A stretch of 52,097 bases of DNA, taken from contig PBMS01000014.1 of assembly GCA_002722695.1 (NCBI GenBank), forward strand, positions 5,486 to 57,582, given 5' to 3'. The first letter of the stretch is position 1. Each line of letters opens with the position of its first letter. This stretch comes from Methanobacteriota archaeon. Its GTDB lineage: Archaea; Thermoplasmatota; Poseidoniia; Poseidoniales; Poseidoniaceae. Positions 1 through 52,097 of this stretch are shown one piece after another. A program made the position numbers and the translations under genes. The notes below the pieces were generated by a model that did not search any database, was not told the DNA's origin, and saw nothing but the letters and a program-made list of their open reading frames with translations.

Positions 1-343
1 GTTCTTCACCGTGTGGACGGCGTCAAACGCTGTTTTTGCAGCCCTGGCTTGTCTTCTCGCCAGAGGTCATCCGCTCGCAGTGCTGACCGCTGCCTTGGCC
101 TCACCCATTACGTCCCTGAACCCGGCGTTGGCTGCGGGCTGGTTTGCAGGTTATGTCCAACTCAGACTGGCTGAGCCAACCGCCGAAGACCTGCAAAGTT
201 TCCTGAAACTTGAGGAAATTTCCACGATGTGGTCCAACCCAGCAGGAAAGGTGCTCTTTGTGACGGCACTGACCAACGTGGGTTCCATGGTTGGTGCGTG
301 GGCCACGCCGTTCATTTTACTCAACGTTCTCGGGTTGAGTTGA
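1..343 (+). CDS. TraB/GumN (pheromone-shutdown) family membrane protein, C-terminal part (5' truncated by window)
   Basis: ARGHPLAVLTAALASPITSLNPALAAGWFAGYVQ...P..EDL...N...KVLFV..LTNVGS..G matches the TraB-family C-terminal membrane region. Confidence 0.8.
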   Translation, partial: FFTVWTASNAVFAALACLLARGHPLAVLTAALASPITSLNPALAAGWFAGYVQLRLAEPTAEDLQSFLKLEEISTMWSNPAGKVLFVTALTNVGSMVGAWATPFILLNVLGLS

Positions 344-1192
344 TGAAACGCTCATGGCGTTGAACAGGTCAACGTGCGCTTGCACGTCGTGGACTCGAAG
401 AAGGTCGATGTGCATCCTGTGGGCAACGGCCGCCAAGCCGAGGGTCCCAGGAAGTCGGTCTGCAGGGTCTGCATGACCTGTTAGGTGGCCCACAACGCTC
501 TTTCTGGAAACGCCCCACAGCACTGGGCCATCGCTCTGCAGGAGACGACGTCCAGCGGCGAGCAACTCAAGGTTGTGCTCGTGCGTCTTGCCAAACCCGA
601 TTCCCGGGTCGATGACGATGAGTTCGGGAGGGTGACCTTGCTCGATGAGCTTCTGTTTGGTTTTAGAGAGAATGGCCGCCACCTCGTCCACCACGTCGGA
701 GTACTGCGGTTCCAGCTGCATTGTTTTGGGTTCGCCCTGCATGTGCATGATGCACACAGCGCAACCTGTGCGCAGCACGAGTTCCATCATCGCAGGGTCG
801 CGCAACCCCGATACATCGTTCACCATGTCGGCACCCGCCTCAATGGCAGCCTCAGCCACTTGGGCGTGTCGTGTGTCGATGGAGATCAAGGCGTCCGGTC
901 GCGCATCACGCAGGCCTTGAATCACGGGCAGCACTCGCCTCAACTCGGTTTCAACGCTGACCGGGGCTGCCCCAGGGCGCGTCGATTCTCCACCGATGTC
1001 CACCCAACTCGCACCCGCATCAACCATCGCGGCACCGCGCTGAGTGGCTTCCTCGTCCATCGATCTGCTGCCTGCGTAGAACGAATCGTCGGTTGTGTTG
1101 AGAATCCCCATGATTCTGGGGCGAGATGCGTACCGAAGTTGACCAATTATGCGGCTTCGGCGGTCCGTGGACGGGCGAAAGTCCGAGGCCAT
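317..1192 (-). CDS. folP: Dihydropteroate synthase
   Basis: IMGILNTTDDSFY, DIGGESTRPGA, ISIDT, NDVSG, IMHMQGEP, DPGIGFGK, GVSRKS, LRVHDV motifs. Confidence 0.95.
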   Translation of the reverse strand: MASDFRPSTDRRSRIIGQLRYASRPRIMGILNTTDDSFYAGSRSMDEEATQRGAAMVDAGASWVDIGGESTRPGAAPVSVETELRRVLPVIQGLRDARPDALISIDTRHAQVAEAAIEAGADMVNDVSGLRDPAMMELVLRTGCAVCIMHMQGEPKTMQLEPQYSDVVDEVAAILSKTKQKLIEQGHPPELIVIDPGIGFGKTHEHNLELLAAGRRLLQSDGPVLWGVSRKSVVGHLTGHADPADRLPGTLGLAAVAHRMHIDLLRVHDVQAHVDLFNAMSVSSTQPENVE

Positions 1193-1213
1193 GAACCACC
1201 CGAGTTCGGCAGG

Positions 1214-1222
1214 TTTGATAAG
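1214..1222. promoter_or_regulatory. Candidate shared (bidirectional) TATA-like box TTTGATAAG
   Basis: AT-rich patch centred in the 52-bp gap between divergent ATGs at 1192 (-) and 1245 (+), 22-31 nt from each start. Confidence 0.5.
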
Positions 1223-1244
1223 TTGTTACGAGGAAGGGGTGTCC

Positions 1245-1889
1245 ATGTCCGAGGCAGGTGCATCCATTGTTGATGACCTCTCCACGGAGTCCCCGTTGAC
1301 TGAAGCAGAGAGTGAGCTTCCCCAAGACTGGGAGTTTGCTGAGCGAATCCTCAAACGATTAAAACCACGCAATCAGCAACACGTCTACGACATGGCTGCG
1401 AAGGACTCCAAGAACGGGGGGATGCTCATCACGCTCATGGTGGTGGTGTGGTGGTTGTTCATCGGGGGCAACAACGACGCGTTGGAAAACGGCGTTTCCG
1501 TGTTCTTTTCTCTGAACTTTGAAGAAGCAGCACTTGCGGTCATGGTTCTCTCCTTGTTTTCTGCACTGCTGACGGAATTCAGCCGAGACATGGGGAAGAT
1601 CTTACCTTCGACAGCCGCCGGGGGCATGCTGATTTTGGCAGGGCTGTACGTGGCCGAACCCTTTGTTGGTGCGCTGTTTGTGAGCAGTGTTGACCTCGAC
1701 GTTCAGACCGGTCTCTGGCGGTCGGCCCGGTTGGGCCTTCTCTGGGGGGGTACGACGTACGGGTCAAACCTCATCGTCAACGCTCTTCTGCTCAAGTGGT
1801 TGATTCGTTTCTTGGACTCCAACGAGTACGATTTTTCTTCTCGCAATGAACCTCAACACCGTCCGATGGTGGCCGAGGTCAACGATTGA
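1245..1889 (+). CDS. Hypothetical membrane protein (~4 TM helices, acidic N-terminus)
   Basis: Hydrophobic segments MLITLMVVVWWLFIGG, AALAVMVLSLFSALL, GGMLILAGLYVAEPFVGALF, LGLLWGG..LIVNALLLKWLI; start moved to ATG 1245 to avoid overlap with folP. Confidence 0.75.
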   Translation: MSEAGASIVDDLSTESPLTEAESELPQDWEFAERILKRLKPRNQQHVYDMAAKDSKNGGMLITLMVVVWWLFIGGNNDALENGVSVFFSLNFEEAALAVMVLSLFSALLTEFSRDMGKILPSTAAGGMLILAGLYVAEPFVGALFVSSVDLDVQTGLWRSARLGLLWGGTTYGSNLIVNALLLKWLIRFLDSNEYDFSSRNEPQHRPMVAEVND

Positions 1890-1926
1890 ACGCTATCCTC
1901 TTGAAGACGAGGTCGGTGGCCAACCC

Positions 1927-2502
1927 ATGAGCAGCGCACCGTTCAACGTGCTGAGGCTCGGTTATCGAAAAGGTCGAGACCCGCGCATCACCACGCACCT
2001 GGCCCTGGTTTCACGAGCCCTTGGCGCCACAAACTTTCTGCTGGCAGGTGACGAAGATCCCGAACTCTTTGCGAACGTGGCGTCGGTGAACGAACGTTTC
2101 GGTGGAGAGATGCGTTGCGAACACGTTTCGGGAGCCGTGGGTTGGCTCAAGCGTTTCACCCAAAACGATGCAGGGGACGGGGAACCGGGTGTCGCCATCC
2201 ATCTCACCATGTACGGTGAACCGTATCGCGAGGTCCTACCGAGGATTCGCCGGGACCGACCCGTTGTGGTGGTGGTTGGGGGCGCAAAGGTGCCCGGCGA
2301 CGTCTTCCAACACGCTCAATACAACGTCGCTGTGGGCAACCAGCCGCATTCGGAGGTCGCAGCGCTTGCCCTGTTCATGGAGGGCTGGTTCGGCCAAGGC
2401 GGTACCGAGCGCCATTTCCCCGGTGCGCGACTGGTCATCGAACCATCCGCACGTGGAAAGTCGGTGGTTGACAAGGACCGAGAAATGGAAGGTGACCAAT
2501 AA
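1927..2502 (+). CDS. trm56: tRNA (cytidine(56)-2'-O)-methyltransferase (archaeal SPOUT)
   Basis: VLRLGYR..RDPRITTHLALVSRALGA, HLTMYG, VVVGGAKVP, YNVAVGNQPHSEVAALALF, IEPSARGK. Confidence 0.93.
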   Translation: MSSAPFNVLRLGYRKGRDPRITTHLALVSRALGATNFLLAGDEDPELFANVASVNERFGGEMRCEHVSGAVGWLKRFTQNDAGDGEPGVAIHLTMYGEPYREVLPRIRRDRPVVVVVGGAKVPGDVFQHAQYNVAVGNQPHSEVAALALFMEGWFGQGGTERHFPGARLVIEPSARGKSVVDKDREMEGDQ

Positions 2503-2615
2503 CCGACTCGGACGCCTGTGAAGTGGTTTCCACGAAAGTGTACGGTTTTACCTCCCCCCCGCCCCAAGGAAAGACGCACCCAAGCATTATGGGGGGTCTT
2601 TTCCGACAATATTCA

Positions 2616-3923
2616 ATGTTGGGGGGTGGCATCGCGAACACGCGCTCTCTCCCGGCCACGCATCGCCTTTACAATCCGTCCCCCCTGAACATCGAAGACG
2701 CCGCAGACGGACTGGCCGACAAGGCGGCTTTACCGCCCCCTGCTTCCGGAGCAGGCGTGCTTTTGACCGCTGACGGTGGTCGCTACCCGGGGGAATTGTT
2801 TGGGGCTCAGGCCATTGGTTCGGGCGAACTTGTCTTCACCACCGGTATGATGGGGTATCAAGAGTCGCTCACCGACCCGTCCTTTGCGGGTCAAGTCCTG
2901 ACTTTCACCTATCCACTCATCGGGAATTACGGCGTCCACATCGGCGCTTCTGAATCCGCCAACGTGTGGCCCAAGGGGGTCGTTGTTCGCCATGCGATGC
3001 ATCAACCCGACCATCGACATTCAGCCGGAACGGTGGATGAGTTCCTTCGACTTCACGGCGTTCCGGGCATTCACAAGATTGACACACGAGCCATCACCAA
3101 GCGGGTGCGCGAGCTCGGAACGGTGCTGTGCGTCTTTGGACCTGTCGAGCGAGAAGGCGACATGAAAAAGCAACTGAAAAACCTCACCTCTCCCGAACTC
3201 GAGGATTTGGTGGACGAGGTTTCCATCGACAAACCGATCGAGCTGAATCCGGGATCGCTGGACGAACTCGGAGCCCGTAAACCGCGGTTGGGCGTGCTCG
3301 ATTGCGGCGTGAAGTACAACATCCTGCGTCATCTTTGCATGGTTTTTGACGTGGTTTGGTGCCCGCCGGACATGGACTATGGACGTCTGGTAAAGGACCA
3401 CGCCATCGACGCATTGTTTTGCAGTAACGGTCCGGGCGACCCTGCGCACCCCGGCAAAGCCACCTCAGCCCGAAACACGCTCGCTCGCGCCGTGCAGGAC
3501 GGGCTTCCCGTGATGGGCATCTGCCTCGGCCATCAGCTGTTGGGGTTGGCCTCAGGGTTGCAAACCTACAAAATGCGCTACGGCCATCGAGGGGCGAATC
3601 AGCCCGTGGTGGACCTGCAACAGAAAACGGTGGCCATCACCAGTCAAAACCACGGCTTTGCCGTCGCTCATCCCAGCGACGGTATGTTGGCAGCACATCC
3701 AACGGGGGCTGCGTCGCCCCCCATGTCCAACCAGCACGGCTCGGAGGTGGAGGTCCGCTACGTGAACGCCAACGACGGGACCGTGGAGGGGTTGGACGTC
3801 ATCGGTAAACCGTGCTTTACCGTTCAATTTCACCCTGAAGCGTGCCCTGGCCCCCACGATGCGGCCCCACTTTTCCTTCGATTCCGAGCCATGGTGGACG
3901 CCCATTTGGGAGGCGAGAATTGA
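2616..3923 (+). CDS. carA: Carbamoyl-phosphate synthase small subunit (start uncertain: 2589, 2616 or 2757)
   Basis: GELVFTTGMMGYQESLTDPSFAGQ, YPLIGNYG, IDTRAITK, SNGPGDP, GICLGHQ, GHRGANQPV, QFHPEACPGPHD. Confidence 0.95.
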   Translation: MLGGGIANTRSLPATHRLYNPSPLNIEDAADGLADKAALPPPASGAGVLLTADGGRYPGELFGAQAIGSGELVFTTGMMGYQESLTDPSFAGQVLTFTYPLIGNYGVHIGASESANVWPKGVVVRHAMHQPDHRHSAGTVDEFLRLHGVPGIHKIDTRAITKRVRELGTVLCVFGPVEREGDMKKQLKNLTSPELEDLVDEVSIDKPIELNPGSLDELGARKPRLGVLDCGVKYNILRHLCMVFDVVWCPPDMDYGRLVKDHAIDALFCSNGPGDPAHPGKATSARNTLARAVQDGLPVMGICLGHQLLGLASGLQTYKMRYGHRGANQPVVDLQQKTVAITSQNHGFAVAHPSDGMLAAHPTGAASPPMSNQHGSEVEVRYVNANDGTVEGLDVIGKPCFTVQFHPEACPGPHDAAPLFLRFRAMVDAHLGGEN

Positions 3924-6900
3924 TGCCGCGTCGTGACGACCTCGAGAGCATCATGGTTCTTGGCAGCGGACCGATCAAGATCGGTCAGGCCGCAGAATTC
4001 GATTTTTCGGGTTCTCAAGCGGTCAGGGCGCTTCGCGAAGACGGCTACAAGGTCATTCTCGTCAATTCGAACCCGGCCACCATTCAGAACGACCCCGAGA
4101 TGGCCGATGTCGTCTACATCGAGCCGTTGTTGCCCGAAACCATTGCAAAAATCCTCGAAAAGGAGCGGCCGTGCGCATTGCTTGCCGGCATGGGCGGGCA
4201 AACCGCCCTCAACATCGCAAGCGAACTCTCGCACAACGGGACGCTGAAACGGCTCGAGGTGGAACTCATTGGGTCGGACCTGGACGCCATCGACAAGGCT
4301 GAGGACCGAGAATTGTTCAATCAGGTTTGCGAATCGATCAATCTGCCCATCAGTCAGGCCGTGGCGTGCAATTCAATCGATGAGGTCATTGCAGCCGCAG
4401 AACTGATCGGCAGCTGGCCCATTCTGATTCGACCTGCGTTCACCCTTGGAGGCCTTGGTGGGGGGACGGCCCGGGACATGGGAGAACTGGTTGAAATCTC
4501 GCAGTTGGGCCTTCGCAACTCTCGGATTTCTCAAGTGCTCATCGAAGAGTCCATTCTTGGTTGGCAAGAGCTTGAGTACGAGGTGATGCGAGACGAAGCC
4601 GACAACGCCACCATTGTTTGCACGATGGAAAACATCGACCCCATGGGCGTTCACACGGGCGAATCAACCGTCGTCGCTCCCCTCCAATCCTTCAGCGACG
4701 CCGACCATCAGCGTCTTCGCAACCAAGCCCTCGCGTTGATTCGTGCGTTGAACATCAAAGGCGGGTGCAACGTCCAGTTTGCATTCAATCAGTTCACCGG
4801 TGAGATACGGGTCATTGAAGTGAACCCTCGTGTGTCTCGCTCCAGCGCTCTCGCCTCAAAGGCGACGGGTTACCCCATCGCTCGCATGGCGGCAAAAATT
4901 GCCGTGGGTTACACCCTTGACGAACTGCCCAACCCAATCACCGGTGAAGGCACGACAGCAGCGTTTGAGCCCACCTTGGACTACTGCGTGGTCAAGATTC
5001 CACGATGGCCCTTTGACAAGTTCAGAACAGCCGATCGCACCTTGGGTACATCGATGAAATCAACCGGCGAGGTCATGGCCATTGGACGAAATTTCGAGGA
5101 AGCCTTCCTGAAGGCTTGGGCTTCGCTTGAGCAAGGGTGTGCGCACCCTCGTCCGCTGACTCGGGCCGATGAATCGGAAGGCGAGGGCATGTCTCAACGA
5201 GCGCACGAGGCCCTTCCCGACGCCGTCTTGGTCGATTGGTTGGCCATCGCAACCGATCGCCGAATGGGCGCTTTATTGGAGGCTTTTCGTCGGGAATGGA
5301 GCGTGGAAAAGGTCCATGAAATAACTCGAATCACCCGCTGGTTTCTCTACGGGTTTGAGCGATTGGCGCAGATGGAACGAAGCATTGTGCAGCGAGGCGT
5401 TTCCCCTGCTGAACTTACGGAAGAGGAGTTGCGATTGTGGAAGAGCCACGGGTTCAGTGACGCTCACATTGCCGACGCTCTTGCGGGTTTTCCCCCTGAG
5501 GGTCTCAAATCTCTGGCGCCGGGTCAAGACGAGCGCGCCGTCATGCAGCGTCGACACCATGTGGAATTGCACCCTGTGTATCGGATGGTGGACTCGTGTG
5601 CGGCTGAATTTGCGGCGAAAACACCCTACTACTATTCGACCTACGAACCCCATGGGGCTTCCGGTATCGACCGGCTACCGGACATGGACAAGCGAACCAA
5701 AGAACGGCTGGTCGCCATCGGTAGCGGGCCGATTCGCATTGGCCAAGGCATTGAGTTTGACTACGGTTGCGTTCACGCCGTGAAAGCCATCCGGGAATCC
5801 GGCAAAGACGCGATTCTCATCAACAACAACCCCGAAACCGTTTCCACCGACTTCGATACGTCCGATCGTTTGTATTTTGACCCGCTCACGCTCGAGTATG
5901 TAAGTGAAATTTTACTTCGAGAACAGGCCCACGGTATCCTGCTGCAATTCGGGGGACAAACCGCCATCAATCTCGCCCTACCCTTGGAGGCACGTCTTCC
6001 CGATTTGGCCTCCAGCGGGTTGGACTTGGCCATCATGGGAACCTCGTGCGACGCCATCGACGAGGCCAGCGATCGAGAGCGGTTCGAAGCCTTTGCACGA
6101 CGAGAAGGTCTGCGAATGCCTCGCGGTGCGACGGGGACCTCGGCCGATGATCTACGTGAAGCCGTCGAGACGATCGGGTACCCCGTCCTCATCCGTCCCT
6201 CCTACGTGCTGGGGGGGCGCGGCATGGAAATTCTGTCCAACCAACAACAACTGGACGGCTATCTTCGAGAGGCCTACCTCGCACCCGACAAGCCGCTGTT
6301 GGTGGATGAATACCTCGGGCACGCCACGGAAATTGACGTTGATGCTGCTTCCGACGGTGAGGAGGTGCTTGTCGGCGCTATCATGGAGCATTTGGAGGAA
6401 GCGGGCATCCACTCCGGTGATTCAACCTGCTTCATACCCGCACAGAACATTTCCACCGAAATGCTTGACCGCATTGCAGACCAGACCCGAACCATCGGTT
6501 TGGGTCTGAAGATTCAAGGCTGCTTTAACATCCAATTTGCTATCCAGGGCGATGATCTCTATGTTCTTGAGGTGAATCCACGTTCGTCTCGAACCGTACC
6601 CTTTGTGGCCAAGGCTTCTGGATTGCCCTTGGCTCGAATTGCTGCTCGCATCACGATTGGACAACCCCTCAAAGACCAACACATCCCGCGGAGAACATCC
6701 GGCCAGGTGTGCGTAAAGGCACCGGTTTTCCCGTTCATCAAACTACGAGGCTTGGACCCAGCCCCCGGCCCAGAGATGAAGTCGACGGGCGAGGTCTACG
6801 GCTCAGACGAGCGTGCCGATTTGGCCTATCTGAAAGCCCGCTTGGCCACAGAGGTTCCCGTGGCCACCGAAGGCGGCGCCTATCTGACGGTCCGAGACGA

Positions 6901-7267
6901 GGACAAGCCAAACCTCGTCCCGGTCGCAAAAGCACTCGTGAACCTTGGCTTCACCCTTTACGCAACGGGTGGAACCGCTGACGCCTTGAGGAGGCACGAC
7001 GTTCCCGTGGCCACGGTGTATCGAATCGCCGAGGGAAAACACCCTGATGCTCTTGACTTGATGCGCCAAGGCAAGGTCAGTTTCATCGTCAACGTGCCCA
7101 CCGTTTCGGGCGGTGCGGTTCGCGATGGTAACATGATGCGCCGCCTCGCTGTTGAACTCAACATACCGTTCGTTACCACCATGCGAGGGGCCGTCATGGA
7201 GGTGGCCGCCATGCGCGCACACATCGAGGAAGACCTCGAGCCTCGCAAGCTCACCGTGCACTACTGA
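3923..7267 (+). CDS. carB: Carbamoyl-phosphate synthase large subunit
   Basis: MPRRDD..SIMVLGSGPIKIGQAAEFDFSG, two ATP-grasp halves (EVNPRVSRSS, GSGPIRIGQGIEFDY), C-terminal MGS domain; TGATG coupling to carA. Confidence 0.97.
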   Translation: MPRRDDLESIMVLGSGPIKIGQAAEFDFSGSQAVRALREDGYKVILVNSNPATIQNDPEMADVVYIEPLLPETIAKILEKERPCALLAGMGGQTALNIASELSHNGTLKRLEVELIGSDLDAIDKAEDRELFNQVCESINLPISQAVACNSIDEVIAAAELIGSWPILIRPAFTLGGLGGGTARDMGELVEISQLGLRNSRISQVLIEESILGWQELEYEVMRDEADNATIVCTMENIDPMGVHTGESTVVAPLQSFSDADHQRLRNQALALIRALNIKGGCNVQFAFNQFTGEIRVIEVNPRVSRSSALASKATGYPIARMAAKIAVGYTLDELPNPITGEGTTAAFEPTLDYCVVKIPRWPFDKFRTADRTLGTSMKSTGEVMAIGRNFEEAFLKAWASLEQGCAHPRPLTRADESEGEGMSQRAHEALPDAVLVDWLAIATDRRMGALLEAFRREWSVEKVHEITRITRWFLYGFERLAQMERSIVQRGVSPAELTEEELRLWKSHGFSDAHIADALAGFPPEGLKSLAPGQDERAVMQRRHHVELHPVYRMVDSCAAEFAAKTPYYYSTYEPHGASGIDRLPDMDKRTKERLVAIGSGPIRIGQGIEFDYGCVHAVKAIRESGKDAILINNNPETVSTDFDTSDRLYFDPLTLEYVSEILLREQAHGILLQFGGQTAINLALPLEARLPDLASSGLDLAIMGTSCDAIDEASDRERFEAFARREGLRMPRGATGTSADDLREAVETIGYPVLIRPSYVLGGRGMEILSNQQQLDGYLREAYLAPDKPLLVDEYLGHATEIDVDAASDGEEVLVGAIMEHLEEAGIHSGDSTCFIPAQNISTEMLDRIADQTRTIGLGLKIQGCFNIQFAIQGDDLYVLEVNPRSSRTVPFVAKASGLPLARIAARITIGQPLKDQHIPRRTSGQVCVKAPVFPFIKLRGLDPAPGPEMKSTGEVYGSDERADLAYLKARLATEVPVATEGGAYLTVRDEDKPNLVPVAKALVNLGFTLYATGGTADALRRHDVPVATVYRIAEGKHPDALDLMRQGKVSFIVNVPTVSGGAVRDGNMMRRLAVELNIPFVTTMRGAVMEVAAMRAHIEEDLEPRKLTVHY

Positions 7268-7313
7268 GCGGAGAAAAGCATCCCTTTATCCCAGCCACGA
7301 GCGCCTCGGGGCC

Positions 7314-8996
7314 ATGGGCGAAGCAAGGATGCCGCTGTTGTCGAGCGCTCGTTCGCTTGGTTCGGGCGAAGGACATTTCTCAGCCCGACTTGAGGCGACG
7401 TCCTTCAGCGATGCCGACGCTTGGGTATGGCTTGCCTACGATCAACTGCATGCAAGCATGCTCTCGTCCCTCGCGCTCGATGGAACGGTGGGTGTCATCT
7501 TCATCGAGTCTTCTTTGAAAGCCAAGCGTCGTCCCTATCATCAACAAAAACTGGGCGTGCTGTTGTCCAATCAACGCCATTTCGCCCTTGAACTTCAGGA
7601 CGCAGGCGTCCCCGTGGTTTACCTCAGTTCCACCGAAGGCTACAGCGAGGTTCTGTCGGCGGTGTGCCAAGACATCGGTCCCGTCCACTGCATCAACGCA
7701 GCGGAAAGGGAACTCCGGGAAGAGGTTGCAGCGCTCGTCGACGACGGTCGACTCATCGTGCACGAGCACCCGGGCTGGTTGACGCCCCGTTCATGGTTTG
7801 TTTCAAGTGTTGGAGAGGAGCCTCCGTTTCGAATGGATGCTTTCTATAGAAAAGTGCGCCAAGAGACCGGGTGGATGATGGACGGTGGAAAACCCATCGG
7901 GGGCAAGTACAGCTACGACGCTGAAAACCGATTCCCGTGGAAAGGGGACCCGCCGGCTCCAGAACCGCCCACCTATCAAATCGATGACATCGACCGAGAA
8001 GTTGAGGCCATGGTGAGAACACACTACGGCCATCACCCCGGAGACGTTGACCTCTCAACTCAAGCAACCAGCAAGCACGATGCTGACGCTGCTCTCGACT
8101 TTGCCGTCGCGTGCTTACCCAATTTTGGAACTTACGAGGACGCCATGTCCGAGAAGAGTCGGGGCCTGTTTCACTCCCGTTTGGCCACGCTGGTGAATCT
8201 TCACCGCGTGATGCCCAGCCAGGTGATCGACGCAGCCCTGATCAGCAACGCTCCCATCAACAGCGTGGAAGGATTTGTCCGACAGATGATTTGGAGGGAA
8301 TACGTTCGCCACATTCACGAGGTCACGGACGGGTTTCGCACGCTGACGGTTGAACGTCAACCTTCCACCCGAGGAGCCCGTTGGCCCGGATTTGTTGCTG
8401 AAGACGATTCGCAGCATCCGAACCATCTGAACCAGTCCAACCCGCTTCCAATGGCGTATTGGGGCGAGACCAGCGGCCTCCGCTGCCTCGATGCGTCGGT
8501 GGAATCCGTCATGGAGGACGGATGGACGCATCACATCCCCCGTCTCATGGTTCTGAGCAACGTGGCCAACCTGTTGGACGTTGACCCGAGGGAGCTTACG
8601 GATTGGTTCCACGCCGGCTTTATCGACGCTTACGATTGGGTGGTTGAACCCAACGTCTTGGGCATGGGAACTTTCGCCCTGGGGACAGCCATGATGACCA
8701 AACCCTACGTAGCGGGCTCTGCCTACATCAATCGCATGAGTGATCATTGCAAGTCATGCAGTTTTCATCACAAGAAGACCTGTCCGATGACTCGACTCTA
8801 TTGGGCTTACTTGAACCGGCACGCACCGTCGTTTTCGGGAAACCACCGCATGGCCATTGCCATGAAAAACGTTGAACGACGAGCCGATGAAGAGAAGGAA
8901 AAAGACGCCGCCACCTACGAGCACGTGAAAGCCACGTTGTTGGCGGGCGGTGAGGTCCGACCACCCGGTGAGGGCGATTTGCGAAGCTGGTCATGA
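7314..8996 (+). CDS. FeS-type cryptochrome/(6-4) photolyase family protein (PhrB/CryB-like)
   Basis: YHQQKL, FRMDAFYR, GGKYSYDAENR, FGTYEDAM, EGFVRQMIWREY, HHIPRLMV, DAYDWVVEPNV.GM, TKPY, and 4Fe-4S cysteines (C..., DHCKSC, CP); CTTTATC box 25-30 nt upstream. Confidence 0.9.
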   Translation: MGEARMPLLSSARSLGSGEGHFSARLEATSFSDADAWVWLAYDQLHASMLSSLALDGTVGVIFIESSLKAKRRPYHQQKLGVLLSNQRHFALELQDAGVPVVYLSSTEGYSEVLSAVCQDIGPVHCINAAERELREEVAALVDDGRLIVHEHPGWLTPRSWFVSSVGEEPPFRMDAFYRKVRQETGWMMDGGKPIGGKYSYDAENRFPWKGDPPAPEPPTYQIDDIDREVEAMVRTHYGHHPGDVDLSTQATSKHDADAALDFAVACLPNFGTYEDAMSEKSRGLFHSRLATLVNLHRVMPSQVIDAALISNAPINSVEGFVRQMIWREYVRHIHEVTDGFRTLTVERQPSTRGARWPGFVAEDDSQHPNHLNQSNPLPMAYWGETSGLRCLDASVESVMEDGWTHHIPRLMVLSNVANLLDVDPRELTDWFHAGFIDAYDWVVEPNVLGMGTFALGTAMMTKPYVAGSAYINRMSDHCKSCSFHHKKTCPMTRLYWAYLNRHAPSFSGNHRMAIAMKNVERRADEEKEKDAATYEHVKATLLAGGEVRPPGEGDLRSWS

Positions 8997-9824
8997 ACCA
9001 CGACGAGCAGGTTGACACGTTGGACAGTAATCCAAACGACGTCCGCCGTAGCGGACACGAACAACGAGGTCGCCGCACGTAAGGCACGGGCGATCGTTGC
9101 GACAAAACACCGCATGGCGCCACATTCTTCGGGGTTCTCCTCGGGCCTTGCTCGCTTCGGCGGTGTCCAAATCGACCGTGATGCCGCCGTGTTCGTACGC
9201 TTGGACGGTGACGGATTTGATGCAGGACGCCCATCGTTCAAGAGTCGCTTCGTCCTGGTCGCACGGTCGGTCGTCGGGATGAACGCCAGCTAGGTGCAGG
9301 ATTTCGGAGCGCAGATAGTTGCCCAATCCGGCAAAACTTCGCTGGTCGAGCATCAACGTAGCCCCTTTTTTTCTCCAGATGCCCTTCGATTTGAGATGGT
9401 TCAACAAATCGTCCTTGGAGATGGATTCGTCGAGCACGTCAGGTCCCAGGCGAGCGAGAAAAGGATGGCCGTTTTCCTCGGGCGTCGGCAACAACACGAT
9501 GTCGGTGGCCGACCACAACCGAACAGCGTGTTTGTCGGTCATGAATTCAGCTCGCAGAGAACGGTTGGATCGCGGGTCGGTGGCTTTCAGATGAACGGTC
9601 CACCGTCCGTAGAGTTGGTTGTGGCTGTACATCGTGTAGCCGCTGCTGAATCGAATCAACATCGCTTTCGCTCGACTGGTCACACTCAGGACCTCGTGGC
9701 CGAGAATGAGGGATTCGGCTTGCTGAAGCGAAGGGAACGGCCAGTTCCCGCCCTCCACGACCTTTCCGACAAGGGCTTTGCCGATTCGGTCGGCTGCACG
9801 ACGTATCTCTGGACCTTCTGGCAC
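8991..9824 (-). CDS. nei: Fpg/Nei family DNA glycosylase (endonuclease VIII-like)
   Basis: N-terminal (M)PEGPE, SHNQLYGRW, LGPD, H2TH motif LDQ..FAGLGNYLRSEIL, C-terminal Zn finger CLTC...CPTCQ. Confidence 0.92.
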   Translation of the reverse strand: MPEGPEIRRAADRIGKALVGKVVEGGNWPFPSLQQAESLILGHEVLSVTSRAKAMLIRFSSGYTMYSHNQLYGRWTVHLKATDPRSNRSLRAEFMTDKHAVRLWSATDIVLLPTPEENGHPFLARLGPDVLDESISKDDLLNHLKSKGIWRKKGATLMLDQRSFAGLGNYLRSEILHLAGVHPDDRPCDQDEATLERWASCIKSVTVQAYEHGGITVDLDTAEASKARGEPRRMWRHAVFCRNDRPCLTCGDLVVRVRYGGRRLDYCPTCQPARRGS

Positions 9825-9941
9825 GATGCGGAACTCATTGCGATGCGTTATGAAAATCTGTTTGAGGCATCGTCTCCACCGAGGAGGAAATCGTCTCGCT
9901 GCTCAGCACGGCGCTCGGCCCGGCCTCGCATCAAACTTCAC

Positions 9942-12812
9942 TCAGGAATCCGATTTGCTGTCGTATCGCTGCCACTCATCGTTCGTGTCTGCGTCTCGGT
10001 ACCAGAAATCGTTGGATTTGGGAGGCCATTCAATCCACTCGTAGCCGTCGTCCACTGCGCCGCTCATGCCAATTGGTGGAGATTGTTTTCCGGAGACCCA
10101 CTCTTCAATCGATTTGCTCGGGGACGTCACTCCGAACATCTGGTCAACGGATTCAGTGTTCCATTTCTCGTCGTCGCCCTTCCGGTTTTTGCCGCTCCTG
10201 AAGATGACGATCAGCATCGAGCAGACCGATACACCAACCGAAGCCATGGCAACGTACAGCACCCACGGGGCGATGGACTCCTCAACAACAACGCTTACTT
10301 GGTCCTGACTTCCCGTGGAATTTTCAGAGGGGCAATCAAACCCGTTGAGCACGATGTAGTTACCATCCGGGCAAATTTGGTACTCGTCTGAGCGATTAGA
10401 ACCCGGGTCAACGATGATGTTGGTGACGTTGGTTTCGTTGGCGATTTGCTTTGATTCTGGACACTCATCGATGTCGTCCACCACGTCCAGCGTGACCGGG
10501 CAAAGGTAGTAGAATTCAACGCCTTCGGGTGCAGTGGTCGTGTTTCCATCGGCATCCGTGCAGCAGTCCAAGTCTTCGGTCGCATCGTGACATCCGTCGC
10601 CGTCCGCGTCGGTGTTCGGGTTTGATATCCAACCCGTCATGCCTCTGGGACACGAATCCACTGCGTCCAGGATGCCGTCGTTGTCGTCATCGTAATCCTC
10701 ATCCGTATCTCGGCACCCGTCTCCATCATGATCGGTCAACGTGCCCGATGGCCACGAAAGCGCGCCTGGATTGCATGAATCTGAGCCGTCGTTCACGCCG
10801 TCGTTGTCGTCGTCAATGTCCTCGCTGTCCTTGCATCCATCTTCATCGGCGTCCGACCCGTAGCCCAGCACACCTCGAGGGCACATGTCGAGGGTGTCCG
10901 CAACACCGTCAGCATCGTCATCGTAGTCTTCGGTGTTGTCTTCGCATCCGTCCAAATCGTGATTCGTGTCAGGGTTGCTCTCCCAATCCAGGTCGCTTGT
11001 TGGGCAAGCATCAGCGTCGTCGGGGATCGCATCGCCGTCGTCGTCAGCGTCGCAAGCGTCTCCTTCACCGTCGCCGTCGTAATCGCTTTGCTCCGGATTG
11101 TAGTCCGAGGGACAATTGTCGCCTTCACCGATTCCATCGCCGTCTCGGTCCACGGCAAAATTCGTGAAAGATTCGTACCACACGTTGTTGATTCGAACCT
11201 CTTCCCAAATCATCAAATCACCGTTCGGGCTTACGGCCAAGGGGTACATGTTGTGGTTCCCCCACGATTCGATCGGCTTGAAATCGAGGACGCCTCCGTC
11301 CTCATGGTCGATGAAGGCGAGTCCTCCGTAGTGCGACGTCCCGTCGGGAAGGACAACGTCGCCTTCTCCGCCGCGACCTTTGAAGTAGGCAGAAAGGTAT
11401 CCGTTTGGGCCGACGACGGGTTTTGCAGCGTAATCGTTGTTGTACGAGTCTGTGTTTTCATAGCCCACGCTTGTGTGCGACTTGTAGGCTCCTTGGGCGT
11501 TGATGGTCACGAACGTCTGATACGTCGAGACCGTAAACTGACCGGGCATGGCGAAGTATTGACCGTCGTAAAAGCCACCGTCAAACGATTGGAAGTGGAA
11601 CGTAACATCACCGTTGTCGTGAGCAAACAACCCTGCAAAGCCCTCATCCCGCTGATCAAAGAAATTCGGTATGTCGTTTCCGCTGCTCGACGTGATCGGT
11701 TCGGCCATGTCCCACACGCCTTGACTGGACAGTTTTGCGATGTAGCCGGTTCGTGCGTTGTGTTCCACCACGGTTCCTGAGAAGTTGCTCTGTGTGTACA
11801 GATCATCCAGCTCCCCGTAGGTTGTTCCCAAAAGGTACATGCTTCCGGAACTGACCAGAGATTCGGTGAACTTCATCGAGGTGTAATTCACCACGACGTC
11901 CTCTTGCTTGATGCCGTTGGAATCAATGCTGAACCATATGTGGCAGTGGTCGTCGATCGAATCCGACGGACATGACACGGTTTGCGAGTCGTATCGAATG
12001 CTCCCCTTGGTGAAGGTGAAGAAGTGAGTCTGCGTACCGTCAACATCAACGAGGACAGGATTGTAATCGTAGGTTGGCCACTCGTGGGAAACTTCGAGAT
12101 TTCGTGCCCATTTGCCGCCGTTTTCATCGAACGCTCGTACGGTGTATTCGTGAAGGCCTCCGTTGCTGTTTTCCTTGAACACAACAATGAGGTTGTTGTC
12201 TGCGTCGACCTCCTGCTTGATGACGTAATCCACCGTCCAGCCTCGGGTTTGAACAGAATCTGCGAATTGCCAACCGTTGAGATTGTGATACGCAACGGCA
12301 AAGCGGTGCCCGTTCACGTCCATCTCAACATCGTCGCCGAGTTCAAATGTGGTGCTGTGATACGTTTGCCAGGTCATGTAGAACGTGTCCTCAGCAATCA
12401 CATGCAAGCCCATCAACCGGCATGAGTTGTGGTTCACGTTGTTGCAGTCGTTTCGAGTGGACGTGATGTTTTTTGTCCACTGAAGAACCCCCGTTGAATC
12501 GTATTTCAGAATGTAAATGCCGCGCTGATCGGATGCGTGCGTTGCGTCTCCTGGATTTGCCGGTTGAATCTGAACGTTTTCATCGACAAAGGCAACGTAA
12601 AAGTTGCCCGAATCATCGTATCCATAACTTCCGTCCCAAAATCTCAGGATATGACTGGAATACAACTGCAGGTCTTCGGAGGCGCGAAGTTTCCAGCCGT
12701 CAATCCATATCTCTGGATCTGGTTCCGGTGTTTCCTCAGCCGAGACAGCAAAGGTCAGTGTGGTGGAACACACCATGAGCAATGCTGCAATGTAAACACC
12801 AATTTTCTTCAT
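9942..12812 (-). CDS. Secreted, membrane-anchored protein with beta-rich N-terminal region and thrombospondin type-3-like Ca-binding repeats
   Basis: Signal peptide MKKIGVYIAALLMVC...SA; repeats D.D.DG..D..D.CP; TM WVLYVAMASVGVSVCSMLIVIF; Trp-rich cytoplasmic tail. Confidence 0.85.
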   Translation of the reverse strand: MKKIGVYIAALLMVCSTTLTFAVSAEETPEPDPEIWIDGWKLRASEDLQLYSSHILRFWDGSYGYDDSGNFYVAFVDENVQIQPANPGDATHASDQRGIYILKYDSTGVLQWTKNITSTRNDCNNVNHNSCRLMGLHVIAEDTFYMTWQTYHSTTFELGDDVEMDVNGHRFAVAYHNLNGWQFADSVQTRGWTVDYVIKQEVDADNNLIVVFKENSNGGLHEYTVRAFDENGGKWARNLEVSHEWPTYDYNPVLVDVDGTQTHFFTFTKGSIRYDSQTVSCPSDSIDDHCHIWFSIDSNGIKQEDVVVNYTSMKFTESLVSSGSMYLLGTTYGELDDLYTQSNFSGTVVEHNARTGYIAKLSSQGVWDMAEPITSSSGNDIPNFFDQRDEGFAGLFAHDNGDVTFHFQSFDGGFYDGQYFAMPGQFTVSTYQTFVTINAQGAYKSHTSVGYENTDSYNNDYAAKPVVGPNGYLSAYFKGRGGEGDVVLPDGTSHYGGLAFIDHEDGGVLDFKPIESWGNHNMYPLAVSPNGDLMIWEEVRINNVWYESFTNFAVDRDGDGIGEGDNCPSDYNPEQSDYDGDGEGDACDADDDGDAIPDDADACPTSDLDWESNPDTNHDLDGCEDNTEDYDDDADGVADTLDMCPRGVLGYGSDADEDGCKDSEDIDDDNDGVNDGSDSCNPGALSWPSGTLTDHDGDGCRDTDEDYDDDNDGILDAVDSCPRGMTGWISNPNTDADGDGCHDATEDLDCCTDADGNTTTAPEGVEFYYLCPVTLDVVDDIDECPESKQIANETNVTNIIVDPGSNRSDEYQICPDGNYIVLNGFDCPSENSTGSQDQVSVVVEESIAPWVLYVAMASVGVSVCSMLIVIFRSGKNRKGDDEKWNTESVDQMFGVTSPSKSIEEWVSGKQSPPIGMSGAVDDGYEWIEWPPKSNDFWYRDADTNDEWQRYDSKSDS
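10560..11155 (-). repeat. Tandem TSP3-like protein repeats (coding)
   Basis: Roughly 6-7 units such as DRDGDGIGEGDNCP, DDDGDAIPDDADACP, DDDADGVADTLDMCP, DDDNDGILDAVDSCP alternating with D.D.DGC.D. Confidence 0.85.
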
Positions 12813-12919
12813 TGAGGTGAACCATTGGTTCCATCGTTTATAGTCGTTTCAAAGGGCCAGTGGGGAATTGACCGTCCGCTTGTGAGAGGTGAAACAACCC
12901 ACCACGAACGACGGCCAAT

Positions 12920-13405
12920 TCACAGGTCTTCTGCGGTGAATCGGTCGTCCAAAGCCGTCAAGCCTGCAGCCTCTGCGCGGGCGGCAATTCGGCGCAGTGA
13001 GCGCATGGCGTCGTCGATCGACTCCACTTGTTCTGCGAATTGGGTTGGTGGCCAACCGCAATCGATGACGTCGGGTTCCACAGTGCTTTCTTCGATCCAC
13101 GCTCCGCAGGCCGAACCGTAACATCTGGCTTTAAACCGGTCAATATCAATCCAGAACGTCGTGCGGTGGCAGACGGGGCAGGTTCTGCATTCAAATTCCG
13201 ACAAAACCGTGATGGCGTCGTCGCCCACGACGTCCACATCCCAGACAGCGATGCTGGCGCGCTCCAGAGGCACTTGGTGAGATTTCTTGAGAAAGGCACG
13301 CAGGACGTTCATGGCCGTCTCTTGCGTGCTGAAGCAACCCATGCCGACCACCGCACCGCCCACCTCAACGGCGCTTGGAACGTAAACACGCCCTGCGATG
13401 ACCAT
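12920..13405 (-). CDS. Hypothetical protein with putative Zn-ribbon
   Basis: CPVC...RCYGSAC motif; fills gap downstream of folB; TTAA box about 25 nt upstream. Confidence 0.7.
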   Translation of the reverse strand: MVIAGRVYVPSAVEVGGAVVGMGCFSTQETAMNVLRAFLKKSHQVPLERASIAVWDVDVVGDDAITVLSEFECRTCPVCHRTTFWIDIDRFKARCYGSACGAWIEESTVEPDVIDCGWPPTQFAEQVESIDDAMRSLRRIAARAEAAGLTALDDRFTAEDL

Positions 13406-13440
13406 GTTATGGGCTGAGCGATTCGGCGTTTAAGCCTCGC

Positions 13441-13836
13441 TCAGTTTCGGTGCCAGACGACTTCGATTACCGGCAATCCGCCTGGATGCGGGAGCGGGGC
13501 CTCAGGTTTTTCGATTCGAACACTGACGGATGCAACTGCAGGGCGAGCCGCCAACAGGTCCACGACTCGTTGCGCCATGTCCTCCATCAGTCGGATGGGT
13601 TTGGATGCCTTGAGCACGACCTCATCAACAGCGATCTGGACATCGGCATAATTCAAGGTCTCTTCAATGCCCTCAATTCGTTGGTCGACCGCCAACGTGG
13701 CCCACACGGTGAACACGAACGGCTGGGGCGTTTCGTGTTCGTGTTCATACCAGCCGTGAGCTGCCCTGACCTCGTAGTTCTCAAGACCGACGCGCCACTG
13801 CATGGATCCCGCCTCATCGGTCCTCGTCGCGTTCAT
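13441..13836 (-). CDS. folB: Dihydroneopterin aldolase (start 13836 or 13803)
   Basis: AHGWYEHE...QPF, TLNYADV, LMEDMA, VSVRIEKPEAP match FolB conserved residues. Confidence 0.85.
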   Translation of the reverse strand: MNATRTDEAGSMQWRVGLENYEVRAAHGWYEHEHETPQPFVFTVWATLAVDQRIEGIEETLNYADVQIAVDEVVLKASKPIRLMEDMAQRVVDLLAARPAVASVSVRIEKPEAPLPHPGGLPVIEVVWHRN

Positions 13837-14113
13837 GAACCCAGATGAGGTGGTAGCCAAATTGGGTCTTGACGGGCGTTGAAACGGTGGCAACGGGGGT
13901 TGCCCAGACGGCGTCTTCAAACGCCTTCACCATGCGTCCCTTGCGAAACCAACCCAAATCTCCGCCTTTTTGGCTGGACGGACAGGTGCTTTTTTTCCGA
14001 GCAAGTTTTTGGAAATCTTTGAGCTTCCCGACCTTGTCTTTGATTTGCAGGGCTTCGGTTTTTGAAGGAACCAAAATGTGACTGGCCCAAGCGCTCGGTG
14101 CAACCATGTCCAT
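13814..14113 (-). CDS. ppiC: Parvulin-type peptidyl-prolyl cis-trans isomerase
   Basis: ASHILV, FQKLARKKSTCPS..KGGDLGWF.KG.MVKAFE, PVKTQFGYHLI. Confidence 0.92.
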   Translation of the reverse strand: MDMVAPSAWASHILVPSKTEALQIKDKVGKLKDFQKLARKKSTCPSSQKGGDLGWFRKGRMVKAFEDAVWATPVATVSTPVKTQFGYHLIWVHERDEDR

Positions 14114-14144
14114 CCCACCAGAGTCGTTGTCTTGAACCCCACGC

Positions 14145-15890
14145 TCAGTAATCCGAATACGCCAAGAACCGCATGTAGGTGCCGTAGATCGTGACCGAAA
14201 CATCGAGCGATTCTTCGTTAAAGCGATCCATGGTGTCGGCGTAGGTGTGGTACTCCCAACTGCCGCTGCCGTAGCACACCACCGCGCGACCTCGCTCTCC
14301 ACCGCCCAAATCGTAGACGAAGGGTGCGTGGTCGGAGTTGTAGGGCATGCCGTCGGGTTCGCCTCGGTCCCCGGGGAGAGTCCGAACCTGGATGTCGTAC
14401 TGGTTGGCGACCTCCGAGCGTTCGTTCCTGTAGAGCTCTGTGATGCGCTCGATGTGGTCCATGTCGTCCTGTTCGTTGCCAAACAGGGTCACTGTGTTGC
14501 CACGGTTGGACATGTCGGCATCGACGTGATTCATGTCGAGGTTGAGATAGAGACGTAGATTGTCCTGCAGGCTGTTTTGGAAGGCTTGGACGTACGCACG
14601 ACTTCCGTAGAGCCCTTCTTCTTCGCCGCCCCACGTGCAGAACCGAAGCGTGCGCTCGGGCTGACCCGTCTCGTTGACAATGGCGCTGAGTTGTCGACCG
14701 ATTTCCATCACGCTGGCGGTGCCCGACGTGTCGTCAACGGCGCCTTGTCCGTTGTAGACGGTGTCGTGGTGGCCGCCGACGATCACGACCTCCGAGGACT
14801 TACCGCGTATCTCTCCGCACGGGACATAGATCGTGCGTTCTTCGTCGTTGGTGACGTCGATGATCATCTCCAACACGCCCGGTGGTCCGGTGGCGTTGAA
14901 GATCGCCTGCTCGAGAATTTCGCCGGCGTCTTTCGACATGGCGATGAAAGGAAGCTCGCTTGGAACGCTGCCTCCGTTGGCTTCGCTCACCTCGTCGATT
15001 CGACTTCCTTTGAAGATGGGAACGCAGTCGTTGGCTTCGATTTGACCGCAGTTCGCGTCTTTGTTCACGAATATGAGGCCTGCAAGGTTGTTTTCGGCGG
15101 CCAGGGAGAACATGCCCGTGTTGCCGCCCACGTCCGCTCCGCTACGAACGTAGCCGATGCTTCCACCGGCTGAAGCCCACAGGGCGTCGTCGGTTCCGTT
15201 GCCCAAGTCTGTCAGCTGCACGTCTTCTTGGAAGGTGTATGCGGATTGCCCGGAAAAGCCCTGAATGACGTAGTCGATTCGATGCTGGAACTGAACAACC
15301 TGCGAGCCGATGGCCAGCGGACCTTCGCAGGGGCTGTTGCCGCCGAACCCTTGCGTGCAGATTCTCAAACTCGGTTCGCTGTTGACGTGATGCATCGGCA
15401 CCTGATAGGTGTGCTCAGTGACCGACATGCCCATGGCCTCAAACTGCGAAGCGATGTAAGCCGAGGTGTTGGCCTCTTCGACGGTACCGCTCATCCTTCC
15501 CTCCCATTCCGGGTGGCCCAGAGCCACCAAATCCTCGGCGAAGGCGCGTGTTTGGGCCGCATCGTAATCGATGAGGTCGTACTCGTAGTTGGGTGAGAAC
15601 CCAAGCCACGTCGGGCGGAACACAAACACGGCGGTGACCATCAACACCACAACACCGATGGCCATCAGGGCCTGAGGGGTGAGCACGTCGGTGCTGCGCC
15701 ACCAAGGCGTGTCTTCTGTGAGGGGGTCGGCGTCCTGTGCCTCGGGTTCGTCCTCCAGACTCAGCACGGCATCCTGCGCGCTGTTTTTGTCCAACCGTTC
15801 GATGAGTTGGGCCTTTGACCCGCTGACAGGAAGATTCAGTTCTCGAAGCATGCCCTTGAGTTCGGCGACGGTTTTGTCATCCAGCTTCAT
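14145..15890 (-). CDS. SAP domain + TM + PA/M28 family metallopeptidase
   Basis: N-terminal LDDKTVAELKGMLRELNLPVSGSKAQLIERL (SAP); TM ALMAIGVVVLMVTAVFVF; M28 motifs GGHHDT, GAVDDTSG, WGGEEEGLYGS, LNLDM, SDHAPF, YHTYADT. Confidence 0.9.
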   Translation of the reverse strand: MKLDDKTVAELKGMLRELNLPVSGSKAQLIERLDKNSAQDAVLSLEDEPEAQDADPLTEDTPWWRSTDVLTPQALMAIGVVVLMVTAVFVFRPTWLGFSPNYEYDLIDYDAAQTRAFAEDLVALGHPEWEGRMSGTVEEANTSAYIASQFEAMGMSVTEHTYQVPMHHVNSEPSLRICTQGFGGNSPCEGPLAIGSQVVQFQHRIDYVIQGFSGQSAYTFQEDVQLTDLGNGTDDALWASAGGSIGYVRSGADVGGNTGMFSLAAENNLAGLIFVNKDANCGQIEANDCVPIFKGSRIDEVSEANGGSVPSELPFIAMSKDAGEILEQAIFNATGPPGVLEMIIDVTNDEERTIYVPCGEIRGKSSEVVIVGGHHDTVYNGQGAVDDTSGTASVMEIGRQLSAIVNETGQPERTLRFCTWGGEEEGLYGSRAYVQAFQNSLQDNLRLYLNLDMNHVDADMSNRGNTVTLFGNEQDDMDHIERITELYRNERSEVANQYDIQVRTLPGDRGEPDGMPYNSDHAPFVYDLGGGERGRAVVCYGSGSWEYHTYADTMDRFNEESLDVSVTIYGTYMRFLAYSDY

Positions 15891-15949
15891 CGGCTCACCT
15901 GTCCTCTCCTCGACTTCCTTGTTGAAGAAGTCGGCGGTCCTGTTTCAAC

Positions 15950-16519
15950 TTAGATTTCATTGCCGGTCCATCGTCGCCCGATGGTGTGCTCGTAGCCCAA
16001 CTGGTCGAGGATTCGGGCGATGATGAAGTCGACCATGTCGTCGATGTTTTTTGGGTGATTGTAGAAGCCAGGGGAGGCGGGGATGACGATGGTGCCCCAC
16101 TGGGAAAGTTTGGCCATGTTTTCGAGGTGAACCGTGGCGTAGGGCGCCTCTCGGGGCACGATGATGAGCTTGCGTCGTTCCTTCATGGCGACGATGGCGG
16201 AGCGGGTGACGAGATTGTCGGAGATGCCCGCTGCGAGCTTGCCAATGGTGGTGCCCGAGCACGGGCAAATGACCACGGCGTCGATCTTGGCCGAGCCGGA
16301 GGCGGATTTGGCTCCGACGTTTTTGGCGTTCTCGAGCACGGCGTTGGTGGCCTGGGCCAGCTCTTTGGGGGTGGTGTTGCACTCGTGCTTGAGGGTCAAC
16401 TTGCCCGAATCGGTGACGACGAGACGAACGGTCTTGCCCATTTCGGACAGAACTTCGGTCAGGCGCTTGCCGTAAATGGCGCCCGACGCGCCGGAGATGC
16501 CGATGACGACCTCGCCCAT
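15950..16519 (-). CDS. ubiX: Flavin prenyltransferase
   Basis: IGISGASGAIYG, ASGS, PCS..T..K.A.GISDNL..R.A.V.MKERRKL..VPREAP, PASPGFY.HP. Confidence 0.95.
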   Translation of the reverse strand: MGEVVIGISGASGAIYGKRLTEVLSEMGKTVRLVVTDSGKLTLKHECNTTPKELAQATNAVLENAKNVGAKSASGSAKIDAVVICPCSGTTIGKLAAGISDNLVTRSAIVAMKERRKLIIVPREAPYATVHLENMAKLSQWGTIVIPASPGFYNHPKNIDDMVDFIIARILDQLGYEHTIGRRWTGNEI

Positions 16520-16735
16520 GACTCAAATCCATTGGCTCTTACATTTAGCCTCTTGTTCTTTCTCTCCACGTTTTTTTCACACCTGTCTGTGTGCCTGCGG
16601 TCAGTCACATCGGTATGCACGAAGAGAACGCACGACGAACCCATGTGTTCGTTTGTAATCTTCACAAGGGTGTTGCGGAGAACCCTCATGTAAGAAAGTT
16701 GGAGTTTCTTCATTGCACGAACTCAAATCTCAATT

Positions 16736-19012
16736 TCAACTAAGAAGAAGAAGGCTAAGTTGCATCACAGCGGCTCCAAAGACCGCACCAACGAGCAGAT
16801 GTTTAGGGCGATTTTGTTCTCTCGCTTGTGGAATCAGTTCATTGTATGCAACTACTGTCATGATCCCTCCGACAAATGCCAGCGAGCACCCTACCATGAA
16901 CGGGGTCAAAATCGGACCGAGAATCAACAAAGCGAACAAAGCCCCGAGCGGTTCGGTAAAACCGGTCGCCATTGCGATAAGCGTCGCCTTCATTCGACCG
17001 CCACCGCCTGCTTGTATTGGTGCGGCCACAGCAATGCCTTCGGGGATGTTGTGAAGAGCGATTGCGGCCATGAGCACGACACCGTACTGAGCTGATTCAA
17101 GAACGGCCACGCCCATGGCCAAACCTTCCGGGAAATTGTGAATGGCGAGGGCGATGGCTGTGAGGATGCCAGATTTGTACAATTTTCGTTCCTTTGACAT
17201 CGAGGAGAGATCTTCGTCCTTGTTCGCGTACATGCTCACGGCATAAACGATACCTACTCCCACACCAAACGAGAGCGTGATAGGAAGGAAGCCATTTTCC
17301 ATGGCTTGACCGAACCACAAATCGAGAACGGAAACCAAAAGCATCACGCCAGCGGCCATGGCGAGCAAAAAGGCCATCATTCCCTGACTGATTTCTTTTA
17401 GAACAAACACGATGAGGCCACCAATCCCAGTGGCGAGGCCTGCGAGCAATGCGAGAACAAACGGAAAGACCCAAGATTCAGACTCGCCCTCCAAGCCTGA
17501 AATTTGGATGAGTGGTTCCTCAATGCTCTCATGACCTCCTTGAGCAAGAAGGATTTGGAGGACGATTTCCACTGTCAACGCTAATCCGTCTTGGTGAACA
17601 ACATCTGGAACGTCGGTTGGACGGTGGTATTGTTCGTATTCCCACCCGTAAAACCCGACGGTTGTGGTCCCGTGTTGGTTAAACGAACGATGGTCGCTGT
17701 TTCCACCAAATTCGTTCAGTATGACGTTCGCCTCGTAATCCGCCCATACTTCATGCCCCAACACCGAACGTTGAATCTTGGAAATTGACTCGACAAGGCT
17801 CTGATCTGAGGTTTCAATACCGAGCGTTCCGAGTCCTATCGAGGGATTCAAGTTCGTTGAATCGAGGTTGATGTACAGATCAAGGTTTTCGACTTCTTCG
17901 GTGTAGGATTGTATGTAGGATTGACTCCCCAACAACCCCAGCTCTTCACCGCCCCATGTGGCAAAGGTGACGGTCGATTCAAGATTGAGTTCACTCAATT
18001 GAGTGGCAACCTCGAAAAGTTGGGCCACACCGACGGCGTTGTCTACGGCGCCAGGACTGATGTATACTGAATCATGATGGGCGCCAACCAATATCTCTCC
18101 ATTCCCGTGGCCAGGGAGTTCCCCCGTCACCACTTTCACGCTTCTCATACCAACGTTATTTCCTTCCCAGAATCCGTCCAGAGAAGCATACAAGGTGGGG
18201 TCGCTTGCAGCTTGTTCGATGTAATCATGGAACTTCACTGCAACACTTTCAGCGATGTAGATGTAAGGAATCAATGCATCAGCGTATTGACCGCCATAGG
18301 CATCAGGGAACGGAACGGTTGCACCGTCTTCTTGCACGGTAACGGAGCGAAAGGGAGGTGTCTCGACGCCCTCTGTGTAGATCATGACAACGCCTGCATT
18401 TCGATCAATGGCATCTTTGTAGATTTCAGCGAGACTACGGGTGTTGTCATGGTTAATCATCACGGCGAGGTCCGTCATATCACCAATATTTTCAAAATTC
18501 TCAGCTGACCCGTTGCCGATGAAGGTGAGCATGTTGTCGTGCTTGTGAATTGAACCCGAGTATCCCATGAACGTGAAACTCTCAACGTGATTCAAATCCC
18601 CCGTTTCGTCAATTGCAACCCGACCCGTGCCCGCCGAACCATCCGGCAAGCCTGGGGCATTTTGCACACCCTGCTCCAACTGTGCATGCATCAAAATTTG
18701 GTGGTCTTCTGGCTCCGCGTCAACAAACCATGCTCCAGTCACTTGAAATTCCTCTACTCTGACGTTCTCCAAGCCGATTTCCGTGAAACGCTTACTGATA
18801 TAATCTGAAGCAAGTGTTTCTTCCACTGAACCTGCAACCCTCGGTCCAAGCGAGGCGATGTTCGATACATCTTCCATCATTTTTGAATCATCGATTGCAA
18901 AGGCCACCTCTTCCTCTTCATGGAGGAGAAACTCATACGTAAAACTCGATAACAAAACAATGGTGGAAACAACACCAACCACAGTAAGCATTCGGTCTGA
19001 CGACAGGCCCAT
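16736..19012 (-). CDS. Fusion: N-terminal anchor + PA/M28 metallopeptidase + ZIP (ZupT/GufA) divalent metal transporter
   Basis: M28 motifs GAHHDS, GAVDNAVG, WGGEELGLLGS, INLDS, SDHRSF, YHRPTD; from about aa 514 ZIP motifs LAGLATGIGG, AAGVML, HNFPEG, HNIPEG, EPLGA, ELIPQA; one uninterrupted 758-aa ORF. Confidence 0.9.
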   Translation of the reverse strand: MGLSSDRMLTVVGVVSTIVLLSSFTYEFLLHEEEEVAFAIDDSKMMEDVSNIASLGPRVAGSVEETLASDYISKRFTEIGLENVRVEEFQVTGAWFVDAEPEDHQILMHAQLEQGVQNAPGLPDGSAGTGRVAIDETGDLNHVESFTFMGYSGSIHKHDNMLTFIGNGSAENFENIGDMTDLAVMINHDNTRSLAEIYKDAIDRNAGVVMIYTEGVETPPFRSVTVQEDGATVPFPDAYGGQYADALIPYIYIAESVAVKFHDYIEQAASDPTLYASLDGFWEGNNVGMRSVKVVTGELPGHGNGEILVGAHHDSVYISPGAVDNAVGVAQLFEVATQLSELNLESTVTFATWGGEELGLLGSQSYIQSYTEEVENLDLYINLDSTNLNPSIGLGTLGIETSDQSLVESISKIQRSVLGHEVWADYEANVILNEFGGNSDHRSFNQHGTTTVGFYGWEYEQYHRPTDVPDVVHQDGLALTVEIVLQILLAQGGHESIEEPLIQISGLEGESESWVFPFVLALLAGLATGIGGLIVFVLKEISQGMMAFLLAMAAGVMLLVSVLDLWFGQAMENGFLPITLSFGVGVGIVYAVSMYANKDEDLSSMSKERKLYKSGILTAIALAIHNFPEGLAMGVAVLESAQYGVVLMAAIALHNIPEGIAVAAPIQAGGGGRMKATLIAMATGFTEPLGALFALLILGPILTPFMVGCSLAFVGGIMTVVAYNELIPQAREQNRPKHLLVGAVFGAAVMQLSLLLLS

Positions 19013-19036
19013 GGTTTAAGTCGAGGGGCTACACTT

Positions 19037-19058
19037 GATAAATTTAGGGCGGCCTAAA
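19037..19058 (-). promoter_or_regulatory. TATA-like box (TTTATC) with adjacent palindrome TTTAGG-N4-CCTAAA, candidate DtxR/MntR-family operator
   Basis: Plus strand GATAAA-TTTAGG-GCGG-CCTAAA, 25-46 nt upstream of the M28-ZIP ATG. Confidence 0.55.
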
Positions 19059-19176
19059 AATAAATTGGAATTGGCTGGATGGCAAATTTACAACGGTCCT
19101 TATCGAATCTCAATGCAACGGGTCCTCATCGAAACACGCACGAACACAAGGGTAGCCTTTTGAAGTGGCTCGGATT

Positions 19177-19389
19177 TTATCCCTGCCTTTCCATTGTGAC
19201 CAGAAGGTGTGATGTATGCCCCCATCCACTGGTGATTGGTATGACTGATATCAATCTCCAACCTTCGGAACTGTGTTTTTTGATTCTATCATGCAATTCT
19301 ATTTCGCCCTCATCCATTTTTGGTTCCCATATTTTTTTTTTGAGTTGAAATTTGACATTGAAGGTTTTGTATTCGTATGAATTAGTCAT
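19177..19389 (-). CDS. Small DUF4177-like protein
   Basis: MTNSYEYKTF...IKKHSSEGWRLISV...LLVTMER fits the (W/Y)EYK...N..G.EGWEL...FKR pattern. Confidence 0.65.
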   Translation of the reverse strand: MTNSYEYKTFNVKFQLKKKIWEPKMDEGEIELHDRIKKHSSEGWRLISVIPITSGWGHTSHLLVTMERQG

Positions 19390-19654
19390 GTATGTTGCAT
19401 TTGTCGGCGATTTATTTACCCATCTATGGTATGAATAATCAAATCGGACTATTCTCAAGGGTTCATCCTAATACCATTCGAACACAATTGTTGTTCGGAA
19501 CGGTTTTGCGTGGGCCGTTCGCATCGCTACACAAGGATTTACTTTTCCCGAATGTACGATTCTATATAAAACGAAGAACTCATCATAGGGGCAAGAGGTG
19601 CAGGAAGTGATACGCACAGATATCGTCAAATACAACACTGACTCAGAAAAATCC

Positions 19655-19825
19655 ATGCAGAAGTGGGAGTACAAGATATTGAAGTTCTCGATAAGCCAGG
19701 AATTACCACCTGAGAATTACTTGAATCAACTAGGAGAACAAGGATGGAAAATTTCTGCATCTGGAGGTATGGCCAGAAATCCTGGGGGTCACGGCTGGAT
19801 CATATTGATGAGAGAGAAAATTTAA
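19655..19825 (+). CDS. Small DUF4177-like protein
   Basis: MQKWEYKILK...LNQLGEQGWKI...IILMRE. Confidence 0.7.
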   Translation: MQKWEYKILKFSISQELPPENYLNQLGEQGWKISASGGMARNPGGHGWIILMREKI

Positions 19826-19897
19826 TGATCGCAAGGCGAGATTAACACCATGCCCGACTCATTTCTCCAATTCGTGTAGCGTGATACGGAGTGAGAT

Positions 19898-20116
19898 CTG
19901 TTTCGCAAAATTCGTGAACATAGTATAGGAACGACCCCAGAACCGGTTCGAAAAATCGTTGGTTGGATTCTGCTAATTTTCGGTGCTGTGGCACTGTTGA
20001 GCTTGTACCCCGGGTTTTTGTTCTTCGGGCTCACTGACCTAATGTTTATGATTACACTCTCTGTTGGTATATCTTCAATTGCTTTGGGGAGAATGTTTCT
20101 GAGACATTATGGCTGA
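19898..20116 (+). pseudogene. Two-TM small membrane ORF lacking a canonical start (pseudogene fragment or non-ATG start)
   Basis: Open frame LFRKIREHSIGTTPEPVRKIVGWILLIFGAVALLSLYPGFLFFGLTDLMFMITLSVGISSIALGRMFLRHYG*, preceded in frame by TGA at 19892; not in the ORF track. Confidence 0.4.
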
Positions 20117-20287
20117 TGAAGTTAGTTTGAACACAAGGGGCCCCTTGCGACCCCCGTCCTTTCAATGGGTACCCTCTGCTTGGACCGGCAAATGACTGGT
20201 CGGCGTGGTCGTTACCATTCCGAAAATATATTGCTTTATTTGCTGACATGATATACATTAAGTGCTAATTATTAGTAGTCCTAAATA

Positions 20288-21439
20288 ATGGCTAAATTTG
20301 GTCTTACTGAAGAGCAAGAGATGCTAATTGAACTTGCTAAACAATTTGCTGATGAGGAGCTGATTCCAAATGCAGAGGAATGGGACCGAAATGGCATTTT
20401 TCCTGAAGATTCGATAAATAATGCCCGGGATTTAGGATTACTCAATTGCACTATACCCCAAGAATACGGAGGCATGGGTTTGAGCTTTTTAGATGAGGTA
20501 ATCATCAATGAGGAATTAGGCAGAGGAGACCCGGGATTTGCAACAATTACGGGCGTTACCATGCTTGCTTGTCATCCACTGATATATGGGGGTACAGAAG
20601 AGCAAAAAAAGGAATATTTAGGCAGAGTTTGTGATGGGAAAATATCCGCTTACTGTGTTACTGAACCAGGTGCTGGGTCAGATGTTAAGGCGATAACTAC
20701 AACTGCAGTGCTTGATGGAGATTCTTATATCCTCAATGGCTCAAAAATGTGGATTGGTGGTGCAGGTCATGCAAACTGGTTCTATGTGCTTGCTAGAACT
20801 GGTAATGACCAATCGCACAAATCCCTTAGTGGATTTATTGTTGAGGCGGATTCAGCCGGATTAGAAGTCGGAAAAAAAGAGGAAAAAATGGGTCAGAGGT
20901 CGTCAGATACACGTTCTGTTACATTTGAAAATGTTATGGTCCCAAAAGAAAATCTCATCGGTGGAGTTGAAGGCAATGGGTGGCTTCAAGCAATGGTTTC
21001 ATTCGATAGATCACGTCCAATGCTTGCCGCTCATGCGCTAGGTAATGCTAGAGGTGCTATGGAAGAAGCTTGGAATTATGCTAACGAGCGTAGAACCTTT
21101 GGCAAACCCATTTTTGAGCACCAATCAATCTCATTCATGCTCGCAGATATGAGTACTAAGATTGAGGCTGCCCGTCTATTGGCGCATAAGGCTGCTAGCC
21201 TGTTAGATAATGGAGAAAGAGCGACTCTAGAGTCAGCACATGCCAAGAGATATGCCGCAGACATTGGTATGGAAATAACAACCGATTCAGTTCAAATCTT
21301 TGGTGGTTATGGATATTCTGAAGAGTTCCCTGCTGCTAGAAGAATGCGTGGAGCAAAGATCTACCAAATCTTTGGTGGCACTAGTCAGATTCAAAGATTA
21401 ATTATTGGCCGAGAAATGAATAAAAATTTCAAACAGTAA
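20288..21439 (+). CDS. Acyl-CoA dehydrogenase
   Basis: FGLTEEQ, IPQEYGG.G, YCVTEPGAGSD, LNGSKMWI, KMGQRSSDT, FGKPI..HQ, VQIFGGYGYS, QIFGGTSQIQR; AT-rich codons. Confidence 0.95.
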   Translation: MAKFGLTEEQEMLIELAKQFADEELIPNAEEWDRNGIFPEDSINNARDLGLLNCTIPQEYGGMGLSFLDEVIINEELGRGDPGFATITGVTMLACHPLIYGGTEEQKKEYLGRVCDGKISAYCVTEPGAGSDVKAITTTAVLDGDSYILNGSKMWIGGAGHANWFYVLARTGNDQSHKSLSGFIVEADSAGLEVGKKEEKMGQRSSDTRSVTFENVMVPKENLIGGVEGNGWLQAMVSFDRSRPMLAAHALGNARGAMEEAWNYANERRTFGKPIFEHQSISFMLADMSTKIEAARLLAHKAASLLDNGERATLESAHAKRYAADIGMEITTDSVQIFGGYGYSEEFPAARRMRGAKIYQIFGGTSQIQRLIIGREMNKNFKQ

Positions 21440-21477
21440 ATCCCCTTTGCATTTTATTTTCCTATACGAAGGGGATT
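21439..21477 (+). terminator. Inverted repeat after acyl-CoA dehydrogenase (candidate terminator)
   Basis: AATCCCCTT (21439-47) / AAGGGGATT (21469-77) perfect 9-bp stem with T-rich loop. Confidence 0.5.
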
Positions 21478-21523
21478 CGGTGGGCCGATATAGACGCTGC
21501 CCATGGAGATGCCGTTCTATGAC

Positions 21524-22171
21524 TCATTTACCGTCGTTTGACCAGGATTGTCGCATGACCATACCTGCGGCTTCACCGGCGTCCATCGGATCGTAATCGT
21601 GCTCGAAGATGAAGTGCTTCACGAGGTTGTGCTGGGCCACGCTTTCGCCGCACACGGGACAGTCGTACCGGTCGGGTTCTCGTTGGCCTCGGAACGCCGC
21701 TCGCCCCCTTGGCGTCGCCAGACCCGACACAGTTCGAAGCAGTGTGGACATAAACACCAGCGCAAACAACACCATGCAGCACCCCAGTCCGCCGAAAAAG
21801 CCCGATCCTGAACCGTCTTGGGCAAGACGAATGTTCTGCGTCATCTTGCCTTCGCTGGTGTTGCGAAAGGTGTCAAGGTCGATGACGTGAGTAAAGTTCT
21901 CGCCGCGCAACTGGAGGTAGATTTCCGTGCCGTCCTCGTCGTCGTCCACCTCGATGGCGATGAGGAACACGCCCTGTGCGTCGGTGATGGCGCTGGCGCC
22001 GCGGTATTGGTAGCACTCCACGTTGCCGGGGCGGCACTCGACGAAGACGTCGCGCAGCATGACCGGTGTGTTGTCGCTGTAGGTGGCTTGTCCCGAAATG
22101 CGGTACGTCTCAGCGCTGGCCACGGGCAATGCGAGCACGGCCAACACCAGCACCACCAACGCCCTGCGCAT
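21524..22171 (-). CDS. Hypothetical single-pass membrane protein with C-terminal C2H2-like Zn finger
   Basis: Signal peptide MRRALVVLVLAVLALPVASA; beta-rich ectodomain; TM GLGCCMVLFALVFMSTLL; CPVC-x11-H-x4-H. Confidence 0.8.
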   Translation of the reverse strand: MRRALVVLVLAVLALPVASAETYRISGQATYSDNTPVMLRDVFVECRPGNVECYQYRGASAITDAQGVFLIAIEVDDDEDGTEIYLQLRGENFTHVIDLDTFRNTSEGKMTQNIRLAQDGSGSGFFGGLGCCMVLFALVFMSTLLRTVSGLATPRGRAAFRGQREPDRYDCPVCGESVAQHNLVKHFIFEHDYDPMDAGEAAGMVMRQSWSNDGK

Positions 22172-22249
22172 GCCTGAAGGTGCCGGTTGGAACTTATCAA
22201 GGGTTGATTTCGCCCAATCGTTCTTTGACCGCACTGAAAACCCGTGTGC

Positions 22250-22717
22250 ATGGGCACCTTAGTAACCGGAACCGCCGCCACCTACGTGGAGGAACTTCAC
22301 ATCAACACCGAGAAACGCTATGAAATCGCTTGCATCACCCGAGACGTTGAACGGGTCGTCGCCGAAAGCGGCATCCAAGACGGCCTGGTTTTGGTGAACC
22401 CGATGCACATCACAGCCTCGTGCTACGTCAACGACCTCGAGCACGGGTTGCATCAGGACATCATGACCTGGCTTGAGAAGCTGGCGCCGTTTTTCGGCAG
22501 CGACGGTCGTCAGGGGGAGGAATACCACCACCACCGCACGGGGGAGGACAACGGGGACGCTCATCTCAAGCGGCAGTTGTTGGGCCAGCAGGTGACGATG
22601 CCGGTCCGCGACGGACGTTTGCATCTGGGGACGTGGGAGCAGATTCATTACGCTGAGTTTGACGGTCAGCGCAACAAGCGCATTCTGGTAAAAGTTGTCG
22701 GGGTGATGGTCCAGTGA
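22250..22717 (+). CDS. yjbQ: YjbQ/UPF0047 family (secondary thiamine-phosphate synthase) protein
   Basis: SGIQDGLVLV..MHITAS, YHH..TGEDNGDAHLKR.LLG, LHLGTWEQI.YAEFDG.R. Confidence 0.9.
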   Translation: MGTLVTGTAATYVEELHINTEKRYEIACITRDVERVVAESGIQDGLVLVNPMHITASCYVNDLEHGLHQDIMTWLEKLAPFFGSDGRQGEEYHHHRTGEDNGDAHLKRQLLGQQVTMPVRDGRLHLGTWEQIHYAEFDGQRNKRILVKVVGVMVQ

Positions 22718-23130
22718 CGCTTTCCTCGCCACCGGAACCGATCGGCTACGTGGCCGATCTCGGGGTGGAACGCACGCTGTGGACGCCGGGAGCTTCTCGA
22801 CTGGAGCTCACGCTGACCGAGGACCACCTCAACAAGGGCGGTGCGGCTCACGGTGGGATTCACATGATTCTGCTCGATTCGGCCCTGGGCGGTGCGCTCG
22901 TAGCGTCGCTCAAGGTGGAAGAGTGGTGCGCCACCACCCAACTCTCCACGAGTTTCCTGGCCGCAGCTTATCCGGGAGAGCGTCTGGTGGCGGAGGGGCG
23001 CGTGGTCCGTCGAGGTAAGCACGTGGCCCATCTTGCTGGCGAAGTCAAAGTGGGCGATCGGCTCGTCGCCACCGCCACGGGGACGTGGGCGATATGGTCC
23101 AGTCGTCCGCCCTCGCTCTCAAAGGATTGA
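22714..23130 (+). CDS. PaaI/hotdog-fold acyl-CoA thioesterase
   Basis: HLN.GG.AHGG...LLDSALG, T..LS.SFL, AEGRVVRRGK, VATATGT. Confidence 0.88.
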   Translation: MTLSSPPEPIGYVADLGVERTLWTPGASRLELTLTEDHLNKGGAAHGGIHMILLDSALGGALVASLKVEEWCATTQLSTSFLAAAYPGERLVAEGRVVRRGKHVAHLAGEVKVGDRLVATATGTWAIWSSRPPSLSKD

Positions 23131-23134
23131 CATC

Positions 23135-23749
23135 TCACCGTTCCAACGCTTTTCGTACGCCAGCGCAGATGGCTTTGATGAACGCCACCTCTGCGATTTC
23201 GTAGCCGAGCTTGGCCAGCGAAGTCGTCGTGTCTGCGGCAAGGCCGCAGCCAGCTACCCCTTCCAAACGACCCGGTGGGGTGTTGAGGTTCACCGAGAAT
23301 CCGTGTCGGCTGACCCAACGAAGGAACGAGAGACCGATGCTGCACACCTTGTAACCGTCCACCCAGACGCCCTGCATGCGTTCATCTCGAACACCTTTGA
23401 CGCCAAATTCGGCGAGGGCATCGATGAGCCACCCTTCGATGATGTGAATGATGTCCGCGACCGAAGCCTCACCTTTCCGTTCGCCCCACTTGACGATGGG
23501 ATAGCCCACCACCTGCCCGGGTCCGTGCCAGGTCAACCCTCCACCTCGATCAACCGCAACCGTTGTGTAGCCCGGGGGCGGCAACACCCCGTCGTTGCGG
23601 GCGCGTGGTCCGACCGTGACCACTTCGGGGTGGGAGAGAATCAGGAGGGTGTCGGGGATCGTCCCCTCGATTCGCTGTTGTTGAAGGTCGCTCATCAGCC
23701 TCTGTGCGTCCTCGTAAGCAACAACGCCGAGCTCTCGAACGTCCAGCAT
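23135..23749 (-). CDS. lipB: Lipoyl(octanoyl) transferase
   Basis: HPEVVTVG, DRGGGLTWHGPGQVVGYP, GVWV..KVCSIG, HGFSVN, GCGL. Confidence 0.92.
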   Translation of the reverse strand: MLDVRELGVVAYEDAQRLMSDLQQQRIEGTIPDTLLILSHPEVVTVGPRARNDGVLPPPGYTTVAVDRGGGLTWHGPGQVVGYPIVKWGERKGEASVADIIHIIEGWLIDALAEFGVKGVRDERMQGVWVDGYKVCSIGLSFLRWVSRHGFSVNLNTPPGRLEGVAGCGLAADTTTSLAKLGYEIAEVAFIKAICAGVRKALER

Positions 23750-23761
23750 GGATACACGCCC

Positions 23762-24229
23762 TCAGAACTTGCCGGAGGAACCAAAACCGCCGTCGCCTCG
23801 CTCGGTTCGGTCCAGCCCTTCCATGGTGGTCTCAACCAAATGGACCAGCGGTACAGGTGCGAAGAGCAACTGTGCAACTCGCTCCCCTGCGTTGACCGTG
23901 AACGTGTCCCCCTCGCCGATCCACGTGGCGAGCACCTTGAGTTCACCTCGGTAGTCCGAATCGATGGTTCCAAGACCGTTGGGCATGATCATCCCTTTTT
24001 TGCCAAGGGATGAACGGCAGCGAATCTGCCCCTCCCATCCTTCGGGGATGGCGGTTGCCCAGCCGGTGGAGATGAGAACCGTGGACCCCTTGGGCACGAC
24101 CGTCTCCTCAACGGCGTACAGGTCCCAACCCGCCGCTTGAGCTGACCCTTGGGTCGGTAGCACGGCGCGCTGATCAAGACGGGCGAACGGAATTCGGAGC
24201 GAAATCCGGTCCATGTCCGTACTCACCAT
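23762..24229 (-). CDS. dut: dUTP diphosphatase (trimeric)
   Basis: AAGWDL, GQIRCRSSL, GTIDSDYRGE, ERVAQL, TERGDGGFGSSG. Confidence 0.95.
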   Translation of the reverse strand: MVSTDMDRISLRIPFARLDQRAVLPTQGSAQAAGWDLYAVEETVVPKGSTVLISTGWATAIPEGWEGQIRCRSSLGKKGMIMPNGLGTIDSDYRGELKVLATWIGEGDTFTVNAGERVAQLLFAPVPLVHLVETTMEGLDRTERGDGGFGSSGKF

Positions 24230-24503
24230 ACATTCCTTTTTGACTGTTGGGATAATGTAAGATTTTACCCACAATCGGTTCCAGTGGAAAACAAGGTGAT
24301 TTTGGCATGAAAAACAAACTTTTAGAAAAAAATTTATCGATGATTTTCGAGACTTCAAAACGAAGCACTGCTCCAATATGCGCGGTGTTCAGCCGGACCG
24401 GAAAAACCCTTCAGTTTAATCCTGCCGAGAGGGCATATATTATAGGCGTCCGAGAAGGGCAAACAAAATCCAGCGCGACTGCGAATCACGGGGGGTACTA
24501 AGC

Positions 24504-25538
24504 ATGGTCATAGAACACAGCAAGGACGACGGCTTGAACATCGATTTGTCAAAGGAGCACATCGAGCCGATGTTGCAGGAAAACTTGGACCGATTCGTCC
24601 TCTTCCCGATCGAACACGACGACATCTGGACGTCCTACAAGCAGGCACAGGCATCGTTTTGGACCGCTGAAGAAATCGACCTCGCAGAGGACATGAAAGA
24701 CTGGAAAAACCTGAACGATGACGAACAGCATTTCATCAAACACATCCTTGCGTTCTTTGCTGCCAGTGATGGCATCGTCAACGAGAATTTGGTTGACAAC
24801 TTCAACGCAGAGGTGTGCTGGCCCGAGGCCAGGTGTTTCTATGGATTCCAGATCATGATGGAAAACATCCACGCTGAGACGTATTCATTGCTCATCGACA
24901 CCTACATTGAAGACGAACGAGAAAAGGACCACTTGTTCAAAGCACTTGAAACCGTTCCATCGGTCAAAAAGAAAGGCGATTGGGCCATGCGCTGGCTTTC
25001 GAGGAAGCGCGGGTCGTTCGCCGAGCGCCTCGTCGCCTTTGCAGCGGTTGAGGGTATTTTCTTCTCAGGTTCGTTTTGCGCCATCTTTTGGCTCAAGAAG
25101 CGTGGTCTCATGCCAGGATTGACCTTCTCAAACGAACTCATTTCGCGAGACGAAGGGCTTCATTGCGACTTTGCTTGCTTGCTTCACAGCAAGCTGATTC
25201 GAGGCGCAGGAGAGAACGTCATTCGTCGCATCATCGCCGAAGCCGTGGAAATTGAAATTGAATTCGTGACCAAGGCGCTCCCTGTCAACCTGATTGGAAT
25301 GAACGCTGACCTCATGCAACAATACATTCAATTCGTTGCCGACCGTCTGCTGGTGCAGTTGAACTGTTCCAAGATTTACAACGTCGGAAACCCGTTCCCT
25401 TGGATGGAAATGATCTCCATGCAGGGCAAGACCAACTTCTTCGAGAAGCGCGTCGCTGAGTACCAAAAGGCCGGTGTTATGGACAGCGCATCGCTCGGAA
25501 GCGTCCAACAGCGATTTTCTGTGGACGAAGACTTTTGA
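24504..25538 (+). CDS. nrdB: Class Ia ribonucleotide reductase beta subunit
   Basis: [31 protein letters not shown] (radical Tyr), [29 protein letters not shown]. Confidence 0.97.
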
Positions 25539-25596
25539 ACCGTACGCGAACAAAGAAGGTCATCACGCTCTCACATGAACACCGGAGGATTAAGTC

Positions 25597-27990
25597 ATGG
25601 CCATGCAAGTTGTCAACAGAAAAGGCGAGCGAGAAGATGTACGATTTGATGCCATCCACGAAAAACTCGTCAAGCTTTCTGAAGGCCTCAACCCAACGTG
25701 GATCGATCCGGGTCACGTCACGAAGTTGACCATCGAGGGGCTTTACGACGGAGTGACCACTCGCGAGCTGGACCAGCTTGCCGCCGAAACCGCAGCGTCT
25801 CTCGCATCCCACCACCCCGATTACAGTCGCTTGGCTGCTCGCATTTGCGTTGACGATCTTCATCGCTCGACCAAGGATGTTTTTACCGACGTCATCACCG
25901 ACCTTCGTGAGTACATCGATCCAGAATCCAACAAGCACGCTCCCTTGATCTCCGAGGAAGTCTACGACATCATCATGGCCAACGCCGATGTTCTCAACAA
26001 CCACATTGACTACAGCCGGGATCACACCTACGACTATTTTGGATTCAAAACCCTCGAACGTTCCTACCTCCTCAAGCTCGACGGCAAAGTCGCTGAGCGC
26101 CCGCAGCACATGTTGATGCGCGTGGCCGTCGGAATCCACTACGCCAACATCGAGAAGGCGCTCAAGACCTACGACTTGATGAGCCAAGGCTACTTCACCC
26201 ACGCCACTCCAACGCTGTTCAATTCTGGGACACCCATGCCTCAGATGTCCTCGTGTTTCCTTTTGACGATGCAGGACGATTCTCTGGACGGCATCTACGA
26301 CACGCTGAAGCAATGCGCCCTCATTTCCAAGTCAGCAGGTGGCATCGGCCTCTCCATTCACCACGTCCGATCAAAGGGCTCGTACATCAAGGGCACCAAC
26401 GGGACCTCCAACGGAATCGTCCCCATGCTTCGCGTCTTCAACGACACCGCCCGATACGTCGATCAGGGCGGCGGCAAGCGAAAGGGATCCATCGCCGTCT
26501 ACCTCGAACCGTGGCATCCCGACATTCTGCAGTTCCTCGACCTGAAGAAGAATCACGGGAAAGAAGAGATGCGAGCACGCGACCTCTTCTACGCCATGTG
26601 GACGCCTGACCTGTTCATGCAACGCGTTGAGGACAACGCCGATTGGTCGTTTTTCTGTCCGAACGAATGCCCAGGCCTCCAGGACGTTTATGGGGCGGAA
26701 TTCAAGGCCATGTTCGAAGATTACGAACGCCGTGGCATGGCTCGGGAAACCATGCCCGCCCGCGTGGTTTGGGACAAAATTGTGGAAGCCCAAATCGAAA
26801 CCGGAACCCCTTACATGCTCTACAAGGATGCTGCGAACGAGAAATCCAACCAGAAGAATCTGGGCACCATCCGGTCTTCGAACCTCTGCACCGAAATCAT
26901 GGAGTACACCGCCAAGGACGAGGTCGCAGTTTGCAACCTCGCTTCCATCGCTCTTCCCAAATTTGTGAACACGAGCGAAGGCGTGTTTGACCACCAGCTT
27001 CTCTACGACGTAACCTATCACGCAACGGGCAACCTCAACCGGGTCATCGACGTGAATTACTACCCCGTCGAGGAGGCTCGCAATTCCAACATGCGCCACC
27101 GCCCCATCGGCCTGGGTGTTCAGGGTCTTGCCGACGTCTTCGCCATGCTCAAGTTGCCGTTTGAAGGTCCAGCAGCTCGAACGCTCAACAAGGAAATCTT
27201 CGAAACCATCTACTTCGCAGCGTGCACCGCATCCAAGGACGCCGCAGCGGCCGAAGGACCGTACTCCACGTTCAAGGGTTCTCCCGCAAGCGAAGGTCTG
27301 CTTCAGTTCGACCTCTGGGGCATGGACGAGCACAGCGGCCGCTGGGATTGGGACGCACTCAAGGCAGAAATCGTCGACAAAGGGATGAGGAATTCTCTGC
27401 TCTTGGCGCCCATGCCCACCGCCTCCACTTCCCAGATTCTTGGAAACAACGAATGCTTTGAAGCGTTCACATCCAATCTCTACGTCCGACGAACGCTTTC
27501 CGGTGAATTCGTCGTGCTCAACAAGCACCTCGTCAGCGATCTCATCGCCGAGGACATGTGGAGTCTTGAAATGAAGAACGACATCCTGCGACACAAGGGG
27601 TCAATCCAAGGCATCCACAGCATCCCCGAACACATTCGAGATCTCTACAAAACCACGTGGGAAATCAAGCAACGGCACGTGCTCGACATGGCTGCCGACC
27701 GAGGCGCTTACATCGACCAGAGTCAATCGCTCAACATCCACATGGTGGACGCCAACCCCGCCAAGGTCACCTCGATGCACTTCTACGGATGGAAGCAGGG
27801 TCTGAAAACGGGCATGTACTACCTCCGTACCAAGGCTGCAGCTGACGCCATTCAGTTCACGGTCGAAGCATCCACGAAGGAAGACCAAACCGTTGGTGGA
27901 CTTGCCGAACGAGCCGACGACGCCGACAGCCTCGAAGCCATCGCCTGCAGTCTTGACAGTCCCGACGACTGCCTGATGTGCGGCAGTTGA
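25597..27990 (+). CDS. nrdA: Class Ia ribonucleotide reductase alpha subunit with ATP cone
   Basis: VVNRKG ATP cone, [61 protein letters not shown]-terminal CLMCGS. Confidence 0.98.
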
Positions 27991-27999
27991 AACCGAGGG

Positions 28000-28025
28000 A
28001 TTCCCGCACACGACGTGCGGGGGTT
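28000..28025 (+). terminator. Hairpin downstream of nrdA
   Basis: CCCGCAC-acgac-GTGCGGG perfect 7-bp stem. Confidence 0.45.
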
Positions 28026-28090
28026 GAATCGAAGATTCCGTTGCGACGAGCGGAGCAAACCTTAGATGCCCGACGAAAGCACAAACGGCC

Positions 28091-29152
28091 ATGGAAGCCT
28101 TGTCGAAAGTTGGCCTCGATTCAAAGCGAACCACGGCGGCAAGTGTCGCCATCGTTGGTGTTGTGGTTTATCTTGCTCTGGTTCACCTCAAGCCGATTCT
28201 GATGCCGCTGGCCATCGCCGTGTTGTTGTATTTCCTGATCAAACCCCCCGAGCGGTACATCTTCGGGAAGGTGAATCATCGTGGTGTGTCCTACGGCACG
28301 GTGATTTTGGCGTTCATCATCACGATGTACATCGTTTCGATTTTCCTTTACGAGCAGCTTTCCTTGTTCGTCGAAGAGGTCCCGGAGATCACGTCTAAAT
28401 TGGAAGAAAAACGGGCATCTGCGGCCGAATACGACCTCTACGGTTTTGAGACGATTTTTTCGGATTCCAGTTGGGTTGAGGTGTTGGCTTCGCCCAGCAA
28501 CATCGAGACGTTTGTCCTTGCCATTTTGGGCTCCCTGGGCGCCTTCGTGGGCACCATGGTGACCGTGCTCATCTTTCTTCTGTTCATCGTTCTCGAGGAG
28601 CACACCATCGCCAAGCGATTCAACGCTGCGTTTCCTCACTCCACCGGTCGAGCTCGCAACATCGTCAGAGACTCAACAGAATCCATCAGTGCTTACGTCG
28701 TCTCAAAGGTGACGTGCAGCGGGGGCCAGGCCCTGGTCATGACCGTCATCATCTCGCCGATTGGATTCAATATTCCAGGATGGTTCTTGTTCGGTGTCCT
28801 GTGTTTTCTCTTGGATTTCATTCCTATTCTCGGAGCGTTGTTTGCAACCATACCGCCCGTCCTCATTGGTTTCATCATGCTCGAGCCGCTCACGGCCGTT
28901 TTGATGCTGGCGCTGCTCATCGGTAATCAGCAGATGTTTGGCTCGTTGGTCGAGCCCAACCTCTCGGGTGCGAAAATTGGCATCTCACCTTTGGTGCTCT
29001 TGCTCACCGTCATGCTGTTTTCTCAGGTGTGGGGCATCGCCGGTGCAATCATCGGTGCACCCATGATCATCATCGCTCGCCTGGTTCTGGATGAAAACGA
29101 GCGAACACGCCCTGTTGCGGTCATGATGGCCAACGACGTGGAAGAGGAGTGA
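28091..29152 (+). CDS. AI-2E (UPF0118) family transporter
   Basis: PILMPLAIA.LL..L..P, YVVSK, FLLDFIP.LGA, GSLVEP.L.G...GISPL..LL....VWGIAG.IIG.P. Confidence 0.9.
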   Translation: MEALSKVGLDSKRTTAASVAIVGVVVYLALVHLKPILMPLAIAVLLYFLIKPPERYIFGKVNHRGVSYGTVILAFIITMYIVSIFLYEQLSLFVEEVPEITSKLEEKRASAAEYDLYGFETIFSDSSWVEVLASPSNIETFVLAILGSLGAFVGTMVTVLIFLLFIVLEEHTIAKRFNAAFPHSTGRARNIVRDSTESISAYVVSKVTCSGGQALVMTVIISPIGFNIPGWFLFGVLCFLLDFIPILGALFATIPPVLIGFIMLEPLTAVLMLALLIGNQQMFGSLVEPNLSGAKIGISPLVLLLTVMLFSQVWGIAGAIIGAPMIIIARLVLDENERTRPVAVMMANDVEEE

Positions 29153-29177
29153 ACGCGTAAAGCGACGCTTGGTTGCT

Positions 29178-30617
29178 TCACATCTTGTGGATGGCATGAC
29201 CCAGCGTGTCGAGCACGCCCTCGTGGGTCATCTCGGTCATCGTTGGGTGTGCGTGGATGGTGTGCGCCACGTCTTCGAGAACGGCGCCCATTTCAAGCGC
29301 TAGGGTCCATTCTCCAACCAGTTCGCTGATGTGCGTCCCTACGCCCTGAATGCCAAGGATGCGATGGTCGTCCTCACGAGCCACCACGCGTACAAAGCCA
29401 CCGGTCTTCTCAGCTTCTTGAGTCAATGAGCGGCCGTTTGCAGCGAGCGGGAACTTGCCGGTGATGACGGGATGGCCCGCTTCTTTGGCTTGGTCGGGAG
29501 ACAACCCCACGGAGACGATTTCCGGTTCGGTGAACACGATGGCGGGCACAGCCACAGGGTCGTAGGCTCGCTTGTGGCCTGCAATCAGTTCAGCCACCAT
29601 CTCACCTTGGAAGGAGGCCACGTGCGCCAGCATTTCCCCAGAATCGCAGAGGTCTCCAATGGCGTACACGCCTCTCATGTTGGTTTCGCATCGCTCGTTG
29701 ACCTTGACGTAGCCGCGTTCATCCATGGAAACGCCGGTTGCCCCAAGTCCTGATGAAGCGGGTTTGCGTCCCACGGTGACCAGAATCTTGTCGGCAACAA
29801 CGTGTTGCATCTTTTTGTCGTCCTTTTCGTCTTTGTCGATGAAATTCAGTTTGACCTTGCCGCCCTTTGCGTCCTCGACGCCTTTGGCAAACACGCCGGT
29901 GTGGACCTTGATCTTGTTTTTCTTGAGGAACAATTCCAGAGGGCGTCGCAGCTCTTTGTCAAAGAGCGGTAACACCGAATCCATGGCTTCCACGATGGTG
30001 ACCTCGGAACCGAGCATGCGGAAGGTGACGCCGAGCTCAAGACCGATGTATCCTCCACCCACCACCACGATGTGGTCGGGTAAGGTTTCCAGCGACAGTG
30101 CTTCTCGGGAGGAGAGCACGTGTTCGCTGAACGGCATGAACGGAAGCTCAACGGGTAATGACCCCTGAGCCATGATGACGTGGTCGGCCTGAATCAAGGT
30201 CGCATCTTTGCCTTCGCCAATCTTGACCGTCTTGGCGTCTTGGAACACGGCCCACCCGCTGACCAATTCAGCGCCCGCATTCTTGAGCAAGGCCTCAACA
30301 CCCTTGTTGAGACGGTCGACGATGCCTTCTTTCCAGCCCACGAGGTTGCCCATGCTGAGTTCGGCAGGGCCGGGAATCGAGATGCCCATGTGGCCGTCCT
30401 TGGCGGTGTGCTTGGCAAGGTTGTGGAAGGTGTGGGCCGCATGGATGAGCGCTTTGCTCGGGATGCAGCCGCGAATGAGGCACGTGCCGCCGGCCCGCTC
30501 GCCTTCAACGATGATGGTGTTCAGCCCGAGCTGAGCTGAACGAATAGCAGCGACGTAGCCTCCGGGGCCAGCACCGATCACGAGAACTTGGCATTGTTTG
30601 GTCTTCATTGTACGCAC
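29178..30617 (-). CDS. lpdA: Dihydrolipoyl dehydrogenase (E3)
   Basis: IGAGPGGYVAAIR, GGTCLIRGCIPSKA, GGGYIGLE, HAHPTMTE. Confidence 0.97.
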   Translation of the reverse strand: MRTMKTKQCQVLVIGAGPGGYVAAIRSAQLGLNTIIVEGERAGGTCLIRGCIPSKALIHAAHTFHNLAKHTAKDGHMGISIPGPAELSMGNLVGWKEGIVDRLNKGVEALLKNAGAELVSGWAVFQDAKTVKIGEGKDATLIQADHVIMAQGSLPVELPFMPFSEHVLSSREALSLETLPDHIVVVGGGYIGLELGVTFRMLGSEVTIVEAMDSVLPLFDKELRRPLELFLKKNKIKVHTGVFAKGVEDAKGGKVKLNFIDKDEKDDKKMQHVVADKILVTVGRKPASSGLGATGVSMDERGYVKVNERCETNMRGVYAIGDLCDSGEMLAHVASFQGEMVAELIAGHKRAYDPVAVPAIVFTEPEIVSVGLSPDQAKEAGHPVITGKFPLAANGRSLTQEAEKTGGFVRVVAREDDHRILGIQGVGTHISELVGEWTLALEMGAVLEDVAHTIHAHPTMTEMTHEGVLDTLGHAIHKM

Positions 30618-30618
30618 C

Positions 30619-31917
30619 TCACATGAAAATGGTCGCAGGGTGTTCGAGGTAGGATTTCACCAACTGCACCAAACTTGCACCGTCGTGGCCGTCAACGACC
30701 CGATGGTCCCACGACGACGAGAGGTTCATGATGCGGCGGACCACAACCTGACCGTTGTGCACGACGGCTCGGTCTTTTGCGTTGTGAACACCGAGAATTC
30801 CGACCTCGGGTTTGTTGATGATGGGCGTGGCGCCCAGACCACCGAGGCGACCGAGGCTCGTGATGGTGAAGGTGGAACCGGAGAGGTCGTCCACACCGGC
30901 CTTACCGTCTCGGGTGGCCTGGGTTACTCGCATCATCTCAGCGGCGGACTGCCAGATGTCCATGGCTTCCACGTGCATCACGACGGGGACGTACAGCCCT
31001 CGATCGGTTTGAGTAGCGATGCCGAGATTGATGGCTTCGTGTCGGGTTACGACGCCGACATCGTCGTCGTATACGGCGTTGCATTCAGGTCGCTGAGCGA
31101 GCGCTTTGACGAGCGCCTGCATGATGAAAGGCAGGTAGGTAAGTTTGGGAGCCCCTTCGGGTCGAGTGGCGTTCAGGTGTTGACGAAGCGCCTCCAATTC
31201 GGTGACGTCGACCTCTTCGAAATAGGAGAAGTGGGGGATGGTGCTGTAGGACGACATCATGCCATCGGCAATTTTCCGTCGCAAACCGATGACTTTGATG
31301 TCCTCGGTGCCGTTTCGGGCCACCTTGGCAACGCCGCCCATGGGCATGGAGGGCGTGGCCGCTGATGCTCCACCGGCGATGTGGCGGTCGAGGTCAGCGT
31401 GGCTGATGCGTCCCGCTGGGCCGGACCCCGCAACGAGTTGCAGGTCGACGTTGGCCGCTCTGGCTCGCTGGCGAACTGCGGGTGATGCCAGAGCTTTGGT
31501 TCCGGCGGCACGAGCAACGGGTGCGGCTGCGGTCGCCACGGGTGGGGCGGAAGCGGGTTCAGGTTGGTTCGCTTCAGCGACCGGTTCAGGTTTTTCTTCT
31601 TCCGCTGCAGGTTTTTCTTTCTTCGCCGCTGGCTTTTCTTCCGCAGGTTCCGGAGCTTGGCTGGCGTTGCCTTCGCCCTCCACGTCAAAGACGATGCAAA
31701 CGCCGCCAACGGGCAGGATGTCGCCGGCATCACCGACGATGCTGGCGACCGTGCCGTCGCACGGGGAAGGAATTTCCACGGTCGCTTTGTCGGTCATGAC
31801 GGACAAAATCGGGTCGTCTTCCTTGACGGTGTCGCCCACAGCCACCATCCATTCCACGATTTCACCTTCAACGACGCCTTCGCCGATGTCGGGCATTTTA
31901 AACTCAAATTTTCCCAT
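30619..31917 (-). CDS. bkdB: Dihydrolipoamide acyltransferase (E2)
   Basis: MPDIGEGVVEGEI, MTDKAT lipoyl Lys, ASPAVR E3-binding domain, WDHRVVDG. Confidence 0.93.
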   Translation of the reverse strand: MGKFEFKMPDIGEGVVEGEIVEWMVAVGDTVKEDDPILSVMTDKATVEIPSPCDGTVASIVGDAGDILPVGGVCIVFDVEGEGNASQAPEPAEEKPAAKKEKPAAEEEKPEPVAEANQPEPASAPPVATAAAPVARAAGTKALASPAVRQRARAANVDLQLVAGSGPAGRISHADLDRHIAGGASAATPSMPMGGVAKVARNGTEDIKVIGLRRKIADGMMSSYSTIPHFSYFEEVDVTELEALRQHLNATRPEGAPKLTYLPFIMQALVKALAQRPECNAVYDDDVGVVTRHEAINLGIATQTDRGLYVPVVMHVEAMDIWQSAAEMMRVTQATRDGKAGVDDLSGSTFTITSLGRLGGLGATPIINKPEVGILGVHNAKDRAVVHNGQVVVRRIMNLSSSWDHRVVDGHDGASLVQLVKSYLEHPATIFM

Positions 31918-31919
31918 GT

Positions 31920-32930
31920 TTAGTCCTCCTGTGTTCTGTGTATTGCTTCCGCAATGCGAGATGGAGTTGGGAGGTAATCCCACTCAGTGGTGTGGGGGAA
32001 CGGGGTGTCCCAGCCCGTGACGCGCTGGATGGGCGCTTCGAGGTGGTAGAAGCAGCGCTCCTGAATCGATGCGCTCATCTCGGCTCCAAACCCGCTGGTT
32101 TTGGGTGCTTCGTGGACGATGACGCATCGCCCTGTTTTCTTGACGGAATCGACCACCGTGTCGCGGTCCCACGGAACCAAGGTTTGGAGATCGATGAGTT
32201 CGCAGTTCACACCTGAATCCTTGATGGCTTGCTCGCAAACGTGGACCATGGCGCCCCATGCTATGACGGTGCATGCGCCGCCTTCCATGACGATGTTTGC
32301 TTGTTCGAGTGGGATGGAGTAGTATTCCTCGGGCACCTCGCCGTCGGGGTGATCGTTCCACGTCGGTACGTTGTGTGGGTCGCCGTAAAACGGTCCGCGG
32401 TAGCAGCGCTTCGGTTCGAAGAAGATGACCGGATCGTTGCATTCAATGGCGCTGGTCAGGAGTCCTTTGGCGTTGCGAGGATTGGAGCAATACACGACCT
32501 TCAGGCCCGGTGTGTGCGTGAACTGAGCCTCGGGAGACTGCGAGTGGTGGTGACCACCTTTGATGCCCCCTCCGGCAGGCGTCCGGAAGGTTACGGGTGC
32601 CGAATATTCCCCGCCTGAGCGGTGTCGAAGTTTGGCAATTTCGTTGACGATTTGGTCGTAGGCCGGGAAGATGTAGTCCGCAAATTGAATTTCAGCAACA
32701 GGGCGGAGTCCGTTGAGGCCCATGCCCATGGCGATGGCTGCGATGCCACCTTCCGCCAGCGGTGAATCGAACACACGGTGGGGGCCGTGTTTCTCCTGCA
32801 GGCCGGCCGTGACCCGAAACACACCGCCGAAATAACCCACGTCCTCGCCAAAAATGACGACGTTGGGGTCGTTTTGCAACTGGTGCTCCAATGCGGAGTT
32901 GAGGGCGGCGATCATGTTCATTTTTGCCAT
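31920..32930 (-). CDS. bkdA2: Branched-chain 2-oxoacid dehydrogenase E1 beta
   Basis: GEDVGYFGGVFR, PLAEGGI, EIQFADY, HSQSPE, FFEPKR. Confidence 0.92.
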   Translation of the reverse strand: MAKMNMIAALNSALEHQLQNDPNVVIFGEDVGYFGGVFRVTAGLQEKHGPHRVFDSPLAEGGIAAIAMGMGLNGLRPVAEIQFADYIFPAYDQIVNEIAKLRHRSGGEYSAPVTFRTPAGGGIKGGHHHSQSPEAQFTHTPGLKVVYCSNPRNAKGLLTSAIECNDPVIFFEPKRCYRGPFYGDPHNVPTWNDHPDGEVPEEYYSIPLEQANIVMEGGACTVIAWGAMVHVCEQAIKDSGVNCELIDLQTLVPWDRDTVVDSVKKTGRCVIVHEAPKTSGFGAEMSASIQERCFYHLEAPIQRVTGWDTPFPHTTEWDYLPTPSRIAEAIHRTQED

Positions 32931-32939
32931 CGTCTCACC

Positions 32940-34181
32940 TCACTTCCCGAGCTCCTCACGCTGTTCTTGCACGTGCCAGGGCACGGTCTCGTACACTTCA
33001 GTAAAAATCGTCGATGCTGGGGGGTACGGACCGGACGCCAAATCTCCGAACTCGCAGGCTTCCTTGTAGGCGGTCATAACGTCGTTGTCGATTTTCTCAG
33101 CCAGAGCCTTGTCCTTCGCTTCGTCCCACTTGCCGATCTTGATCAGGTGGCCTCGCAATCGCTCAACCGGGTCGCCACCGGGCCAGCATTCAAACTCGTT
33201 CCCGGGTCGATAGGCCGACGGGTCGTCGGAGGACGAATGGGCACCAGCGCGGTAGGTGTACACTTCAATGTGCGACGGTCCCAAGCCCGCTGATGCGCGC
33301 TCACGTGCCCACTTTGTCACGCTGTAAAGGGCCAAGAAGTCGTTTCCATCAACTCGGAACGAGGGAATGTCGTAGGCCAGCCCTCGCTCGGCAAATGTTC
33401 GGCCGCCGGTGGCAAGGGAAACGTGGGTTGAGATGGCCCATTGATTGTTGACCACGTTGAGAATAACGGGCGGCTTGAAGGTCGATGCAAAATTCAGGGC
33501 GTAGTGGTAATCGCCCTGCGCAGACGTGCCGTCTCCCAACCAAGAGATGCAGACTTCATCGTCGCCTTTGTAAGCGCTGGCCATGGCAACACCAACGGCC
33601 TGCGAGAACTGCGTGCCGACCGGCGATGAAATTGAGATGAATCGCCCCTCACGCCACGTGTAATGGACGGGCATTTGGCGGCCACGAACATTGTCCTCCG
33701 TGTTTCCGATGCAGTGGCAAATCATGCTCACCATGTCGCGGCCACGAACGAATTGGGCCCCCGGTTGTCGGTAGGATGGGAAGACCCAGTCTTGTTCCTC
33801 AAGCGCCATGGTCTGTGCGATGGCGACGGCCTCTTCGCCGAAGGACCGCATGTAAAACGACAGTTTACCGGTTCGCTGCATTTTCATCATTCGATCGTCG
33901 AAAATCCGCAAGCGCATCATGTATTCCAAGCCCTGAATGAGGGTTTTTTCGTCGAGCTGGGGGTCCCACTCACCGATGGCCTCCCCCTCGTCGTTGAGCA
34001 CCCGAATCAGCCCCTTGGCGTGTTCAGCGGTGTCTTCAGTGCGGCACGTAGCGGGGTCTGGGCGGTTGAGGTCGCCGGGTTGTTCAACGAATGCACCGCC
34101 GAAGGTTGGCTCGTCTCCGGGCCGGAACGGAGCAACGCCGATGGTGTATGGCGTGGTGGTAACCGTGCTACGTTCTGTCAT
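32940..34181 (-). CDS. bkdA1: Branched-chain 2-oxoacid dehydrogenase E1 alpha
   Basis: PFRPGDEP N-terminal domain, QRTGKLSFY, GRQMPVHY, GDG...NNQWAIS TPP motif, HSSSDDPS.YR. Confidence 0.92.
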   Translation of the reverse strand: MTERSTVTTTPYTIGVAPFRPGDEPTFGGAFVEQPGDLNRPDPATCRTEDTAEHAKGLIRVLNDEGEAIGEWDPQLDEKTLIQGLEYMMRLRIFDDRMMKMQRTGKLSFYMRSFGEEAVAIAQTMALEEQDWVFPSYRQPGAQFVRGRDMVSMICHCIGNTEDNVRGRQMPVHYTWREGRFISISSPVGTQFSQAVGVAMASAYKGDDEVCISWLGDGTSAQGDYHYALNFASTFKPPVILNVVNNQWAISTHVSLATGGRTFAERGLAYDIPSFRVDGNDFLALYSVTKWARERASAGLGPSHIEVYTYRAGAHSSSDDPSAYRPGNEFECWPGGDPVERLRGHLIKIGKWDEAKDKALAEKIDNDVMTAYKEACEFGDLASGPYPPASTIFTEVYETVPWHVQEQREELGK

Positions 34182-34190
34182 TGAATCACC

Positions 34191-35207
34191 TCAGGGCTCG
34201 TCCGCCTTAAGTGGTGTCGGTTCGGGTGTATGGGGTTGAGCAACCCGAACGTACGCCCCCAACATCGTTTCTTGGTTGGTTGGGTCCAGCGTCTTTCGCA
34301 CCAACAAACCGGCTTTGTACGACGAGCGCACGAGGGGGCCGCTGGCGACGCCTGAGAAGCCCAGTTCCATCGCCTTTTGGGCCCATTCATCGTACCGTTC
34401 GGGATCGGGGAATCGGTCGACGGCGAGGTGGTTTTTCGACGGTGCTAGATATTGGCCAACGGTGACGAGGTCAACCCCAGCGTCTCGCAAGAGGCCAAGC
34501 GCTTCGTCGATTTCCTCGTCGGTTTCGCCCACGCCCACCATCAGGGACGATTTTGTGATGATGTCAGGGCGCAGTCGCTTTGCCTCTCGCAGAATGGACA
34601 GGGATTGACCAAACGAAGCTCGAGCGTCTCGGACGGTTGCGTCCAATCGGGGAACGCACTCAACGTTGTGCGCAAACACCACCAGCGGGCTTGCTTCGAG
34701 AAGATGAGCGAGCGCCTCAAGGTCCCCCGCAAGGTCCGAGCAGAGCAGTTCAAGGGTCACCTCGGGAGATGTTTGGGCCACGGCGTCGATGCAGCGTTTG
34801 TAGTGGTCGGCGCCACTGTCGGGAAGGTCATCCCGGTTGACCACGGTGATGACGGCATGGCGCAGCTTCATGGACGAAACCGCTTGAGCCAAGTGCTCAG
34901 GTTCCTCAGGGTCGAGGGGTGGAGGTCGTTTGATGGTTCCAACCGCACAGAAACGACAACCTCGTGTGCACTCCTGGCCGGCGATCATGAACGTGGCATC
35001 ACCGCTGGCCCAACATTCGTGAATGTTTGGGCAGCGAGCCTCTTCGCACACCGTGTGAAGTCGGTTGTCTTTGACCGCTGCTTTGGTGGTGTTAAATGCG
35101 GTTTGCTGGGCGCCGCTGGGCAGGCTGGTTCGGAACCAATCGGGGAGTCGGCGCTTGGGAGCAGCAGGCGTTAACGAAGACGCCATCGGGAGTTGTTTGC
35201 CTGCCAT
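34191..35207 (-). CDS. lipA: Lipoyl synthase (radical SAM)
   Basis: CEEARCPNIHEC, CTRGCRFC, RDDLPD, HNVE, GQYL, PLVRSSY; GGGGAGG SD before ATG 35207. Confidence 0.96.
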   Translation of the reverse strand: MAGKQLPMASSLTPAAPKRRLPDWFRTSLPSGAQQTAFNTTKAAVKDNRLHTVCEEARCPNIHECWASGDATFMIAGQECTRGCRFCAVGTIKRPPPLDPEEPEHLAQAVSSMKLRHAVITVVNRDDLPDSGADHYKRCIDAVAQTSPEVTLELLCSDLAGDLEALAHLLEASPLVVFAHNVECVPRLDATVRDARASFGQSLSILREAKRLRPDIITKSSLMVGVGETDEEIDEALGLLRDAGVDLVTVGQYLAPSKNHLAVDRFPDPERYDEWAQKAMELGFSGVASGPLVRSSYKAGLLVRKTLDPTNQETMLGAYVRVAQPHTPEPTPLKADEP

Positions 35208-35330
35208 TGTGTCCTCCCCTTGACCGAGCCAGTTGGTGGATGCCAAAAAAGGTGTGTTGGTGCAGCGAAGGCGATGAAGACCCCCGCGTCCGATACGAGG
35301 CTTCATGAATCGGGTTGTTGTGTGTGCACC

Positions 35331-36071
35331 ATGGTAGAGCGAGTGGTCCTTATCACTGGGGCGGGGCAACGTCTCGGGGCAGCCACCGCTGCTCGTCTCA
35401 TGGACGAGGGTTGTCACGTTCTTGTTCATGCGCGCTCCTCCGTGAACGCCGCACAGCAACTCGTTGACGATGCCACGGCCCGAAACGGCGTCGTTCGTGG
35501 CACGGTGGTTCAGGCTGATTTGACGGTCGATGAGGAGGTTGAGTCGCTGATGACCAGCGTACGAGCGCACCCACTCGTGGCTGAGCACGGTTTGTTCGGA
35601 TTGGTTCACAACGCATCGTTCTATCATCAAGGTCCCTTTGAGAGCGTTGATTTGGACACGTATCGCTCCCTCAATCGACTGCACATGGAGGCACCCTATG
35701 TCCTGACTCAATCCCTGCTGCCGCAACTTGAGCAGGGAGGCGGTTCTGTGGTTGCCATCGTCGACACCTCGTGGGGCCGTGCATGGGAAGGGCTGGCTCA
35801 TTACACCTCCAGCAAAGCCGGCCTGCGTCAACTCATGCTGAACCTGGCCGGCGAACTTGCGGAGCGCGTGCGAGTGAACTGCCTCGCTCCCGGCGCCATC
35901 ATGGCCGCTGATTGGGAAGCCGAGCACTTTGCAAAGGTCTTGGAAAAGGTCCCGCTTGGCCGTTCCGGCGAGGGATCCGACATCGCCTCTGGCGTCCACT
36001 TCCTTCTCACAAACGGCACCATCACCGGGAACGTCCTTCACGTCGATGGTGGGTGGACGCTGAACGAATGA
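35331..36071 (+). CDS. SDR oxidoreductase, pteridine reductase (FolM/PTR1)-like
   Basis: LITGAGQRLG, VHNASFY, IVD, YTSSK, RVNCLAPG, ITG.VL.VDGG. Confidence 0.8.
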   Translation: MVERVVLITGAGQRLGAATAARLMDEGCHVLVHARSSVNAAQQLVDDATARNGVVRGTVVQADLTVDEEVESLMTSVRAHPLVAEHGLFGLVHNASFYHQGPFESVDLDTYRSLNRLHMEAPYVLTQSLLPQLEQGGGSVVAIVDTSWGRAWEGLAHYTSSKAGLRQLMLNLAGELAERVRVNCLAPGAIMAADWEAEHFAKVLEKVPLGRSGEGSDIASGVHFLLTNGTITGNVLHVDGGWTLNE

Positions 36072-36113
36072 GCAGATTCTTTCAAGTGCTCCACCCAAGC
36101 GTGGTTTGTTCAC

Positions 36114-36200
36114 GCAGGGGTGGCTGAGTAGGTCAAAGGCGCCGGGCTTAAGATCCGGTCTCGTATGAGTTCGTGGGTTCGGATCCCACCCCCTGCACCA
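36114..36200 (+). tRNA. tRNA-Leu (anticodon UAA), CCA encoded, no intron
   Basis: GCAGGGG...CCCCTGC-ACCA acceptor stem; anticodon arm CCGGG-CTTAAGA-TCCGG; long variable arm; T arm GTGGG-TTCGGAT-CCCAC. Confidence 0.95.
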
Positions 36201-36292
36201 ACATTTCTCTTCGCAGCGGGGCGGTTGAGAAGTCATTTTTGTTGCACAAACCATGCAAAACCGTTTAACACCCCCACCACCACGGCGAATCG

Positions 36293-39253
36293 GTGGACTT
36301 GATGCTGGTTGGGCAAACCGAAAAGGGCAATCGCACGTTGGCTGCGGGATTGGTGTTCCTGTTCCTGTTTTCGCTGTTGGGTTCAACGGTACCGGCAACC
36401 CCACTCGACCCGTCCGATTCTGTGCTTCAGGACACCACCGTTGTCGCTCCGGTCTCGATTCCGGAGCAAACCTACGAGTTGTATCTGGACGCACCCACCT
36501 CAGAAACCGGCGGACAAGGGTCCATCACGACCATCGAGCCCAACGGCGGTCAAGAGGAAGGCAGCGCCATCGACGGTCTTGAATTTCGAAGCGAGGAAAT
36601 GATCAGTGATCTCTACATCAACGGCAGCGGTGCGTCCAACACCGCACGTCTGTCTCTGTACATTCAATTCCGCGGTTCAGGAAACTCAACGGCCGACGTC
36701 ACGTTCTCGCTCAAGGCAGGCGACACGCAGGTGGCGTCCGAGAGTCGAGACCTCGAAAATCCATGTTCACCCAGTCCTTTCGGCGGTGGCGGATGTTCGT
36801 GGACCGTGATCGAAGTGGATTTCGACATCGGCGCAAACGGGTTTATGGTCCCCAAAGGAAAGCAACTCAAAATCCGAATCGACGCTCAAGCTTCCTGCGA
36901 GGGCAACACCGGTGGCTTTGGCGGGACGGACTGTGCCGTTGACATCGCCTTCGGCAAGATGGAAAGTTCGGGCGGTTATTCTCGTCTTCAAGTGATGACC
37001 AACGCCCTCTCTGGGTCAAGCGTTCGAGTTCACAGCTGCAACGAAGCTTTTGGCTGCAACTGGAACGACGCACAAAAGTTCGAATGGTCCCCGAACCATC
37101 GCCCATCCTTCCGCGAAATGCAATTCTCCATCGAGGTTCGAGACGCCTTCGGACGGGACGATATCGAAGAGGTCAACCTCATCATGGCCACACCCAACGG
37201 GGCCAACGCCGTGTTTGAGAAGAACTTCGACGACGACGATTTGAAACTCGACAACAACGGTTTGGTCGGGAACTACAGTTTCACGTACGAAGCGGACATC
37301 TCTGCGGGGGAATATCCTGTTCGGCTGGAAGTCGAGGACGTTCAGGGCCACTCGGTCATCTTTGAGCACCCGGGCATCACCATGCTTGAAAACGATGTTT
37401 ATCTTTCACTGCCCAGCAACCAACCCGAAGTGGTTCTCTTCGCACCCGGCGCGGTCGTGAACGTGGAATTCCTGGTCGAACACACGGGGTCCTCCTCAAG
37501 CAGCATCGATGTTCTCTTCGATCTCGAGACCAACCTCCCCTCCACGTGGTCGGACCCGCAATGGAGCGCACCCAGCGGGACCTACACGCTCAGCGGTGGC
37601 GGCTCGTCGGTCATTCCTGAGTTGAGTCTTGAAGTGCCCGAGGGCGACCTTGACAGCGCACCCGATTCCTTGGAAATTGAAGCCAGGGTGTATGCGACCA
37701 ACGACCAAGGCCAGGACGAAGAGGTGGCGATTCGAACCATCTCTCTCGACTTTGAGGAAGTGGACGTGTTTGCGCCACCCCGGCTCTTTGTTTACGAGGA
37801 CGACGAACACCAGAAGCAGATTGCAGATTCAACCCGGCCCGAAGCCTACGACGAAACGCTCTCTCACTACGTCGATGCGGACGAGGTGGGTGACTTCTTC
37901 CTCGACGTGTTCAACACCGGTTTCCAAACCGATTCCTTCAAAATACGCGTCCTTGAACAACCCGACGATTGGCAGTATCGATTCTACGACAACGACACCG
38001 GTCTGGAACTGGTTGAGGAGGGCATCTACTCCATGACCCCCGACATCGGGTCCACGCAGATCCTCACCATCCTGATGGAGGTTTACCCGCCAGCCGACCG
38101 AGACGGCGTCGACATCGGCTTGTTCAAGCTGTCCGTAACCAGCAAAGAAGACTCCGAACTCCGCACCGACGTGGCGTTTACGGTCCATCGCACGTTTGGT
38201 ATTCTCGTCGAGGTCATATCCGACAGCGACGGCACAGGCGAAGACAATCCTCTCGGTCAAGTGGGACCCGTCACGGGCTCAGCGTCGGTCTACTTCAATT
38301 TGCGAATCACCGATTCGAGCGACACCGGATCGGGCTCGACCACCTGGAAGATTGTCAACCCTAGGGACGTCGAACAGAACGCTGAAAACAACCCCAAATA
38401 CGCTGCGTGGGACTACACGATTTCCAACGGCAGCAACAGCAACCTCGTCGCCGTGAATTTGGCCCCCGATGAATACATTGACATGCGCTTGGACATAACG
38501 CTTCGAGGTCAGGTTGAGGCTGGTGACCACATCATTTACACGCGCATCATCGAAGAGGGCGTTGACATCGACGACGCACGCTACTTTGACTTACCCGTGA
38601 AGGTCGTCATCCAAGAAGAGGTCATACCGAATCGCTTGGAAATCACCGACAAGAGCGAACGCTCCCGCTTCTCGCCAAGCGAGGAACAAACGCTTCGCTA
38701 CGACATCAGCAACCAGAACAACATCCCGCTTGACGTGGTGATTCGCCTCGATCAACCCGATGGATGGGAAGGCGCAATACGGGCCACATCAAGTCAGCTG
38801 GGCAGCGACTTCTTGATCATCAACCTCCCCGCATACTCCTCAAAGGAATTCAGCGTCTCAATGATCGCCCCTGACAACGTCAAGGACAGCGAAGTTGTCG
38901 ACTTTGAGTTCAGGGTGACGCCCATGAACAACGAGACTCCTTTCGCCGACGAATACGTTCAGAAATTCACGTTTTCCTACATGACGGAATGCACCGGCGT
39001 TTCCTGCTTGGTTGAGGAATTGATCAATCCTGAGCCTCAAACCATGGCGTTCTATGCGGTTCTCGCTGCGCTCCTGTTCTACGCTCGCGGTCGCCGAGGC
39101 ACCTCAAAGGAGGACACCTTTGAGGACGATGAAATGCCGCTGGACGATGCACTGGTCGGTGAGGACGAGGACGACGATCTCCCCCCGCCCGTACGCGCAG
39201 AGGAAGACGACGACGACGAGCTTGAACTGCTCGATGAACTGGACGATCTGTGA
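36293..39253 (+). CDS. Large membrane-anchored surface protein with multiple Ig-like beta-sandwich domains and acidic tail
   Basis: N-terminal hydrophobic signal, acidic beta-rich body with V.N.G...D.F / P..W repeats, TM MAFYAVLAALLFYA-RGRR, D/E-rich C-terminus. Confidence 0.85.
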   Translation: MDLMLVGQTEKGNRTLAAGLVFLFLFSLLGSTVPATPLDPSDSVLQDTTVVAPVSIPEQTYELYLDAPTSETGGQGSITTIEPNGGQEEGSAIDGLEFRSEEMISDLYINGSGASNTARLSLYIQFRGSGNSTADVTFSLKAGDTQVASESRDLENPCSPSPFGGGGCSWTVIEVDFDIGANGFMVPKGKQLKIRIDAQASCEGNTGGFGGTDCAVDIAFGKMESSGGYSRLQVMTNALSGSSVRVHSCNEAFGCNWNDAQKFEWSPNHRPSFREMQFSIEVRDAFGRDDIEEVNLIMATPNGANAVFEKNFDDDDLKLDNNGLVGNYSFTYEADISAGEYPVRLEVEDVQGHSVIFEHPGITMLENDVYLSLPSNQPEVVLFAPGAVVNVEFLVEHTGSSSSSIDVLFDLETNLPSTWSDPQWSAPSGTYTLSGGGSSVIPELSLEVPEGDLDSAPDSLEIEARVYATNDQGQDEEVAIRTISLDFEEVDVFAPPRLFVYEDDEHQKQIADSTRPEAYDETLSHYVDADEVGDFFLDVFNTGFQTDSFKIRVLEQPDDWQYRFYDNDTGLELVEEGIYSMTPDIGSTQILTILMEVYPPADRDGVDIGLFKLSVTSKEDSELRTDVAFTVHRTFGILVEVISDSDGTGEDNPLGQVGPVTGSASVYFNLRITDSSDTGSGSTTWKIVNPRDVEQNAENNPKYAAWDYTISNGSNSNLVAVNLAPDEYIDMRLDITLRGQVEAGDHIIYTRIIEEGVDIDDARYFDLPVKVVIQEEVIPNRLEITDKSERSRFSPSEEQTLRYDISNQNNIPLDVVIRLDQPDGWEGAIRATSSQLGSDFLIINLPAYSSKEFSVSMIAPDNVKDSEVVDFEFRVTPMNNETPFADEYVQKFTFSYMTECTGVSCLVEELINPEPQTMAFYAVLAALLFYARGRRGTSKEDTFEDDEMPLDDALVGEDEDDDLPPPVRAEEDDDDELELLDELDDL

Positions 39254-39355
39254 TGGCTCCGTCCCTTCAACACCAGCGTCTTCCGGCCCTGCAAGACGGG
39301 TGTTGTATGAACATCGTACCATTTCCCTTATGAGGCATCAGACGCACCCGAACGC

Positions 39356-42300
39356 GTGAGACTCATGCTGACAGGCTCGAATTCATCCGCTGCCGCCGTT
39401 CGATCAGCACTCGCAGGGAGAAAAAAGGCCCTCAAATCGTTGATGCTCACCAGCCTGATGCTCTTGTCAACCCTCGCATCCATTCAATACGCCGTGGTGG
39501 ACGTTCAAGCGGCGTCAGATCAAGACGGTGACGGGCTTACCTACGGCCTGGAGTACCTCATGAACACCCAACCCAACGACCCGGACTCCGACAACGACGG
39601 CCTGCCGGACGGTTGGGAATGGAAGTACGGCCTCGACCCGCTCTCCTCCACCGGCGCTGATGGCGCCGTGGCCGACCCTGACGGCGATGGAATGTCGAAC
39701 CTTCAGGAATACCTCTACCTTCAGCCCAGCGGATGGGACAACACCAACACAGCCTCCGTGCTCGACAACGGCGTGTGGTGGAACGGGACCGTTCCGGTCA
39801 ACGACTGGAACGAAGAAGGTGCGCTCCAATTCAACCAACCCGCCTGTGGGGATTCGGGCTCAGACGGCACGGGGTCAACCATTCTCTGCGATGAGGACCC
39901 GGTGGGAAACATCTGCACCAACGGTTTTGATGACGACAAAGACGGGTTTGTGGATGGCGCTGATTCAGACAACGATGGCGATGCAGATTGCGCATCTGAT
40001 GACGACGACGGTGACGGCGTTGCTGACGAAGACCCAGCTGGTTGGGACACCGACGGCGACGGTATGCCCGATGGATGGGAAGCAGCCAACGGGCTGAACG
40101 CCACCTCACCGTCCAACGCAGACGGTCCAAACGGGGACCCGGACGGTGACGGTCTCAACAACCTGATGGAGTACGTGAACCCAACGTGGACCACGATGTG
40201 CGGGTCTTCTCCGTGCTTCCGCAACGGACCCGACGGCATCGTCACCGAGACCACTTCACCGTGTGACCCTGTCCAAGGCATCGGCCCCGGTGGTTGCGGA
40301 ACGTTCACCGCAGAGGTTGACGGCATCACGTCCACCGACCCCCAGCGAGCCGACACCGACGGCGACGGCCTCAACGACTCCTACGAGGCTCTGACGCTTC
40401 TGACCGATCCAACCTCGTCCGACACGGACAACGACGGCATCAGCGACGGTGTCGAGGTGAACGGCGCTTACGGCAACCCAGCACAGGCCAGCGACCCCCG
40501 AGACAACAACACGGACGGCGACGCCTTCGACGACGGCGAAGAAGACACCAATTTCAACGGCGTCCTTGATCCGGGCGAAACAGACCCCACTCGGCGTGAA
40601 GACTCGGGCGATGAGGACGAAGACGGCATCCAAAACTGGGAAGAGAACCTCACATGCACCCTGTGGGACGTTGCGGACACCGACTTTGGTGGAATCAACG
40701 ACGGTCAGGAGCGAAACATCAGCCACGGCACGGACCCTTGCGACTCTCTCGTGGACTTTGAAACGAATTTCGTCCAATACTACACCACGAACAGCAGCGT
40801 GGAAGTCGGCGACGGCTCCGGCTTCAACCCCGGTGGTGGCGTGGGATGGTTCAACGTCTCAGGCACGTGGGAATCCTTTGCTTACGCAGCTGTTCAAAAC
40901 AACCTCCTGCGAGGCGTGTCCTCCGGACCGTCCGGTACGGTCAGCGACGTCGCCAACCGAAACGGTTCCTTTTGTCATACCGACGCTGTGGCCTCCGGGA
41001 CGCTTGGAACCACGCAGCAGTATTGTGATGACGACTACGAAGACAGCGACGGCGACGGCCTTGCTGACTGGCAAGAATTGCTGGGCACCTTTGGATGGTT
41101 TTCCAACCCCAGCATAGCGGACAGCGACGCCGACGGTGTGGACGACTTCGGCGAAGTGTCGGACAACACCGACCCGAACGAACCCTGCACCAACCTGCTG
41201 GACGACGACGGGGACGGTATCAACAACTACTTCGAAAACACCACGGGTTGCGACCTGATCTACATCGGAATCACCAACGGCTCTCAAGACGTCTGGGTTA
41301 CAAGCTCAACGAACTTTGACAGCGACCAGGGCGGCGTGGACGACCGGACAGAATACTTTGACGGAACCAACCCAGAAAACGATCCGTCCGACGACATTCA
41401 GCCCGACGACTTTGACGGTGATGGCATCCCCGATGCCATTGAGAATCAGACCGGAACCGACTGGACCAACCCCGACACCGACGGTGGAGGGATGCCGGAC
41501 GGACTGGAATGTCCAGACATGTTTTGGTTCGTCAACTGCGCAGGTGCACCGTACGACCCGTTTGACCCCACCGACGACGTCATGACCAACGGCATCGTGT
41601 TCTATGCCAACAACACCTCAGGTACGGTGGACTTGAACGGTGATCATCGCTGGAGATCCATCACCAACGACTTCTACACCGGGACCAGTTATGCCCACTT
41701 GGAAAGCGTTCATCCAGCACAGACACTGGTGATTCCAGTCTCCAATCTTACGCATCTCGCACCCATTGGTTTTGCAAACTCGACGGTTCAGTGGAACGTC
41801 CAATTCACCCAACCCATCACCACAGGACAGATTCCAGCACCGGCGTACTACTCCAACGTCTCGTTTTATTTCGAGCCATCAGCCAACATAAGCCGAACCA
41901 ACGACACCCACATGCTCACCGTGGTGGAAGGCAGCATTGACCAGATGATTTTCCAGCAACCAGAATACTATTTTGACTGGGCCTCACTCGCTTCAACCAC
42001 TGTAGCCGGTCAAGGCTTCCCGTACGAACTTTTCCTCGACGAGAGGTTCACCAACGACACCTCTGAGTACTCCTACGTTCGAAACGTGACCTTTGGAGTC
42101 ATCAACGATGCAGGTGCAACCGATGCATACACCACGGCGTTGGCGCTCGAAGATTTCATCACAAACGGCAACGCTACGACCGAATTTAAGCGGAACTACA
42201 ACGGCTCGGGCACCAGCAGTCCTGTGGACGTGACCCTCAACGTTCTCGAGGCCCTCAAGGAGGGCTCCTGCCGTGAGTTCAACACGGCCTTCGTCACCAT

Positions 42301-45300
42301 GGCGCGTCTTGCAGGACTTCCGGCTCGCCAAGTCACCGGATACGTCGGCGGAACATGGACCGGCGACGGGTACGCCGTGTATTCAACCGATGCCACCACG
42401 TGGTCCGAAGTGCGCCTCCAGCAGAACAGCGCAAACGGGAACACCGACCTTGGCTGGATTCCCTTCGATCCATGTCCACCTGCAGAGGAAGTTGAGATTG
42501 TCAACCAAACCATCTCAACCATGACGCTCGCCAGGGATGGAACCGAGACCGTCAGCGTCTCCGGCCAGCTTCGATACGTGGCCAACGGCACGCCCGTTCA
42601 AGACATTCGAGTCTTTTCCTACCTCACGCCGGTGGCCGACGCTGAGTTTGTGCCGGGGGCAGGCGCTACGCTTGAGCGCTTGCTCGACGAGAACCTGACC
42701 GACGCCAACGGGAATTTCGTCCTGACCGGTTTCCCCAACGCTCCAACCGCACCCGGCATGCACAACATCGTCATCGAACATCGCCAGTCCGGTTATGTTT
42801 CCAACGATGGGGTTGTGTTTGACGGATTCTTGAACCTCACCGACAACGCCAGCATCAACCACACCGCCCCCCTCGCCATCAACGCCCCTGTTGCCGGCGC
42901 TGGAGCCACAACGGTGCTTGAGGGACGGTTGGCTTTGGCCACCCAACCCACGGATGAAATCTTCAATCTCCCCAACCAGACCGTTTGGTTGTCCTACACC
43001 TCATCGGTGAGCGGTGCCCAGAACCTTTCCACCCAAACCGACGCCAGCGGTTCATGGACCATCACGCTCAATTTGAGCGAGGCTGAGAATCGTGGGAATC
43101 TCGGAGCCACCCTCGGCTTCTCGGGATGGCAAGACACGTCCGTTCCCTCAGCAACTCCGTCCTTGTTCCACCTCAACCCCACGACCACCTCCATCGTCCT
43201 CAACGTCACGGACGCTCCAAACTTGACGGCCACTCTTGAGGGGCCGCTCTCCAACAACAGCATCCTCCTGCTGGGGGACAACGTATGGGTGAACGGCAGC
43301 GCCCAATCGCTGGGCGCCACGCCGGTTGCGTTGACCGGGGACGTGCAGCTTGCGATTCGCGCCAACGGCTCGGGAGACTCGTGGTTTGAGGTGTTCAACG
43401 TAACCATAACCGGCGTGTTTTCAATTCCGTATCAGCTTCCCACCAACGTCGATGTGGCTGCAGGTGAAATTGAGGTGAGGGTCCGCTTCTTCCCAACCAC
43501 GTTGCCGGCAACCGACGACGCCAACATGAGCACGCCCGACCCGTATTTCCTACGTGGCCTGCTGAATTTCGAAGTCCAACCGTCTTCTCAAGTTCGCGGT
43601 CAAAACGCACTTGTTTCGGTTCAAGTCAACGACCACCGCGGCATTCCAGCAGGGGCAGATATCCTCGGAAATTACGACTTTGAGTTCGATGGCACGTGGT
43701 TCAACACCACCGTTGACCCGACCTTCGATCTCCTGGAGGTCACGCTTCTGCTCGATGCCAACCTGCGCTCGGGTGACTACCCCATCGACATCTCGTTCAA
43801 CGGCTCAGACCTCTACCAACCTTCCATCGGCAACGGTTCCATGCGTGTGATGGCCGACATCGGGTGGAACCTGTCCATCGCACAAGATTGGACGTTCATG
43901 GGCAACTCCACCCGGCTGTTTGGCGATGTTTACGACGCAGTCTACCTCAATCCTGTGGTGAACAACACGACGCTGATCACCGTTTCCTTGTTCACCGATT
44001 TCGGGCCCATCGATGTGGCTCAAGCCACGCTGAACAACAGCACGGGTACGTTCGACATTCCCATCACGATGCCCACCAGCCTTCCCTCCAACGCGTATGA
44101 ATTTGCGGTGGATTTCGACTTCTTGACTCAGGCCCCACCGGGCGGAGCCTACTACACCTTCGTCGACCCATCGGTGCCTCCGGCTGCACCAACGCTGATT
44201 TCCACGCTGGGTGGAATCATCACAGAAGTAGCGGTCGAGGCAGAGAGGAGTGCCTACATCGTTGAGATGAACGACACGATCGACTTTACCGCCAAAATCA
44301 CGGACATCGCTGACAATTCAAATGTTAGCGGTGCAGGCGTGGACTTCATTTGGGATTTCGGAAAGACCAACCAGACCCTCGGCGTCGTTGCGAGCAACAG
44401 CGAAGGGAACGCCACGTACTCGTTCACGCCCTCGGGCATTGCTCCGGGGTACTACGATGTTGGCATCGTGGTGCAAGACGACCTCACAGACCCGCTTGTT
44501 GCGGGCAACAGCCAGCGGTACGGTAATTCCACAACCATCAACGTCACCGTCCAGGTCACCAGCGCCATCACCATCGATTCCATTCCCAGCACGGTCACCG
44601 CCGGCCTACCGTTCAACGTCGTGGGCCAGGTTGACGATGCTGAAAACCTCAGTCGTGGTTTAATCTCAGCGGTTCGTTTGAACGTGTTCTGGCTGGAAAA
44701 TCCAGAGGAACTCCTCCTTACCAACTACGCCACAAGCACGAACGGGAGTTTCAACATGACCGTCCCGACGGACACGGCCAACAACGGAACCACACGCGGC
44801 CCACACACGCTGGTCATCAGCGTCGTGAACGACTCCTCTCCGTTCTATCTGACGGCCTCCGCTCAAGCTCCCATCCAAGTGATGGGTGTGTCTCTCCTCG
44901 AAAATCTGCAGCCGCTCAACGCCGTGGTGATCAACCGTGGAAACGACATCAACATGTCCGCCAAACTGGTCGAGGCGTCCGACATGTTTACACCACTCTC
45001 GAATTATGAAGTGGCCTTGCAGTTCCACGAAACGTGGCTCTCATCAACGATCACGGACGGGGAAGGTCTTGCCAATTTCACCTACACCGTTCCCTACGAC
45101 CACCCTCTTGGTCTCATCGTGGTTCAGATGATGTTCAACGGTTCCACCGACCTGCTGTCGACCAACGCCAACCTGACAAGCATCACGGTGCGTTCGTTGA
45201 CGTTCTTGGTCGTGGACAACATCGCCGCCAACCCGGTGGCAGGTGAATCGTTCAACATCAGCGGCCAAATTGTTTCGGACAACGGTTCGGGGCTGGTCGA

Positions 45301-48289
45301 GCGGGACAACACCGTCCTTGCCAACGCCAACATTCTGTTCTCCATCGACGGACAGCCTTCTGGTTTCACAGCCACCGGCGGTGCCGTGGGTGTGGACGGA
45401 TTCTGGAACGCCACCATTCGATTGAGCGAAACCTTCGCAGCCGGCACTCACGCCATGGAAGCAACCTACATCCCCAGCGTCAACTTCTACGTGGGCTCCG
45501 ACAACAACACGACCTTTGATTCACGAGGCTTCTCGGTCATGAACTTCATTCTGCCCTCGCTTGACGGCATTGGGCAACCGTCGCTCAACGACCGTACCGA
45601 ACGAGGAACGCCCGTTGAGTTCTCGGTCTTGCTGAGGGACAATCAGGGTGCTCCGTTGGCCAACCAAAGTGTGATCGTTTCACTGACGGCCACCCTCAAC
45701 GATGTCGCTCCCGTGCAGATAACGGTCCTGACCGCCGCCAACGGTTCCGCTTGGGGCAACCTAACGGTGCCGTCAAACATGACGGTGGGACCAGCGGACA
45801 TTCACGCCGATTACGCAGGCGTGGCGGGAACCACCGGCATCGTCGGAACCAACGCTTCCTCTCGGTTTGTTGTGCTTGGCCAAACCCAGGTCATCATCTC
45901 AGAAGCACCAACGGTTCTTGTCGCAGGCGACACACTCGTTGTAAACGGAACACTCCTCGACGATCTCGACATGGCGTTGCAGGAAAATGGACAGCCCGCC
46001 ACCGCCGTGGTTCACCTCCTCATCGACGGTGTACCGGTGGCGAGCATCGAGACCGACAACCAAACCGGGAGCTACGCCTTCACGTACACCCTCCCCGAAA
46101 ACACAGCAGCCGGACCTCATCAAATCACGGTTGAGTTCCGTGGTGGACGAGAGTGGGTTGACCCTGTGGGCTACGGCGATACAAACAATCCAGAGTATTA
46201 CTTGCCGAGCTCAGACACGGTGGAATTCAACGTCAGTGTGCCCACCAAGATTCTGCTCCTGACGGCGACCGGTGATGCCGACCGAGAGACGACGATGACC
46301 ATTCAAGGTCGGCTGCTCGATGTGGTGGACAACCCGCTCGCCAACCTCACGATCGAAATTTGGCTGGGTGGACAGTGGCTCACCAACACCACCACCGACG
46401 AAACCGGCGAATTCTCTGCCGTCCACCCCGTTCCCGCCGATGCCCCGCTTGGGCCTGTGGTTCTTGAGACCCGCTTCACGGGAACGGTGGCCTATCTACC
46501 AAGCAACGCTTCGGGCTTGTGGGAAATCTTCAGTCCCGTGCTCGTGACCGTTGACATCTCTTCCCCTGTGGCCGTGAATCAGACCGTTGCTATCACCGGT
46601 TCGGTGCTTGACAATCAACTCGACGGCGTCCCCAACCATGAAGTTCAACTCGTGGTGGAGGGCATCGTCATTACGACCTTGACCACAGATGCAAACGGAG
46701 ACTTTGCGTTCGACTGGATTGTCCCGGACATCTTCGACTTTGGCAACCGCACGCTGGTGGCGGAAGTGGCACCTCAGGGCTTCTATCGCAGCGGAGAGGG
46801 CAACGCGACGTTCTTCCTCTCCCATCGCTCGTGGGTCACGCTGGTGTTCGAGGACGGCATTGATGCCACCCGAGGGGACACGTGGGAACTCAGCGGTCGT
46901 CTCTACGACTTTGATACGGTTGATCGAGACGGATTGGTTGGATTCGACCTTCTGGTGAACCTTGACGGTACGACGCTGTTGACCACCACCACCGGAGCCG
47001 ACGGCGCGTGGAGCGCTACGGTACCCGCGACCATGGACTTGAGCCGAGGAGAACACACCATCACCGTGGTGTTTGAGGGAACCCAAGCCCACTTGGCTGC
47101 ACAGGCAGAGAACAGTGTCCGCGTGTGGGCGGACGTGGTGATTCAACTGGACACAGGGACGGATTCCAACGTTGTGACCCGATCCGACGCCACGTTCCAA
47201 GCCGTGTTCTATTCGGGATCGGTGAAGGAAGTGGGCGGCTCCGGAGAGGTGTTTGAAAACCTCGTGCTCTCCATCGGCAACGGCTCGGATTGTTTGGGCG
47301 GTCGTGAGGGTGCACGGTGCTTTGACACCAGCACGGTCTTCTGGAACAACGGCAACTTCTCGCTCAGCGCAACCGCACCGTATTGGCTCGAGGTTGGCTC
47401 GCAATACTTCTTCCTTGATGTATCTCGCAACGATACGTACTACCTCAACGCCGCAAGCACCAGCCAAACCGTGTTTGTTCAAGTGGACGCGGTCATCACG
47501 CCGGTCTTGCTCGAGGTCGTGGAAGACGAACAGGAAGAGGTTGGTGGTTCAATCACCGTCATTGCTCAAGACACCAACACAGGGTTGCCTGACATTGACG
47601 TCGTCGTTTACCTCTACGACTCGAATCAGTCGCAACTGGCCAACATCGGAACCAAAACCGACGAAACGGGGAAGGCCGTGTTCGTCTTCAACGCTGATCC
47701 ACCTTACGGAGACGCCGATGTGTGGGGTCAGTTGACGATGGACATCGTCATCAACGATCCTCGTCTTTCCGCCCGGAGCATCCAAGACTTCAATGCGCTT
47801 CGTGGCGAAGGCTTCGCTCCGCAGTACCAGTTTGCGGAGGAGCAAGCGGATACCCCGTGGTGGTCGTACCTCCTCGTCGTCTTGCTGGCTGCCTTTGTGG
47901 CTGGATGCGTGGTCATGTACCGCCGAAAACAAGCCGCAGACGACCTGCTCAAAGACGCAGCTGAAGTCTTTGCCTACACCGCCGAGTTGCTCGCAGCAGG
48001 TGACGCCACTCGCGAAGCAATTTTCACATGCTACCAAGATTTATGCGGTCTGCTCCAGCAACGCGGCTTCCTTCGACGGGACTTTGAAACGGTGCGAGAA
48101 TTCGAATTTGCCGTACGCCAAGCGCTTCATGGTGTTTCGGATGAGGCGCTCACCGCTCTCGACAACACTTTCGAAATGGCACGGTACAGCCGAGAAGAGA
48201 TGGGGGCTCAACATCAGGACGTTGCGGTGCAGGCTCTGACCCGAATCAGTTCCGAAATAGCTGAGATTCAGTCGATTCCCCAGCGGTGA
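39356..48289 (+). CDS. Giant (2977 aa) surface protein: Ca-binding repeats + transglutaminase-like domain + Ig-like repeats + TM + DUF4129-like tail
   Basis: DSDNDGLPDGWE-type repeats; GSCREFNTAFVTMARLAGLPARQVTGY...W.EV...GWIPFDP; many G.L.D..G.P Ig-like repeats; TM WWSYLLVVLLAAFVAGCVVMY; I..CY..L...RR..ETVREF...FE.ARYS. Confidence 0.88.
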   Translation: MRLMLTGSNSSAAAVRSALAGRKKALKSLMLTSLMLLSTLASIQYAVVDVQAASDQDGDGLTYGLEYLMNTQPNDPDSDNDGLPDGWEWKYGLDPLSSTGADGAVADPDGDGMSNLQEYLYLQPSGWDNTNTASVLDNGVWWNGTVPVNDWNEEGALQFNQPACGDSGSDGTGSTILCDEDPVGNICTNGFDDDKDGFVDGADSDNDGDADCASDDDDGDGVADEDPAGWDTDGDGMPDGWEAANGLNATSPSNADGPNGDPDGDGLNNLMEYVNPTWTTMCGSSPCFRNGPDGIVTETTSPCDPVQGIGPGGCGTFTAEVDGITSTDPQRADTDGDGLNDSYEALTLLTDPTSSDTDNDGISDGVEVNGAYGNPAQASDPRDNNTDGDAFDDGEEDTNFNGVLDPGETDPTRREDSGDEDEDGIQNWEENLTCTLWDVADTDFGGINDGQERNISHGTDPCDSLVDFETNFVQYYTTNSSVEVGDGSGFNPGGGVGWFNVSGTWESFAYAAVQNNLLRGVSSGPSGTVSDVANRNGSFCHTDAVASGTLGTTQQYCDDDYEDSDGDGLADWQELLGTFGWFSNPSIADSDADGVDDFGEVSDNTDPNEPCTNLLDDDGDGINNYFENTTGCDLIYIGITNGSQDVWVTSSTNFDSDQGGVDDRTEYFDGTNPENDPSDDIQPDDFDGDGIPDAIENQTGTDWTNPDTDGGGMPDGLECPDMFWFVNCAGAPYDPFDPTDDVMTNGIVFYANNTSGTVDLNGDHRWRSITNDFYTGTSYAHLESVHPAQTLVIPVSNLTHLAPIGFANSTVQWNVQFTQPITTGQIPAPAYYSNVSFYFEPSANISRTNDTHMLTVVEGSIDQMIFQQPEYYFDWASLASTTVAGQGFPYELFLDERFTNDTSEYSYVRNVTFGVINDAGATDAYTTALALEDFITNGNATTEFKRNYNGSGTSSPVDVTLNVLEALKEGSCREFNTAFVTMARLAGLPARQVTGYVGGTWTGDGYAVYSTDATTWSEVRLQQNSANGNTDLGWIPFDPCPPAEEVEIVNQTISTMTLARDGTETVSVSGQLRYVANGTPVQDIRVFSYLTPVADAEFVPGAGATLERLLDENLTDANGNFVLTGFPNAPTAPGMHNIVIEHRQSGYVSNDGVVFDGFLNLTDNASINHTAPLAINAPVAGAGATTVLEGRLALATQPTDEIFNLPNQTVWLSYTSSVSGAQNLSTQTDASGSWTITLNLSEAENRGNLGATLGFSGWQDTSVPSATPSLFHLNPTTTSIVLNVTDAPNLTATLEGPLSNNSILLLGDNVWVNGSAQSLGATPVALTGDVQLAIRANGSGDSWFEVFNVTITGVFSIPYQLPTNVDVAAGEIEVRVRFFPTTLPATDDANMSTPDPYFLRGLLNFEVQPSSQVRGQNALVSVQVNDHRGIPAGADILGNYDFEFDGTWFNTTVDPTFDLLEVTLLLDANLRSGDYPIDISFNGSDLYQPSIGNGSMRVMADIGWNLSIAQDWTFMGNSTRLFGDVYDAVYLNPVVNNTTLITVSLFTDFGPIDVAQATLNNSTGTFDIPITMPTSLPSNAYEFAVDFDFLTQAPPGGAYYTFVDPSVPPAAPTLISTLGGIITEVAVEAERSAYIVEMNDTIDFTAKITDIADNSNVSGAGVDFIWDFGKTNQTLGVVASNSEGNATYSFTPSGIAPGYYDVGIVVQDDLTDPLVAGNSQRYGNSTTINVTVQVTSAITIDSIPSTVTAGLPFNVVGQVDDAENLSRGLISAVRLNVFWLENPEELLLTNYATSTNGSFNMTVPTDTANNGTTRGPHTLVISVVNDSSPFYLTASAQAPIQVMGVSLLENLQPLNAVVINRGNDINMSAKLVEASDMFTPLSNYEVALQFHETWLSSTITDGEGLANFTYTVPYDHPLGLIVVQMMFNGSTDLLSTNANLTSITVRSLTFLVVDNIAANPVAGESFNISGQIVSDNGSGLVERDNTVLANANILFSIDGQPSGFTATGGAVGVDGFWNATIRLSETFAAGTHAMEATYIPSVNFYVGSDNNTTFDSRGFSVMNFILPSLDGIGQPSLNDRTERGTPVEFSVLLRDNQGAPLANQSVIVSLTATLNDVAPVQITVLTAANGSAWGNLTVPSNMTVGPADIHADYAGVAGTTGIVGTNASSRFVVLGQTQVIISEAPTVLVAGDTLVVNGTLLDDLDMALQENGQPATAVVHLLIDGVPVASIETDNQTGSYAFTYTLPENTAAGPHQITVEFRGGREWVDPVGYGDTNNPEYYLPSSDTVEFNVSVPTKILLLTATGDADRETTMTIQGRLLDVVDNPLANLTIEIWLGGQWLTNTTTDETGEFSAVHPVPADAPLGPVVLETRFTGTVAYLPSNASGLWEIFSPVLVTVDISSPVAVNQTVAITGSVLDNQLDGVPNHEVQLVVEGIVITTLTTDANGDFAFDWIVPDIFDFGNRTLVAEVAPQGFYRSGEGNATFFLSHRSWVTLVFEDGIDATRGDTWELSGRLYDFDTVDRDGLVGFDLLVNLDGTTLLTTTTGADGAWSATVPATMDLSRGEHTITVVFEGTQAHLAAQAENSVRVWADVVIQLDTGTDSNVVTRSDATFQAVFYSGSVKEVGGSGEVFENLVLSIGNGSDCLGGREGARCFDTSTVFWNNGNFSLSATAPYWLEVGSQYFFLDVSRNDTYYLNAASTSQTVFVQVDAVITPVLLEVVEDEQEEVGGSITVIAQDTNTGLPDIDVVVYLYDSNQSQLANIGTKTDETGKAVFVFNADPPYGDADVWGQLTMDIVINDPRLSARSIQDFNALRGEGFAPQYQFAEEQADTPWWSYLLVVLLAAFVAGCVVMYRRKQAADDLLKDAAEVFAYTAELLAAGDATREAIFTCYQDLCGLLQQRGFLRRDFETVREFEFAVRQALHGVSDEALTALDNTFEMARYSREEMGAQHQDVAVQALTRISSEIAEIQSIPQR
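39515..41580 (+). repeat. Asp-rich Ca-binding (TSP3-like) protein repeats
   Basis: More than 15 units of D[TS]D.DG..D..E.....DP. Confidence 0.85.
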
Positions 48290-48292
48290 TCC

Positions 48293-48763
48293 TCACCACC
48301 GGAGGGTGAGGCGGCCGTGGCTGAAATCAGCCGAAAGCGAACCGGCTGCTTCGGTTGGGAGCGGAAACTCACGAACGAGGTTTGGTCCTTCGGGGTCTCG
48401 GACGTCCAACTTGACCACCGTGGCTTCCTCGGTTTCTTTGACGTGAAGTTGAATGGCTTTTTCCTCGGCCCCCAGCAAGGGTATGGTGAGTCCGTCAGGA
48501 TTCAATCGTCCATTGATGCCGTTCACGACCCACGCAAGAGCTCGCTCCGGGTGTTGTTCGGCCAACCCGGTTTCGGGGAGCATACCCGCCGTCACCAGAA
48601 CTTCAGTGTGTCGAAGCCGTACTTCTTCGAGATGGTTTGCTGAAGTCTCAAAGTTGGCTTGCAGCGTGGATGCGTCGGTTTGGAGACCTTCGTTGGTGGG
48701 TTGAGGTTGCTCTTCGGACAAGGGTTCGTCGGTGGCGATGTCCAGCGGCTTCCATTCTTCCAT
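48293..48763 (-). CDS. Hypothetical protein; C-terminus weakly resembles an Hsp20/alpha-crystallin strand pattern
   Basis: Fills gap between helicase and giant gene; ...REFPLP.....SADFSHGRLTLRW. Confidence 0.65.
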   Translation of the reverse strand: MEEWKPLDIATDEPLSEEQPQPTNEGLQTDASTLQANFETSANHLEEVRLRHTEVLVTAGMLPETGLAEQHPERALAWVVNGINGRLNPDGLTIPLLGAEEKAIQLHVKETEEATVVKLDVRDPEGPNLVREFPLPTEAAGSLSADFSHGRLTLRW

Positions 48764-48806
48764 GAAAGTTGCACAAGCCGAGCCCACATGAACCTTCGGA
48801 CGTGGT

Positions 48807-50924
48807 TCATTCCGTCTCCAACGTGTGGTCCGGGTGGACTTTAGCGAAGAAACGCCGGGCAAATCGGCGAGTGGAATCCGCATCGCTGGAATCGTTCATG
48901 CGCAGGTCGCTCGGGAAACATGCGTTGTAGGTTCGGTCGGTGACGCGTCGGTCCAGAAGGACGATCAGTGCGCGATCACCGATGGAACGAATGGGTCTTC
49001 CCATCGCCTGCATGATGGCGTTTATGGCGGGCTGTGAGACGGTGTATCGCCACGCCAGATTTTTCCCGAAGCGTTCTTCTGCGTAGGTTTTCATTGACTT
49101 GGACAAAACCGACGGGGGTGAGTTGGGTATTCCAATGCAGGCAACGGCGTCCAAAGCACCGCTGTGGTAGTCCACGCCTTCGGAGAGACGAGCGCCGAAG
49201 ACGCCCGCCAACAACACTTTTCGGCCGTTGCGCTTTTGTTCAAGGAGCGTGTCCACGATTTGGTCCAAGTCGCCCTTGGCCCATTCTCGACTTTCTGATA
49301 TCAATCGTGTCCCCTTGAAATGACCTTCCAAAACCACTTCATTCAGCATGGCGTAGGATGGCAGGAACACCGCAACGTTTCCGGGCGCCGAGTCGACGAG
49401 GGCCTGAATGTGTGCACGAATGGCTCGAGTGTTCTCTGGACTTCGCTCGGTGTACTTGGTGGTCACATTTTTTGCGACCACGACCGGTCGTCGCATCGCA
49501 GCAAAGGGGGAAGGATACGCCACCGATGTTGTTCTTTCAGCCGGTAAGGCCAAGATGTTGGCGTACATGCTCGGTGGGTACAATGTTCCCGACATGAGCA
49601 GCCCTCCTGCAGACTGTTCAAACACGGGTTTGGAGACGAGCCCCGGGTCGAGGAGATGCGTGGTGATGCGACCGTCCTTTCCTTTGGTGTCGTAGATCAT
49701 CGTTAACGCGGGCGTGGATCCAAATTTCAGCAAGCAGTCCAGGATTTCAGCAACCTTGTGGGCGTTTGGTTCCATCGGACTCCCGTCGTCTCCGGCTTCC
49801 ATGTCCACATCGACGCTTTCGAGCACGTCTCTGAGTTGGTGAATTCGCACCGCTACGTCGACCTCGGGGTGCTGTGAAGACCGTGCTTGCAATTGTTGCT
49901 GTCCCGATTTTCCTTCAACCATGTCGCATGCGCGATGAAACACGTTCAACACGTCATCTATGTCGACTTCCGCTTCTTCATCTTGGCCCGATAAATTTCG
50001 CATGTACCCGTTGAAGAGGGCGTCAAACCCCCCACGTGAAGCTTTCACCACGTCAAACGCCCATGTCGCAAGACTGTGGGAAGGGGACAGTGCCTCTCCG
50101 CCTGGAACCTTCATCGCTTGGGCGAGAACGCCGGCGTATTCCTCCAGTTCCATTTGCGTGTTGCGAATCATCGTTCGTGTCAGCCGCTTTTCCAGCGTCA
50201 TGCGGATTCGATCGGGGAGATTGTGAGCTTCGTCCACCACGACGATGATGTCGTCCAGTGATAGGTCCATGGCCTTGAGACTCGACTCCCGCACGCCGTC
50301 ATCAAAGAGGTGGTTGTAATCGCCAACGAACACATCCGCGTCGCCGACGGCCTCTCTCGCGGCTTTCCACGGGCAGGTTTGGGCCGGCTCCCCGTGAACC
50401 GTGTGTGTTCGACTGATGTCGACCAGTTCATCGACGTGGAGCGGCGAGGCCAAAATACGCTCTTTCAACCCCGGAGCAGGGGTGATCCACGGCTTGCACG
50501 ACCGAGTCTTTCTGGCTTGGCTGCACAAAAGTGAGAACACGAGGGGGGATTCCTTGGCGAAGGGTTGGACGCACATGCCGGCCTGACCCACCATGTCCAC
50601 CAAGCGAACGGGCATCATCCCCTTTCGTCGTTCGTTGATGCGCCGAACGGTGTCAACCACAATTCGATGTTGGGTTTGACGAGAGGTCAGAAAAAAAACC
50701 GTTTTTTTCTGGGAGGAACGACCGGCCACCTCGAGTGCGGCGGCCAGCGACGCTGCGGTTTTTCCGATACCAGTCGGGGCTGCAGCGAGATGAAAACCTC
50801 CTCGAGAGAGGGCCTCAACACCGTCTTCAATCATCTCGAGTTGACCAGGACGAGGTTTGGAGTGAGCGAGAAAGGCGTGAGTGGAACTCTCCACATCAAC
50901 ACTCTGCTCCTTCATGTCTTCCAT
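48807..50924 (-). CDS. xpd: XPD/Rad3/DinG family FeS DNA helicase
   Basis: RPGQ Q-motif, APTGIGKT, four FeS Cys (MC, LC, SC, CPW), DYNHLF, VDEAHNL, MSGTL, SEGVD, QAMGRPIR..D. Confidence 0.9.
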   Translation of the reverse strand: MEDMKEQSVDVESSTHAFLAHSKPRPGQLEMIEDGVEALSRGGFHLAAAPTGIGKTAASLAAALEVAGRSSQKKTVFFLTSRQTQHRIVVDTVRRINERRKGMMPVRLVDMVGQAGMCVQPFAKESPLVFSLLCSQARKTRSCKPWITPAPGLKERILASPLHVDELVDISRTHTVHGEPAQTCPWKAAREAVGDADVFVGDYNHLFDDGVRESSLKAMDLSLDDIIVVVDEAHNLPDRIRMTLEKRLTRTMIRNTQMELEEYAGVLAQAMKVPGGEALSPSHSLATWAFDVVKASRGGFDALFNGYMRNLSGQDEEAEVDIDDVLNVFHRACDMVEGKSGQQQLQARSSQHPEVDVAVRIHQLRDVLESVDVDMEAGDDGSPMEPNAHKVAEILDCLLKFGSTPALTMIYDTKGKDGRITTHLLDPGLVSKPVFEQSAGGLLMSGTLYPPSMYANILALPAERTTSVAYPSPFAAMRRPVVVAKNVTTKYTERSPENTRAIRAHIQALVDSAPGNVAVFLPSYAMLNEVVLEGHFKGTRLISESREWAKGDLDQIVDTLLEQKRNGRKVLLAGVFGARLSEGVDYHSGALDAVACIGIPNSPPSVLSKSMKTYAEERFGKNLAWRYTVSQPAINAIMQAMGRPIRSIGDRALIVLLDRRVTDRTYNACFPSDLRMNDSSDADSTRRFARRFFAKVHPDHTLETE

Positions 50925-51026
50925 CCATTGCCGACCCTCCTAAAGGATTCGCATACGGGTGACATGTTCCACTGCATCGAGCAAATGTGCCCAGAAATGT
51001 GGGGGCTGGGCACGGGAACCACCGCA

Positions 51027-51227
51027 TCAACTGACGGGGGTGGAATCTGGGCCTCCCTGGCCGTCGTCCAGGGAAGCGTGTGGGGGTGTTTGGTTGTTGG
51101 AACCAAGGCCAAGGCGTGCACGACGGGCACGCTGATGCAGCGAGACAAAGCTTTGCAGGACAGGCCGGTCCTGCGAAACTCCAAGGGTGGCATCACCGAG
51201 GTTGTATCCCGAGTTTTGCCAATTCAT
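51027..51227 (-). CDS. Possible small hypothetical protein (66 aa)
   Basis: GGAGGGG SD-like element before ATG; co-oriented between RHH gene and helicase; no recognisable motif. Confidence 0.3.
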   Translation of the reverse strand: MNWQNSGYNLGDATLGVSQDRPVLQSFVSLHQRARRARLGLGSNNQTPPHASLDDGQGGPDSTPVS

Positions 51228-51252
51228 CCCATCCCCTCCAGTCTCTCACCAT

Positions 51253-51627
51253 TCATTCTTGGTATTCGCTGCGTGGTATCGTTGAAGCCCTGGACGCCTC
51301 CAAGGCTTCTTCGAGTGTGCTGTCGATCGGCTGCATTTCTGCAACGGCTCGCTTGATGTAGAGTTTGAGTCCTTCTTGTGCTGCGTGTTCGGGGGTGATG
51401 CCGCCCAACTCGTAGAGCTGTCCAAGTCGCTGTTGATCGGCTCGGCCCAACGGGATTCGAATGGATTTCATGTTCGTTAAGAGCGGCTGATTGTGAAGGA
51501 ATTCCTGAATCGCCAAACGAACAACGTCGGACCGGCTTCGGGCACCGTCCATGCCGATGCGTGCGTCAAGAAGAGCCAAATCCTCATCCGTGATTCTAAG
51601 CGAAACTGCACTGGTTGGCTGGGTCAT
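51253..51627 (-). CDS. Ribbon-helix-helix (CopG-like) regulator, apparently with two RHH units
   Basis: VSLRITDEDLALLD...SRSDVVRLAIQEFL followed by SIRIPLGRADQQRL..L...GITPEHAAQEGLKLYI; GGAGG SD. Confidence 0.82.
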   Translation of the reverse strand: MTQPTSAVSLRITDEDLALLDARIGMDGARSRSDVVRLAIQEFLHNQPLLTNMKSIRIPLGRADQQRLGQLYELGGITPEHAAQEGLKLYIKRAVAEMQPIDSTLEEALEASRASTIPRSEYQE

Positions 51628-51685
51628 TCAGGTTCCTCCTGTAGGTAGGGACTGGAACAGCCGGTATATGAATGTATTTGATACT

Positions 51686-51710
51686 ATGACATATTGTCAT
51701 TATCTGTCAT
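51686..51710. promoter_or_regulatory. Candidate operator: ATGACA-tat-TGTCAT-tatc-TGTCAT
   Basis: Inverted repeat plus a direct repeat at 10-bp spacing in the AT-rich divergent promoter region upstream of the RHH gene. Confidence 0.5.
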
Positions 51711-51776
51711 TTTCAATGAGAAACCGTCTCGCAGGCGGTGGCGAAGTTTCAAGGACGAGCCCATGCATCCGCCATC

Positions 51777-52097
51777 ATGACCCTCGTACCCTCCCGTGGT
51801 CTCTACCTCTATCTCGAAACCCTGCGTGTTGCGTTTGATGACGCCATCGTCACCAATGATGAAGCTCAGATCCTTCGTGTGCTTGCCGGAGCGTTGGGTG
51901 TGGCCCCGTCCGACACCGCAGAATGCCGTTCGGTGGTTGCAGGCGAGGTCGAATGGCCGTTTGCTGAGGAAAGTGAGTTCATCGGCCACCAAATCGGTGA
52001 CGCTACCACCTACCAGTCAGCCCTCATTGCTGCGCTTGACGACGACGTGATCAGCGACGAGGAGTGGGCGATGCTCGACCATTTACGCCGAATCGTG
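51777..52097 (+). CDS. Hypothetical protein with TerB-like helical repeats (3' truncated; absent from ORF track)
   Basis: MTLVPSRGLYLYLETLRVAFDDAIVTNDEAQILRVLAGALG... and YQSALIAALDDDVISDEEWAMLDHLRRIV, a repeated Y..L..A..D..I..DE..L..L motif. Confidence 0.75.
   Translation, partial: MTLVPSRGLYLYLETLRVAFDDAIVTNDEAQILRVLAGALGVAPSDTAECRSVVAGEVEWPFAEESEFIGHQIGDATTYQSALIAALDDDVISDEEWAMLDHLRRIV

Follow-up and report, generated by a model that had tools for sequence, protein, structure and literature searches.

A gene on the minus strand of the 52,097-nucleotide stretch of Poseidoniales DNA analysed here (the window, whose first letter is position 1) encodes a single protein that combines an M28 peptidase-fold ectodomain with a ZupT-type ZIP permease, and a palindromic operator candidate lies upstream of its start codon. 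What is new here is that this palindrome is common to the fusion and to iron-type genes. Given that the fusion promoter and the low-iron genes of the cell have this control site in common, a role in iron uptake is probable, and the fusion is probably a so far undescribed kind of iron-uptake protein. The fuller reading, an importer induced by iron limitation, likely for Fe(II), that carries an extracellular peptidase or receptor domain, is one that we hold with somewhat better than even confidence.

Architecture of the fusion protein

The gene (16736–19012) starts with ATG and encodes 758 aa followed by a stop, in a single frame with no internal stop codon; the ORF noted in a sequence-only reading of the window is thus real, with its strand corrected to minus. 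The product comprises an N-terminal anchor, a PA/M28 ectodomain, a linker and a ZIP domain, all encoded on the minus strand. The N-terminal hydrophobic helix (residues 1–35; 18908–19012), recognizable in the sequence and modelled by AF2 as a helix at residues 2–30, has basic residues upstream and an acidic stretch, HEEEE, downstream, and would be a membrane anchor or an uncleaved signal in an N-in orientation. The extracytoplasmic PA/M28 ectodomain follows (residues 36–496; 17525–18907), as indicated by Pfam, by PDB profile matches (2ek8 and 6hc6) and by Foldseek, and is connected through a conserved linker (residues 493–514, PLIQIxGLEGESxSW; 17471–17536) to the ZIP domain (residues 515–758; 16739–17470), assigned by Pfam, NCBIfam, alignment to BbZIP and AF2. 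The topology first proposed for this arrangement is self-consistent. In the AF2 model (pTM 0.63), eight ZIP helices lie between residues 515 and 757 in addition to the N-terminal helix; pLDDT is below 50 at linker residues 496–502, and the inter-domain geometry carries no confidence. Complex prediction of the ectodomain (36–496) against the ZIP domain (503–758), both entered as alignments, returned a score of 0.00 in two runs with controls not folded, and carries no weight either way.

The ZIP half matches Pfam Zip (PF02535) at residues 607–752 (6e-22; 78.7 bits against a gathering cut-off of 35.1). The NCBIfam ZupT model (NF003243) aligns with residues 512–757 over model positions 3–265 of 266, at 197.5 bits, and BbZIP aligns with profile positions 502–748 of the fusion. 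Like ZupT/GufA ZIPs (E. coli ZupT; BbZIP, 5tsa), the domain has eight helices, places HNxPEG at the BbZIP transport-site positions and covers the ZupT model end to end, which bears out its description as a full ZupT-like domain; unlike them, the fusion has about 510 extra N-terminal residues and scores below the ZupT equivalog cut-off of 252. Stand-alone ZIPs among the matches listed are about 33–48% identical. Full-length members (at least 740 aa) make up 68 of the 74 related cluster representatives, the window protein (P0001) included, and HNFPEG (residues 625–630 in P0001) and HNIPEG (654–659), which answer to the conserved His/Asn/Glu motifs of ZIP helices 4 and 5, are invariant in all 68. 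These motifs, and the M28 motifs named in the sequence-only reading (HHDS, 312–315; DN, 324–325; EE, 356–357; NLD, 382–384; YH, 462–463), are all present. The fusion is the sole Pfam Zip match in all 15 genomes in which it is assembled complete.

A candidate operator in common with iron-type genes

The palindrome, TTTAGG-N4-CCTAAA at 19043–19058, is the single match in the window (0.02 expected), and its end lies 31 nt ahead of the ATG. Directly after it, on the minus strand, lies an A/T-rich TATA-like stretch (19030–19042) whose spacing fits a leaderless or near-leaderless transcript; archaeal promoter geometry underlies this putative promoter assignment. The palindrome recurs in 15 of 17 upstream regions of fusion genes, 30–32 nt from its end to the start codon, at protein identities of 48–95%.

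A PWM scan of genome G000 (all 1.63 Mb) returned just six matches: one at the fusion gene, one before an ABC ATPase, one before a Cys-rich small ORF, one before a transferrin-like binding protein and two before an operon of Fea1, CarboxypepD_reg, Peripla_BP_2, FecCD, ABC, flavodoxin and HugZ-like genes. The first gene of this operon encodes a FEA1-related lipoprotein that scores above the NCBIfam cut-off; the 'transferrin-like' binding proteins match phosphonate-binding models as well. Across five fusion-bearing genomes we counted 26 exact palindrome sites against none for the control pattern, adjoining the fusion and Fea1 in all five and the transferrin-like gene in four. Other sites there adjoin flavodoxin, ferredoxin, the small chain of RNR (RNR-R2) and GlutR; Fe-type ABC genes, too, are among those that the palindrome precedes. 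In five genomes without the fusion the palindrome occurs 8 times and the control pattern twice, each of these genomes having a site before the transferrin-like gene, and the totals for 201 genomes are 381 and 65. Some sites stand before genes whose link to iron is not obvious: small Zn-ribbon ORFs, unknown ORFs and, at a shared site, an acyl-CoA dehydrogenase. Because it precedes both the Fea1/Fe-ABC/flavodoxin operon and the transferrin-like genes, the fusion would belong to an iron-limitation regulon.

Co-occurrence leads in the same direction. Fea1 accompanies the fusion in all 18 genomes that have it and occurs in 23 of the 183 others, a statistic that overstates independence because the 18 genomes are kin within genera; the association holds within each of the eight fusion-bearing genera. 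In one genome (G197) a stretch of about 7 kb takes in the fusion, Fea1 and the transferrin-like gene, and a separate palindrome belongs to each of the three. These results strengthen the proposed tie between the fusion and metal acquisition. Where Zn, Fe, Mn and Co had all been named as candidate cargo, the shared operator and the strict Fea1 co-occurrence argue for limitation by iron and not by zinc.

The regulator would be a DtxR-family protein. G000 has one such gene, for a 219-aa protein that combines an Fe_dep_repress with an Fe_dep_repr_C domain; Fur was not found in this genome, which is 70.7% complete. The protein scores best against MntR (manganese) models, with all regulator scores far below the equivalog cut-offs. 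The actinobacterial DtxR/DmdR iron box (PMC7174319) is 19 bp long, whereas the archaeal palindrome is 16 bp with unlike spacing; likeness to the DmdR1 boxes given there is limited to the TTAGG and CCTAA ends.

We weighed the possibility that the ZIP imports zinc (or manganese) and the surface aminopeptidase depends on zinc, the operator marking a regulon that responds to metal limitation in general or to Mn (MntR-like). The names attached to the transporter favour this, ZupT, its top NCBIfam match, being called a zinc transporter and one JGI homolog record being titled 'ZIP family zinc transporter', as do the regulator's preference for MntR models, the typically di-zinc chemistry of M28 enzymes and the operator sites at Zn-ribbon ORFs. 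ZupT-type ZIPs are broad-spectrum transporters, so Zn, Mn or Co are possible cargo. We nevertheless regard a zinc or manganese system as unlikely: the genes with the operator (FEA1-related lipoprotein, FecCD-type ABC, flavodoxin, ferredoxin, RNR-R2, HugZ-like, GlutR) are typical of an iron response, ZnuA or Zur-type genes are absent from that set, and the MntR preference comes from scores that all miss their cut-offs widely. ZnuA, Nramp and CDF were not found in the 70.7% of G000 that is represented.

The ectodomain: possible peptidase or receptor

The M28 catalytic core (residues 295–486; 17555–18130, minus strand) is supported by alignments and by Pfam Peptidase_M28 (2.2e-33; 116.1 bits against a gathering cut-off of 21.3). 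P0001 has the complete co-catalytic set, H312, D324, E356/E357, D384 and H463, whose roles we assign from the M28 literature and by alignment to solved M28 structures. Of the PA/M28 domain first proposed, the M28 part is thus confirmed by Pfam; the PA domain (PF02225) gave no Pfam match in the fusion protein at E≤0.01, and a candidate PA insert is supported instead by the fold match. Foldseek ranks the PA+M28 aminopeptidases 2ek8 and 6hc6 first (TM 0.74, target-normalised), aligned over about 460–475 columns, with TfR and GCPII next, and Pfam PA matches are present in the unfused relatives P0104, P0106 and P0113.

PA+M28 aminopeptidases (Aneurinibacillus AM-1, 2ek8; B. subtilis BSAP/YwaD, 6hc6; P. 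aeruginosa PaAP) are the best matches in sequence and fold. The fusion ectodomain follows the same succession, from an N-terminal M28 strand/helix through a candidate PA insert to the M28 core, with all metal ligands present. Those enzymes are soluble and secreted, whereas the fusion ectodomain sits between two membrane segments, is joined to a transporter and adds an insert of about 16 residues as well as MHxQxE and HKHD motifs. The motifs lie in a fusion-specific conserved block defined by alignments (residues 101–165; 18518–18712, minus strand), in which M108, H109, Q111, E113, D124, H142 and H156-K157-H158-D159 are invariant in all 68 full-length members. With the exception of H142, these residues are absent from nine aligned unfused relatives, and we regard the His cluster as a putative metal site.

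All five M28 ligands and the catalytic Glu are retained in 61 of the 68 members. The remaining seven have lost at least two of these residues, so peptidase chemistry is not essential to the whole family. It is therefore conceivable that the ectodomain is a non-catalytic receptor like TfR, an M28 protein without metal ligands that serves in iron uptake; it would dock a co-regulated iron carrier (a FEA1-like or transferrin-like protein) or capture metal at the His cluster before passing it to the ZIP, its peptidase chemistry being vestigial. These seven members keep both the fusion and the His cluster, mean identity to P0001 is higher in the insert/PA region (76%) than in the M28 core (67%), and the constant presence of Fea1 and the place of TfR among the structural matches fit such a receptor too. 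We find this rather unlikely, because the 61 members retain, besides every ligand, the general-base Glu, a residue with no ligand role, and this pattern argues for retained catalysis; the helical dimerisation domain of TfR is moreover missing.

The linker and the genomic setting

The segment between the two halves had been called a short acidic linker, and it is more than an acidic spacer: an alignment of 33 sequences shows no variation at P500, E508, W514, F516, P517 and F518. This bears on a further alternative, a fusion of convenience in which the M28 domain is one of the lineage's many nutritional surface peptidases, the ZIP a mere membrane anchor and the two activities mechanistically independent. 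Peptidases of this kind are at hand. Almost all genomes of the order (199 of 201, by match) encode M28-only paralogs of ~550–650 aa, one of which lies two genes downstream of the fusion in the window (14145–15890), and the main text of PMC6336850 lists extracellular M28 aminopeptidases as common in these archaea; the AF2 model, for its part, has no fixed inter-domain packing. An anchoring ZIP would be unnecessary, since the protein already has an N-terminal anchor helix. The invariance of the linker residues and of the fusion-specific block, the fusion's own operator and constant Fea1 partner, and the retention of the fusion by pseudo-peptidase members also make mechanistic independence quite improbable.

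Genes flanking the fusion in the window (flavoprotein, SAP+M28, PPIase, FolB and DUF4177) were found beside it in none of 11 other loci, with flanks of up to about 8 kb. Of the neighbours, the acyl-CoA dehydrogenase alone recurs, in three of the 11 (L015, L019 and L021; 78–86% identity). Because flanking genes hardly recur, the neighbourhood gives no functional clue.

Distribution of the fusion

The 67 full-length representatives besides P0001, drawn from JGI, ENA, NCBI, Tara, MGnify and Logan, share 47–95% identity with it, and 15 genomes carry an uninterrupted fusion frame. DNA contigs from three studies span the linker at 17470–17560 without indels (X1, 16977–18316; X3, 16600–18316; X7, 16908–18571). 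Two of the checks proposed with the sequence-only reading, recurrence and continuity across the linker, thus came out in favour of the fusion, and its homologs are not always separate genes. An assembly or annotation artefact, with two neighbouring genes joined through a frameshift error or in a chimeric contig, found no support and is ruled out for practical purposes by these representatives, frames and contigs.

The fusion occurs in 18 of 201 genomes of marine group II/Poseidoniales, a lineage-restricted and patchy distribution; G179, which belongs to another taxonomic family, has a fusion that is 91% identical. No M28+ZIP fusion outside this protein family appeared among the matches examined. 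Short high-identity matches (P0095-P0098, P0101, P0102 and others) were considered as split forms and look like contig-cut gene calls; P0096, the one verified as such, has an N terminus identical to an internal stretch of P0073. In metatranscriptome run X18, contigs 90–95% alike, from a relative of about 91% identity, cover much of the gene, with DNA carry-over possible.

The literature searched contained no published description of a peptidase-ZIP fusion, in agreement with the original suggestion of novelty. The main text of PMC6336850 does not describe one, and that of an archaeal fusion catalogue (PMC11237513) is without M28, ZIP or zinc; the supplements of either might list it.

Proposed mechanism and relation to known systems

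We picture a nine-helix surface protein whose N-terminal anchor would place the PA/M28 aminopeptidase-fold domain outside the cell, and whose conserved linker would connect this domain to a ZupT-type ZIP permease moving divalent metal, most likely Fe(II), into the cytoplasm. Iron would be both signal and substrate: the palindromic operator would overlap the BRE/TATA region of the fusion promoter, and the one DtxR-family repressor of the genome would probably govern the regulon. The ectodomain, predicted from its residues to be a competent di-metal aminopeptidase in most members, may act extracellularly on peptide- or protein-bound metal and release it beside the permease; alternatively it may serve as a docking or capture domain, through the fusion-specific His cluster, with release at the same place.

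The transferrin-receptor parallel drawn in the sequence-only reading has proved the more interesting lead. Like TfR1 and GCPII (M28B), both of which are significant matches in sequence and structure, the fusion has a PA+M28 ectodomain behind a type II anchor, and as in TfR, M28 ligands have been lost in two of its clades; in most members the catalytic set is intact. The C-terminal helical dimerisation domain of TfR/GCPII (PF04253) gave no match, the linker and ZIP following directly after the M28 core, and the ectodomain is covalently attached to a permease instead of working by endocytosis. A bolder proposal, to which we give a low probability, is an endocytosis-free archaeal counterpart of the transferrin-receptor pathway: the ectodomain His/Asp/Glu cluster would dock the co-regulated and strictly co-occurring FEA1-like (phytotransferrin-family) lipoprotein, or strip its iron, and pass the metal directly to the ZIP pore of the same chain. 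On this view the clades without ligands would be further along the path from peptidase to pure receptor that TfR took in animals.

Covalent union of an M28 domain with a polytopic membrane domain is known from ERMP1 and yeast Pff1-type peptidases; that membrane domain is not known to be a ZIP, and these peptidases were absent from the matches of our searches. The putative iron-limitation programme, in which a ZIP accompanies a FEA1-family protein, resembles the IRT1-type ZIPs of the algal FEA1+IRT response, FEA1 and IRT1 being treated together in Chlamydomonas iron-deficiency papers. The programme described here differs in being archaeal, in its candidate DtxR-type operator, and in a ZIP of ZupT/GufA type with a peptidase ectodomain.

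Implications for marine group II archaea

Few heterotrophs of the surface ocean outnumber marine group II archaea; iron is limiting in much of that ocean, and we know of essentially no study of their trace-metal acquisition. The conserved ZIP with a peptidase-fold ectodomain is the sole ZIP in genomes carrying it complete. The candidate operator would define a lineage-wide low-iron regulon, and Fea1, alone or together with the fusion, makes up an accessory 'low-iron' gene set that may mark ecotypes. The architecture raises a testable question, whether an M28/TfR-fold domain can feed a ZIP transporter directly. If the iron-uptake reading is true, the M28 fold would have been recruited to metal uptake independently for a second time, in a family where catalytic and ligand-less versions coexist.

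A single peptidase-transporter frame in marine group II archaea

The gene at 16736-19012 on the minus strand is a single uninterrupted frame of 758 aa with an ATG start, in which Pfam identifies Peptidase_M28 (residues 295-486, 2.2e-33) and Zip (607-752, 6e-22). This confirms the sequence-only reading of an M28 domain and a ZIP in one ORF, and all of the motifs it listed (HHDS, DN, EE, NLD, YH, HNFPEG and HNIPEG) are present. Residues 512-757 align to the NCBIfam ZupT model with near full model coverage at 197.5 bits, which falls short of the equivalog cut-off of 252 bits. The N-terminus passes from basic residues through a hydrophobic helix to an acidic stretch. The N-terminus of ZIPs is located outside the cell, and the exported domain stops where the ZIP usually starts, so we agree that the proposed topology is self-consistent.

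In an AlphaFold2 model of the fusion built from 33 homologs (mean pLDDT 81.3, pTM 0.63), residues 2-30 form an N-terminal helix. A mixed alpha/beta ectodomain follows, then a linker modelled with low confidence (496-502), and eight long helices span 515-757. The linker does join M28 and ZIP; described earlier as short and acidic, it is conserved in the family alignment and is no floppy spacer. The family profile recovers 2ek8 and 6hc6, both PA+M28 aminopeptidases, as well as BbZIP, a ZIP structure. Foldseek likewise ranks 2ek8 and 6hc6 as the nearest folds to the ectodomain (TM 0.74, target-normalised), followed by PaAP, the transferrin receptor and GCPII.

A search of 90% clusters returned 73 related clusters, 47-95% identical to the fusion and drawn from JGI, ENA, NCBI, Tara, MGnify and Logan, all carrying both Pfam domains bar one fragment; counting the window's protein (P0001), 68 of 74 sequences are full length. 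The stop or frameshift that would refute the fusion does not appear in the linker: contigs of three DNA studies span 17470-17560 with zero indels. Together with the recurrence, this excludes an assembly or annotation artefact as the source of the fusion.

In a sample of 201 genomes of the order, 15 hold a complete fusion frame and three more a frame broken by a contig end, giving 18 fusion genomes in eight genera and two families; the remaining genomes have M28-only paralogs alone, at ~30% identity. The carriers are recorded as uncultured marine euryarchaeotes, one of them as Candidatus Poseidoniaceae. The best 150 matches in an exhaustive search of 1.84 billion representatives added one full-length fusion, the rest being single-domain proteins or fragments, and none of 12 of these matches scanned with Pfam had M28 and Zip together. 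Among the matches examined, the fusion is confined to archaea of marine group II, and no description of the architecture was found in the literature searched. In one genome of the other family (G179, family f3, genus g16; C24:47547-49817, loci L003/L016) the fusion is 91% identical to the window's, versus 88-89% for same-genus genomes and 65% for another g16 genome, which suggests recent transfer or a mis-binned contig.

M28-only paralogs occur in 199 of the 201 genomes. One lies two genes downstream of the fusion (14145-15890, minus strand): this 581-aa protein, ~30% identical to the fusion ectodomain, combines a SAP domain at its N-terminus with a membrane segment and PA/M28. A 956-aa ORF (9942-12812, minus strand) matches nothing but a thrombospondin type 3 repeat and probably encodes a large protein of the cell surface. 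An acyl-CoA dehydrogenase gene (20288-21439, plus strand) near the fusion recurs in its vicinity in loci L015, L019 and L021, at 78-86% identity and in both families.

The fusion carries the candidate operator of a putative iron regulon

When the sequences preceding the start codon were aligned for 17 loci, the one alignable element was an inverted repeat, TTTAGG-N4-CCTAAA, ending 30-32 nt ahead of the start codon in 15 of the 17 and directly followed by an A/T-rich, TATA-like stretch. The window's copy (19043-19058) is the sole match in 52 kb, with 0.02 expected. In L021/L128 the acyl-CoA dehydrogenase is divergent to the adjacent fusion and the common intergenic region bears the operator.

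A weight-matrix scan of the window's whole 1.63-Mb genome gave six matches: at the fusion itself, two in tandem ahead of an operon led by a FEA1-related lipoprotein, and one each ahead of another, separate ABC ATPase, a Cys-rich small ORF and a binding protein that matches both Transferrin and Phosphonate-bd in Pfam. Those outside the window lie at C15:29813-29868 and C15:37868 (locus L105) and at C23:4421 and C23:7179 (locus L106). The operon (L105:3875-11864) encodes the lipoprotein, which scores above its NCBIfam cut-off, a 790-aa CarboxypepD_reg surface protein, Peripla_BP_2, FecCD, an ABC ATPase, a flavodoxin and a HugZ-like PNPOx+DUF2470 protein; from these annotations it resembles an island for iron/heme acquisition, archaeal and including a member of the phytotransferrin family.

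Exact palindromes number 26 in five fusion-bearing genomes, versus none for a control pattern, and adjoin the fusion and the FEA1-like gene in all five and the transferrin-like binding protein in four. Further neighbours are a flavodoxin, a 4Fe-4S ferredoxin, a ribonucleotide reductase small chain, GlutR, surface proteins and some small ORFs without assigned function. Five fusion-less genomes hold eight (control, two), with the transferrin-like protein preceded by one in all five, and the 201 genomes together 381 (control, 65). Sites ahead of FEA1-like and transferrin-like genes are often in tandem, ~34 nt apart. By its distribution, the 16-bp palindrome outlines a putative lineage-wide regulon. 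Operators on the ribonucleotide reductase small chain, a GlutR_N protein of heme synthesis and the 4Fe-4S ferredoxin (L121 and L132 in G118, L136 in G011) suggest that iron-sparing control may reach past uptake genes. Zn-ribbon or Cys-rich small ORFs of 92-114 aa, without a strong family match, stand directly behind the operator in two genomes (L106:4058-4402 in the window's genome and L117:1201-1479 in G160, both minus strand).

The FEA1-like gene is present in 41 of the 201 genomes, 18/18 with the fusion and 23/183 without, and this nesting is true in each of the eight fusion genera; as the genomes are related, a Fisher test on these counts overstates their independence. Exact palindromes average 4.4 per fusion genome (3.4 minus its own promoter), 3.9 per FEA1-only genome and 1.3 in others. 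In G197 the FEA1-like gene, a transferrin-like gene and the fusion lie inside ~7 kb, with one site each.

In the window's genome (70.7% complete) we found no Fur and one DtxR-family regulator, which, as the sole such gene found in an incomplete genome, we assigned as the candidate regulator of the palindrome. DmdR1 boxes, as given in PMC7174319, are 19 bp long and have only the TTAGG and CCTAA ends in common with it.

Substrate of the transporter and role of the ectodomain

Judged from its promoter, expression of the fusion is tied to what appears to be a low-iron programme of the lineage, which makes Fe(II) the most likely ZIP substrate, by analogy with iron-regulated ZIPs elsewhere. ZupT-type carriers are broad-spectrum, and a Zn/Mn regulon is one of three rivals; it is because of the identity of the operator-bearing genes that we assign iron. 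The scavenging device first proposed is partly supported, with the reading redirected from zinc towards iron. In the 15 complete-fusion genomes the fusion is the sole Pfam Zip match, and ZnuA, Nramp and CDF were not found in the window's 70.7%-complete genome. A Zip match is absent from 92 of the 201 genomes (present in 34 of 61 high-quality ones), making ZIPs accessory in this lineage; their size classes are ~380 aa, ~275-300 aa and the ~760-aa fusion.

None of the 68 full-length members departs from either ZIP site motif, and 61 of them retain all five M28 ligands plus the catalytic Glu. Keeping the full catalytic set, including the non-ligand general base, speaks for genuine extracellular aminopeptidase activity in most members, and bears against the second rival, a pure receptor. 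That rival draws on two clades (P0057-P0060 and P0070/P0071/P0073) that have lost at least two of these residues and retained the fusion. The third, an independent nutritional peptidase, has to contend with the same clades and with a block invariant in 68/68: M108, H109, Q111, E113, D124, H142 and H156-K157-H158-D159. These residues, H142 excepted, and a ~16-residue insert are missing from nine aligned unfused relatives. Mean identity to P0001 is 81% in the ZIP, 76% in the insert/PA region and 67% in the M28 core. The model places H109/Q111/E113 and H156/H158 within or next to predicted beta-strands at i, i+2 spacing, a frequent build of surface metal sites, and these residues may form a fusion-specific surface metal site. 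The ligand-less clades and the invariant His cluster argue that the common denominator of the ectodomains may be non-catalytic, the domain either capturing metal or docking a carrier.

We give slightly better than even weight to an iron-limitation-induced metal importer that would carry a working extracellular peptidase/receptor domain, the three rivals sharing the rest. What is new here is a ZIP with an M28/TfR-fold ectodomain in marine group II archaea, placed within a newly outlined, putative iron regulon.
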